In this document: in pieces, positions 1 through 27,680 of the stretch
How the letters are laid out: the number at the start of each line of letters is the position of its first letter
How positions within the stretch are numbered: the first letter of the stretch is position 1
IMG/VR virus record: IMGVR_UViG_2585427778_000003
Reading direction: 5' to 3' (one strand)
DNA from: a virus
Lineage: Duplodnaviria; Heunggongvirae; Uroviricota; Caudoviricetes
DNA: 27,680 bases
Made by a program: the position numbers and the translations under genes
Notes under the pieces: generated by a model
What the model was told of the DNA's origin: nothing
The model's input: the letters and a program-made list of their open reading frames with translations, nothing else
Databases searched by the model: none

Positions 1-94
1 AACATTTGCGCCCCTGAACAGGGGCGCTATCCCACCACGCTGTTAAAATTTTGTTTCGTCTTACTTAGCATTTTTAAGTTGCCCATCGGAAAAA

Positions 95-366
95 CGTCAC
101 AACCATCACGCCCCACAAAAAAAACCATTAACCATCTGATTATCATGAATAAATGTTGTGATGGTAAAACCATCACAAAACGTAACGTAAACCGTCACAC
201 CCTATAAATTCAGCGAGTTATAAAACAGAGTTGTGATGTTTTAAGGCCGTCACACTGTGATGCTCTTGTGATGCTCTTGTGATGGTTTTCAATATATGAA
301 TTTACTTATACATATCATATAGATAAATGATATTTTTTAAATCTGTGATGTTTGTGACGGTTTTCC
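95..366. repeat. Array of about 12 short repeats GTGATG / CRTCAC in both orientations, several extended to AAAACC(A/G)TCAC; includes 11-bp tandem CTCTTGTGATG x2
   Basis: Read directly: CRTCAC at 95-100, 104-109, 171-176, 193-198, 248-253; GTGAYG at 158-163, 233-238, 257-262, 268-273, 279-284, 345-350, 354-359. No ORF of 60 aa or more in 1..886. Confidence 0.5.
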
Positions 367-990
367 GATGCTCCCCCTAAATTTTTGAAAAAATTAGAAG
401 TGGTCAGAAATCACCCTGATTTGTTGGTGGTTTTGTATATATCTCTGTTAGTGATTTGAGCATTGGTGCAGTACGTTAATGTAGGTATGGCTATAGTTCA
501 GGCTGTGCAAAGTATTTCAGTTCCGCATCTCACGGTCATTCCGCGCCAGAACACATCAAATAAGGCCTTGTCACTTTCTCCCGCTTACGTGATCCCGCTG
601 CGGCCGTTACGTTAAAAGTCACGTAATCACTGTTAAACCCGCATGAAGTCCGGCACCGTCATTTTTCACCCACGGCCGGTAATTGCACAAAAACTGTAAT
701 CCTTGAAATCTGTTTCACATATTTCAGTCGGTGAACTACCGCCAAAGCCCCAGCGCTGGCGCAGTCTGGCGATGTGTTTTGTACCCCCAGAAAAACTGAA
801 ATCATTCTCAACACGAAAACCGCAGGCGGGTGCGGTGTAGCGCCGTTTTCGTCACTTCCGCCGTTATTTCGTCGTGGCAGGCTGCATCAGCGCCTTGCTG
901 TGCTTTTAAAGCTAATTAAGTTGGGATTGGAGCGGGTGTAGATACTGTCGGCGCTCAGAATGCGTCTGGTGAGGTCTGGTGGGTGCGATA

Positions 991-1010
991 AAGCCCGCAT
1001 GACGCGGGCT
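991..1010 (-). terminator. Weak hairpin downstream of the last tail gene (stem AGCCCGC/GCGGGCT, 5-nt loop), followed on minus strand by TTAT
   Basis: Inverted repeat 992-998 / 1004-1010 located 10 nt after the stop of the 1021..2724 CDS; U-tract is poor so terminator function is uncertain. Confidence 0.3.
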
Positions 1011-1020
1011 GGTTGAGAAA

Positions 1021-2724
1021 TCAGGCGATAATGTTCTGGTACTTGCTCCGGGTCTGCCCGGCTTTCGTCGCCGTCTGTGTAAACTCGGCGGCATTGGTTG
1101 GAGTCCCAACGGTGGGGTGTGAATGGTTCGCGCATTGCTGCGCCAGTTCTGCCAGTAAATCAATGGTGTCCAGCATCATGGTCAGGGCGTTGATACTCTC
1201 GCTGCCAATATGGACTGTTGCCCCCATGACCTGCTGACCGCCAGCGGCCACTGATTTACGCAGTGCGGCAATCTTCTCTGTCAGGCTTTCGCCAACCTCC
1301 ACGGCTACAGCACCGCCCACTTTAGTGGACTGCTGTCCTGCTATGTCCGTTTCTTCGTTTCCTTCAATACTGGCCAGCCTGTTACCTTTCACCGCCTGGC
1401 TATAATCACCGGCGCTTACCTGCTGGATGGCTCCGGCCAGCAGTGTGGTGGTTCCCAGTACCGTGGTTTTGTCCGTGGCTTTCACCGTGGTTTCACGGCT
1501 GACCAGTTCGCGCTGCTCCGTATCGGCTTTTACGGTTCGCGCCATCGATGTTTCACTGATGGTTTGATCGGTCTGCCTTACCCAGTCTCCAGCCTGAGTC
1601 ACCCTCTGGGATACTTCTTCCCTCTGCTGCTGCAATTGCTCACCGGGTTTAACGTCCGGCAGGCTGGTACCATCCGGCAGCGTCTGCCTGATAAAGGGTT
1701 TATCCGGTCTGCCTCCCGTGAATGCAACCTCAACCAGCGTCCCTTCTGGCGGAAACTGAAACATACCTGAATCATTCCCGGCCATTGGCACCGGCAGCGG
1801 CACCGCTGAGTAAACAGGCGTCTGATTGTCCGGGTTTCCGTCTGCGTCAAGCAGCTGAACGTCCACGGCATAACGTGGCCGGAATGGATCGGCAAAATTA
1901 CCACTTTTCACGGGTTCAGTATGTGCCACCACTCTGGCCATCTTTGGCAGATGAAGCCCGGAAGCCAGTTCCGGATAATGGCTCTCAATCTGTCGTTGTG
2001 TCGGTGTTTTCTGAAGGGGGCTGCCTGTGACGCGGTTCCGGGGTGTCCAGGTGATAGTCATCGTGTCATTTGTAAGATGGACTTTGGTGACCCGTTCACC
2101 GTTAAGCTCAACGCCGGGTCGTATCGTCTGGATCACCGGTAACGTTATGGTATTCCCGCCAGCAGCCCCCTGGCTGAACTCTGCCGGCACTTCGACCGGA
2201 CGACCGGTAAACAGTGACTTTTCAGCACCGCCGACGTAAAGCGAACCATCAGGCAACTGGTACCAGATGTAATCCTGGATACTGAATGCCCTGCCCAGGT
2301 TGTTCAGCAACTGATAGCCGGTACCGTTATGGGTGAAATGGGGGATCGGAGTATCGCTGTAAGACACATCGGGTACACTGACACCGATCCCGCTGTTTTC
2401 CGTCAGCCAGCCGGCTACATCCCTTAATGTCGGGTGCTGAAATGAACATGGCCACATCCTTTCAAAAACACCGGCCAGCTCACGAATGAACAGACGCTGA
2501 TAACCGTTTTCAGCTGGTTGTGAACGTTCAACATAACCGGTAAACCAGCGCAAAAGCAGGTCGGTATATCCCACATCCAGCCGCACCAGTTTCCCGGTAT
2601 AATCAGTGGTTGTCTCTGCGGTAATAAATCCCCGACCGCAACTGTTAAGCTCCAGTACCAGGCTGGCATCAGCCAGATGCACTTCATCCGTTGAAAGGTA
2701 AAGACGTTTAACTGGTTTCATCAT
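1021..2724 (-). CDS. Large tail/baseplate-associated protein, 567 aa; possibly the hub (P2 gpD-like role), function not resolved
   Basis: Last gene of the tail operon; start ATG overlaps upstream stop (TAATG at 2722-2726); no convincing motif recalled, only a weak LFTG-xx-EV resemblance to P2 gpD. Confidence 0.5.
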   Translation of the reverse strand: MMKPVKRLYLSTDEVHLADASLVLELNSCGRGFITAETTTDYTGKLVRLDVGYTDLLLRWFTGYVERSQPAENGYQRLFIRELAGVFERMWPCSFQHPTLRDVAGWLTENSGIGVSVPDVSYSDTPIPHFTHNGTGYQLLNNLGRAFSIQDYIWYQLPDGSLYVGGAEKSLFTGRPVEVPAEFSQGAAGGNTITLPVIQTIRPGVELNGERVTKVHLTNDTMTITWTPRNRVTGSPLQKTPTQRQIESHYPELASGLHLPKMARVVAHTEPVKSGNFADPFRPRYAVDVQLLDADGNPDNQTPVYSAVPLPVPMAGNDSGMFQFPPEGTLVEVAFTGGRPDKPFIRQTLPDGTSLPDVKPGEQLQQQREEVSQRVTQAGDWVRQTDQTISETSMARTVKADTEQRELVSRETTVKATDKTTVLGTTTLLAGAIQQVSAGDYSQAVKGNRLASIEGNEETDIAGQQSTKVGGAVAVEVGESLTEKIAALRKSVAAGGQQVMGATVHIGSESINALTMMLDTIDLLAELAQQCANHSHPTVGTPTNAAEFTQTATKAGQTRSKYQNIIA

Positions 2725-3269
2725 TAACCCAAAGCATCATTGACGGGCTTCAGCACCTTGCGTTCAAACCACGTCAGTTTTTCTTCATCTTCTCCGGCCG
2801 TCTGACCACCGGATTGTTCCGCGCTGCCGGTTGTCTGTTTTTTCGCAGTGGTTTTGCCGGTTGATCTGGCTTCCCGCTTTTCCTGTACGCTAATATGTTC
2901 CGCCAGCGTGAAAGTCACCATCCAGGACATTTTCCCGTCCTGCTGTGGTGCATCCAGCATTCCGCTGAATGTGGCCTCACGAAAATTCACCGCTCTGGCA
3001 ACCTCATGCGCAACACGGTATGTCTGTCGTTTCCCGCTACTATCGGTAGCGCTGGCCAGTTCAAAGATACGCTTCAGAATCTCCGGATTTTTGAAAGGAA
3101 TTTCGCCACTGATACGCAGCTCCTTTCCTTTTGCCCCCTGCTCAGATTTTGACGTTGCGCTGGTCTGCCCTGACTGGTCTTTATCCTGAAACTGCTGTGA
3201 GACTGTCACGCGCATATTCTTCAGCTGTATGGCCTCGCCGTTAAGCGCCAGTGTCGGGATCGAAGTCAT
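2724..3269 (-). CDS. Hypothetical tail-cluster protein, 181 aa, with low-complexity K/Q/S/T-rich segments
   Basis: ORF translationally coupled to the downstream gene (TAATG overlap); position after tail-fiber assembly gene. Confidence 0.4.
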   Translation of the reverse strand: MTSIPTLALNGEAIQLKNMRVTVSQQFQDKDQSGQTSATSKSEQGAKGKELRISGEIPFKNPEILKRIFELASATDSSGKRQTYRVAHEVARAVNFREATFSGMLDAPQQDGKMSWMVTFTLAEHISVQEKREARSTGKTTAKKQTTGSAEQSGGQTAGEDEEKLTWFERKVLKPVNDALG

Positions 3270-3966
3270 GAATCATTCCCTTTATTCCATCAAGATTATC
3301 GCCAACCAGCATCATGGCAGCGGTGTAAACGGCAGACTGCTGCGGAATGTCCTTCACCAGTTCCAGTAACATGGTGCCGGTGTCTCCGCTGGCAGTAAAA
3401 ACCCACGCTCTGGCACTCTTCCCCTGTAAATCGTTCAGGCCGTTGGCCACATCACTGATAAGTTGGTCACGCAGCTGCGTGAACTCGCCCAGCTGTTTTT
3501 TCAGCCCTTCGATATCAAACCCGGCACCCGCCGCCTTTTGTGCCTGGCTGATTGCCGCAGCAGATAAAGCTGCCCTGCTGGTTGGTACAGACAGCGGAAT
3601 GGACGCAGGTAACGCAGCGGCGGTTTTCGCAGGGATCTGCATCTTTTCAATAGCCAGCGCTGCGGCGGATTGCGCCAGCCGTTTGACCTGCGTGAATGCC
3701 GGGGCGGGGAAAATCCCGACCAGGTTATTCAGGCTGGCCATAAAGTTTTCCTGTGTCTGTCCGGTGACCATCATAATCACCACGTCCACATTCCCCCCTG
3801 TTCCGGCCAGGCGTTCAGCAAGATAGCGAACAGCATTAACCGGGCTGAGATATGCCCCGTTTGCTGTCTGCTGTCCCAGCCCATAAATCCACGGATGCGC
3901 AGGGACGATCGAACAGTTCGACGCAGCAACAGAATCCGTGAAGGCCAGACGTGCTTCACGCCACAT
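3241..3966 (-). CDS. Hypothetical tail-cluster protein, about 242 aa
   Basis: ORF following tail fiber assembly gene; start placed at ATG 3964-3966 (MWREARL...), 11-nt overlap with upstream stop; the longer start at 4002 lies deep inside the upstream gene. Confidence 0.4.
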   Translation of the reverse strand: MWREARLAFTDSVAASNCSIVPAHPWIYGLGQQTANGAYLSPVNAVRYLAERLAGTGGNVDVVIMMVTGQTQENFMASLNNLVGIFPAPAFTQVKRLAQSAAALAIEKMQIPAKTAAALPASIPLSVPTSRAALSAAAISQAQKAAGAGFDIEGLKKQLGEFTQLRDQLISDVANGLNDLQGKSARAWVFTASGDTGTMLLELVKDIPQQSAVYTAAMMLVGDNLDGIKGMIHDFDPDTGA

Positions 3967-4543
3967 TTCCAGGCACCTCCGGCCACACAATTTCCGGCGC
4001 ATCTTCCGGTTGAATACGGTTCATTAAAACGCGGTATTTTTTCCATGCGGTAAGCAGCAGTGCTTCTTCTTCGGTCGCCATGTCTAAATCTACGGCATCC
4101 TGCAATGTGGCAATGGCATCACTGGCCTGTTTAAGTAGTCTTTTCTTTTCTGCATCTGCCTCGCTGACTAATGCAGTTCGCATGGCCTCCGCATCATCCA
4201 CCCACGCCTTTCCATTCCATTTTTGCCAGGCATTAGCCGGGGCTGACGTGGTTGTCCCTTCCGGGTAAGCACCAGGCTCGGTGATTACCAGTTCATTACC
4301 GTTTTCCGTGTCAAACACTACCTCACCACGATGATCCTCACGGGAAATCCATCTTTGCTTCTCTGAATCAAAAATCGCCACAAATCCCGCTTTTATTGCC
4401 TGTGGCTTTATCGTGGTGCAGTTAGCTGGCAGTCCGGTATGTGCAGGAATAAAAGCGTCACCCGAACCAATAAATTCATTCGTATCGGAACGCAGGTTAT
4501 AAACAGTAACTGTTTGATCGGTTTCACTCATTTTAAAAGTCAT
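3956..4543 (-). CDS. Tail fiber assembly protein (Tfa / gpG-like chaperone), 195 aa
   Basis: Immediately downstream of the tail fiber gene with TAATG start/stop overlap at 4541-4545; size and conserved C-terminal region typical of Tfa proteins. Confidence 0.75.
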   Translation of the reverse strand: MTFKMSETDQTVTVYNLRSDTNEFIGSGDAFIPAHTGLPANCTTIKPQAIKAGFVAIFDSEKQRWISREDHRGEVVFDTENGNELVITEPGAYPEGTTTSAPANAWQKWNGKAWVDDAEAMRTALVSEADAEKKRLLKQASDAIATLQDAVDLDMATEEEALLLTAWKKYRVLMNRIQPEDAPEIVWPEVPGNVA

Positions 4544-6120
4544 TATGCGAGTCTCACTATGTAGTTGAATGCAATATTCTTAACGGTCGTTTCTGTGTTA
4601 CCCGACGCTGCGACGGTAATGGTGTGACTGTGTGCGCCTATTGCTACAGTGTGAGCATGAGCGCCGATACCTACAGTGTGATTGTGCGCGCCAATTCCTA
4701 CTGTGTGAGCGTGGTTTCCGGCTGATGATGAGTTAGACGCGGATCCCCAGCGTGGCACCTGATTTTGTGTGTTATTACCTGAATCAACGTAAGTTCCCCC
4801 ATAATTCCTAGAATGTACGTGTGCCCCCGTTGTATTCGTCGTTTTAGTCCCATAATCAAAAGTGCTGGCTGTTTTGGTACCGTAATCGAATGAGGATGTC
4901 GATTTCGTCCCCAGATCGGTACTGGATGCACTGGCTGTATGGGTATGGGATTTATTGCCATCATCTTCATAGGAGAGAACTGCGCGGCCGTCTGGTTTCC
5001 CTTTGATCGTCCGCCCACGCGCATCAGGAATTACGCCCGATGGATAAGCAATAGCCAGTAAAGGATATGCCGCCTTATCAAAAGATTGTCCCTGCATAAT
5101 TGCCCACCCGGCAGGTGGAATATCCGTTGACCAGGGCAGCGGCACACCAACAGGAAGAACATCACTACGGCTTAAAACGGCCAGTTCCCCCAGATCCAGG
5201 CTTTTCCTGGCTTTTGCCTTGTCGTTAACATCTGCAAGATTTGCATCTTTACGTAAAAAATCACTGCTGGCCTGCTGTTCGCTCAGGCTACCTTTTGGCC
5301 GTAAATCCGTGATGTTGCCGTCTGCATCAATGCTGGCCACCGCAAACACGTAATGCTGAACCCCGTTCTGAACGTAATCAGCAAGATTTGCTGCCACCGT
5401 GATTTTGCTCTGCACATTCCAGACGCTGGTCAGCGTTCCCGTCCAGCACACATCCAGCCAGACTTTCACTGGCTTCGTTGCCACCGTTATATTCTGGTTA
5501 GCAGCCAGTGATGCCCGGAGTCCTGCCACATAGCCCGTGCCCTTAGTGACGAAAAACTGATTTCCTGTTTTAGCGACCAGATACCCGTTACCAAAAAACG
5601 CCGCCGCGCCATAAATATCTGTATTTTCAATTCGCTGGCGTTCATCCATTCCACCCATGCGTGCAGTGAAGTCAATCTGCCAGGTTTCTGCTGGCGTATT
5701 GATGCCGGTTTCCGTCTGTGCGCCGTTGTATTCCATCAGGAAAGAACGGGTCAGGACATTCCCCTGCTGCCCTTCTGCAGTTTTCAGCTTTTGCTGGACA
5801 GGCGCATGCACAATCATCGCCAGCGTGCCGCTGGCCTTGTTAATCAGGCCGATCCAGTTAAACGAAAAATCGCCCACATCCGCCCCCAGCACAACGGAGT
5901 GCACCACGGCATTTTCATTCACCACACCTTTACGGCTGACTGCCTGCCGGTGAACAATCTGCGCGGCCGGTGGCAGTGTCTCGCTGCGATCAACGGGTTG
6001 TTCTGGATTCAGTCCCGGCACGTTCGCAAAAACAAATTCGTCCAGCAGGACAGGCTCGCCAGTGGCACCCTGCAGCGCCTTCCACTGTTCAAATGCCAGT
6101 GTGATAGCTGTCTGTGACAT
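4543..6120 (-). CDS. Tail fiber protein, 525 aa, with C-terminal HxH repeat tip
   Basis: Position between baseplate I-like gene and Tfa; C-terminus carries DYGTKT repeats and three tandem 9-aa units H-x-H-T-V-(G/A)-I-G-A. Confidence 0.75.
4621..4713 (-). repeat. 27-bp tandem repeat (about 3.4 copies) encoding the HxHTV(G/A)IGA units of the tail fiber tip
   Basis: CTACAGTGTGA recurs at 4644-4654 and 4671-4681 (27-bp period); translated repeats HAHTVGIGA / HNHTVGIGA / HAHTVAIGA / HSHT. Confidence 0.55.
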
Positions 6121-6129
6121 AAAATCTCC

Positions 6130-6717
6130 CTATAAACCCGCGCTGAACGTCGCGCTGTCTGTTTCCGTACTGTTTAACGCTGCCGGATACGCCACATATT
6201 CTCCCTGATCCCATCCCGCCCGGATGGCCAGGCTTTCAGACGTGATCACCTCAAACTGATAACGGCGGCATGTTCGCCCGTACTGGCGAATTATCTGGAT
6301 CAGCAACTGCGTGTTGTCCGCAATCTGGCTGTCTGTCACGCGAACCAGTATCACGTCCCAGTCAATCCCCGGCTGGCGTTCCTGCAGCTCAACGTACCCA
6401 ATTCCCAGCCGTTCAAAGATGTTGATAAACCCCTCAACGGAACCGGCATCCCGCGCATTGACAAAGGCATATGCCACGCGCTTACGGAACAATGCCAGCG
6501 GTTCACCGTCAAAGCGGGTAATATCGCGGTCATACGCCAGCAGGTTCAGTAATGCCGGCGTACACGTCAGCGGATCGAACTGATTCACTGGCCACGTACC
6601 CCAGCCGTAAACCTCAGTCCAGAACCGCCGCGCCGTTTTCAGCAGCTTCGCCGGCTCGCCTTTGTTCATCCAGGAAGGAAGCACCATCCCGGCCAGCTTT
6701 TTCAGGAACTCACTCAT
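6130..6717 (-). CDS. Baseplate protein, P2 gpI-like, about 195 aa
   Basis: Follows the J-like gene with 8-nt overlap (ATGAGTGA); size close to P2 gpI; ORF-track start at 6735 is a TTG, so ATG 6715-6717 is preferred. Confidence 0.6.
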   Translation of the reverse strand: MSEFLKKLAGMVLPSWMNKGEPAKLLKTARRFWTEVYGWGTWPVNQFDPLTCTPALLNLLAYDRDITRFDGEPLALFRKRVAYAFVNARDAGSVEGFINIFERLGIGYVELQERQPGIDWDVILVRVTDSQIADNTQLLIQIIRQYGRTCRRYQFEVITSESLAIRAGWDQGEYVAYPAALNSTETDSATFSAGL

Positions 6718-7894
6718 TTTCAACAACAACCGCAAGCGATTTCAGGCGTGGAACACTCAGTTCGCTGGTGATATCACCCAGTGAAAAAGACAGTGATTCC
6801 GTCTGAGCAAATGTCCTGTGGATCTCCCGCCCCAGCTGAGAAAAGGAAAAACGCGAATATGGCCACGTCTTCCTGACGTCATAATCAGCATTCTCACGAA
6901 AAGCACAGCGGATCATGTTCTCCACCCCGTCCTTCAGGGTTTTCCTGTCCTCATCGCTGAAATTGGCCAGATTTTTGACATAAACTGTGACGGACAGATC
7001 ATGAAGCGTTTCCGGCATGGGATAGCACTGCATATCATCACCGTGGCCGTGATGCCCCTGCGTGTTGATATAGTCATTGACGGCATCCACGAACGGCGAA
7101 GAAGCCACCCCGCTGTCCAGCAACAGATACGCGTTGGCGGTACCGGGTCCCCTCGGCGCTTCATGTTCAAAGAAAATCCGGTCAATACTCAGCCCTGCAA
7201 CGCCGGCAATCATCGACCGGTAAACGGCGTCAGTGTGGTAATTCCCCACCAGATTGAACTGATTGCGGCAGCGTTCGCGCAGCTCGTCATCACTTTCTTC
7301 ATCCGCGCCCGGTACGGTCAGCCAGTTTTCTTCGCTGGCCACGTGGCTGATACCGTCAACGGCAACCGGCAGAATGCGGTAATATCCCGGCGCAAGGTTA
7401 TATGCGCCCCCGGTGCCGGTGGCTTTTACCGGCAGTAATGCGCAGGCCGTACCGGAAGCGATCACTACATCCTCACTGGTGGCCAGCTCATACACGCGAC
7501 CGTTAATGCGCTCTGTCTGGATAACCGTCCCGGCTTTCACCGTCACCACCGCTCTTGCATCTTCTTTGAAGAAGCGGATCACACCCTGTGCCGCGCTCGC
7601 CGGTTTTGCCGTGACGTTCACCGCCCACGCCAGCAGACGCAACATGCTCCCGCTGGCCGTGGCCACAAACATGTTGGCCAGCACAGTGAACACCAGAACG
7701 TCTTTCAGCCACATTACTGGTGCGGTCACAATGGCGGTGATTAACCGCCAGAACGGTGACATGCGGGACGTATTGGTGATGATGCCCTCCTCATCCGCGA
7801 TCGCATTGAAGCGATCGTGAACCTCAGATTCCGTCACCGGCATCCCGCTGGCTTTCACCACTTCTTCAAAATCAACCTGGGGCTTTTCCGTCAT
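6710..7894 (-). CDS. Baseplate assembly protein, gpJ-like, about 394 aa
   Basis: ATGA start/stop overlap with upstream W-like gene at 7891-7894; order W-J-I-H-G matches P2. Confidence 0.65.
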   Translation of the reverse strand: MTEKPQVDFEEVVKASGMPVTESEVHDRFNAIADEEGIITNTSRMSPFWRLITAIVTAPVMWLKDVLVFTVLANMFVATASGSMLRLLAWAVNVTAKPASAAQGVIRFFKEDARAVVTVKAGTVIQTERINGRVYELATSEDVVIASGTACALLPVKATGTGGAYNLAPGYYRILPVAVDGISHVASEENWLTVPGADEESDDELRERCRNQFNLVGNYHTDAVYRSMIAGVAGLSIDRIFFEHEAPRGPGTANAYLLLDSGVASSPFVDAVNDYINTQGHHGHGDDMQCYPMPETLHDLSVTVYVKNLANFSDEDRKTLKDGVENMIRCAFRENADYDVRKTWPYSRFSFSQLGREIHRTFAQTESLSFSLGDITSELSVPRLKSLAVVVENE

Positions 7895-8220
7895 AAATCC
7901 ACCTGATATGAAAGCGTGCCAAAATCGTATGTGCTCGCGGTCACCCACAGCCGTTTCTGGCTTTCTTCACTGATTTCCACCGTTCCCGGCACAATGCGCT
8001 CATCGTTTTCAACCAGTAATTCCAGTTGTGTAAAAATATCTGCCCTCAGTGTCGGACTGCGTTCCGCAATTAATTGCGTGGCTAATCCGCTCTCAATAAT
8101 GGCGTGAATAATGTCCTGCCCGATACTTTTTCGGTTATTGCATAATTCAGGCTCATTACCGGCATTTAATGAGAAGTCACCATTCTCAATAAGCAGGTCA
8201 ATATAAAGAATCTCACTCAC
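7891..8220 (-). CDS. Baseplate wedge protein, gpW / gp25-like, 109 aa
   Basis: GTG start overlapping tape-measure stop (GTGA at 8217-8220); size and position as P2 gpW. Confidence 0.55.
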   Translation of the reverse strand: MSEILYIDLLIENGDFSLNAGNEPELCNNRKSIGQDIIHAIIESGLATQLIAERSPTLRADIFTQLELLVENDERIVPGTVEISEESQKRLWVTASTYDFGTLSYQVDL

Positions 8221-9086
8221 GCATTAAGCTCCTGCCATTCCATTAGCTGGGAGGGTGAAAGCGCTTCTTTAGTATGAAAATGCACTTCACCAATTTTACG
8301 GCTGTTATCCGTTACTGATTTAGAATTACTGCTAATTGTTTTACTGATACCACCTTTATCAACGCCTTTTAATTCACCGCCAGTTGAAAGGGTATTCGTT
8401 GTCAGTGCCGGTTGAGATTCGTTCGCCAGTGAAATATCGACGCCCGGAATTTTATTGAGTTTTCCGACAATCCAGTTCCACGATTTCAGGAACCCGCCTT
8501 TGATGGTCTGCCAGACGTTATCAAACAGGGAAACAATCCCGCTGGCCATGCCGCTTAACGCCTGTGACGGTGAAAACCCGGTCAGCAGCGCAATAAAGCT
8601 GTTCCAGCCGTCCGTGATCCATTGCCACGCAGCGGAAAACACGCCGGCAAGCCATTCCACCACACCAGCCACGGCGGTAAACGCTGCCGTATTCATCACC
8701 GCCGCTTTCACATCATCCCAGTGTTTAATCAGCAGATAACACCCGGCTGCCAGCAGAGCAATCGCCCCGATAACCAGCAGAACCGGCCAGCTCATCAGGT
8801 TGATGCCAATACCGGCCATAATCGCCGCCATGCGCACGGCCAGCAGCGTACCCCGCAGGAATTTCAGCGTCAGGTTCCACGCCACAACAGCCTTTGAGGT
8901 AATCCAGACAGTGGCCGCGTAAATCTTCGTGACCAGCGTCAGGGCGCTCCAGAGTCCCTTCAGACCCACCAGGATAAATTTTGAGACGCCCATGACAATA
9001 TTTGTCACCGCGCCCGCTGCCGCCACACCAAACAGCGCAAGCTGCACGTAACCAATCACCCGCGCAATATTGGGAAACATCTGCAT
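8217..9086 (-). CDS. Tail tape measure protein, C-terminal hydrophobic part (289 aa), same frame as the upstream N-terminal part
   Basis: Long hydrophobic/Gly-Ala-rich segments typical of tape-measure C-termini; ATG 9084-9086 lies 2 codons after the in-frame TGA at 9093-9095. Confidence 0.6.
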   Translation of the reverse strand: MQMFPNIARVIGYVQLALFGVAAAGAVTNIVMGVSKFILVGLKGLWSALTLVTKIYAATVWITSKAVVAWNLTLKFLRGTLLAVRMAAIMAGIGINLMSWPVLLVIGAIALLAAGCYLLIKHWDDVKAAVMNTAAFTAVAGVVEWLAGVFSAAWQWITDGWNSFIALLTGFSPSQALSGMASGIVSLFDNVWQTIKGGFLKSWNWIVGKLNKIPGVDISLANESQPALTTNTLSTGGELKGVDKGGISKTISSNSKSVTDNSRKIGEVHFHTKEALSPSQLMEWQELNA

Positions 9087-9092
9087 CCAGCG

Positions 9093-10184
9093 TCAGAACG
9101 TCTGCCCCATATCGGCCAGGCGGTTCAGGACCGGGTACAAAACCGGGATCAACGTCAGTCCGATCACCGTCTGAATGGCTTTAAGGATTTGTACAAAGCG
9201 ATCCCACGGCTTGACCAGCTTCCCGGCCATCTCCTGTGTACGCTTCAGCCCGTCAGAGCCGCCCAGTTCGGTGATATTACGCTGCAGTAACGCCACATTG
9301 CCGTACAGGTGTTTTATCACCGCTGAACTGTCACCAAATGCCGCATCCAGCTCCGCCTGGGCTTTCAGGTTCCCTTCCAGGCTTTTGCCGTATTTGCCCT
9401 GCAGCTTGATCAGCATTTCAGGCATGGACAGCATTTTGCCGGTGGAGTCCGTGAAGGACAGCCCCAGCTTTTTAGCTCCCTCCATCGCGCCGGTCATGAA
9501 GCCTTCGTAAGCGCTACTGGCTTCTGTTCCCAGCGTACGATTTAGCTGTCCCAGCACCGCCAGCTGTTCATCCAGCCCGACGCCGTAGTTAGTCCCGACA
9601 CCTCGCGCCCCTTCCATCAGGTCTTTGATGGTACCCATTTCGGTACCGAAGACCTTGCGCATATACACCATTTTCCCCGCCAGTTGCTCAGCGAACTGGA
9701 CTTTACCCAGCCGCGCCGCATCGGCGGAAAAGTTACCGTACATCTGCCCCATGAACTCCGCCGTGTCGGCGGATGTGGATTTCAGGGCAAATGCCAGCGT
9801 ATTAGCGACCTTCGTCACTTTCGGCAGCTCGCTGGCGGTAAGGCCGGCAATGGAAGCGTTAATGTTCTCTGTGGATTTGACGAACTCCACCGCGCTGGCA
9901 CCGTAGGTCATGCTGAACCGGAGCGCGTCACGCTGTACTGTCTTTAATGCCTGATTATCAATCCCTTTTGCGGCGGCATCATTCAGCGCGTCGTACATTT
10001 CGATAGCCGGCGATAACGCGCCTTTTATGGCCATCCCCGTACCGGCCAGCCCCAGCACGCCGCCGCCAATCTGCGAAAAGGCCGCTTTTGATTTTTCCGC
10101 AAAGCCGGTGACGCTGCCCTGCGCCTGTTTTAACGGGCGCGTCAGCTTATCAATCAGGCTTAATGTAAAATCTAACTGTTTCAT
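9093..10184 (-). CDS. Tail tape measure protein, N-terminal part (363 aa), ends at in-frame TGA
   Basis: Ala/Gly/Leu/Lys-rich, predicted helical; directly preceded by chaperone gene whose -1 frame ends on this gene's ATG (ATGA at 10181-10184). Confidence 0.65.
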   Translation of the reverse strand: MKQLDFTLSLIDKLTRPLKQAQGSVTGFAEKSKAAFSQIGGGVLGLAGTGMAIKGALSPAIEMYDALNDAAAKGIDNQALKTVQRDALRFSMTYGASAVEFVKSTENINASIAGLTASELPKVTKVANTLAFALKSTSADTAEFMGQMYGNFSADAARLGKVQFAEQLAGKMVYMRKVFGTEMGTIKDLMEGARGVGTNYGVGLDEQLAVLGQLNRTLGTEASSAYEGFMTGAMEGAKKLGLSFTDSTGKMLSMPEMLIKLQGKYGKSLEGNLKAQAELDAAFGDSSAVIKHLYGNVALLQRNITELGGSDGLKRTQEMAGKLVKPWDRFVQILKAIQTVIGLTLIPVLYPVLNRLADMGQTF

Positions 10185-10629
10185 TCCGTGCCTTTAAATG
10201 CAGTGCTGATTCCGTTAGCAACCGCTATTCGCATATTTTCCCAGTGGCGATTATCCAGCCAGATAGCAGCGGAAATATCATCCACGGAATCCTGACCGTG
10301 TGGTAAATAATGGCGACGCAAAATTAAATACTGTTCGAGTCCGTTCTGTTCAATTGCCCGGACTCGTTTTGTCAGTTTTTTACTTCAATTTCCAGTTCTG
10401 GCGCATAAAGCTCATTCACTTTTCCGGCAAGCTGGAGCGCTGCACCCGGACGTTTCAGAATGTCTTCCAGCGCTTCTTTACTTTCCGTTGCCACAATGCG
10501 TACAAGATAATTGTGCGCGGGTGCCACTTTATTATCCATCGCCATTTCGTTGATGAACTTATTATAAGCGGTCTGATTCGGTTCAAAGGTAATTTCTTTT
10601 TTGCATACAACCAGGTTAATTTTTTCCAT
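10181..10629 (-). CDS. Predicted -1 frameshift fusion product of the tail chaperone (E+E' / G-T type), about 147 aa
   Basis: Slip site GTA AAA AAC (complement of 10375-10383); -1 frame open for 62 codons with no stop until TGA at 10181-10183 overlapping the tape-measure ATG. Confidence 0.55.
10372..10629 (-). CDS. Tail assembly chaperone (role of P2 gpE / lambda gpG), 85 aa
   Basis: Small ORF immediately upstream of tape measure ending in slippery heptamer A_AAA_AAC followed by stop. Confidence 0.6.
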   Translation of the reverse strand: MEKINLVVCKKEITFEPNQTAYNKFINEMAMDNKVAPAHNYLVRIVATESKEALEDILKRPGAALQLAGKVNELYAPELEIEVKN

Positions 10630-10915
10630 AAATAACTTTCTCTCTTAAATTAATTTCATCAACAAGCGCGTTATGCCGTGCAGCACACTGCCCGTATAAC
10701 TCCAGATAAAGTGTCAGTAATTCCGCCGCGTCTTTTCCCTGCGTTCCACTCAGGCGCGGCAGCTGCGTGACGCATTTAGTTTTCAGGTTTTCCTGATAAC
10801 GTACGTTCGGTACTGGTGACGGCGTCGTTGTACATGCGGACAAAGTCATCAGACAGACACTTATTGGTAAATACCGGCTTAACCACTTCCGTGCGAATTT
10901 CACGCGGTGGCGCAT
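10616..10915 (-). CDS. Outer-membrane spanin (Rz1-like lipoprotein), 99 aa, overlapping Rz in another frame
   Basis: Basic N-region, hydrophobic stretch, lipobox LSAC, Pro-rich mature region; starts inside the Rz gene and extends beyond it. Confidence 0.65.
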   Translation of the reverse strand: MRHRVKFARKWLSRYLPISVCLMTLSACTTTPSPVPNVRYQENLKTKCVTQLPRLSGTQGKDAAELLTLYLELYGQCAARHNALVDEINLREKVIYGKN

Positions 10916-11108
10916 TTTTCAGTGCCTCCAGTTTATCTTCCAGCCGGCGACCAGATGAACCGGCAATTTCAGCCAGTTGTTCCCCGGTCGCGGTGACCGC
11001 TTTTGAGACAGTCAGATCAATACTGTCCCGCTGCCAGCCGGCCGTTTTCCAGCCGGCTATAAATGCCAGAGCAAGGGTGAATAACCAGCCTGACACGACG
11101 CGATCCAT
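10776..11108 (-). CDS. Inner-membrane spanin (Rz-like), 110 aa
   Basis: N-terminal TM segment (WLFTLALAFIAGW), charged coiled-coil-like remainder; ATGA-type overlap with endolysin stop at 11108. Confidence 0.65.
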   Translation of the reverse strand: MDRVVSGWLFTLALAFIAGWKTAGWQRDSIDLTVSKAVTATGEQLAEIAGSSGRRLEDKLEALKNAPPREIRTEVVKPVFTNKCLSDDFVRMYNDAVTSTERTLSGKPEN

Positions 11109-11449
11109 CAGCGCACCCCGTTATGTTCCAGGCTGAAATGATTACCATCAGGGCGGGATTTGAAGCGACCGCCCCATGAACCACCCAGCGATTCCCAGTA
11201 TTCGCCCAGTGGCAGATAATCTTCCGTTCGGGTTTTGTATTCCCCCTTCACGAACAGATTAAAATCCACGGCCAGACGCTGTGTGTGCAGGCTGTTGGAA
11301 ATGCCGCTGCCTTTCTTCGCATTCAGTGCAGCCTGTTCCGGAGTGCGGTATGCTTCACCAAACGTCAGCCACATACCGTTGGCATTGGCATACTGGATCA
11401 ACAAAGCAATCATTGACGTAAAACGCTGTTGTTTCTCGCTCAGTGTCAT
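11108..11449 (-). CDS. Endolysin, zinc peptidase M15-type (L-alanyl-D-glutamate peptidase / VanY-like), 113 aa
   Basis: Candidate metal ligands in SLHTQRLAVDF (His, Asp) and DGNHFSLE (His); sits between holin and spanins. Confidence 0.7.
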   Translation of the reverse strand: MTLSEKQQRFTSMIALLIQYANANGMWLTFGEAYRTPEQAALNAKKGSGISNSLHTQRLAVDFNLFVKGEYKTRTEDYLPLGEYWESLGGSWGGRFKSRPDGNHFSLEHNGVR

Positions 11450-11742
11450 TTCCCTGCCCCTTTATCAAAAATCCCTGTAAAACCCCGCTTACGCAGCCAG
11501 GCTTCCACCGCATTCTGCCCCAGAATACCCAGCGCCGAGCCAAATCCGGCCAGCGCGAGCGGATGAATATCCGGTACAAAGTACAGCGCCACCCCGGCAA
11601 TCAGTGACAGCCCGCTGCCCACAATGACACGCCCCGCCACCAGACGAAGGGTGATCGGTTCATCACTGTTGAGCAATTTACCCAGCGCAATCAGCGCCCC
11701 CATGACTGCCAGTGCAATGAACCCCTTTTCGTACTCCTGCAT
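11446..11742 (-). CDS. Holin, 98 aa, 2-3 predicted TM segments
   Basis: Hydrophobic segments FIALAVMGALIALGKLL, IVGSGLSLIAGVALYFV, LALAGFGSALGILG; ATGA overlap with endolysin start. Confidence 0.65.
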   Translation of the reverse strand: MQEYEKGFIALAVMGALIALGKLLNSDEPITLRLVAGRVIVGSGLSLIAGVALYFVPDIHPLALAGFGSALGILGQNAVEAWLRKRGFTGIFDKGAGK

Positions 11743-11754
11743 CCCTGCTGCCTC

Positions 11755-12210
11755 TTATCCAATCAGGTTTTCCGTGGCTTCCGCTTCCAGATACGGCACA
11801 CCGTTGATGTTGACGAACTTCGGACTTGTCACGAAGTATTTGATTTTATGCGTGGACACACTGCCACCCTTCGGATCACCATCCAGAACGCTGTTGAGCT
11901 GCAGCTTGTTACCAAAGGTTTCCACCTTCATTTCTTCTCTGCCGGCTTTGGCGTAAAAAAGGAAGTCAACCGGAGGAATGCCACGCCATGACCCCGCTGA
12001 ACGGGCTTTGGCTGTCAGAACCTGCAGCACTTTGGAACTGACTTCAATTTCACCCTCGGCAGCAACATCACCGTCCACATACCCGTCAGGGACACCGCGC
12101 GTCTGTGCCGCCGCTCTGTTATCGGTGATATCCAGCGAAATTTTTTCAATGTGGATCAGGTCGCCGTCCAGATAGATGTCAAAGGACATCCCTGAAATAC
12201 GTTTGGTCAT
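11755..12210 (-). CDS. Tail tube protein (contractile tail), 151 aa
   Basis: Follows sheath-sized gene with ATGA overlap at 12207-12210; size typical of tube proteins. Confidence 0.6.
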   Translation of the reverse strand: MTKRISGMSFDIYLDGDLIHIEKISLDITDNRAAAQTRGVPDGYVDGDVAAEGEIEVSSKVLQVLTAKARSAGSWRGIPPVDFLFYAKAGREEMKVETFGNKLQLNSVLDGDPKGGSVSTHKIKYFVTSPKFVNINGVPYLEAEATENLIG

Positions 12211-13334
12211 GCGCTGGCCTCCAGACTTGCATCCAGTAACAGACTGATGGTGATCTGCAGCGGTACTTCATACGTACGCACCACAATGTAAATATCCACC
12301 GCCTTTTTGTTCTTCCAGACAATGGTCACGTCACCGTCCTGTGGTGGTTTCACCTCGCCCGGAAATGACACGCCGTTGATGCTGGCCGCAGTGGACATTT
12401 CCCGCAACGGACGGGCAAACAGCGTCTGGTGTGCGGCAATACTGCCCGGTGTACTGTTAAGTGAGCGATCGGCAATCTTACCGATGGCCAGCAGACGAAC
12501 GCGGCGTGCAGCCTTATCCACAATACGCAGCGTCTCGATGGACTGGTAATCACCGCCCTCAACGTCCAGCGTGCGCCCGTCAGCCCAGTAAAAGCCGTCA
12601 TAGTCCGGATACCACATCGGCACGCTGTAGCGCTGTGCTTCCAGCGCCTGAAGGGTCGCCAGTTCCAGCGTTTCGCCGGCACCATCTTTCGGCAGTTCAT
12701 CACTGCCCGTACTCAGCAACGCGCCTGTTTTCACCCGTGCCGGACTGTCGGCGATGGTGACCGCACGGTTGCAGAGACGACCAGCCAGCACGCCCGGTTC
12801 ATTCCCCCAGAGACGGGGTACCAGCTGTACCGCTTTTTCCGCAATACCTTCCTGAAGGGTGGACAGACGCACCAGATAATCCGCCTGGGCTTCACCCTGC
12901 TGCATCCCCTGAACCGCCAGAATGAACCACACCCAGCGCCCGTATTTAGCAATCAGTTCAGATCGCAGCGTTGCCGCCTGGTTAATCTGCGCTTTCGCGG
13001 CCACATCATCAGACAGCACCACACCTTCCACCGAACAGGAGACCTGTGCGGCCTTAACGGCATCCACCCATGCCCCCGGCTCGCTGTCTGCGGCCAGCAC
13101 ATGAACAAATCCCCACCAGTTCTGGCCGGCGTTCGCCAGTGCGGCCAGAACATCACTTTTTAACGGGCTGTCACCCTCGCCCAGCAGCGCATCAAAATCA
13201 CTCTGTGCGTTAACTGCCAGCGTCTTACCTACATTTTTGGTTCCCGTGCCGATAAACAGCAGCGTGCGCTCCACTTCCGTGGTTTCACCCAGCAGCTGAT
13301 TTACCTGGTTTACGGTCACAATTGGCCAGGTCAT
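12207..13334 (-). CDS. Tail sheath protein, 375 aa
   Basis: Position after R/S-like genes and before tube; ATGA overlap with S-like gene at 13331-13334; size near P2 FI. Confidence 0.6.
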   Translation of the reverse strand: MTWPIVTVNQVNQLLGETTEVERTLLFIGTGTKNVGKTLAVNAQSDFDALLGEGDSPLKSDVLAALANAGQNWWGFVHVLAADSEPGAWVDAVKAAQVSCSVEGVVLSDDVAAKAQINQAATLRSELIAKYGRWVWFILAVQGMQQGEAQADYLVRLSTLQEGIAEKAVQLVPRLWGNEPGVLAGRLCNRAVTIADSPARVKTGALLSTGSDELPKDGAGETLELATLQALEAQRYSVPMWYPDYDGFYWADGRTLDVEGGDYQSIETLRIVDKAARRVRLLAIGKIADRSLNSTPGSIAAHQTLFARPLREMSTAASINGVSFPGEVKPPQDGDVTIVWKNKKAVDIYIVVRTYEVPLQITISLLLDASLEASA

Positions 13335-14035
13335 GCTCTCCCCCTGATATCCTGCGCGTTAACATCCCAGCCGAACCCGATAGCCTGCAGCTGTCGCGCC
13401 AGCGCTTTGTTAAAATCATCCTGACCTATCCCCAGAAACGCCCTGGCAGGTAAATCAATCTGCCAGGACGTTTTGACCGGTTTGTCCTCCAGTATCCGGA
13501 TAAGCAAACCTGCCTGTCTGGCGGTCATCCTTTCCTGTATTTCCTTATAACCGGGCTTACGCCAGCGCTTACCGCGCCTGACTTTATACCCGGCCTTGCG
13601 CAGACGTTTCGCCTGTCGCAGTGATGCAGGCTTGTCCCCCTGCTCACGGCCTTCCACCTGCTTACGGTTGACGGTCACGCTCATGCCGTTCTGCTGGACA
13701 TACCCCACCACGCCGGCAGGCAGATTTCCCTTCGCATTCCGGTAATGACCGCCGGCCAGATACAGCCTGACCGACTCTGTTTCAGGCATTTCCCGGATGC
13801 GGATCAGTTTCGGCATATTGCGCAACATTTTGCCTTTACGCCGGGTCTGTCGCGCCTGCCACTTATCACCCTCCGGCGACTGCTGATTGCGCACATTACG
13901 CTTTGCTGCAGCTTCCACGCCGTATTTCGCCATACGCCACAACAGCCGGTGACGTTTCGCAGAAGGTAAATCCAGTTTTTTCAGCGCCTCCTGGAGCTGG
14001 CGGAACTGTTCCTTGTTCAGCTCGCCATTTATCAT
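13331..14035 (-). CDS. Virion morphogenesis / tail completion protein, gpS-like, 234 aa
   Basis: Order L-R-S as in P2; basic Arg/Lys-rich insert; ATGA overlap at 14032-14035. Confidence 0.55.
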   Translation of the reverse strand: MINGELNKEQFRQLQEALKKLDLPSAKRHRLLWRMAKYGVEAAAKRNVRNQQSPEGDKWQARQTRRKGKMLRNMPKLIRIREMPETESVRLYLAGGHYRNAKGNLPAGVVGYVQQNGMSVTVNRKQVEGREQGDKPASLRQAKRLRKAGYKVRRGKRWRKPGYKEIQERMTARQAGLLIRILEDKPVKTSWQIDLPARAFLGIGQDDFNKALARQLQAIGFGWDVNAQDIRGRA

Positions 14036-14514
14036 TCCTGCCCCTCACTGACCGGGATCACCGTCACCTCATCAGCCGTCCAGACTTCGGGGTTTGCCAG
14101 CTTCCAGCGCTGGCCATCAAACGGGATCTGGCCTTTGGGATCGGGAACCAGATTAAGTTCCTCCACCATTGGCAGCGTCACCACCATGATGGCGGTTTCC
14201 TGGTCGATGGTTTCGATATCAAATTCCGGCAGCTCGGCGTCAATGCCGGTTTCCTCAAAGAGCGTGCGCTCATCCTGGCAAAGCCACGACATAAACAAAG
14301 CCATCAGGATTTTGGGATCGTACTCGCGGTAGGGATAACGCTCCCACGTCAGCACGGCGTTATAACGGATGATGGCAATACGGTACTGCCCCAGCCCGGT
14401 GTCCCGCTGTGCCGGGATGAACGCGATCTCGTCCATCTGGCTGTCAAATCCCTGCATTGCCCGTCTGGGCATGTTCGCAATGAGAAAATCGGTTAATGCC
14501 GTTAACTGGCTCAT
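14032..14514 (-). CDS. Tail completion protein, gpR-like, 160 aa
   Basis: Directly follows head completion gene L with ATGA overlap at 14511-14514; size as P2 gpR. Confidence 0.55.
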   Translation of the reverse strand: MSQLTALTDFLIANMPRRAMQGFDSQMDEIAFIPAQRDTGLGQYRIAIIRYNAVLTWERYPYREYDPKILMALFMSWLCQDERTLFEETGIDAELPEFDIETIDQETAIMVVTLPMVEELNLVPDPKGQIPFDGQRWKLANPEVWTADEVTVIPVSEGQE

Positions 14515-15002
14515 ATCATGGCCACCGTAATGCGTTTCAGCCCTTTGATGCGGCGTACTGCCAGTGTGGACTCTGCAATCAGGCTGGAGCGGGTTTCGTC
14601 ACTTTCCTGCCCCGGATGGCTCTCACGGCGACCAACAGACGCAAATTCGCCCATCAAATCAGCTTTGGCACGTGCATATACCGCTTTGCGATAACGGGCG
14701 CACAACAGATTTTCGCCGTCAATTTCCACGCCCGAAACGTCCGCCGCGCGCTCATGGCCAGCATTGCGATACCTTGCCGCCACACTGACCAGATCATCAT
14801 TGATTTCGCCGGCTGCAGTCAGCAGTGCCTGGCGGATGGTGGCCGCATCAATATCGGCCGGAATGGTGCGCTGGGACTGAAAATCTTTCACGCTCAGGTC
14901 AGGCCAGAAGCCATCATTCGTCAGAGTGGCATCGTCAAAATCAATTGAAGTTCCGCTGAACATCCTGTTTCTCCGGAAAAAAGCGGGCTGGCCGGTTTCC
15001 AC
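14511..15002 (-). CDS. L: Head completion/stabilisation protein, gpL-like, 163 aa
   Basis: Position after terminase small subunit M in the O-N-M-L operon; size as P2 gpL. Confidence 0.65.
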   Translation of the reverse strand: METGQPAFFRRNRMFSGTSIDFDDATLTNDGFWPDLSVKDFQSQRTIPADIDAATIRQALLTAAGEINDDLVSVAARYRNAGHERAADVSGVEIDGENLLCARYRKAVYARAKADLMGEFASVGRRESHPGQESDETRSSLIAESTLAVRRIKGLKRITVAMI

Positions 15003-15056
15003 GGGCGATACGCTTATGCGATCCCCTCCACCGCGCCCGCTTTCGGGTCGGTAGTC

Positions 15057-15248
15057 TTACTCGCCGCGTTTTGCGGCCTGAATCTCACCTTCTTCAAACC
15101 ACGCATCAGATGCGCGGCCGTCAGCAGTCTGATAGTGGATCAGATACTGATTGCAGCTGTTGGTGTACTCCGCACGGGCTTTGATATGCCCCTCTTCGCC
15201 GCTAATGGAAACTTCAACAACCCGGCCTAACTCATGCTTAAACGACAT
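15057..15248 (-). CDS. Small hypothetical protein, 63 aa, inserted between M and L; possible SH3-like small protein (YodC/DUF2158-like by memory only)
   Basis: ATG 15246-15248 with GGGAG 6 nt upstream; begins MSFK like enterobacterial small YodC-type proteins; no equivalent gene in P2 at this position. Confidence 0.45.
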   Translation of the reverse strand: MSFKHELGRVVEVSISGEEGHIKARAEYTNSCNQYLIHYQTADGRASDAWFEEGEIQAAKRGE

Positions 15249-15249
15249 A

Positions 15250-15963
15250 TCAAACTCCCGTAGACTCTTTTTTCAGCGCCCGCAGACGCGCAGCAATACG
15301 CTGCAACATCGTGCCAACACCACATTTAGGGTCGAATCCCTTCGCCTGCTCCAGCAGTTCCTTAGCCCGGAGCAATACTTCCCTGTCTTCCGTTGCCGCT
15401 GCGCGTGGCTCTCCGTTTTCATCGCGTAGCAGGTGCAGACCGGCAAACTTCAGGTATTTGGCCTTAATGACCTCATACACATTCCAGTGCTGCGTCACGT
15501 TTTCCAGCGTACGGCCAAAATACGGCTCCACATCATGCCCCTGTACGGCTTCCGCTTCCGCCCAGGACAACACCGTATCCGCCACAAACACCGGGAACGT
15601 ACTGCCGAACGCGGCCGGGGTTTCCTGCCCCCGCTGGATTGCCACATCCGCCCAGTCCAGCGCCTGGTCAAACTGGCCTGTATCAAACAGCCAGACGACA
15701 CACCAGGCAAAAACAGGATTCTGTTGCACACTGTCACCTTCCAGCCAGGATTGCGCGGTTGGCATCCAGCGCGGTAACAGCACATCACGCTTAAATTCCA
15801 TTCGCTCAGCGCGGCTTTCAATCGCTGCAGCTGCGGCGACATCTTTCTCCAGCGCGACAATCTGAATATGCAGGCTGGTTTCCGTGTCCAGAGACTGCTG
15901 CTGTCGCAGTAACCGCTCCGCTTCAATTCGTGCGCTGTGGCGCTGTGCCGGTGACAGTTGCAT
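15250..15963 (-). CDS. M: Terminase small (endonuclease) subunit, gpM, 237 aa
   Basis: N-terminus MQLSPAQRH matches remembered P2 gpM start (MTSPAQRH); position after capsid gene N. Confidence 0.85.
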   Translation of the reverse strand: MQLSPAQRHSARIEAERLLRQQQSLDTETSLHIQIVALEKDVAAAAAIESRAERMEFKRDVLLPRWMPTAQSWLEGDSVQQNPVFAWCVVWLFDTGQFDQALDWADVAIQRGQETPAAFGSTFPVFVADTVLSWAEAEAVQGHDVEPYFGRTLENVTQHWNVYEVIKAKYLKFAGLHLLRDENGEPRAAATEDREVLLRAKELLEQAKGFDPKCGVGTMLQRIAARLRALKKESTGV

Positions 15964-15973
15964 TAAATCCCCC

Positions 15974-17002
15974 TTACTCGCCTGCCGGAGGCGCGACAGG
16001 TGCCCCGATAGCTACCGCACTTTCATCAAACGCGGCGTACAGTTCCGGATACTCAACCGCATAACCTTCGTTACGCAGGTATTTGTTTTCGTACTGTTTA
16101 CGGTCTTCCACAAACTCCGCTTTACGCTGACGCGTGCCGCGCTGGGTGTAGATGTGCAGGTTTGGCAGTGTCGTAACAATCATGCGTTTGCCTGGCATAA
16201 ACGGCGGTACGTAAGCCGTGCGGCCGGCGATGCTGTCAGACAGCAGTTGCGCGGCGATCTTCTCCGTGGGTTTGTCTGCTTTCTGATACAGACGGAACGA
16301 CTCCGCCGCGACCAGATCAGCGCCGACAAGAACCACCAGGCGTGGATCATTACGGTACTGTGCCGGGATTTTGGCGTTGATAAGGTCGGAGGCCATTGCA
16401 TCCAGCGACACGTAATCGCCTTTCCCGTCACCGTCAAGCACCACCGCATCAGTGATGATCTGCTGGCCGTCCTTCCACTCTTTGACGATCTGATGCCAGC
16501 CCTTGTTCACATCCTCGCCGTTCGGGTTGGTTTCCGCGTTCGTGGTCTCGGCCACTTTGGTACCGTTAAAGCCGATACGCAGCATATCCAGCGCAAACGC
16601 CTGATTGGTGAACTCCTGAACACGCTGGAAAAACTCGTTTTCATCGCCGGCGTTCGCCCAGACAGAAAGCAACTGCCAGGTGAGTGCGGCGCATGAGTCG
16701 GTCTCGACCAGACTGTAATCATTACCACTCACGCCCACTTTCTTACGGAAGCGGCCATCCAGTACACGCCCGGTATACAGGCCAGAGCTGCCAACCGGAA
16801 CCACCTGCCCCTGCAGCTGATCGACATCGGCAACGGTGATCAGATTCAGGAAATCAGACTGCTCCATCAGCGCATTGCGCAGCTGGGTTTCTTTGGGGTC
16901 GGTGAGTGCAAACCAGCGTTCGCTGTCGGTCGCCCCGTAGGATTCACGCAGCCCGGTGTGATACTGAAGCAGAAACTCACGGGCTTTCGCATTTAATTGC
17001 AT
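15974..17002 (-). CDS. N: Major capsid protein, gpN, 342 aa
   Basis: Similarity to P2 gpN by memory (size, FNG.K..ET and VV.VG motifs); strong SD AAGGAAAAAG upstream. Confidence 0.85.
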   Translation of the reverse strand: MQLNAKAREFLLQYHTGLRESYGATDSERWFALTDPKETQLRNALMEQSDFLNLITVADVDQLQGQVVPVGSSGLYTGRVLDGRFRKKVGVSGNDYSLVETDSCAALTWQLLSVWANAGDENEFFQRVQEFTNQAFALDMLRIGFNGTKVAETTNAETNPNGEDVNKGWHQIVKEWKDGQQIITDAVVLDGDGKGDYVSLDAMASDLINAKIPAQYRNDPRLVVLVGADLVAAESFRLYQKADKPTEKIAAQLLSDSIAGRTAYVPPFMPGKRMIVTTLPNLHIYTQRGTRQRKAEFVEDRKQYENKYLRNEGYAVEYPELYAAFDESAVAIGAPVAPPAGE

Positions 17003-17036
17003 ATTCTTTTTCCTTAAAGAAAAGTAGTGTTATCCC

Positions 17037-17876
17037 TTACAGGAAATTGAAGCCTTTTTTGCCCTTGCTGAATTTCTTGTCCGGCAGTTGAGTAACTTTG
17101 TTATTCAGCTTGCTGAAGTTTTTCACCAGCTCCGGCAGGTTCCCCACCAGACGCGCAAAATCTTCGGTGTCCACTACTTCCTTCACGGTGTCCACATCGT
17201 CCTGCACATCAGATACCGCTTCTTCCGCCTCACCCAGACGGGTTTCAATAGCAGATACGCGCTTATCAATGGCATCCAGCGCTTCAGCCAGCGCCTGTAA
17301 GGCATCAGACTGTGAAGGTTCCTGCTCCGGGGTCTGCTCCGGTTCTTCGATACTGAAAAAATGGCGCCAGCCCTTTTTCGCTGTCTTTGACATTCCCTTT
17401 TCCTTTTTAAATTCCCTGACTTCATCAAACGCCAGCGGCTTGTATGGTCCGATGCGTTTTCCCCTGGTGCGGCTGAAACGTAACCGTGTGGTGCTTACCC
17501 CGGCCGGACTGTCAGTAATGGCCAGTCCCTCAAGATAGGTTTTCCCGGTATTTCTGAAATTGCCGTCCGGTGTAAACTCCGGTGATAAAAATAAAAGCTG
17601 ACCGTCTGCATTTGCCTGTAGCAATGAAATCGCCGGACAGAGGCGGGCATATAAACGAAGAATACCTTCATCATCCCGCTCGGCTTTTACTTCCAGCACC
17701 TCCCCCATATTCCCGAAATTACGGGAATGTTCCGGCCATAACAGCGCGGTATACAAAGAGGGGTCATATAATTCAGCGGCATCAAGCAACCATTGTTCTT
17801 CAATAAATCGCTTATCAACCGTTTCACCCGCAGTGGCGATACAAATCCAGTTTGTTGCCAGTTGTGAACCTGACAT
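17037..17876 (-). CDS. O: Capsid scaffolding protein, gpO, about 279 aa
   Basis: Aligns with remembered P2 gpO N-terminus (FDP..Y, INLEH-like); start set at ATG 17874-17876 preceded by GGAGG; ORF-track start at 17936 is GTG. Confidence 0.8.
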   Translation of the reverse strand: MSGSQLATNWICIATAGETVDKRFIEEQWLLDAAELYDPSLYTALLWPEHSRNFGNMGEVLEVKAERDDEGILRLYARLCPAISLLQANADGQLLFLSPEFTPDGNFRNTGKTYLEGLAITDSPAGVSTTRLRFSRTRGKRIGPYKPLAFDEVREFKKEKGMSKTAKKGWRHFFSIEEPEQTPEQEPSQSDALQALAEALDAIDKRVSAIETRLGEAEEAVSDVQDDVDTVKEVVDTEDFARLVGNLPELVKNFSKLNNKVTQLPDKKFSKGKKGFNFL

Positions 17877-18019
17877 ATTGCCTCCGTTCATGCTGCGGTT
17901 TTCAGTATCGCCAATAAAATTAACCGCCGCATTCACTTCATTTCGGATATAGGCTATTAGCCGAACACATCAGAAATAAAGCGGGATTTAATATACAAAC
18001 GCCCGTGCATAATGTGTGC
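17877..18019. promoter_or_regulatory. Divergent late promoter region between O (leftward) and P (rightward), expected Ogr-dependent
   Basis: Intergenic gap between divergently oriented late operons, as in P2; I could not pin down the TGT-N12-ACA activator site by eye. Confidence 0.4.
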
Positions 18020-19801
18020 ATGGCTAAATATTCAGAAGAATTAAAAGGCGTTGCGCGGGCGCTTTATTTAAAACGCTATACCCCGCAGGAAATTGCCAGC
18101 GAACTTAATCTGCCTAACAGACGCATTGTCTATTACTGGGCGGAGAAATATTGCTGGGCGGAATTACTCAGTCATGAATCCACCGAAGATGCATTAAACC
18201 GTCGCATTCAGTCACTGACATTACGTGAAGGGAAATCGGAGCTGGAGCTGCGGGAGCTGGACAGTCTCGTTTCTCACCTGGTGAAACTACGTGCACAGCA
18301 CAATAAGCATCAGGAAAAGCTGGCAGAAATTAAACACAGTGAAAATGATGCGCCGGCGCGTCAGTCCGGTGGCGACGAAAAGCCCCGGAAACGTGGCAAG
18401 TACAAAAAGAACGACATCAGCGGACTGACACAGGAAGATTTTGACCGGTTCGCGCTGGAGCACCTTTTCGGTTACCAGAAACACCTTCGCGCTAATCTTC
18501 ATCAGCAAATCAGGAACATCCTGAAAAGCCGCCAGATTGGTGCAACCTGGTATTTCTCAATAGAAGCCTTTGAGAATGCGGTCATGACAGGCGATCCGCA
18601 AATCTTCCTGTCCGCATCAAAGGCTCAGGCGGAAGTATTCCGCAGCTATATCGTCAACATTGCGGAGCAGTATTTCGGCGTGGAGCTGACGGGAAACCCC
18701 ATCCGCCTCTCCAACGGCGCGGAGATGCGATTCCTGTCCACCAACAAGAACACCGCCCAGTCATACAGCGGCCATCTGTACTGCGATGAATATTTCTGGG
18801 TACCCAACTTTGCAAAATTAAACGAAGTGGCCAGCGCGATGGCCACACACGACAAATGGCGAACCACCTACTTTTCCACCCCCAGCAGCAAAACGCACCA
18901 GGCGTACCCGTTCTGGACTGGTGAAGAATGGAAGCGCGGTGACAAAAAACGCGCGCGCGTACAATTTCCCACGGAGAAGGAGCTGCGCGACGGTGGACGG
19001 TTATGTCCTGATGGGCAGTGGCGCTACATCATCACAATGGAAGACGCGATCGCAGGCGGGTTTAATCTCGCCAGCATCGGGAAGCTGCGCAACCGCTACA
19101 ACCGCGACACTTTCAACATGCTGTATATGTGCGTGTTCGTGGACAGCAAGGACAGCGTATTTTCGTTCTCTCACGTAGAACGCTGCTGTGTAGATCCGGA
19201 TATCTGGGAGGATCATGACGAAAACCTGCCCCGGCCGTTCGGCAACCGTGAAGTGTGGGCGGGTTATGACCCGGCTCGCAGCGGAGACACCTCCACCTTC
19301 GTGATCATCGCGCCGCCGATAGTGGCCGGCGAAAAATTTCGGGTACTGCGTGTATTCCACTGGCAGGGGATGAACTGGAAGTGGCAGGCGGCACAGATTA
19401 AGAAGCTGTTTGGCCAGTACAACATGACCTACATCGGCATTGATATCACTGGACTGGGTAGCGGTGTCTTTGAAGACGTTCAGCACTTTGCCATGCGTCA
19501 GGCAGTGGCGATCCGCTACGGCGTCGAGACCAAAAATCGTCTGGTGATGAAGATGATCGACGTTATCGAAGACGGCCGCGTGGAATGGGATAAGGAGAAG
19601 ACCGAAATCGCCGCCAGCTTTATGACCATCCGCCGTACGTCCACGGCCAGCGGCAACGCAATGACTTTCGTCGCCGATCGCACAGCAGAAACAGGACACG
19701 CAGACAGTTTCTGGGCTATCGCCCATGCCATTGACAACGAGCCATTAAACTTTGAAAACCAGCGAAAATCACGCTGGGGTAACTTAGGGAAAGCAGCATG
19801 A
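18020..19801 (+). CDS. P: Terminase ATPase (large) subunit, gpP, about 593 aa
   Basis: P2 gpP-like length and position; stop overlaps Q start (ATGA at 19798-19801); ORF-track start 18005 is GTG, ATG at 18020 preferred. Confidence 0.9.
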   Translation: MAKYSEELKGVARALYLKRYTPQEIASELNLPNRRIVYYWAEKYCWAELLSHESTEDALNRRIQSLTLREGKSELELRELDSLVSHLVKLRAQHNKHQEKLAEIKHSENDAPARQSGGDEKPRKRGKYKKNDISGLTQEDFDRFALEHLFGYQKHLRANLHQQIRNILKSRQIGATWYFSIEAFENAVMTGDPQIFLSASKAQAEVFRSYIVNIAEQYFGVELTGNPIRLSNGAEMRFLSTNKNTAQSYSGHLYCDEYFWVPNFAKLNEVASAMATHDKWRTTYFSTPSSKTHQAYPFWTGEEWKRGDKKRARVQFPTEKELRDGGRLCPDGQWRYIITMEDAIAGGFNLASIGKLRNRYNRDTFNMLYMCVFVDSKDSVFSFSHVERCCVDPDIWEDHDENLPRPFGNREVWAGYDPARSGDTSTFVIIAPPIVAGEKFRVLRVFHWQGMNWKWQAAQIKKLFGQYNMTYIGIDITGLGSGVFEDVQHFAMRQAVAIRYGVETKNRLVMKMIDVIEDGRVEWDKEKTEIAASFMTIRRTSTASGNAMTFVADRTAETGHADSFWAIAHAIDNEPLNFENQRKSRWGNLGKAA

Positions 19802-20817
19802 AAAAACGGAAATACAGGGAACGCCGCACCGCCAGCAAGCCGCGCCATATGAGCCTTATTACCCTGGGTAAACCGGAACCCATTCTGACGACCGGCACAA
19901 ACTACACAGACGTCTGGTATGACAATGAAGCGGAACACTGGACGCTCCCGATTGACCGGCTGGCGCTGGCGCAACTGGTGAACCTGAACGCGCAGCACGG
20001 CGGTGTGCTGTATGCCCGTCGCAATATGGTGACGGCAAACTATAAAGACGGCGGACTGACGCATGAACAGCTTGGTGCAGCCGTGTTCGACTGGCTGACC
20101 TTCGGTGATGTGGCCATTCTGAAAGTGCGTAACGGCTGGGGGGATGTGGTGGCACTGTACCCGCTGCCGGCACTCTATACCCGCCAGCGTAAGACCGGGG
20201 AGTTTGTGGTACTGCAGCAGGGTGAACCGATGATTTATCCGCCTGAAGATATTATTTTTCTCAGGCAGTACGATCCGCAACAGGCGATTTATGGTCTGCC
20301 GGATTATATCAGCGGTATCCATTCTGCCCTGCTTAACGGTGAGGCAACAATTTTTCGTCGGCGTTACTACCATAACGGCGGACACACAGGTGGCATGATC
20401 TACTGTAACGACCCAAATATGACTGATGAAGTGGAAGAAGAAATTATTCAGAAGCTGGAGCAGTCAAAGGGGATCGGGAACTTCAGCACCATGTTTGTGA
20501 ACATCCCCAAAGGCGATCCGGACGGCATCAAATTTATCCCGATTGGGGATATCAGCGCCAAAGATGAGTTTCAGAACATCAAGAGCATCAGCGCCCAGGA
20601 CGTACTGACCGCGCATCGATTCCCGGCAGGACTGGCGGGGATTATCCCGACGAACGGCGCAGTAATGGGAGATGTTGAGAAAGCGTCCAAAACCTACCGC
20701 AAAGCAGAAATTTTGCCCATTCAGCGCATGTTTACCGCCGCAGTGGAACAGGAAAGTGATGTACCGCCCCACCTGTACCTTAATTTCCTGAAAGACAGTG
20801 AGCTGGAAGGTGATTAA
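19798..20817 (+). CDS. Q: Portal protein, gpQ, 339 aa
   Basis: Size as P2 gpQ (344 aa); second gene of P-Q operon; SD GGGAAAG upstream. Confidence 0.85.
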   Translation: MKKRKYRERRTASKPRHMSLITLGKPEPILTTGTNYTDVWYDNEAEHWTLPIDRLALAQLVNLNAQHGGVLYARRNMVTANYKDGGLTHEQLGAAVFDWLTFGDVAILKVRNGWGDVVALYPLPALYTRQRKTGEFVVLQQGEPMIYPPEDIIFLRQYDPQQAIYGLPDYISGIHSALLNGEATIFRRRYYHNGGHTGGMIYCNDPNMTDEVEEEIIQKLEQSKGIGNFSTMFVNIPKGDPDGIKFIPIGDISAKDEFQNIKSISAQDVLTAHRFPAGLAGIIPTNGAVMGDVEKASKTYRKAEILPIQRMFTAAVEQESDVPPHLYLNFLKDSELEGD

Positions 20818-20870
20818 TGTTCGCAAAAAGGCTAAAATATCATCGTTTTCCAACTTCCGGAGCGATGGAT

Positions 20871-21146
20871 ATGCGGGTAATGAAGGTTTACTGTCCGGTA
20901 TGTGAGGCAAGGGCTGTTATCAAAAAAACAGCCCGAAAACACAAGGAACTGTCGGATTTATATTGCGCGTGTACCGATGTTGAATGTGGTCACACTTTTG
21001 TGATGAATATGACATTCTCACATACCATCAGCCCCAGCGCCAAATCCAGCGATGCGTTGATCGCCACTATCTGTAACAGCCTTGATATCCAGCAAAAGCA
21101 GCTGATGTTAAAGTTTCTGAGTCAGGACGGCACTGCTGCCGCATAG
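20871..21146 (+). CDS. ogr: Ogr/Delta-family zinc-finger late transcription activator
   Basis: CPVC ... CACTDVECGHTF resembles P2 Ogr CPLC ... CQNVNCSATF; start uncertain (ATG 20871 with GGAG 8 nt upstream; ORF open from 20817). Confidence 0.75.
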   Translation: MRVMKVYCPVCEARAVIKKTARKHKELSDLYCACTDVECGHTFVMNMTFSHTISPSAKSSDALIATICNSLDIQQKQLMLKFLSQDGTAAA

Positions 21147-21151
21147 AAAAA

Positions 21152-21178
21152 AGCACCGCTACCGGTGCTTTTATTTTC
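21152..21178 (+). terminator. Rho-independent terminator after ogr (stem AGCACCG / CGGTGCT, loop CTAC, then TTTTATTTT); A-run upstream makes it potentially bidirectional
   Basis: Read directly from sequence at 21152-21178. Confidence 0.6.
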
Positions 21179-21285
21179 TGAGATGTAACAGATTCCCATC
21201 TATCAACGTCGATGAATGACCAAGTGATTAATAGTCCCCCCCTCCTAAACATGATATTATCTTTCCAAATTTTGGGAGGCATCTT

Positions 21286-22005
21286 ATGTTAATAGTCTCA
21301 GTTCTTAAATGTAGTAAAGAGTTTACCCCTAAACACGCCCAATGGCTTCATCGTCAGTTCAAAGATATTCCATCTATATGTTTAACCGATGCAGATAATA
21401 TTCCTGGAGTTAACACAACCCCTTTGCTTTATAACTGGCCGGGATGGTGGTCTAAAATTGAACTATTTAATCCTAATCACCCAGTCCTTGGAGACCAAGA
21501 TTTACTCTATTTTGACGTAGATGTTGTGGTCACGGGAGATATTCATATTTTCGAAGGTGCGAAGAAATTTACAATGCTTCGGGAGTTTAACCATGCCTCA
21601 AGAGTAAACTCATCAATAATGATGATTCCGGCGTCGATTAAAAAGACGATTTGGGAACAATTCATTATTGATCCTGAGAAAATTATGCGCAATTGTCAGA
21701 CTGAAGACAAATGGGGTGATCAGGGATTTCTCGGTAGCATCATAAAACCAGCCCTATGGCAGGATATCATTCCTGGCTCAATTGTTAGTTATAAATGTGA
21801 CATCGCCACCCCCTCGATGATTGGCTTCAATGCAAATTTAGCCTCTGAGGCTGCGACAGGGAAAGTCCCTGATAATGTGGCGGTTGTTTGCTTTCATGGC
21901 AGTCCACGCCCCTGGCGTACTGGTTTTGATTGGGTTCCTTCGTTTTCCCTGCGGGATACTCTGTACGGTAAATTAAAGAACTTTAAAATAAGAATGAAGC
22001 AATAA
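21286..22005 (+). CDS. Soluble GT8-like (glycogenin/LgtC/WaaJ-type) nucleotide-sugar glycosyltransferase, 239 aa; AT-rich moron
   Basis: Strong SD GGGAGG 21274-21279; DxD-type FDVDVVV, GDQGFL and C-terminal FHGSPRPW (HxxGxxKPW-like); no TM or signal peptide; codon usage visibly AT-richer than flanking genes. Confidence 0.6.
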   Translation: MLIVSVLKCSKEFTPKHAQWLHRQFKDIPSICLTDADNIPGVNTTPLLYNWPGWWSKIELFNPNHPVLGDQDLLYFDVDVVVTGDIHIFEGAKKFTMLREFNHASRVNSSIMMIPASIKKTIWEQFIIDPEKIMRNCQTEDKWGDQGFLGSIIKPALWQDIIPGSIVSYKCDIATPSMIGFNANLASEAATGKVPDNVAVVCFHGSPRPWRTGFDWVPSFSLRDTLYGKLKNFKIRMKQ

Positions 22006-22073
22006 AGATAACGCCCCTATTGCTTCAATGTTCGCTCCTTCCCCTAACAATAAAGTTAGGCACTAGTGAACCG

Positions 22074-24731
22074 TTACTTTTCCCGGCCAAATATCCAGCA
22101 GCGGAATGTTTCCGGCATCCGTTGCATATCCCCTTTACCACGATTATGGCGCTCACTTACCGCGCTGCGCGTGGTGCTTTGTCTGATAAACCGGCGCTCA
22201 TTGCCGTTTTTAAGCAGCTTTTTAATTTCCGTTAACGTGAACGGAATACGCTGCCGGTGTGCTGCGGCGACCTCTTCCATGTGATTGAAATTAACCGCGA
22301 TTTCATTTTCATCTGATGAATGATTGATGCCATAAGGTGCCAGTTCATCCAAGTAATCAAACAGCTCCCAGAACTCCTGCACCAGAGGATGATCCTTTTT
22401 AAGTGCCTGACAACGTTCAACGGCCAGCGCGGTGATGGCTTCACGCGTTTTTTCTATACGTTCAACCGGCACCGGTACAACAAGTGCAAGCGCCTCCAGC
22501 AAGCCCACAAGCTGCGCGTGATTCTTTGCAATACGGATATGGCGAATACTGCTATTAGACTCCAGCTCATTCCTAGCTCGCTCGTACCCCCTGCCGAACG
22601 TCTGCATGATTTCTTTTTCGCGCATGGTGGCCAGTAATGTGAATCCGGATACCTGGCTAACGGGGAGTTGTTCAAGTCGTTCTGCAGCGTGGCGCGTCTG
22701 AATGGACTGGCCGCGCTTGTCGGTATAGATGTGGATGATACGCTCCAGAAACGCCTTGCTGCCGTCTGTGTCGGCATTTTGCGCTATCACAATACTTCCC
22801 CTGAACGGCGGCTCATACGTCTCGTTATTGTTCGATTTGATACCCACGGCGCGGGAGGCACGACCGTTATACAGTGATTTCAGCTCGTCCCAGTCAAAAG
22901 CGCGTTGCTTGGCGTTATCGGTAGTACGGTCGCCCTCAATCAGCACAACCGGCAGATTACCGACCTGGGCGAAGTTACGGCCACGCGCGGCGGCGGTAGA
23001 TTTAGATGGGTCAAACCCTTCGTATTCCTCACGGCCGGCGAGCTTCCAGAGAAATTCTATCAGCGTGGATTTACCTGTCCCCGGCTCGCCCACGATTTCC
23101 AGAAACGGAAATGACTTGTCACGCTCGCGGATTTGTTCGGCAAACAGCGACCCCAGCCAGAACGCCAGCGCCACATACCCTTTTTCACCAAATGCCGTCC
23201 AGATATCGTCTACCCAACCCGTAGTAAACTCGTTCAGCTTCGGATTCAGATCCAGCGCCGGCGTGAGGCTCAGGCTCTTAACGCTGGCACTGTTGATTTC
23301 GAAGTAATCCTCGTCGTTCATCTCATACAGCCGGCCATCGCAAACGGCCACGCGGTTAAACAACCAGGCGGCATAATCCTTGTTATAGCCGATGAAATTC
23401 TGCGTCTTTACCTCTTTGATTTCAGGGAGGCGCATCTGGATGAACTTATCCAGCTGTTTGGTGCTGCCTGTGTACACCGCCCCTTTGGCGATGTGCAGCA
23501 GACGCTTTTTGAACTCGGCGGAGCTGGTGAGCTGATTAGCCGTGAAAGTATCTTTCACGGCTGGCCGGTTAGGCATACTGACTTTCACGTAATACCAGGA
23601 CTCGTCCGTAGGTTCAGACCGCTGAAAGTAAAGCGGCGTCAGCCAGCAGTTAGCTATTTCGGTCACGCCGCCTGACTCTTTAACCGCCCGTTCTTTGGCC
23701 TCCCACTCCATCACCACTTCGGTACCGGTATTGGTGATGCGCTCATAGGCTCGCATATACCTGTCCAGATCCAGCTCAAACCAGTACATGCGGGAGTTAT
23801 GCTCAAAGTAGAACGAGTGCCACTCGTTATGCTGATGCATGAGCAGCGCTTTCTCAGTCGGGCTTTTTGCCAGAAGGAGATCGCCATAGTAGCGATAATT
23901 TTTAATGTCCGACTTACTGAACCGGTTACGTAACAACAGGTCATTCCAGTCCAGCGATGCCGATGATTTCACCGGCTGCGCGGCACGAGTTTTCCATCCT
24001 GCAGCATCACTACGGGCAGCGAACGCCAGTGTGTGCTTTGTGCCGGCTTTATCGCCGTCAAACGCCCATACAAGACGTGGACGTGGTTTTTCACCCAGTT
24101 CTTTGGCCAGCGTATCCAGTGCGGCCAGCGGATAGTTGTTACTGCTCAGTGTGGCAACTGCAGGTAACCCTGCCTGGCACAGACTCAGCGCGTTGAAGAT
24201 TCCCTCAGTGATCCAGATTTCGTTCACTTCCTGCAGGTTGATAAAGGGAGGAACCCACCAGTGACCGACATAGCTTCCCCTGATGTTGGCTTTCTGCTTA
24301 CCGAAGCGCTGCGGCTGGTCAATGATGCGCTCCCATGTTGCACCGCATGACAGCGAAAATCTGACCGTTGCCGACCCCATGCCATCTTTCACGAATGCAC
24401 CCTGGGTAAAACAGCCTTTTAATGGCTCAGTCTCCAGCCCTCTGGCCTCGCGCAGATACGCCTCAGCTACTGCATGGGGGTTATCTTCTGTGGTCTGGTA
24501 ACGTTTTGACCAGTCTTCAAAGATATCCGGATACAGCTCTTTCACGACAATCTGATGTGCGCAGTTATTTTCACGGCCACATTTCAGAATCCAGGGCTTT
24601 TCTATGCTGGTAAATAATTCGCGCTTACGACAGGCAGGGCAAACGCCCTGCTGCAAATACTTATCCCGCTCTTTAAATTCAAAGTCCCGAACAAGACGGC
24701 GCACAACGTCCTGTTGTATCGTTTCGTTCAT
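22074..24731 (-). CDS. Replication primase-helicase, P4 alpha / HP1 Rep-like, 885 aa
   Basis: N-terminal zinc ribbon (CPACRK...CGRENNCAH), central primase region, Walker A GEPGTGKST and Walker B-like VLIEGD in C-terminal helicase part. Confidence 0.8.
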   Translation of the reverse strand: MNETIQQDVVRRLVRDFEFKERDKYLQQGVCPACRKRELFTSIEKPWILKCGRENNCAHQIVVKELYPDIFEDWSKRYQTTEDNPHAVAEAYLREARGLETEPLKGCFTQGAFVKDGMGSATVRFSLSCGATWERIIDQPQRFGKQKANIRGSYVGHWWVPPFINLQEVNEIWITEGIFNALSLCQAGLPAVATLSSNNYPLAALDTLAKELGEKPRPRLVWAFDGDKAGTKHTLAFAARSDAAGWKTRAAQPVKSSASLDWNDLLLRNRFSKSDIKNYRYYGDLLLAKSPTEKALLMHQHNEWHSFYFEHNSRMYWFELDLDRYMRAYERITNTGTEVVMEWEAKERAVKESGGVTEIANCWLTPLYFQRSEPTDESWYYVKVSMPNRPAVKDTFTANQLTSSAEFKKRLLHIAKGAVYTGSTKQLDKFIQMRLPEIKEVKTQNFIGYNKDYAAWLFNRVAVCDGRLYEMNDEDYFEINSASVKSLSLTPALDLNPKLNEFTTGWVDDIWTAFGEKGYVALAFWLGSLFAEQIRERDKSFPFLEIVGEPGTGKSTLIEFLWKLAGREEYEGFDPSKSTAAARGRNFAQVGNLPVVLIEGDRTTDNAKQRAFDWDELKSLYNGRASRAVGIKSNNNETYEPPFRGSIVIAQNADTDGSKAFLERIIHIYTDKRGQSIQTRHAAERLEQLPVSQVSGFTLLATMREKEIMQTFGRGYERARNELESNSSIRHIRIAKNHAQLVGLLEALALVVPVPVERIEKTREAITALAVERCQALKKDHPLVQEFWELFDYLDELAPYGINHSSDENEIAVNFNHMEEVAAAHRQRIPFTLTEIKKLLKNGNERRFIRQSTTRSAVSERHNRGKGDMQRMPETFRCWIFGREK

Positions 24732-24990
24732 AAATAATCCAGATGTGAATAATGGGTAAAAGGCAAAAACTATATTCTGTACTGCTTGTTATATCGCTCA
24801 TGTGTCATTAGTTCCCAGCTTCTGCCCTTATCCTTACTCAGTAATCGTCAGCGATAAGAAACATGAACAGAGAAATAATGTTTTGGCTTAATAACCTGAT
24901 ATACCTTTTTGCCGTTGTAATATTCTGTCAGCACTGAAAATGCCTTGTGAATGACACTTTCACTTGCATGAGAGGTCACTGTAAGCATCG

Positions 24991-25560
24991 TTATTTCACA
25001 CTGGCTATTTTTACAAGATACATCCAGACATAAGAAACAACTTTAGCCTGATGAATGGCATCATATAAAGCGTGATGTTTAACACCATCAAACTTAATAA
25101 TATTACGAACATTCAGCCCAAGTGTTTTTGACAGTTCAACAACCGTTCTTACATCACGGTCATTCCAGTAGTACCAAAGTGGATCGGCAAACCCGCATTT
25201 CTCTGATGCATTACGTAAAATAACATTGTCGAACGCTGCACTATTCCCCCATACCTGTACTTTAGATGGGTCAGAATGCTCAGTAATAAAAGCTTCCAGA
25301 TTAGCTAACGTCAGAGGCAAGTCCAGACAATCGTCATTAAGCAGCTCGCTACGCGCTTCGGCATCCTGACGCATCCACCATAATACGGTTTCTGACCCCA
25401 TAGTGAGACCGTGGCCTACACAGCTGCCCAGGCTGACACGTTGATAAAACTGTTCACCCATTTCGCCAGTTTCAGGGTCAAAGAATACAGCACCGATAGA
25501 AGCAATCGCAGAAGTCGGTTTATTATCCATTGTTTCAAGATCAATCATTAAATGTTTCAT
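24991..25560 (-). CDS. DEDDh (DnaQ-like) 3'-5' exonuclease, 189 aa
   Basis: Exo I DLETMD, Exo II FDNVIL, Exo III H-x4-D in KHHALYDA; SD AAGGAA upstream. Confidence 0.75.
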   Translation of the reverse strand: MKHLMIDLETMDNKPTSAIASIGAVFFDPETGEMGEQFYQRVSLGSCVGHGLTMGSETVLWWMRQDAEARSELLNDDCLDLPLTLANLEAFITEHSDPSKVQVWGNSAAFDNVILRNASEKCGFADPLWYYWNDRDVRTVVELSKTLGLNVRNIIKFDGVKHHALYDAIHQAKVVSYVWMYLVKIASVK

Positions 25561-25569
25561 ATCGGTTCC

Positions 25570-25905
25570 TTAACGTTGGGAAGCTGCAACAGATTTAAGA
25601 TGCGAGTTATTACTTTTTAACGCTGTGGTAGCCAGCGACATAAGACCGGAAATGTTATTTTCAGTTGGTATATTTCCGCCAAATACCATAAGCGTGATTT
25701 TGTGCAGTTCTTCAAAATCATCACTATCATTATTAAAGCGAGCAGTGGAGGTTATACCCTCAAGGCATTTTGCAAGCTGAATGTTTAATTCCATTAACTG
25801 CAAGCCATCGCTATGTACAGAGAATGTTTCTTTATCAATGGTTTTTGCCTGAGCGTGATAGTTTTGCAACAGACTACGAATCAGCGTGGCATATTTAGTC
25901 TTCAT
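25570..25905 (-). CDS. Hypothetical early protein, about 111 aa, AT-rich
   Basis: ATG at 25903-25905 preceded by GGGGA; ORF-track start 25917 is TTG; occupies the cox-proximal slot where P2 has gene B, but no similarity recognised. Confidence 0.45.
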   Translation of the reverse strand: MKTKYATLIRSLLQNYHAQAKTIDKETFSVHSDGLQLMELNIQLAKCLEGITSTARFNNDSDDFEELHKITLMVFGGNIPTENNISGLMSLATTALKSNNSHLKSVAASQR

Positions 25906-25931
25906 GATAATCCCCAATAATATTTAGTTTA

Positions 25932-26213
25932 CTAACGAGCACTTTTATCTTTCGTGAATAAACGGTTCTTCCAGTCATGCCATTCAGGCGGGGCAATTTG
26001 AGCCAAATGAATGGCATAAGCATCCCATTCCCCCCGATGGATATAGATTTCTCCACCTTTTTTTGATGGATTTAGAGGGTCTTTCATGCGGATTACCGGC
26101 AGTTTTCCAGCCGTGGCCATTTTGCGAATTGCAGCAGGCGTTTTGCCTATATATTCGGCAAAAAGCTCAGGGGTCACCAACTCTGAAAGCGCCTTTTCTG
26201 CTGGTTCCTTCAT
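25932..26213 (-). CDS. cox: Cox (excisionase and repressor of Pc), 93 aa
   Basis: FAEYIGKTPAAIRKMATAGKLPVIRMKDP aligns with remembered P2 Cox FAKLIGKSTGAVRRMIDKGKLPVIDMTDP; SD AAGGA upstream. Confidence 0.8.
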   Translation of the reverse strand: MKEPAEKALSELVTPELFAEYIGKTPAAIRKMATAGKLPVIRMKDPLNPSKKGGEIYIHRGEWDAYAIHLAQIAPPEWHDWKNRLFTKDKSAR

Positions 26214-26321
26214 CTGTGGTATCCTTCGTTAGTTTGGGTTCCTAGGGCGCTTTAAGTCGTTCTAGGGTTCTTTTGTCAAGGTTCTTTTGTAAGAACCAAT
26301 AATAGTTGCGATACAAGAACC
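26214..26321. promoter_or_regulatory. Immunity switch region between cox and C with direct repeats (GGTTCTTTTGT at 26266-26276 and 26280-26290; related GGGTTCC, AAGAACC copies)
   Basis: Direct repeats read from sequence; P2 C repressor is known to bind direct-repeat operators in the Pe/Pc region. Confidence 0.5.
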
Positions 26322-26621
26322 ATGCCAAGAAATTATGCGGAGAAACTCCGGCAGATCCGGAAAGCTGAAGGGTTAACTCAAAAAGATTTTTCAGAGCTTA
26401 CTGGGGTAGCTCTTGGAACAATAAAAAAGTACGAAACTGGCCATCAGCCAGCTCGTGCAGAAGTCTTAGAAAGTGTTATAGAGGTACATATGTTTGAAAA
26501 ATATACACTCTGGTTAATGACAGATAAGACGGCACCAATTGCGGGGCAGGTGTCCCCGTCTCTCTCCCCTGATGGGCAAGACAACATAACATCATCCCGT
26601 TCCACCCGGAAAATTGGCTAA
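26322..26621 (+). CDS. C: Immunity repressor C, 99 aa
   Basis: LTGV..GT...YE.G and FEKYTLWLMTDK.AP..GQ..P resemble remembered P2 C (FTKYTLWFMTNQIAPESGQIAP); same length. Confidence 0.85.
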   Translation: MPRNYAEKLRQIRKAEGLTQKDFSELTGVALGTIKKYETGHQPARAEVLESVIEVHMFEKYTLWLMTDKTAPIAGQVSPSLSPDGQDNITSSRSTRKIG

Positions 26622-26687
26622 ACATCTGGTTTTTCTATGCGTTAGCGCAAAATTTACATAATGATTCATACATCGGAGGGCTTCGCT

Positions 26688-27680
26688 ATGTCGATTAAGA
26701 AGCTTGATGATGGTCGTTTTGAAGTGGACGTTAGACCGCGCGGAACCTCAGGAAGAAGGATTCGACGCAAATTTGACAGAAAGGCGGAAGCACAGGCATA
26801 CGAGCGGTATGTACTGACAAACTTTCACGATAAAGAATGGCAGGATAAACCCGCAGACAGGAGGCTTGTATCCGAGTTAATTTCTTTATGGTGGAGCTAC
26901 CATGGAAAGAATCACAACTATGGTGACTCATATAAAAAGCGTTTGGAAAAAATCAACCGAGAAATGGCGGAACCCAGAGTGTACGAGCTTACCCGCAACT
27001 TTCTGATGAAATATCGTGCAGAACGACTTCATAGTGGAGTATCTGCTGGCACGGTAAACAGGGATTTCTGTTCCATGTCCAGCATGTTCAGTTTGCTGAT
27101 AGATATGGAAGAATTTCATCACGAAAACCCGTTTCGCGCCGTGAAGAAGTTACGTCTGGAAAACACAGAAATGTCATTTCTGTCCGAAGAAGAGATCCAC
27201 CATTTGCTGAATGCCCTTACAGGGGATGATCGCAGAGTTGTCGTTCTTTGCCTGAATACAGGAGCACGATGGGGTGAAGCCAGTAATCTTAAAGCTGAAA
27301 ACGTGATAAGTAACCGTGTGACCTTTGTTAAGACCAAAACCGGCCCAGCTCGTACTGTTCCGATATCGAAGGAAATCGCGGACTACATCCTTACACGCAA
27401 ATCGGGGAAATTGTTCGATACCAACTATGAGCGAGTTCGCGATGTTCTTCGTAAGATTAAGCCAGACTTGCCGAAAGGTCAGGCACTGCATGTTTTACGC
27501 CATACCTTCGCAACACATTTCATGATCAACGGCGGGAATATCATCACGCTACAGCGTATTTTGGGTCATACAACAATCGAGCAAACAATGACATATGCTC
27601 ACTTCGCCCCAGATTATCTGACTGATGCCATACGATTTAACCCTATGCGTGGGAGTGTCCACATAATGTCCACCGACTAG
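26688..27680 (+). CDS. int: Tyrosine integrase, P2 Int-like, 330 aa
   Basis: MSIKKLDDGRFEVDVRP and catalytic-region motifs (LNTGARWGEA, HVLRHTFATHF, GHT..EQTM.YAH) match remembered P2 Int; GGAGG 8 nt upstream of ATG 26688; stop is the last codon of the window. Confidence 0.9.
   Translation: MSIKKLDDGRFEVDVRPRGTSGRRIRRKFDRKAEAQAYERYVLTNFHDKEWQDKPADRRLVSELISLWWSYHGKNHNYGDSYKKRLEKINREMAEPRVYELTRNFLMKYRAERLHSGVSAGTVNRDFCSMSSMFSLLIDMEEFHHENPFRAVKKLRLENTEMSFLSEEEIHHLLNALTGDDRRVVVLCLNTGARWGEASNLKAENVISNRVTFVKTKTGPARTVPISKEIADYILTRKSGKLFDTNYERVRDVLRKIKPDLPKGQALHVLRHTFATHFMINGGNIITLQRILGHTTIEQTMTYAHFAPDYLTDAIRFNPMRGSVHIMSTD

Follow-up and report, generated by a model that had tools for sequence, protein, structure and literature searches.

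Predicted replication origin in an array of hexanucleotide boxes beside cos in a P2-family prophage that encodes a primase-helicase

The stretch of DNA analysed here (27,680 bp; hereafter the window) belongs to a P2-family (Peduoviridae), Evevirus-like prophage, and is identical to positions 1162457-1190136 of E. coli STK78-E (NZ_CP162185.1). The prophage is inserted between raiA and pheL, with the raiA terminator as the crossover core, and its order is attL, acyltransferase, array, cos, baseplate/tail, head, ogr, primase-helicase, exonuclease, cox, repressor, integrase and attR. The phage acyltransferase gene, of 1.1 kb, lies just left of the window, and the stem-loop directly 3' of its stop marks this gene as the left neighbour of the array (Table 1). 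Among phage records the closest is that of Escherichia phage ESSI2_ev239 (genus Evevirus), in which the same segment is 82.6% identical over 1-833. The cohesive-end sequence, cos, was placed with the help of the Cronobacter phage ESSI-2 record (L011), which opens and closes with the same 15 nt (1-15 and 28751-28765), and the ESSI2_ev239 record stops at window-equivalent position 833, inside cos. In its RefSeq version the ESSI2_ev239 record (L001 3834-3910) ends in CTGTCTCTTATACACATCT...ATCTCGTATGCCGTCTTCTGCTTG plus poly-A, which we take to be an unremoved Nextera adapter. Repeats of the form ACTGAAAT / TGAAAA at 690-810 adjoin cos and occur in relatives of both the gpA type and the primase type; they are candidate cosB-like sites for the terminase.

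A prediction made from the letters of the window had described its left end as free of open reading frames and as carrying a dense array of about 12 copies of GTGAYG or its complement CRTCAC. Both descriptions hold, as the longest ORF starting in 1-886 is 55 aa, with none of 60 aa or more, and 12 boxes are present at 95-359 in both orientations. Across the window GTGAYG occurs 65 times on the two strands; whole-window shuffles averaged 30.8 copies and never exceeded 50. Twelve of these 65 copies fall in 95-359, where approximately 0.5 would be expected per 265 bp given that the remaining 53 are scattered across ~27.4 kb. The consensus over the 12 boxes is TTGTGAYGGTTTT. With a weight matrix built from them, all 12 score at least 14.3, the top site elsewhere scores 14.0 and is isolated, and no second box cluster was found in the window. 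The longer motifs of the original prediction were likewise recovered, namely the extended forms AAAACCATCAC (166-176) and AAACCGTCAC (189-198), the inverse forms GTGATGGTTTTC / GTGACGGTTTTC (279-290 and 354-365), and an 11-bp tandem, CTCTTGTGATG, present twice at 263-284.

Table 1. Positions of the features in the window and of the corresponding arrays in other phages.
Feature	Position	Strand	Basis
Stem-loop directly 3' of the acyltransferase stop; marks the left neighbour of the array	8-27	+	
Predicted replication origin, entire iteron array	73-381	.	Box count, weight matrix, inverted repeat, alignment
Minus-strand boxes	Starts 95, 104, 171, 193, 248	-	Motif count
Plus-strand boxes	Starts 158, 233, 257, 268, 279, 345, 354	+	Motif count
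Left outer box pair CGTCAC-aac-CATCAC, 9 bp start to start	95-109	-	Motif count, cross-array comparison
IHF consensus match WATCARNNNNTTR, in a spacer of 28-37% G+C	129-141	-	Consensus match alone
Palindromic box pair TTGTGATGGT-aaa-ACCATCACAA	156-178	.	
Two single boxes, 193-198 (-) and 233-238 (+)	193-238	.	Both kept in 11/11 aligned arrays
Box 248-253 (-) back to back with three direct plus boxes (257, 268, 279), 11 bp apart	248-284	.	
AT-rich core, candidate DNA-unwinding element, 7 G/C in 53 bases (13% G+C)	291-343	.	
Right outer box pair GTGATG-ttt-GTGACG, 9 bp start to start, inverted relative to 95-109	345-359	+	
Flank conserved alongside the array in primase-type relatives, missing from gpA-type relatives	366-470	.	
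cos (cohesive-end) sequence GCGGGTGCGGTGTAG, context and outside the predicted origin	826-840	.	ESSI-2 record ends
885-aa Toprim primase fused to a helicase, phiCTX orf37 type, predicted initiator	22074-24731	-	
C-terminal domain of the primase-helicase, residues 690-885	22077-22664	-	
phiCTX array, GGTAAT, 12 copies	35107-35400		
RSY1 array, GGTAAY, about 10 copies	16-300		
Smp131 array, GGTAAC, about 10 copies	33054-33330		
Halomonas phage 4908 array, GGTAAY, about 8 copies	192-465		
UFJF_PfPro array, CTGACA, 10 copies	814-1086		
phi3 array, TGTTCC, 15-16 copies	7404-7718		

The array is bounded by an imperfect 37-nt inverted repeat (73-109 and 345-381; 81% complementary), with one pair of boxes, spaced 9 bp, in each arm. 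At around position 255 the orientation of the boxes switches and so does the GC skew, with 5 of the 7 boxes to the left pointing one way and all 5 to the right pointing the other. In addition to the AT-rich core, a further AT-rich spacer lies at 110-156. The IHF consensus WATCARNNNNTTR has four matches in the entire window, including the one inside the array. Within the array no DnaA boxes were found above chance, an Rfam scan of 1-1100 at E <= 1 returned no match, and scans for promoters and terminators gave weak consensus matches and nothing stronger.

The array is phage DNA. One suggestion in the original prediction was that it might be a host regulatory region, should the prophage boundary lie to its right, but comparison with the insertion site places this boundary at the raiA terminator, so that the array lies within the prophage, ~1.4 kb from the core. 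Furthermore, the packaged genome of ESSI2_ev239 includes the segment, and of 5,426 complete E. coli genomes just 25 contain it; in the three of these that were inspected it sits inside the prophage. It is therefore not conserved host intergenic DNA retained by prophage-free strains. That the segment might be host intergenic regulatory DNA, or a functionless chance clustering, has the absence of ORFs in its favour and nothing else, whereas the extreme enrichment of the boxes, and their greater conservation relative to the spacers (see below), argue against it together with the distribution just described. We reject this explanation, the probability of which is practically nil.

To see which parts of the array are maintained, 11 distinct GTGAYG arrays were aligned. 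Variable columns made up 9 of 84 in boxes versus 95 of 202 in spacers (odds ratio 0.14, Fisher p = 1e-9), and the changes within boxes were mostly T/C at the degenerate Y position. Homology among the 11 arrays begins at ~76-85, and further left the DNA is unrelated between loci, which carry different accessory genes there. We had considered the array as a regulator site for the neighbouring acyltransferase gene, and this was rejected because the array is retained although the accessory genes left of ~76 differ. On the right, the flank at 366-470 is conserved in the same alignment; it is kept in both GTGAYG-type and TGTAACC-type phages, and there is no ORF of note inside it. Inside the AT-rich core, ATATCATATAGATA (312-325) is identical in 10 of the 11 aligned GTGAYG (type-A) arrays, and a resembling motif in a similar AT-rich core is present in a TGTAACC array (L096). 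As this motif is unchanged in 10 of 11 arrays and has a counterpart in L096, its conservation suggests a specific site, e.g., one where a primer starts or a host factor acts, and not AT-richness alone.

Arrays of the same build are found in other phages. An unbiased whole-genome scan for the hexamer most clustered within 300 bp was applied to six other complete genomes encoding the same type of primase, and in all six the top cluster was an array of ~300 bp, lying where no gene is annotated (Table 1). The phiCTX GenBank record labels its array merely 'R3 repeats', with two IHF sites inside. The arrays share an architecture in which boxes occur in two orientations, at least one end pair is spaced 9 bp apart and G+C is 32-48%. 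The leftmost pair has this spacing in phiCTX, RSY1, Smp131, the Halomonas phage and phi3 as it does in the window, and both end pairs have it in four arrays (window, phiCTX, RSY1 and phi3). The outermost boxes span 260-277 bp in 7 of 8 arrays and are oppositely oriented at the two ends in all seven related arrays. In 7 of 8 lineages the array is found in the interval from attP/int to cos and is kilobases away from the primase gene; the exception is phi3, where it starts 76 bp past the primase stop, with int and the ends of the record far off. A GTNAC-like core fits the boxes of every lineage (window, L008, L009, L010, L277, L278, L279 and L096), as GTGAC/GTGAT, GTAAC, GTTAC/ATTAC, CTGAC or GTTCC.

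Presence of the array follows a single phage gene, in phages from at least five host genera. When the 33 proteins of the window were profiled, only the primase-helicase had homologues in all six array-bearing genomes and in neither of two array-less ones. The two array-less phages, ESSI-2 and YenM_324, have the same virion genes, cos and gene order but encode a P2 gpA-type nickase at the genome position of the primase-helicase, and neither contains a comparable hexamer cluster. The same division was seen among IMG/VR contigs, counting those in which both the replication gene and the region past cos are readable. The GTGAYG array was present in 4 of 4 contigs with the window-type primase, and an array in 0 of 16 gpA-type contigs; the comparison of 5/5 primase-type with 0/16 gpA-type gives an exact p of ~5e-5, to be read with the caveat that the prophages counted are related to one another and do not represent independent events. 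Few IMG/VR prophage contigs allow array and primase to be paired, since most of them break off at the integrase or shortly beyond the baseplate gene. Array and primase loci were paired by contig name, as shared 50-mers are unsuited to this purpose where phages have long identical stretches in common. Contig 2713896824_000001, which has a type-B primase, appeared to be an array-less case and was dropped because it ends where the array should start. A GGAGTCC cluster in two loci (L107 and L064) was rejected as a comparable array, being a head-to-tail tandem beside another gene. In some gpA-type relatives (L107 6300-6370; L064/L153, L190), a head-to-tail tandem of GGAGTCCC(A/G) lies ~400 bp past cos and adjoins an opposite-strand ORF.

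The placement of the array between attP/int and cos in 7 of 8 lineages, and at 467 bp from cos in the window, raises the question of whether its boxes are integrase arm-type sites of attP, as the original prediction had offered among its examples, or terminase accessory sites at cos. As regards the integrase, the crossover core is ~1.4 kb from the box at 95, with the 1.1-kb acyltransferase gene intervening. A search for the same motif at the other prophage end, which had been proposed as a check, found no GTGAYG box at either attL or attR, and the repeats beside the core are of a GTCCACA type. The array-less ESSI-2 and YenM_324 also carry a related integrase (38-39% identity). As regards the terminase, gpA-type relatives share cos and its flanking ACTGAAA repeats yet have no array, and ESSI-2 and YenM_324 encode homologous terminase subunits at 50-73% identity (54% and 73% in ESSI-2). 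Homology of the gpA-type relatives to the window begins only at ~690-745, and in phi3 the array adjoins the primase gene instead. Both the arm-site and the cos accessory explanations are very improbable on these grounds and we reject them. The GTCCACA-type repeats flank the core at both junctions and also occur in ESSI-2 (L002 6740-6835; L007 3855-3880; L004 3195-3225 and 3400-3425), and they are candidate integrase arm-type sites.

The box sequence also varies together with the primase. Contig 3300010279_000222 has a backbone near-identical to that of the window, with an array at the same position, the same kind of AT-rich core and the same right flank, but its 12 boxes read TGTAACC. Its primase is of the same family, and the C-terminal 136 aa are 45% identical to those of the window protein. 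A full-length homologue of this primase (L214; C-terminal fragment 97% identical) could be compared with the window primase along its length, and identity over residues 1-100, 101-300, 301-500, 501-700, 701-760 and 761-885 was 80, 60, 58, 76, 38 and 43%, respectively, so that divergence is greatest in the last ~185 aa. As TGTAACC boxes occur with a diverged primase C-terminus on a near-identical backbone, box sequence and C-terminal domain have changed together on one phage backbone, as would be expected of a cognate initiator-origin pair. The TGTAACC array had no match in complete E. coli genomes or in phage records.

These observations also bear on the proposal that the array is a regulatory or architectural site of a protein other than the primase-helicase, such as the phage repressor, Cox, Ogr, a host factor or a partition protein. 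Short repeat arrays in two orientations are also found at operators, at Cox/Apl sites and at centromeres, and the IHF consensus match inside the array would fit such a role. Against this, the array occupies a stretch with no ORF of at least 60 aa, where the acyltransferase gene ends on one side and the tail operon on the other, and it stays constant while the DNA on its left varies between loci. Homologues of Cox, of the C repressor and of the other early proteins are missing from the remaining array-bearing phages, with the exception of a C homologue in phi3, whereas the array-less ESSI-2 and YenM_324 have annotated Cox- and Ogr-type regulators. No partition genes were present among the window proteins scanned, and the boxes, as described above, vary together with the primase. 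A role for another protein is thus unlikely.

The predicted initiator is an 885-aa protein that belongs to PHROG 1139, annotated as DNA primase. Toprim_3/Toprim_2 domains were detected in it, together with a weak, sub-threshold match to DUF5906. Phage records contain relatives that share 29-47% identity with it, namely the orf37-type proteins of phiCTX (41%), RSY1, Smp131 and others. Gene and array are separated by ~4.5 kb on the circular map and by ~22 kb in the prophage. For residues 690-885, a model based on an alignment of 15 sequences reached a mean pLDDT of 92; it shows a helical part and, after it, a strand-helix-helix-strand-helix-strand unit. This model resembles models of the self-loading helicases SaPI Rep and SCCmec Cch, with weak fold matches; Foldseek against the PDB gave no match below E = 0.001, and in a search of the primase profile against PDB sequences the sole matches were Toprim primases. 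Within the GGTAAY group the C-terminal domain is not unusually conserved, which counts against the origin reading. In the annotated Smp131 primase (L010 25406-27958) the last ~150 residues are unlike those of all relatives, a pattern resembling a frameshift in the record.

Several known replication systems offer points of comparison. The alpha protein of phage P4, a primase-helicase fusion, binds the octamer TGTTCACC of ori and crr via its C-terminal part, and P4 needs crr, a second iteron-bearing element kilobases from ori. The array resembles this arrangement in its short repeats in two orientations, in the fusion of primase and helicase, in a cis site kilobases from the gene, and in belonging to the world of P2 and P4, but differs in that P4 uses TGTTCACC and two cis elements while a single cluster is present here. 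The R3 region of phiCTX is a homologous element, with the same attP-cos position and architecture and a primase-helicase that is 41% identical; the difference lies in its box, GGTAAT rather than GTGAYG, and its record assigns no function. P2 belongs to the same phage family and has the same virion module, but its rolling-circle replication is initiated by a nickase at a site inside the nickase's own gene A, and the gpA relatives have no array.

There are also parallels in layout with the pathogenicity islands of Staphylococcus aureus (SaPIs), whose Reps use a C-terminal winged helix to read iterons of five or six nucleotides (PMC9371898). A SaPI origin has 6-12 iterons and an AT-rich region near its centre, with at least two oppositely pointing iterons per side, and is positioned immediately downstream of the initiator gene (PMC9371898). 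Here the iterons are also hexanucleotides, 12 in number, and the end iterons are opposed (95/104 on the minus strand, 345/354 on the plus strand). An AT-rich region is likewise found within the array; it has boxes on both sides but lies off-centre, with 10 boxes to its left and 2 to its right. The initiator, as in the PriRep of SaPI5, is a fused primase-helicase, its C-terminal domain model is similar to those of SaPI Rep and Cch, and specificity appears to reside in that domain. However, the array is not directly downstream of the initiator gene, phi3 excepted; the initiator carries a Toprim primase and shares no detectable sequence similarity with SaPI Reps; and the host is Gram-negative and the element a complete P2-family phage rather than a satellite. 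As the array neither adjoins its initiator gene in the SaPI manner nor is accompanied by a second cis element as in P4, it is not assigned to either named system, and would instead be an origin of the same kind.

Taken together, we consider it probable (roughly 75%) that 73-381 is the replication origin of the phage, and that the 12 boxes are iterons recognised by the C-terminal domain of its own 885-aa primase-helicase. The suggestion in the original prediction that the array binds protein is thereby supported by comparative evidence, and of its three example readings the origin bound by a primase-helicase, similar to ori and crr of P4, is the one favoured, while those of integrase arm sites and a host regulatory region fell away. 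Molecules of the primase-helicase would bind the oppositely oriented outer pairs and the inner boxes, and would build helicase rings on either side of the AT-rich core. These rings would melt the core at 291-343, with the helicase loading itself without a separate loader, after which the Toprim domain would prime DNA synthesis. This route is the mechanism described for SaPI Rep/PriRep and P4 alpha. Some features count against the origin reading. The array is kilobases away from the initiator gene, unlike SaPI origins, the core is off-centre, and the boxes next to it on either side (three to the left, two to the right) all point the same way, a looser symmetry than that of SaPI origins. The weakness of the fold matches is a further point against it.

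The main rival to an origin is an auxiliary cis element bound by the same primase-helicase, comparable to crr of P4 or acting as an iteron bank for copy control or handcuffing, with replication starting elsewhere. The P4 precedent, in which crr is far from ori, would allow for this, as would the distance between array and primase gene in 7 of 8 lineages and the conserved flank at 366-470, which has no assigned role. Yet the array is the sole cluster in the window, each related genome likewise has a single top-ranked cluster, and a core of 13% G+C combined with inverted outer pairs is typical of an initiation site. We therefore regard an auxiliary element as improbable and retain the origin as the preferred reading.

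A more speculative extension, which we hold to be rather doubtful, is that the array forms a nucleoprotein machine of fixed geometry, with ~270 bp between two inverted box pairs of 9-bp spacing that has been kept in phages from E. coli to Pseudomonas, Ralstonia, Stenotrophomonas and Halomonas. Specificity would in this case be set largely via the middle base of the GTNAC core, and the near-constant attP-cos placement might couple replication initiation to excision or packaging.

The usual account of P2-family phages is one of rolling-circle replication that begins at a nick in gene A. In a large branch of the family, comprising phiCTX-like phages and E. coli Evevirus prophages, a primase-helicase has taken the place of gpA. 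No origin for phiCTX-type phages is annotated or stated in the records and literature searched, a search that extended to sources other than the original phiCTX papers (Hayashi 1993, Nakayama 1999). While origins of this kind are already known, the assignment of one in this group of P2-like phages would be new. If the array is an origin, it provides a directly testable system of a ~300-bp cis element and a single trans factor, accounts for the unlabelled 'R3 repeats' of phiCTX, and offers natural specificity variants (GTGAYG, TGTAACC, GGTAAY, CTGACA and TGTTCC) for the reading of origins by self-loading helicases. The array also flags phage DNA that is often trimmed by automated prophage calls, as at several IMG/VR contig ends.

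Some further observations were made on the prophage and its relatives. The interval from ogr to the primase gene holds a 239-aa ORF at 21286-22005 (+), whose PHROG match carries the annotation glycosyltransferase (moron category); it gave no Pfam match, and none of the eight compared phages encodes a homologue. In deletion derivatives of the prophage (L003, E. coli YPE10 6001-6487; H27, PSJ-12), position 487 is fused directly to the baseplate J gene, with the array kept. In strain HZ13 (L002 16214-17000), the tail region carries an insertion of ISKpn26.

Follow-up and report, generated by a model that had tools for sequence, protein, structure and literature searches.

The tail tape-measure gene of an Escherichia coli prophage (IMG/VR record IMGVR_UViG_2585427778_000003; the whole 27,680-nucleotide stretch analysed here is called the window) is interrupted by an in-frame TGA with ATG codons close downstream. 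This raises the question of what the stop is, and a preliminary description made from the letters alone had named four possibilities: programmed readthrough, a two-piece gene, a nonsense mutation and a sequencing error.

Prophage and interrupted gene

From its sequence, the window is identified as an Evevirus/ESSI-2-like, P2-family (Peduoviridae) prophage of E. coli, integrated between raiA and pheL, with a gene order from tail fibres to integrase that matches classified Peduoviridae members and a tape-measure region with 97% nucleotide identity to that of Evevirus ev239. At the end of the tail assembly chaperone gene (10629-10372) lies the slippery sequence A_AAA_AAC, and the -1 frame is open to 10181, overlapping the tape-measure ATG. 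DUF2590 and then baseplate J lie 3' of the interrupted gene, which occupies the position of a tape measure, directly after the -1 frameshift chaperone pair and before the baseplate genes. The same order (chaperone, frameshift extension, tape measure, DUF2590, baseplate J) is found in ev239 and in Cronobacter phage ESSI-2 (Seongnamvirus). The remaining 33 genes of the prophage are all intact.

Table 1. Features of the interrupted tape-measure locus, in window positions.
Feature	Position	Strand	Remarks
Whole tail tape-measure gene, interrupted; in effect a pseudogene	8217..10184	-	655 codons
N-terminal fragment ORF, 363 aa + TGA, with PhageMin_Tail core domain	9093..10184	-	
Premature opal stop, Gly364 to stop	9093..9095	-	derived SNP at 9095; followed by C
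C-terminal remnant ORF, hydrophobic	8217..9086	-	289 aa from ATG 9086; 287 aa from ATG 9080 (GenBank call)

The first open reading frame closes with ATG GGG CAG ACG TTC TGA (TGA at 9095-9093), exactly where the preliminary description had placed its end, and the frame continues after the stop with CGC TGG ATG CAG ATG, running from the ATG at 9086 through 289 codons to a stop at 8219-8217. The codon sum across the break (363+1+2+289) is 655, the length of the single tape-measure coding sequence of the relatives, which confirms both the continuation and the total of about 655 residues that had been proposed. Pfam PF10145 matches the N-terminal frame at residues 85-284 (E 3.3e-22; 79.8 bits, cut-off 33.2), and the C-terminal frame has no Pfam match. 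The PHROG tape-measure profile phrog_28 matches both frames, at profile positions 224-591 (E 7.5e-72) and 595-725 (E 7.4e-14), respectively; because these matches adjoin across the break and the closest genome differs by one base only, the two frames are read as one gene. The tape measure is one continuous polypeptide in all relatives whereas the window has a TGA at codon 364; its copy of this family member is thus a disrupted one. The C-terminal part had been called hydrophobic and Gly/Ala-rich; it is clearly hydrophobic (mean hydropathy 0.57 vs 0.02 in the N-terminal part, with Kyte-Doolittle hydrophobic stretches at residues 373-408 and 446-489 and a maximum of 2.75) but barely enriched in these residues (G+A content 25% vs 23%).

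Origin of the stop codon

The closest genome, E. coli STK78-E (NZ_CP162185.1), has this prophage too, likewise between raiA and pheL, and differs from the window by 7 SNPs in 27,680 bases, with zero indels. Over a 2,251-base stretch of the gene region, the sole difference is the first base of the stop codon at position 9095, where C to A on the plus strand (G to T on the coding strand) turns GGA (Gly364) into TGA, so that the STK78-E gene (WP_089587598.1) is one base apart from that of the window. The A at 9095 is derived, because STK78-E, NT1F10 and the outgroup ev239 all have C. NT1F10 and related pig and pork isolates carry the same prophage at the same site, with the tape measure WP_151140366.1; STK78-E and NT1F10 both have GGA within one 655-aa coding sequence where the window has TGA. 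Each of the 12 near-identical complete E. coli genomes has the sense base here, as GGA, and the exact TGA allele had zero matches among the 5,426 genomes searched.

A single 1,968-nt coding sequence annotated as 'phage tail tape measure protein' is found in STK78-E, NT1F10, phage ESSI2_ev239 and AHB29. The gene is likewise continuous and intact in more distant comparisons, namely ev239 (97% nucleotide and 97.6% amino acid identity; YP_009877454.1 of Escherichia phage ESSI2_ev239, Peduoviridae, Evevirus), AHB29 (82%) and ESSI-2 (73% amino acid identity). Residue 364 is G in 16 and A in 116 of 132 full-length homologues, and in 15 of 15 species-representative genomes of other species, from about 10 genera, the codon is GCN and the frame is open through the site; only Gly or Ala occurs at this residue in 147 relatives. 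The surrounding motif, NRLADMGQTF[GA]RWMQ[ML]FPNIARVI, is almost invariant at its remaining positions and is kept in ev239 and ESSI-2. The codon of the relatives is GGA or GCN and never TGA, TGG or TGY, so the sense codon guessed earlier, TGG, was not the one found.

Close relatives with two conserved genes, each with its own ribosome binding site, were also looked for, and one gene was found in all. A conserved split gene had been suggested by a match to phrog_19166 (255 positions, unknown function; residues 1-245) and by a 'hypothetical protein' under the ESSI-2 match; ESSI-2 has one 685-aa gene, the additional 'hypothetical protein' is an antisense ORF, and the candidate was dismissed.

Since the stop is not conserved, programmed readthrough, selenocysteine insertion and a natural two-gene layout are ruled out. 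Among the genomes compared, the stop is a derived state private to one sub-lineage, a single SNP inside a conserved motif of a gene that everywhere else encodes a single polypeptide. The derived SNP and the GGA or GCN codons of the relatives back the nonsense mutation among the four possibilities, and an inherited mutation of this kind, that is, ordinary prophage decay in the tape-measure gene, is very probably the explanation.

The other six substitutions on the TGA lineage are nonsynonymous in 6 of 6 cases, and the long-term nonsynonymous fraction in the tape-measure gene is 0.33. This excess is compatible with relaxed constraint and does not depart significantly from the neutral expectation (P = 0.19). 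Nonsynonymous changes are generally enriched among within-clone SNPs.

Signals around the stop codon

UGA followed by C was reportedly found by Poole, Brown and Tate in 1995 to be the weakest termination signal in E. coli, and the preliminary description had laid emphasis on this leaky context. The emphasis is apt as a description of the sequence but not as to its significance: the +4 C is the one favourable readthrough feature at the site and is supplied by CGC, the codon of conserved Arg365 that was in place before the mutation, and the UGA-C context is here incidental. Folding of a 136-nt segment that begins just before the stop gives -46.2 kcal/mol vs a shuffle mean of -44.2 (z = -0.58), and hence no stimulatory structure. 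A scan of the whole window against the Rfam families, SECIS among them, gave no match at or above the gathering score. Selenocysteine insertion was rejected on the lack of a SECIS or Rfam match and of significant structure, and on the relatives' Gly or Ala, not Cys or Sec, at the site. Readthrough or selenocysteine insertion evolved for phage gene expression, to which the weak UGA-C context alone lends itself, is contradicted by these searches, by the absence of the stop from relatives at every distance examined and by the one SNP relative to the closest genome that explains it, and is almost certainly not what the locus encodes.

A two-piece tape measure, in which translation terminates at TGA and reinitiates at ATG 9086 or 9080 and both pieces build a working tail, would make use of ATGs that lie 6 and 12 nt downstream of the stop. 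Short-range termination-reinitiation occurs in bacterial operons, and the 287-aa frame is annotated by gene callers. However, neither ATG is preceded by a usable Shine-Dalgarno sequence: the best duplex before ATG 9080 is -3.1 kcal/mol at 4 nt spacing, compared with -5 to -11 kcal/mol for most real genes of the operon, and ATG 9086 has only a GGGG that is mis-spaced at 17 nt upstream. The split is absent from every relative, the break falls within the conserved motif and not in a linker, and tail length is fixed by one continuous polypeptide, all of which makes this arrangement very unlikely. The C-terminal remnant is probably untranslated or poorly translated.

Occurrence of the allele

The TGA allele was found solely through exact-protein look-ups, which located it in two protein records at NCBI and in no fewer than three unrelated sequencing runs. 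The 363-aa product is deposited as KEN41017.1 and KEN54279.1 (labelled 'tape measure protein, core region') and the 287-aa product as KEN41159.1 and KEN54278.1 ('putative membrane protein'); these look-ups gave no entry for the 289-aa product that starts at the first ATG, because gene callers take the second. Products of the allele are also present in the Logan assemblies of runs SRR14865272, SRR33896461 and ERR12020521. Every TGA contig read also has a shared derived SNP in the tube-protein gene, giving two derived SNPs in common, and private SNPs give four haplotypes; the contigs are distinguished from the window by 2-3 further sites and are therefore not the same data. An error of sequencing or assembly in the underlying record would agree with the single-base difference from the nearest complete genome and with exact-pattern scans, in which no copy was found in species-representative genomes or IMG/VR, but the recurrence of the allele in protein records and in independent assemblies with distinct haplotypes leaves this reading next to no chance of being right.

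The contig of SRR14865272, the sole one reaching host DNA, has the same integration site as the window's prophage, and its 1,784-base host flank, a short and highly conserved stretch, is identical to that of STK78-E and NT1F10. On these contigs, the two common derived SNPs and the same site and flank would fit vertical inheritance. The allele is old enough to have acquired private SNPs while other phage genes stay intact, which may hint at residual function or mark a young neutral lesion.

Consequences and comparison with known systems

The proposed course of events begins with a single spontaneous G-to-T transversion that would have changed codon 364 from GGA (Gly) to TGA. Translation would then stop at residue 363 and leave a 39-kDa N-terminal fragment without the hydrophobic C-terminal 45%. 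A tail cannot be assembled without its tape-measure protein, which also determines tail length; therefore, the prophage probably makes no or very few functional tails. It is most likely tail-defective, apart from basal UGA leakiness, and would probably still excise, replicate, fill heads and lyse. The loss of tail formation draws on general knowledge of tape-measure proteins, and residual full-length G364W protein is plausible. Near-cognate decoding of UGA by Trp-tRNA would be expected to give a little full-length protein with Trp364, no more than a few percent. Such decoding happens at UGA codons in E. coli generally. 70S ribosomes may also reinitiate to some extent at the two downstream ATGs, without Shine-Dalgarno support.

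A stronger form of this leakiness, in which the allele is functional because basal readthrough (Trp364) gives a low infective yield and the attenuated prophage occasionally spreads, is unlikely. The few tape-measure copies needed per tail would make it workable, but residue 364 takes only Gly or Ala in a near-invariant motif and a bulky Trp may not be tolerated; RF2, moreover, is generally more active in natural E. coli isolates than in K-12. The intactness of 33 of 33 other genes and the persistence of TGA in four haplotypes are what such an allele would predict, while the common derived SNPs with the identical site and flank in SRR14865272 fit vertical inheritance, and the lineage's other substitutions are without exception nonsynonymous. 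Besides the UGA-C context, the reading can draw on UGA readthrough in K-12, which rises from about 2% at 37 C to 4% at 25 C and reflects competition between Trp-tRNA and RF2 (PMC10570021). That the opal allele is attenuated and not dead, with Trp readthrough or a two-piece protein yielding a trickle of functional tails, is distinctly unlikely; if true, it would be a natural case of a lethal phage mutation being buffered by a leaky stop codon, in which a wild lineage survives and occasionally transmits.

As an inherited nonsense mutation in a prophage tape measure, the lesion is an already known kind of event. Classical nonsense (amber or opal) mutants in essential tail genes, such as P2 gene T or lambda gene H, likewise have a point nonsense mutation in the tape measure of a temperate phage with the other genes intact, and where the host has no suppressor they would be expected to produce heads but no functional tails; unlike these mutants, the mutation of the window is natural and is fixed in a wild prophage lineage. 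The textbook case of low-level UGA decoding by Trp-tRNA in E. coli is the stop between coat and A1 in phage Qbeta, where a conserved UGA yields an extended product and the phage needs both forms. The window has this basal mechanism in common with Qbeta but not the design, the window's stop being a private derived SNP in a conserved motif. The ev phages with an intact tape-measure gene were isolated as plaque-forming temperate phages (PMC6969025).

The two ORFs, deposited as a tape-measure core region and a putative membrane protein, are best read as one disrupted gene, and prophage-prediction tools that would call the element intact are probably wrong on its capacity to make infective particles. 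The locus may serve as a natural test of how far UGA leakiness rescues an essential structural gene, with no sign that the phage uses this leakiness, and it is a clean case, and one that can be dated, of how prophage decay starts, with one lesion and all else intact.

Prophage identity and gene content

The window is a P2-family prophage. In a search among 5,426 complete Escherichia coli genomes its first 25 kb gave a nearly perfect match to E. coli STK78-E, and position-by-position comparison of all 27,680 bases revealed 7 substitutions and no indels, the derived base being that of STK78-E at four sites and that of the window's lineage at three. The prophage is inserted between raiA and pheL, and the window runs from just past a phage-borne acyltransferase gene to the integrase stop codon. 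The closest named phage is Escherichia phage ESSI2_ev239 (ev239; Peduoviridae, Evevirus), with 97% identity across the tape-measure region; more remote matches are to other ESSI2_ev phages (~81%) and to Cronobacter phage ESSI-2. Infant faecal viromes were the source of the ESSI2_ev phages, isolated as plaque-forming temperate coliphages (PMC6969025), so infective particles are produced by members of this group whose gene set is intact.

Two copies of a 16-bp direct repeat, CCTTCGGGCGCGTTTT, lie just beyond the window in STK78-E, one at 4699-4714 (30 bp past raiA) and the other at 33770-33785 (between the integrase and pheL). The repeat is likely the att core, in which case the prophage would reach ~1.3 kb past the left window end and take in the acyltransferase gene, which is probably a lysogenic-conversion moron because ev239 encodes an O-acetyltransferase in the corresponding position. 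The leftmost ~1 kb of the window contains no ORF exceeding 83 aa, no Rfam match, no gene annotated in any relative, and a G+C content of 44% vs ~55% in the tail genes. A 99-aa ORF that starts with MRHRVKFARKWLSRYLPISVCLMTLSAC, carries a lipobox-like LSAC and has a weak Pfam LysC match shows features as expected of a putative overlapping outer-membrane spanin; it is unannotated in ev239, and RefSeq holds only a 77-aa version starting MTLSAC, which would be without the signal peptide.

Features of the prophage in window coordinates
Feature	Position	Strand	Remarks
Left-end region	1-1020
Tape-measure first ORF	ATG at 10184; TGA 9095-9093	minus	363 codons; ends ...ATG GGG CAG ACG TTC TGA
Tape-measure second ORF	ATG 9086 to stop 8219-8217	minus	289 codons; same frame as first ORF
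-1 frame extension ORF	10384-10181	minus	open; annotated 'DUF6890 family protein'; overlaps tape-measure ATG
Slippery heptamer A_AAA_AAC	10375-10381	minus	in last chaperone codons, just upstream of stop
Tail-assembly chaperone ORF	10629-10372	minus	ends ...GTA AAA AAC TGA
99-aa ORF	10616-10915	minus	overlaps end of Rz-like spanin gene (11108-10776)
TGA-lineage SNPs	12115 (tube S32R), 6599; 7240; 9199; 9345, 11398		S32R present in every TGA carrier

The tape-measure gene

Strand reading and ORF listing reproduced exactly the ORF and stop coordinates of the preliminary description. After the TGA, whose +4 base is C, the same frame continues CGC TGG ATG CAG ATG. The C-terminal part had been called hydrophobic and Gly/Ala-rich; the first term holds, with a mean Kyte-Doolittle hydropathy of 0.57 vs 0.02 for the first ORF and strong hydrophobic stretches at residues 373-408 and 446-489 (joined-protein numbering), and the second hardly does (Gly + Ala 25% vs 23%).

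In STK78-E, the related pig/pork isolate NT1F10, the relative AHB29 and ev239, the homologous stretch is a single 1,968-nt CDS for a 655-aa 'phage tail tape measure protein'. Pfam PF10145 (PhageMin_Tail) matches residues 85-284, in the first ORF, and the PHROG tape-measure profile phrog_28 aligns to the first ORF at positions 224-591 and to the second at 595-725, so that the match is contiguous over the break. The locus is as expected, with a tail-assembly chaperone gene upstream and DUF2590 and baseplate J genes downstream. Judged by these alignments, the two ORFs are parts of one tape-measure gene, and the window copy is a disrupted, otherwise ordinary, member of the tape-measure family. A natural two-piece gene, with reinitiation at the ATGs that follow the stop, is rejected, as relatives have one CDS and neither ATG 9086 nor ATG 9080 has a usable Shine-Dalgarno: the only G-run sits 17 nt upstream of ATG 9086, and the best anti-SD duplex at ATG 9080 is -3.1 kcal/mol, compared with -5 to -11 kcal/mol at most genuine starts of the operon.

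In the upstream chaperone gene, the canonical slippery heptamer and the open -1 frame look like the usual -1 frameshift of the G/GT or P2 E/E+E' type. Databases list the extension as its own small protein, whose start varies between entries (34, 46 or 64 aa).

Origin of the stop codon

Over 2,251 bases compared around the gene, the window and STK78-E differ only at window 9095, the first base of the stop codon, where STK78-E reads GGA (Gly364) and the window TGA. A 101-base probe centred on the stop gave exactly one mismatch in each of 12 near-identical complete E. coli genomes, none of which carries the TGA allele. NT1F10 and ev239 have the STK78-E base, and the window base is therefore the derived state. 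Residue 364 is Ala in 116 and Gly in 16 of 132 full-length homologues (>=87% identity, 655 or 679 aa), within the context NRLADMGQTF[GA]RWMQ[ML]FPNIARVI, whose remaining positions are almost all invariant; the ESSI-2 tape measure, 73% identical and encoded by one 685-aa gene, carries Ala at the equivalent residue. A degenerate DNA pattern across the stop site, scanned over one genome per bacterial species, recovered 15 loci (Franconibacter, Enterobacter, Kluyvera, Pseudocitrobacter, Erwinia, Mixta, Salmonella, Buttiauxella and others); all 15 have GCN at the equivalent codon, none has a stop, and the frame is open through the site in every one, its length being 535-770 aa in the ten loci where no locus edge interrupts it. 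These comparisons point to a codon history of GCN (Ala), then GGA (Gly, in the ev239-like subgroup), then TGA in the window's lineage only, making the TGA at codon 364, on sequence grounds, a private, derived point mutation. Since a stop results from ~3.4% of the single-base changes that this gene can undergo, such an event calls for no special explanation.

The alignment of relatives proposed in the preliminary description finds a sense codon (GGA or GCN) in the relatives compared, and the programmed readthrough raised there is rejected, since it fails on conservation of the stop, its defining test. The leaky UGA-C context is present as described, and incidental: the +4 C belongs to the conserved Arg365 codon CGC and is older than the mutation, which by chance arose next to it. 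A 136-nt stretch starting just 5' of the stop has a predicted fold no more stable than those of its dinucleotide shuffles (z = -0.58), and no Rfam family, SECIS elements included, scores above threshold anywhere in the window. With Q-beta A1, a case of programmed UGA readthrough, the window TGA shares only the basal decoding mechanism, without the conservation.

The 'Bacillota bacterium' MAG contig JAEWTL010000126.1 (4421-4452) has an enterobacterial-type tape-measure gene, with the conserved motif and a 655-aa open frame, and is probably mis-binned. In Candidatus Erwinia dacicola (NZ_MAYS01000334.1, ~4215-4246) the open frame is 535 aa, with 182 codons past the motif vs ~300 in most relatives; this may be another truncated tape measure in a degrading host genome. 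Four other near-identical variants from the same 90% cluster as the window protein look disrupted. P0013 (672 aa) ends in a different C-terminal tail, such as a frameshift into the following gene would give; P0030 and P0031 (613 aa) begin only at residue 43, and P0047 (593 aa) only at residue 63. Additional independent lesions or errors in gene calling may account for them.

Occurrence of the allele and state of the prophage

Exact protein look-ups found the 363-aa product and a 287-aa product (from the second ATG) in NCBI records KEN41017.1/KEN41159.1 and KEN54279.1/KEN54278.1, the displayed name of the 287-aa product being E. coli 7-233-03_S4_C1, and in Logan assemblies of SRR14865272, SRR33896461 and ERR12020521. 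NCBI contig JOSD01000045.1 (GCA_000713525.1) is identical to the window over 7,092 bases compared; the three Logan contigs all have TGA, each with 2-3 other differences from the window, giving four haplotypes. Unrelated sequencing runs thus share the allele, and the read error considered in the preliminary description is ruled out. All of them also have the derived S32R change in the tail-tube protein, so every TGA carrier has the same two derived SNPs.

When the 34 genes annotated in STK78-E were translated from the window, only the tape-measure gene had an internal stop. The nonsense mutation that had been listed among the possibilities is supported, as a private derived SNP. Six further TGA-lineage substitutions, a set including private SNPs of other TGA contigs (tube S32R, tail protein V40G, baseplate-J Y219N, tape-measure R329H and D280E, endolysin I18F), are all nonsynonymous, with none synonymous. 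The probability of 6/6 is ~0.001 under the long-term nonsynonymous fraction of the tape-measure gene (0.33; 16/49 differing codons vs ev239) and 0.19, not significant, under the neutral expectation of 0.755. This fits relaxed constraint after the nonsense mutation, though as a hint only, since nonsynonymous changes are generally over-represented among young SNPs within a clone.

Proposed consequence

At codon 364 ribosomes run into an opal codon, in a gene whose product is one continuous polypeptide elsewhere, and general knowledge of tape measures suggests that the main product would be a 363-aa N-terminal fragment without the hydrophobic C-terminal 45%. UGA termination is usually better in natural isolates than in K-12. 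Reinitiation at the nearby ATGs could yield some C-terminal fragment; nothing points to two pieces working. In K-12 reporters, UGA decoding by Trp-tRNA in competition with RF2 is ~2% at 37 C and 4% at 25 C (PMC10570021), so a small amount of full-length G364W protein would be expected, with Trp at a position that otherwise accepts only Gly or Ala and may not tolerate it. That this leakiness keeps the phage marginally transmissible seems quite improbable.

The finding, a natural nonsense mutation in a tape-measure gene, is not new in kind; the allele is a naturally arisen equivalent of the classical nonsense mutants in essential tail genes. The tape measure (lambda H, P2 T) is essential to tail-tube polymerisation and sets tail length, and the prophage should therefore be tail-defective yet still inducible and lytic.

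Follow-up and report, generated by a model that had tools for sequence, protein, structure and literature searches.

The locus considered here raises the question of how a short coding region between a phage tail assembly chaperone gene and the tape measure gene is translated, i.e., from a start codon of its own or as a continuation of the chaperone after a change of reading frame. We analyzed a 27,680-nucleotide stretch of DNA from a caudoviricete virus record (IMGVR_UViG_2585427778_000003), and refer to this whole stretch as the window. The chaperone open reading frame lies on the minus strand at positions 10372..10629, including its stop codon, and encodes 85 amino acids. It matches the full length of Phage_TAC_10 (PF10963; model positions 1-82 of 82, E 5.5e-36, 123 bits against a gathering cutoff of 25.7), and is named 'putative phage tail assembly chaperone' in RefSeq. 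The tape measure gene (PF10145; 8217..10184, minus strand) follows it. The gene order is tail tube (PF10772, HP1 Orf24 family; 11755..12210), lysis cassette, chaperone and then tape measure, from 10184. This prophage copy may no longer build tails, because its tape measure gene contains an in-frame TGA within the window (9095..9093).

On the minus strand, the chaperone gene ends with ...GAA ATT GAA GTA AAA AAC TGA. The first-pass annotation, made from the letters alone, had described an 85-aa chaperone ending in this way and a zero-frame A_AAA_AAC at the complement of 10375-10381, and both descriptions agree with what can be read directly in the sequence. The heptamer (10375..10381, minus strand) overlies the 0-frame codons GTA AAA AAC in the X_XXY_YYZ phase of a canonical bacterial -1 frameshift signal, and is directly adjoined by the 0-frame TGA (10372..10374, minus strand; context UGA-C). 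Bacterial -1 signals optionally include an upstream Shine-Dalgarno-like stimulator, as in dnaX and IS911. By inspection, no such element is present 6-17 nt upstream of the heptamer (CTGGAAATTGAA), which lacks GGAG, AGGA and GAGG.

The heptamer by itself is not unusual, as A_AAA_AAC occurs 10 times in the window where 6.6 occurrences are expected. What is unusual is its context, namely a 10-nt opening of the -1 frame, a closed +1 frame and conservation in 121 loci. A TGA in the -1 frame lies 5' of the heptamer (10385..10387, minus strand), and a productive -1 shift is therefore confined to the 10 nt at the 3' end of the chaperone gene, within which the heptamer is found. In most related loci, the upstream opening of the -1 frame is likewise just 10 nt. 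We also considered a +1 frameshift and rejected it, as the open stretch of the +1 frame across the related loci is limited to 5 nt upstream and 4-121 nt downstream.

Read from the heptamer, the -1 frame continues as KKLTKRV...AFKGTE and a stop codon. The extension thus adds 64 new codons (LTKRV...AFKGTE; 10184..10375, minus strand) rather than the 62 open codons previously stated, and the predicted fusion of chaperone and extension has 149 amino acids instead of roughly 147. The TGA of the extension (10183..10181) overlaps the tape-measure ATG (10184..10182) in the sequence ATGA (10181..10184, minus strand), as had been noted earlier, and the same overlap occurs in most related loci. The region had also been described as having no conventional open reading frame. 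This does not hold, since the list of open reading frames includes one of 46 aa initiated by TTG (10181..10321, minus strand), which RefSeq annotates as a 'DUF6890 family protein'. Residues 21-64 of the extension match the whole of DUF6890 (PF21830; model 1-44 of 44, E 1e-25, 89.3 bits against a gathering cutoff of 23.6), and the extension also matches phrog_7050.

An alternative without recoding is that DUF6890 is a small gene of its own, with translation starting at the TTG at 10321, as in RefSeq. This codon does exist in the window, and several phage records likewise give a separate protein, the DUF6890 entries in databases being 45-74 aa long. However, the start codon is not conserved; among the 121 distinct loci, the first ATG, GTG or TTG occurs anywhere in extension codons 2-55, and four loci have none at all. 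Moreover, some annotated starts are not ATG. For example, certain DUF6890 entries begin with MTKRV, which corresponds here to the CTG codon directly after the slip site, a non-ATG codon read as Met.

The pattern of variation also extends beyond the TTG. Variability at codon positions 1, 2 and 3 of the extension is 0.094, 0.050 and 0.277, respectively, which resembles that of the chaperone (0.07, 0.05 and 0.311), and the 60 nt (20 codons) upstream of the TTG exhibit the same pattern as the rest of the extension (0.08, 0.062 and 0.225). By this measure, the -1 frame of the extension evolves as protein-coding sequence, also in the 20 codons 5' of the only available start, and both the coding-type conservation and the fixed length reach up to the heptamer. 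In addition, 19 fusions reconstructed from divergent phages and prophages align without gaps through the junction VKK|L. The extension is predicted to form a helical hairpin (pLDDT 71.5). The annotated TTG start, at residue 21, falls within the first helix of this hairpin (residues 5-25) and would cut it. No promoter-like site was detected between the chaperone and tape measure genes, and the one terminator-like site there is at chance level, so there is no support for separate transcription of the extension. A free-standing gene would also leave unexplained the fixation of the heptamer at synonymous sites that we describe below. We therefore find translation of DUF6890 from its own start scarcely credible. 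The 46-aa TTG open reading frame is most likely the 3' part of a frameshift extension.

A search of BFVD with the extension model returned no significant match (best E 1.6), and a profile search of PDB returned only chance matches (E above 0.07). We disregarded as meaningless the PDB structures matched by the chaperone model using Foldseek (best E 2.6); this model was of low confidence (pLDDT 60). The full-length fusion is absent from a large protein database, in which every match to the 149-aa query covers at most 57% of it.

We compared 121 distinct related loci, which range from E. coli prophages to HP1 and to Pasteurella, Vibrio, Aeromonas and Pseudomonas phages. The in-phase heptamer A_AAA_AAN is present in 121/121 of these loci, although they share kinship and are not phylogenetically independent. 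It has the form AAAAAAC in 116 loci, AAAAAAA in three and AAAAAAG in two. The codon preceding AAA ends in A in all 121 (GTA, CTA or ATA), whereas, in the rest of these genes, GTA makes up only 20% of the Val codons. Similarly, AAC is used in 116/116 cases at the slip site, as compared with 44% elsewhere, and a C-to-T change in this codon would be synonymous in both frames. Judging by these counts, the heptamer is fixed at synonymous positions, and the HP1-like branch of Peduoviridae has throughout retained a slippery heptamer in phase. Specific phages with the arrangement include HP1, F108, phiO18P, SI7, PV94, yong1 and Pseudomonas phi3/PfPro. Loss of the -1 frame in relatives, which the first-pass annotation had named as evidence against a frameshift, is thus not what we found, the arrangement being kept in all 121 loci.

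The stop codon also follows the heptamer directly in 118/121 loci, which raises the possibility of a shifty stop. In such a mechanism, AAC would first be decoded normally, the P-site tRNA-Asn alone would then slip from AAC to AAA while the poorly recognised UGA-C waits in the A site, and CUG would be read next. The fusion would then read ...VKN-LTK, with the Glu-C junction peptide VKNLTKRVRAIE, and not ...VKK-LTK. That A_AAA_AAC is a weak site for tandem slippage in E. coli fits with this explanation, as does the fact that two of the three loci without an adjoining stop are those of Pseudomonas phages, which have the efficient A_AAA_AAG. However, the whole heptamer is fixed, including its first A, even where the Val codon has become Leu (CTA) or Ile (ATA), and this fixation counts against a shifty stop because that base would be dispensable for a lone P-site slip on A_AAC. 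Furthermore, in Vibrio sp. Of7-15, where the heptamer is retained, a sense codon (TCA) separates it from the stop. In the Pseudomonas phages, the 0 frame is eight codons longer in addition to the change to A_AAA_AAG, and therefore the heptamer, not the stop, is the constant. We consider a shifty stop unlikely.

The first-pass annotation had proposed searching for a stimulatory structure downstream of the heptamer, and this search succeeded. A candidate stimulator, found by folding, RNAalifold consensus and covariation, is a stem-loop at 10336..10366 (minus strand), separated from the heptamer by a spacer of 8 nt. It has an 8-bp stem, with the 5' arm CGAGUCCG (10366..10359), a 15-nt loop (10358..10344) and the 3' arm CGGACUCG (10343..10336). 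The centroid energy of the stem-loop alone is -15.3 kcal/mol, and the minimum-energy fold of an 82-nt segment has -17.5 kcal/mol (z -2.36). We do not use stability as an argument in its own right, given that an equally stable fold is found in 32% of local 55-nt windows. The comparative data are more informative. The stem-loop is identical to the RNAalifold consensus, and 99.3% of its cells are paired in 54 sequences. The pair 30:23 covaries between G-C and A-U, the closing pair of the stem changed from one to the other in at least three independent switches, and the 15 independent single changes in the stem are all compatible with wobble pairing.

It is important to emphasize that this hairpin is a feature of close relatives. 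An RNA structure maintained roughly 5-9 nt downstream, as in a canonical signal, is found in the ESSI-2 clade but is not conserved in distant clades, and we rejected the idea of a structure universal to all clades, because the hairpin is absent or located elsewhere in Aeromonas, HP1 and Aliivibrio. No Rfam family reaches threshold in a search around the slip site. Where it is present, the 8-bp hairpin probably raises the frequency of slipping. The abutting UGA may also have a stimulatory role, in that it may slow decoding at the slip site.

The hairpin bears on a further possibility, that of transcriptional slippage, in which RNA polymerase adds one A in the A6 run. A minority mRNA would then yield the same VKK-LTK fusion by standard translation. 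The identical product is compatible with this idea, and the run is A7 in three lineages (PV94, yong1 and Thalassotalea). Given the low efficiency predicted for the ribosomal route, even rare slippage of this kind could contribute. Nevertheless, appreciable slippage by bacterial RNA polymerase occurs at A/T runs of about 7-9 or more, and the run here is only A6 in 116/121 loci, A7 in three and A6 followed by G in two. Moreover, the conserved, covarying hairpin 8 nt downstream is placed to act on a ribosome and not on the nascent-RNA side of the polymerase. The Pseudomonas relatives end the heptamer with G, which gives the best bacterial ribosomal heptamer instead of a longer run, and IS1, too, has the A6C heptamer, which is listed there as a proven case of frameshifting. 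We therefore regard transcriptional slippage as very unlikely.

The frameshift reading is strongly supported by comparative evidence drawn from sequences, and all that a frameshift of the lambda G/GT or P2 E/E' type predicts at the level of sequence holds. We consider it highly probable that programmed -1 recoding, most likely by the ribosome, takes place at this locus and gives a 149-aa fusion of chaperone and DUF6890. From the observed signals, their conservation and the protein-coding selection on the extension, we infer the following course of events. The majority of ribosomes would terminate at the UGA (10374..10372) and release the 85-aa chaperone. A small minority would slip back by 1 nt on A_AAA_AAC, with tRNA-Lys leaving one AAA for another and tRNA-Asn leaving AAC for AAA, a slip that is probably enhanced by the hairpin and possibly by the adjoining stop. 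The slipped ribosomes would read the 64 codons of the -1 frame and terminate on the tape-measure start codon. Such a tandem slip predicts the junction ...VKK-LTK and the Glu-C junction peptide VKKLTKRVRAIE. Judging from E. coli reporter values for A_AAA_AAC, the expected frequency is well below a few percent.

The 149-aa product would combine the Phage_TAC_10 chaperone with the predicted DUF6890 helical hairpin. If the analogy to lambda G/GT and P2 E/E+E' holds, the tape-measure protein would be coated by the N-terminal region common to both products, and the extension would recruit the tail tube protein (encoded at 11755..12210), with the tube polymerizing around the tape measure. These proposed binding partners are taken from that analogy, because the extension resembles lambda T and P2 E' neither in sequence nor in fold. 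A more speculative possibility, which we put forward tentatively and with some doubt, is that the weak heptamer is kept deliberately by HP1-like phages, with the output set by the abutting stop and by clade-specific hairpins. Each lineage could then tune a very low ratio of fusion to chaperone, and DUF6890 might represent a new and unrelated solution to the role of lambda T and P2 E', that of recruiting the tube protein.

The phage trick itself is well known, but it is so far unannotated in this phage group. True homologues of both halves are found in HP1 (orf26), Pasteurella F108 (orf31-32) and Aeromonas phiO18P (gp36-37), with 36-59% identity and as two tblastn pieces in two frames. Like the locus in the window, they have GTA AAA AAC followed by a stop; unlike in the ESSI-2 clade, the downstream hairpin is not conserved in them. 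They are annotated with the chaperone half only or with two separate 'hypothetical proteins', and none of eight distant phage records and none of three close-clade records has a joined coding sequence. The literature that we searched, which did not extend to the table of frameshifting phages of Xu et al. 2004, contains no mention of DUF6890 or PF10963, or of a frameshift in HP1 orf26.

One consequence is a correction of annotation. The DUF6890 and phrog_7050 'proteins' of Enterobacterales and HP1-like phages are most likely not genes in their own right but the C-terminal extension by which a frameshift lengthens the Phage_TAC_10 chaperone, and a domain of unknown function thereby gains a function. 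The 121 sequences also constitute a natural data set on A_AAA_AAC as a bacterial recoding signal, on hairpin turnover and on the possible contribution of an adjacent stop. For tail assembly itself, the locus is one more case of a rule established in 2004, and leaves the understanding of this process unchanged.

Xu, Hendrix and Duda are said to have defined, in 2004, the conserved -1 frameshift tail-assembly-chaperone gene pair of the lambda G/GT type. By that definition, the short and the frameshifted protein are also both produced, at a fixed ratio, both are needed to assemble the tail and neither occurs in virions. The present locus has the sequence features of such a pair. The first gene shares its 3' end with the second frame, which is in -1 and has no conserved start of its own, and this overlap contains an in-phase slippery sequence that is conserved among relatives (121/121). 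The pair is located between the tube and tape measure genes and adjoins the latter, with lysis genes intervening as in HP1-type genomes.

P2 E/E+E' (-1 at T_TTT_TTG; PF10109 Phage_TAC_7 and PF06528 Phage_P2_GpE) belongs to a phage of the same family, Peduoviridae, with a contractile tail. As here, a chaperone of about 90 aa lies directly upstream of the tape measure, a -1 shift late in the chaperone gene gives a fusion of about 142-149 aa, the end of the extension overlaps the tape-measure start, and a separate small Pfam family has been built on the extension. The P2 system differs in that its heptamer is T_TTT_TTG rather than A_AAA_AAC, its 0 frame continues for six codons beyond the heptamer whereas here the stop adjoins, it has no lysis cassette between the tube and chaperone genes, and its frameshift is annotated while the one here is not. 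In lambda G/GT (-1 at G_GGA_AAG; PF06894 and PF06223), there is likewise an overlapping pair upstream of the tape measure, with a slippery heptamer near the end of the first gene and an extension that overlaps the tape-measure start by a few nt; in both P2 and lambda this overlap is 8 nt. The lambda tail is, however, non-contractile, its T extension has 144 aa as compared with 64 aa here, and its heptamer, ending in AAG, belongs to a type that is efficient in bacteria, in contrast to A_AAA_AAC, which slips weakly in E. coli. Lambda provides the functional model (PMC5009743), in which G forms a coat on the tape measure and the tail tube subunit is the binding partner of the T domain.

The first-pass annotation had equated the locus with the conserved arrangement of lambda G/GT and P2 E/E'. 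This applies to the architecture, i.e., the slip site, the end of the extension and the gene order, but not to the sequences. A comparison of the -1 translation with E' and T domains, as then suggested, revealed no detectable similarity: using hhalign, the fusion profile matches P2 E+E' with a probability of 0.2% and lambda G/T with a probability of 0.16%. Correspondingly, PF10109 and PF06528 are absent from a Pfam scan with E up to 1, and there is no Pfam match to PF06894 or PF06223. As far as these comparisons go, the likeness to P2 E+E' and lambda GT is one of gene architecture, not of family membership.

For the heptamer itself, the closest precedent is IS1 insA-insB', in which programmed -1 frameshifting in E. 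coli takes place, at low frequency, on this same A_AAA_AAC. The sequence is a proven frameshift site in IS1, where it is accompanied by reduced synonymous variability, and in E. coli reporters it yields 0.16% frameshifting when unstimulated and 0.74% with a strong pseudoknot (PMC4066793). Unlike the present locus, IS1 encodes a transposase and is without an established stimulator, whereas here the same heptamer is joined by a conserved hairpin and an abutting stop, and lies in a phage chaperone gene.

The 85-amino-acid chaperone ORF (10372..10629, minus strand) matches the full Pfam model Phage_TAC_10 (PF10963; E 5.5e-36), and its 0 frame ends in the codons GAA ATT GAA GTA AAA AAC TGA. The heptamer A_AAA_AAC (10381..10375) lies in the phase X_XXY_YYZ, as the first-pass annotation had proposed for a -1 frameshift site. 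From the heptamer, the -1 frame translates as KK-LTKRVRAIEQNGLEQYLILRRHYLPHGQDSVDDISAAIWLDNRHWENMRIAVANGISTAFKGTE and ends at a TGA (10183..10181) overlapping the ATG of the tape measure (10184..10182). The extension, previously given as 62 codons, in fact comprises 64 new codons, and the fusion is 149 aa rather than about 147. The region had also been described as free of conventional ORFs, but it holds a 46-aa TTG ORF (10181..10321) that RefSeq calls a "DUF6890 family protein". On the opposite strand, a 111-aa GTG ORF (10300..10635, plus strand) lies antisense to the chaperone and slip region; records of relatives do not annotate it, and it is probably spurious. Because a -1-frame TGA lies upstream of the heptamer at 10387..10385, a productive -1 shift is possible only in the chaperone's last 10 nt, which is essentially the heptamer; the +1 frame is closed. 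The heptamer is not rare by itself (10 occurrences in the window versus 6.6 expected), so the case for frameshifting rests on context and conservation.

Related loci were gathered from viral contigs, species-representative genomes and GenBank phages, and 121 are distinct in sequence. An in-phase heptamer is kept in 121/121, as AAAAAAC (116 loci), AAAAAAA (3) or AAAAAAG (2). The codon before the heptamer's AAA is GTA, CTA or ATA in 113, 5 and 3 loci, respectively, always with A as its third base (121/121), and GTA accounts for 20% of the other Val codons in these genes. AAC is used at the slip site in 116/116 cases, compared with 44% of Asn codons elsewhere. A C-to-T change in the last heptamer base would be silent in both frames (AAC to AAT; CTG to TTG), and is seen in no locus. 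The fixation of silent positions is a signature of nucleotide-level selection. The position of the slip site is unchanged in HP1, HP2, Pasteurella F108, Vibrio PV94, yong1, Pseudomonas phi3 and PfPro, where chaperone identity to the window is only 36-46%. The sole locus lacking the heptamer is L106, from Citrobacter sp. FP75, whose chaperone 3' end (near 3225..3250) reads TTC GTA AAG AAA TAA; an intact, homologous -1 ORF (KEISARLASVERNGLEQ...) is nevertheless present. This end includes an A_AAG tetramer, a sequence that is shift-prone in E. coli by itself (PMC4066793) and that may be a variant slip site.

The best reading of the site is tandem ribosomal slippage on A_AAA_AAC, which would yield the -1-frame fusion. 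A stop directly abuts the heptamer in 118/121 loci (UGA-C in the window), which suggests that slow termination contributes. In its extreme form, this arrangement would favor a shifty stop, in which a single P-site slip makes VKN-L instead of VKK-L. However, the heptamer's first A is fixed even where the codon is CTA or ATA, and we therefore rank the single slip below tandem slippage. Pseudomonas phages carry A_AAA_AAG, the most efficient bacterial heptamer, and their 0 frame extends 8 codons further, so the invariant element is the heptamer and not the abutting stop. This AAG variant speaks against transcriptional slippage at the A6 run, which would produce an identical protein; that explanation is disfavored, given in addition that the run is short and that the position of the downstream hairpin is unfavorable to it. 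As to the level of tandem slippage, A_AAA_AAC is a proven frameshift site in IS1 (PMC4066793). In E. coli reporters it gave 0.163% unstimulated, 0.189% with IS911 stimulators and 0.739% with the IS3 pseudoknot, versus 0.29, 4.3 and 39% for AAAAAAG under the same conditions (PMC4066793 Table S3). Based on the A_AAA_AAC values, the fusion would be expected at about 1% or less of the chaperone.

A search for a downstream stem-loop, which the first-pass annotation had suggested, revealed a hairpin whose 5' arm, CGAGUCCG (10366..10359, minus strand), starts 8 nt past the heptamer and is separated by a 15-nt loop from the 3' arm, CGGACUCG (10343..10336, minus strand). Its centroid energy is -15.3 kcal/mol. 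The minimum-energy fold of the 82-nt segment is -17.5 kcal/mol (z -2.36 vs shuffles), and 32% of local 55-nt windows fold as stably as the hairpin. Across 54 distinct ESSI-2-clade sequences, i.e., close relatives of the window prophage, RNAalifold yields the same hairpin as its consensus, with 99.3% of cells paired. For its closing pair, 30 of these sequences have G-C and 23 have A-U, with at least three switches on a neighbor-joining tree built from flanking sequence. All of 15 independent single changes are wobble-compatible (15/15), and codons in the arms are limited to synonymous ones compatible with pairing (CGA/CGG, GTC/GTT, GGA/GGG, CTC). Pairing fails only at a terminal C-A, found in two sequences, and at an A-C of one pseudogenised copy. 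The only copy with a broken closing pair (A-C) is L128, from Enterobacter sp. EA-1, whose chaperone (~3170..3320) is apparently frameshift-disrupted, with a premature stop and a match offset by one base; the combination is consistent with relaxed selection on a prophage in decay.

Elsewhere the structure differs: in yong1 (14 bp) and SI7 (8 bp), another hairpin lies 7 nt from the heptamer, and in Ewingella, PV94 and YenM324 the distance is only 0-4 nt. The yong1 stem has an energy of -25.9 kcal/mol. We rejected the hairpin as a universal feature, since Aeromonas, HP1 and Aliivibrio show none near the heptamer. In F108, a 13-bp stem begins 24 nt past the heptamer; its stability, -22.7 kcal/mol, is matched by no local window. 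HP1 has a similar stem, away from the position used in the window's clade. The codons for N-G-L belong to the 5' arm in HP1 and F108 but to the 3' arm in the window's clade, which suggests structural turnover. The window sequence has no Shine-Dalgarno-like element upstream of the heptamer, and an Rfam search of the site region found no matching family.

The extension matches Pfam DUF6890 (PF21830; 89 bits versus a cutoff of 23.6) and phrog_7050. Among 71 distinct close relatives, variability in the -1 frame is 0.094/0.050/0.277 at codon positions 1/2/3, compared with 0.07/0.05/0.311 for the chaperone, and the 60 nt from the heptamer to the TTG keep this coding pattern (0.08/0.062/0.225). The first ATG, GTG or TTG of the -1 ORF varies from codon 2 to codon 55 across loci, and four loci have none. 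These patterns indicate that the extension is translated in the -1 frame without a start of its own. When 19 fusions reconstructed from divergent hosts are aligned, no gap interrupts the junction VKK|L. AlphaFold models the extension as a helical hairpin (mean pLDDT 71.5) with its first helix at residues 5-25, so a product started at the TTG (residue 21) would be predicted to lose most of that helix.

NCBI "DUF6890 family proteins" (P0121-P0157) are 45-74 aa long with inconsistent N-termini. Several start MTKRV, a start that in the window corresponds to the CTG just past the heptamer, taken as Met. In one entry (P0150), the -1-frame reading extends upstream across the slip site (MRAEAGYHRKKLTARV...). 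The family seems to have arisen from the annotation of a frameshift extension as a gene in its own right. The full-length fusion is absent from a database of 5.8 billion proteins, and a joined CDS is annotated in 0/8 distant phage records and 0/3 close-clade records inspected.

The window, an E. coli prophage, is 100% identical over 9900..10950 to prophages of 12 complete genomes of that species (sources mainly pig, pork and cattle), and Escherichia phage ESSI2_ev239 (Evevirus, Peduoviridae) has 98% identity to the window. Its minus-strand tail genes follow the HP1-type order: sheath (12207..13334; DUF2586), tube (11755..12210; PF10772, HP1 Orf24), a holin, an M15 endolysin and two spanins, the chaperone, and the tape measure (8217..10184, starting at 10184; PF10145). 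The Rz-like i-spanin (10776..11108) overlaps the o-spanin (RefSeq 10616..10849; a weak LysC/Rz1 match), and the o-spanin ORF contains the chaperone ATG (10629..10627) in its final codons. The tail chaperone is therefore tightly packed with the lysis cassette and possibly translationally coupled to it. The 655-aa tape measure protein is broken into ORFs of 363 and 289 aa by an in-frame TGA (9093..9095, minus strand), where position 9095 is T in the window versus G in E. coli NT1F10 (GGA Gly to TGA). Eleven further E. coli genomes have the same 99.8% identity over this stretch, i.e., one mismatch in 401 nt. The window prophage is probably tail-defective; alternatively, this base may be a sequencing error.

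Frameshifting tail-assembly chaperones are a textbook phenomenon. For the specific pairing of Phage_TAC_10 + DUF6890 in HP1-like Peduoviridae, none of the inspected records annotates the predicted frameshift, and we found no mention of it in the literature searched; a possible HP1 listing in Xu et al. 2004 lies outside that search. The case is chiefly useful for annotation, and its loci form a natural series in which a weak heptamer can be studied.

The lambda tape measure is bound by G and by the G portion of GT, whose T portion attaches to the tube subunit (PMC5009743). By analogy with lambda, Phage_TAC_10 would be the domain that coats the tape measure, and the tube protein (11755..12210) would be recruited by the DUF6890 helical hairpin. 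The layout of P2 E/E+E' is as in lambda, and the P2 extension likewise overlaps the tape-measure start. The likeness to both systems drawn by the first-pass annotation holds for layout and predicted working, but not for protein family: profile comparison of the window fusion (PF10963 + PF21830) by hhalign gave a probability of 0.2% with P2 E+E' (PF10109 + PF06528) and 0.16% with lambda GT (PF06894 + PF06223). DUF6890 occupies the place that PF06528 (Phage_P2_GpE) has in P2 E+E'. From its sequence, then, the site belongs to the class of frameshifting tail-assembly-chaperone pairs and is predicted to work like G/GT and E/E+E', in neither protein family.

What the first reader, a model, noticed from the sequence alone, without database searches (positions are those of the whole stretch)
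21180..22073. AT-rich single-gene moron encoding a compact soluble GT8-like glycosyltransferase in the portal-to-replication cargo slot
Seen in sequence: a 239-aa ORF (21286..22005) with its own strong SD, sitting between the ogr terminator hairpin and the convergent 3' end of the primase-helicase gene, and visibly AT-richer than the surrounding phage genes. It carries FDVDVVV (DxD-type), GDQGFL and FHGSPRPW, which I recognise as the signature set of GT8 glycosyltransferases; there is no TM segment or signal peptide and it is shorter than typical GT8 enzymes. Established knowledge: the equivalent slot in P2 carries the old and tin exclusion genes and is a known hotspot for anti-phage cargo in P2-like prophages. 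Inference: a candidate single-protein defence, superinfection-exclusion or lysogenic-conversion function, for example LPS-core remodelling that removes the receptor of competing phages, or glycosylation of a protein or nucleic-acid target.
Basis: partly seen in the sequence, partly recalled or inferred. Interest (0 to 1): 0.72.

Follow-up and report, generated by a model that had tools for sequence, protein, structure and literature searches.

The report
Orphan GT8-like glycosyltransferase in prophage slot
A small, AT-rich gene dropped into a variable cargo slot of a P2-family E. coli prophage really does encode a compact sugar-transferring enzyme, a relative of the uncharacterised phage P1 protein PmgQ, but what it glycosylates (most likely a host surface sugar chain used as a phage receptor) is still unproven.

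Summary
ORF 21286..22005 (239 aa) is real, soluble and AT-rich (41% GC against 53.5% in the flanking genes). It has its own SD, sits after the ogr terminator and converges on the primase-helicase gene.

Six sister prophages carry other cargo, or none, between 21044 and 22070, so this is a true variable slot.

New here: the family splits in two. Distant members (<49% identity, P1 included) lie next to, or are fused with, a DUF115/"sialyltransferase-like" partner, mostly inside head/neck modules. The window's clade (≥49% identity) never has that partner and has its own upstream region. It sits at prophage ends, usually beside tail-fibre genes and sometimes with an acetyltransferase, or alone in bacterial chromosomes.

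The best reading, which is inferred, is a lysogen-expressed modifier of LPS or O-antigen precursors that masks a phage receptor. The target is untested. This is a new member of a known but uncharacterised family.

The parts
21044..22070 (.). Variable cargo slot. DNA homology to six sister prophages/phages stops at about 21043-21047 (inside the C-terminal third of ogr) and resumes at about 22071-22089 (primase stop codon).
   Evidence: blastn against L092-L096 and ESSI2_ev239. In the sisters the slot holds 295 bp with no ORF, small ORFs of 62-123 aa, or a 335-aa ORF.
20817..21146 (+). ogr/Delta-like zinc-finger late activator gene, the upstream border. Its last third or so lies inside the variable slot.
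   Evidence: Pfam Ogr_Delta 1.1e-15 and PHROG 603. It is only 60% identical to the sister prophages' ogr, against 93% for the portal.
21149..21172 (+). Intrinsic terminator hairpin of ogr (10-bp stem, 4-nt loop, T run).
   Evidence: Fold energy -16.2 kcal/mol, z -4.7.
21252..21260 (+). Extended -10-like motif TGATATTAT, a candidate promoter for the gene itself. This is a pattern match only.
   Evidence: The stricter two-hexamer scan found no promoter. There is no Ogr-type TGT-N12-ACA site here.
21274..21279 (+). Shine-Dalgarno sequence GGGAGG, 6 nt before the ATG.
   Evidence: Read from the sequence.
21286..22005 (+). CDS for the 239-aa soluble GT8-like glycosyltransferase (PmgQ / PHROG 1962 family, orphan subclade; RefSeq WP_000909748.1).
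21514..21522 (+). Codons for D77-V78-D79, the DxD metal/nucleotide-sugar motif.
   Evidence: Invariant in 50 homologues. Aligned to D-A-D of glycogenin and Gat1 and of WaaJ.
21715..21723 (+). Codons for G144-D145-Q146, the GDQG sugar-binding loop.
   Evidence: Invariant or near-invariant. Aligned to GDQG of glycogenin and GDTG of Gat1.
21895..21915 (+). Codons for H204-G-S-P-R-P-W210, the C-terminal His / basic-residue-Pro-Trp motif.
   Evidence: H204, G205 and P207 are invariant. Aligned to HFLGQTKPW of glycogenin, but the His lies two residues later than the canonical GT8 His.
21990..22032 (.). Inverted repeat overlapping the stop codon. On the minus strand it is followed by a T run, so it is a likely terminator for the convergent primase gene and possibly a weak one for the GT gene.
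   Evidence: Fold energies -10.5 (+) and -16.1 (-) kcal/mol.
22074..24731 (-). Primase-helicase gene (Toprim + DUF5906/P-loop), the downstream border of the slot.
   Evidence: It is 93-95% identical in the sister prophages.

Best explanation
**Shown**
- The ORF encodes a soluble 239-aa GT-A-fold enzyme of the GT8 type: DxD/metal-dependent, using a nucleotide sugar, and presumably retaining.
- It belongs to the phage P1 PmgQ / PHROG 1962 family.
- It is a horizontally acquired single-gene cassette filling a variable slot between ogr and the primase-helicase gene of an Evevirus-like, P2-family prophage of E. coli.
- It belongs to a derived 'orphan' subclade. This subclade has lost the DUF115/MptE-like partner that accompanies most other family members, and it has its own upstream intergenic region.

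**Inferred**
- The gene is transcribed on its own, probably in the lysogen.
- The enzyme transfers a hexose from a UDP-sugar onto a host envelope glycan precursor at the cytoplasmic face of the inner membrane, either LPS core or an undecaprenyl-linked O-unit.
- This alters the LPS structure that P2/P1/Mu-type tail fibres recognise. The result would be lysogenic conversion or superinfection exclusion by receptor masking.
- In logic this resembles the prophage-encoded cytoplasmic GT-A enzyme TarP of S. aureus (cited from my own knowledge), not the membrane-bound GtrABC system.
For: **Enzyme identity**
- AF2 model: pLDDT 96.2, pTM 0.92.
- The family profile hits Gat1 at E=1.2e-7 and glycogenin at about 3e-6, with DxD, GDQG and H..G..K/R-P-W aligned. 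WaaJ aligns over the same motifs.
- PHROG 1962 matches at 5.8e-81. Identity to P1 PmgQ is 40%.
- Selection is purifying.

**Cassette and slot**
- GC is 41% against 53.5%.
- The homology breakpoints are 21044 and 22070, and six sister phages hold different contents there.
- The slot corresponds to the published P2 hotspot.

**Orphan clade**
- None of 28 loci at >=49% identity has the PmgO-like partner. Fifty of 66 loci at <49% do, at a median distance of 26 nt.
- Orphan genes have 119-611 nt upstream gaps with promoter-like motifs in the eight regions examined. Most partner-clade genes overlap or abut their neighbours.

**Host-directed target**
- Close homologues (71-79% identity) sit in three otherwise unrelated phage backbones: P2/HP1-like, lambdoid Chlobot and Mu-like.
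- Members at 52-54% identity are lone chromosomal genes with no phage genes within 7 kb, in Shimwellia and Vitreoscilla.
- Phage ESSI2_ev239 has the same tail fibre (88%) and assembly protein (96%) but no GT gene.

**Envelope-glycan theme**
- In Chlobot the gene lies between int and the tail-fibre genes. From my own knowledge, that is where P22 keeps gtrABC.
- In E. albertii-type and Salmonella loci it is paired with an LbH acetyltransferase, and sometimes GT4 gene fragments follow it.
- In the C. amalonaticus sister prophage the 79% homologue occupies the att/tail-spike site. In the E. coli prophage the gene at that same site is an Acyl_transf_3 O-acetyltransferase, 27% identical to Sf101 OacB.
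Against: - No activity, donor, acceptor or expression data exist.
- The enzyme has no membrane anchor. The basic C-terminal helix is not amphipathic (hydrophobic moment 0.21).
- By sequence it is closer to cytosolic protein-glycan GT8s (Gat1, glycogenin, GlyE) than to LPS GT8s. LgtC did not appear in the profile search, and WaaJ/WaaO align only weakly.
- The rest of the family points to a lytic-cycle or structural role. P1 pmgQ lies in an operon annotated with C1 operators and a late promoter, and distant members sit among portal, capsid and adaptor genes.
- The promoter call is only a pattern match.
- Sharing a site with an O-acetyltransferase is weak evidence, because cargo sites hold unrelated genes.
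- PADLOC does not recognise the protein.
Confidence: 0.4

Rival explanations
1. Virion glycosylation. The enzyme adds sugar to a phage structural protein (tail fibre, its assembly protein, or a head protein) during lytic growth. This is what the partner-coupled relatives seem likely to do.
For: - In 41 partner-clade loci, the commonest same-strand neighbours within three genes are DUF115 ('sialyltransferase'), head closure, head-tail adaptor, major head, Neck1 and portal proteins, plus an FkbM methyltransferase.
- GT-DUF115 fusions exist.
- P1 pmgO-pmgP-ppp-pmgQ has a late promoter annotated.
- Most orphan-clade genes lie directly beside tail-fibre or assembly genes of the same tip family as the window's.
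- The best structural matches glycosylate proteins or protein-linked glycans.
- Phage virion glycosylation has a precedent in mycobacteriophages (papers retrieved, not read; otherwise my own knowledge).
Against: - In the window the gene is cut off from the late operon by a strong terminator and has no Ogr-type site.
- It lies about 15 kb from the tail-fibre genes.
- ESSI2_ev239 carries the same fibre and assembly protein without the gene.
- Sister prophages whose portal and large terminase are 93-96% identical lack it.
- Near-identical enzymes serve unrelated virion architectures, and some are lone chromosomal genes.
- The DUF115 partner is absent from the whole window.
Confidence: 0.22
2. Intracellular single-gene anti-phage defence. 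The enzyme glycosylates a component of an invading phage (DNA, a protein or a nucleotide), or drains a UDP-sugar pool that phages such as the T-even phages need.
For: - The gene sits in the portal-primase slot, the main defence hotspot of P2-like phages.
- Many unannotated genes in such hotspots turn out to be defensive (PMC13586616 and PMC9122126).
- It is a single autonomous AT-rich gene.
- Its distribution is rare and patchy (18 of 5,426 genomes).
Against: - PADLOC gives no hit.
- There is no sensor or regulatory domain in a compact 239-aa catalytic fold.
- Most clade members are not in defence hotspots but beside tail-fibre genes or at prophage ends.
- I know of no precedent for a GT8-based intracellular defence.
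- The family's other members are phage lytic-cycle genes.
Confidence: 0.12
3. Lytic-cycle host takeover or counter-defence. The enzyme modifies a host protein, a signalling molecule or the cell surface during phage growth, for example to stop progeny adsorbing to debris or to disarm a host factor. It would not act in the lysogen.
For: - The P1 homologue lies in an operon annotated with C1 operators and a late promoter, and is dispensable for plaque formation.
- PHROG places the family in 'moron, auxiliary metabolic gene and host takeover'.
- The gene is on the same strand as the terminase-portal-ogr genes immediately upstream.
Against: - A terminator separates it from ogr.
- Lone chromosomal copies in Shimwellia and Vitreoscilla have no phage cycle to serve.
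- Nothing identifies a candidate target.
Confidence: 0.12
4. Inactive or decaying passenger gene with no current function.
For: It is rare, and six sister phages do without it.
Against: - The ORF is intact and all catalytic motifs are kept.
- dN/dS is far below 1.
- It is identical in all 18 genomes.
- The fold is predicted with high confidence.
Confidence: 0.03

Closest known systems
Phage P1 PmgQ / P7 HdmD (PHROG 1962 'glycosyltransferase')
   Same: Full-length homology (40% identity over aa 1-221; PHROG E=5.8e-81). Same invariant DxD, GDQG and FHGxPRP motifs. A phage accessory gene of unknown target. P1 pmgQ is non-essential.
   Different: P1 pmgQ lies in the pmgO-pmgP-ppp-pmgQ operon with two DUF115/MptE-like proteins, C1 operators and a late promoter. 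The window's gene is a stand-alone unit without any DUF115 partner. It carries an extra basic C-terminal helix of about 18 aa and sits in a P2-type cargo slot.
CAZy GT8 cytosolic enzymes: glycogenin and Skp1 alpha-galactosyltransferase Gat1
   Different: Only 13-16% identity. The Pfam GT8 model does not reach threshold. The metal-binding His lies two residues later than in canonical GT8, with Cys202 in the canonical column. Those enzymes act on eukaryotic proteins or glycans that are absent here.
Bacterial LPS/LOS GT8 enzymes (WaaJ, WaaO, LgtC)
   Different: They are about 100 aa longer, with a C-terminal membrane-association region. Sequence similarity is weaker than to glycogenin (hhalign probability 40% for WaaJ and 13% for WaaO). 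LgtC was not retrieved by the profile. They are chromosomal waa/lgt genes, not phage cargo.
GtrABC serotype-converting systems of P22/SfX-type phages, and phage O-acetyltransferases (Oac/OacB)
   Same: Prophage cargo beside tail-fibre/att regions that changes the O-antigen receptor. Chlobot carries the GT homologue between int and the tail-fibre genes. The window's prophage also carries an Oac-like Acyl_transf_3 gene just outside the window.
   Different: The Gtr system needs three membrane proteins (a GT2 enzyme, a flippase and a periplasmic GT-C) and acts through a lipid-linked glucose. Here there is one soluble GT8-like protein and no Gtr components. The Gtr details are from my own knowledge.
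P2 old/tin and other cargo of the P2 portal-primase defence hotspot
   Same: Same relative position (between the portal end of the late region and the replication gene). Contents vary among close relatives. The composition is foreign.
   Different: The protein is unrelated to any catalogued defence protein (PADLOC has no hit). An ogr gene lies between the portal and the slot. The replication gene is a Toprim primase-helicase rather than P2 gpA.
S. aureus prophage-encoded TarP (cytoplasmic GT-A that re-glycosylates wall teichoic acid)
   Same: The same functional logic as the preferred explanation: one prophage-borne soluble GT-A enzyme changes a surface glycopolymer before export and so alters phage and immune recognition (from my own knowledge).
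   Different: TarP is a GT2 enzyme in a Gram-positive host with a different polymer. No homology was tested here.

Membership tests
GT-A fold nucleotide-sugar glycosyltransferase | Single Rossmann-like alpha/beta/alpha domain with a central mixed beta-sheet. | tested here: met
GT-A fold nucleotide-sugar glycosyltransferase | DxD motif at the end of a beta-strand, for divalent metal and nucleotide-sugar binding. | tested here: met
   D77-V-D79 is invariant in 50 homologues. It aligns to D-A-D of glycogenin, Gat1 and WaaJ. Metal binding itself was not tested.
CAZy GT8 / Pfam Glyco_transf_8 (PF01501) | Significant match to the family model at Pfam's gathering threshold. | tested here: not met
   The window protein has no Pfam hit even at E<=1. 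Only 9 of 50 homologues touch PF01501, with a best E of 0.0059.
CAZy GT8 / Pfam Glyco_transf_8 (PF01501) | Closest solved structures and profile hits are GT8 members. | tested here: met
CAZy GT8 / Pfam Glyco_transf_8 (PF01501) | C-terminal H-x-x-G-x-x-K-P-W motif (metal-binding His and phosphate-binding Lys). | tested here: inconclusive
   The window has C202-F-H204-G-S-P-R208-P-W. G, K/R, P and W align, but the His is shifted by two positions and Cys fills the canonical His column. I could not inspect the model's coordinates.
CAZy GT8 / Pfam Glyco_transf_8 (PF01501) | Retaining (alpha) transfer from a UDP-sugar. | not testable with these tools
   Needs an enzyme assay and product NMR or mass spectrometry.
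P1 PmgQ / PHROG 1962 | Full-length match to the family profile. | tested here: met
   E=5.8e-81 over aa 1-223 of 239, covering profile positions 1-224 of 230. tblastn gives 40% identity to P1 PmgQ.
P1 PmgQ / PHROG 1962 | Adjacent or fused DUF115/MptE-like (PmgO-type, PHROG 4603) partner. This is typical of the family, not a formal criterion. | tested here: not met
   There is no PmgO/PmgP/DUF115 homologue anywhere in the window or in any of the 28 loci at >=49% identity. Fifty of 66 more distant loci have one.
Moron (autonomous extra gene in a prophage) | Inserted between genes that are adjacent in related phages. | tested here: met
   In Salmonella s1 only about 295 bp lie between the homology breakpoints, with no ORF. 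Five other sisters hold different contents.
Moron (autonomous extra gene in a prophage) | Nucleotide composition differs from the flanking genes. | tested here: met
   GC 41.0% against 53.5%; GC3 37.9% against 61.5%.
Moron (autonomous extra gene in a prophage) | Own promoter and terminator, and expression from the repressed prophage. | tested here: inconclusive
   There is an upstream terminator, a 140-nt leader, an extended -10-like TGATATTAT and a 3' hairpin. The two-hexamer scan found no promoter. Expression cannot be tested here.
P2 portal-primase anti-phage hotspot cargo | Located between the portal end of the late genes and the replication gene, with variable content among relatives. | tested here: met
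   The hotspot is defined in PMC13586616.
P2 portal-primase anti-phage hotspot cargo | Recognised defence protein or a demonstrated anti-phage phenotype. | tested here: not met
   PADLOC-DB 2.0.0 gives no hit at E<=10. The phenotype is not testable here.
Gtr-type seroconversion | GtrA flippase, GtrB GT2 and GtrC membrane proteins encoded together. | not tested
   I did not scan the rest of the window for Gtr genes. The protein itself is soluble and GT8-like, not GT2 or GT-C.

The most novel reading that the evidence does not exclude
The orphan PmgQ-type enzyme is a one-protein, glycosylation-based immunity or exclusion factor of a kind not yet described in Enterobacteria. There are two possible forms. 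It could be an intracellular defence that glycosylates an invading phage's DNA, protein or nucleotide, or drains a UDP-sugar. Or it could be the first single, soluble, non-Gtr prophage enzyme shown to rewrite LPS at the cytoplasmic face. In either case it would be a derivative of an ancestral phage virion-glycosylation cassette that was repurposed after losing its DUF115 partner. The probability given is for the stricter, intracellular-defence version.
Probability: 0.12. Interest if true: 0.8.

Novelty: new member of a known kind. Interest (0 to 1): 0.45.

Why it matters
- The PmgQ family is large: about 5,500 clusters at 50% identity, in P1, lambdoid, Mu-like and P2-like phages, jumbo phages and marine phages. 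I found no experimental function for it among the papers retrieved.
- The split shown here gives two concrete, cheap experiments: LPS profiling with a phage panel, and a virion glycoprotein analysis. On one side is a partner-coupled form inside head/neck modules. On the other is an orphan form that travels as a moron beside tail-fibre genes and into the P2 defence hotspot.
- If the orphan form rewrites LPS, it would be a new, Gtr-independent route to lysogenic conversion in E. coli and Salmonella. That would matter for serotyping, phage therapy host range and receptor-masking exclusion.
- If instead it acts inside the cell, it would be a new defence mechanism.
- If neither holds, it is an ordinary accessory glycosyltransferase.

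Tried and rejected
- **Direct family searches.** Pfam, NCBIfam and PADLOC scans of the protein found nothing. phmmer of the single sequence against PDB found nothing; only the family profile reached GT8.
- **Ogr-dependent late promoter.** There is no TGT-N12-ACA site near the gene, and the window-wide count is no higher than chance. I rejected late-operon control.
- **C-terminal amphipathic membrane anchor (LgtC-like).** The helix is basic (+5), but its hydrophobic moment is only 0.21 and it is not among the top windows. I do not use it as evidence.
- **Mobile cassette with conserved flanks.** DNA similarity to homologues in other phages is confined to the ORF. I found no flanking repeats that would suggest a transposable unit.
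- **Phase-variable poly-C tract.** The C7 run at 21236-21242 lies in the putative promoter, but all 18 genomes are identical, so there is no sign of phase variation.
- **Obligate link to one tail-fibre type.** Many carriers share the fibre tip. However, ESSI2_ev239 has the same fibre without the gene, and the K. aerogenes carrier's fibre genes did not match.
- **RNA elements.** Rfam finds nothing in 20700-22400.
- **Unavailable resources.** The AFDB50 fold search was not installed. The P1 genome paper (PMC523184) is not held.
- **Literature.** Searches for pmgQ, pmgO and prophage GT8 found no functional study.
Full report
**1. The observation**

The ORF at 21286..22005 (+) is present as described: 239 aa, ATG start. 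GGGAGG lies 6 nt upstream of the ATG. The gene follows the ogr/Delta zinc-finger gene at 20817..21146 (Pfam 1.1e-15). That gene ends in a strong intrinsic terminator at 21149-21172 (-16.2 kcal/mol, z -4.7).

The ORF converges on an 885-aa Toprim/P-loop primase-helicase gene at 22074..24731. Its GC content is 41.0% and its GC3 37.9%. The structural genes are 53.5% GC and the portal GC3 is 61.5%. There is no TM segment or signal peptide.

This is a real gene under purifying selection (dN 0.13-0.43 with saturated dS; dN/dS 0.049 where computable). It has thousands of homologues.

**2. The surrounding element**

The window is a P2-family prophage. Its closest described relative is Escherichia phage ESSI2_ev239 (Peduoviridae, Evevirus) at 86.5% nucleotide identity. 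It is integrated between pheA/pheL and raiA in 18 of 5,426 complete E. coli genomes, mostly from pigs. RefSeq calls the gene a hypothetical protein, WP_000909748.1.

**3. The protein**

- Direct Pfam, NCBIfam, PADLOC and PDB sequence searches find nothing.
- PHROG 1962 ('glycosyltransferase', category moron/AMG/host takeover) matches end to end at 5.8e-81.
- A profile built from 50 homologues hits the GT8 enzymes Gat1 (1.2e-7), glycogenin (about 3e-6) and GlyE. DxD, GDQG and the C-terminal G-x-x-K/R-P-W are aligned.
- AlphaFold2 on that alignment gives pLDDT 96.2 and pTM 0.92.
- In the viral structure library the best matches are phage GT8-like proteins, including fusions with MptE-like domains.

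The GT8-like GT-A assignment is therefore well supported, with two caveats. Pfam's GT8 model is not reached. The putative metal-binding His lies two residues later than in canonical GT8. By sequence the family is nearer to glycogenin and Gat1 than to the LPS enzymes WaaJ, WaaO and LgtC.

**4. The slot**

DNA homology to five sister prophages stops at about 21043-21047, inside the last third of ogr. It resumes at about 22071-22089, at the primase stop. The same is true for ESSI2_ev239. The five prophages come from Salmonella, two Enterobacter, Ca. Erwinia dacicola and Pseudocitrobacter. Their portal and primase are 93-95% identical to the window's.

Between those breakpoints the sisters carry:
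- about 295 bp with no ORF,
- one or two small ORFs (62-123 aa), or
- an unrelated 335-aa ORF.

Only the E. coli prophage has the glycosyltransferase. The position corresponds to the portal(GpQ)-primase(GpA) locus described as the main defence hotspot of P2-like phages (PMC13586616; PMC9122126).

**5. The family and its two lifestyles**

The protein is 40% identical to P1 PmgQ and P7 HdmD. In P1, pmgQ closes the operon pmgO-pmgP-ppp-pmgQ. The P1 record annotates C1 repressor operators and a late promoter for that operon. pmgQ is non-essential (PMC10695390). PmgO and PmgP are DUF115/MptE-like proteins; PmgO falls in PHROG 4603, 'alpha-2,3-sialyltransferase'.

I fetched 80 IMG/VR loci with relatives, out of at least 582, and added the other loci. 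The family then falls into two groups.

*Partner-coupled group.* Of 66 loci whose protein is <49% identical to the window's, 50 have a PmgO-like gene at a median distance of 26 nt. Several of the remaining 16 are 430-aa fusions with what looks like a divergent version of that domain. These genes usually overlap their neighbours. Their commonest same-strand neighbours are head closure, head-tail adaptor, major head, Neck1 and portal proteins, plus an FkbM methyltransferase.

*Orphan group.* Of 28 loci at >=49% identity, including the window, none has the partner, and the whole window has none. These genes have 119-611 nt upstream regions, with promoter-like motifs in the eight regions examined. 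Relative to the shorter members they carry an extra basic C-terminal helix.

**6. Where the orphan clade sits**

- Lambdoid phage Chlobot (75% identity): between int and the tfa-stf tail-fibre genes.
- C. amalonaticus (79%): at the opposite end of a sister P2/HP1-like prophage, between the host junction and the tail-spike gene.
- Salmonella s1 (76%): with an LbH acetyltransferase, between a tail-fibre assembly gene and a second fibre gene of a Mu-like prophage.
- K. aerogenes (50%): converging on the assembly gene of a Mu-like prophage.
- E. albertii and relatives (54%): at a prophage end after the fibre and assembly genes. In related IMG/VR loci an LbH acetyltransferase lies immediately upstream, and in some contigs GT4 gene fragments follow.
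- Shimwellia blattae (52%) and Vitreoscilla (54%): a lone chromosomal gene with no phage genes within 7 kb.

DNA similarity between these copies is confined to the ORF. The window's tail-fibre tip (aa 320-525) and assembly protein are homologous to those next to the gene in most of these phages. But ESSI2_ev239 has the same fibre (88%) and assembly protein (96%) without the gene.

**7. A second surface-modifying gene in the same prophage**

Immediately before window position 1 lies a 367-aa Acyl_transf_3 O-acetyltransferase. It is 96.5% identical to ESSI2_ev239 gp35 and 27% identical to the Shigella phage Sf101 O-antigen acetyltransferase OacB. It lies inside a 16-nt direct repeat, CCTTCGGGCGCGTTTT, which is a candidate att core. 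This is the same att/tail-spike site that holds the glycosyltransferase homologue in the C. amalonaticus sister prophage.

**8. Interpretation**

*Shown.* This is a GT8-like glycosyltransferase of the PmgQ family. It was acquired as a single-gene cassette in a genuinely variable slot, and it belongs to a partner-less subclade with autonomous gene organisation.

*Inferred.* The target is probably a host molecule shared across Enterobacteriaceae rather than a phage-specific structural protein, for three reasons:
- Enzymes 71-79% identical serve three unrelated phage architectures.
- Some copies survive as lone chromosomal genes.
- A sister phage builds the same fibre without the gene.

The recurring company of acetyltransferases and GT4 fragments, the tail-fibre/att-proximal sites, and the positional swap with an O-acetyltransferase all point to an envelope glycan. 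I therefore favour cytoplasmic-face modification of LPS core or O-unit precursors, leading to receptor masking. My confidence is about 0.4.

*Against this reading.* There is no membrane anchor. The sequence is closer to cytosolic protein-glycan GT8s. The rest of the family has a clearly lytic or structural context. No expression or biochemical data exist.

*Rivals.*
- Virion (fibre or head) glycosylation: about 0.22.
- Intracellular defence: about 0.12.
- Lytic-cycle takeover or counter-defence: about 0.12.
- A dead passenger gene: about 0.03.

**9. Novelty and score**

The enzyme class and the 'glycosyltransferase' label are already in phage annotation resources, and the slot is a published hotspot. 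Two things are new here: the assignment of this gene to the PmgQ family, and the partner-coupled versus orphan split with its contrasting genomic settings. I rate the finding as a new member of a known, uncharacterised kind. It is of moderate interest (0.45) because it is directly testable and would assign a role to a very large phage protein family.

Noticed in passing
Immediately upstream of window position 1 (L104 2994-4097, minus strand in the record; NZ_AP023286.1 1115993-1117096): A 367-aa Acyl_transf_3 O-acetyltransferase is part of the same prophage. It is 96.5% identical to ESSI2_ev239 gp35 and 27% identical to Sf101 OacB. It lies inside a 16-nt direct repeat, CCTTCGGGCGCGTTTT, found at both prophage ends, which is a candidate att core. 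It is a second likely surface-glycan modifier in this element.
   Followed up: partly
window 100-360, within the non-coding stretch 1-1020: Eight GTGATG/CATCAC motifs cluster in about 250 nt of a 1-kb gene-free region between the O-acetyltransferase and the tail-spike gene. The linear ends of the ESSI2_ev239 record map near window position 830. This may be a packaging (cos) or regulatory region.
   Followed up: partly
window 20817-21146 (ogr-like gene): The ogr homologue is only about 60% identical to those of sister prophages whose portal is 93% identical. DNA homology breaks at about 21044, inside the gene, so the recombination boundary of the slot lies within ogr. The protein also has about 25 extra N-terminal residues before the Pfam zinc-finger match.
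   Followed up: partly
L093 8356-9363 (Enterobacter asburiae sister prophage): The equivalent slot holds an unrelated 335-aa ORF on the opposite strand with no Pfam match. It is another uncharacterised cargo gene in the same hotspot.
   Followed up: no
L103 3144-5702 (phage P1 pmgO-pmgP-ppp-pmgQ): PmgO and PmgP are both DUF115/MptE-like ('sialyltransferase-like') proteins. Together with PmgQ they look like a three-enzyme glycosylation cassette, with C1 operators and a late promoter annotated in the P1 record. The same PmgO-PmgP-PmgQ trio occurs in Citrobacter phage phiNP between the lysis and terminase genes.
   Followed up: partly
L047 5989-7254, L051 5974-7284, L059 5272-6579, L032 5578-6585 and other IMG/VR loci: In environmental HK97-like phages the glycosyltransferase is fused to, or abuts, the DUF115 domain. 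It often has an FkbM methyltransferase nearby and lies between the major capsid or portal genes and the head-tail adaptor genes. This is a candidate virion-glycosylation module.
   Followed up: partly
L102 5941-9869 (Salmonella enterica s1, Mu-like prophage): A glycosyltransferase plus LbH-acetyltransferase pair sits on the opposite strand between a tail-fibre assembly gene and a second fibre/assembly cassette. The same genome also carries the Evevirus-like sister prophage with an empty slot.
   Followed up: partly
window 21236-21242: A run of seven C lies just upstream of the extended -10-like motif. Its length is identical in all 18 E. coli genomes, so there is no sign of slipped-strand phase variation.
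   Followed up: yes
window 24600-26200: A second AT-rich stretch (GC 38-45%) covers the 3'-5' exonuclease, a 115-aa ORF and the cox-like gene of the early operon. I did not examine it.
   Followed up: no
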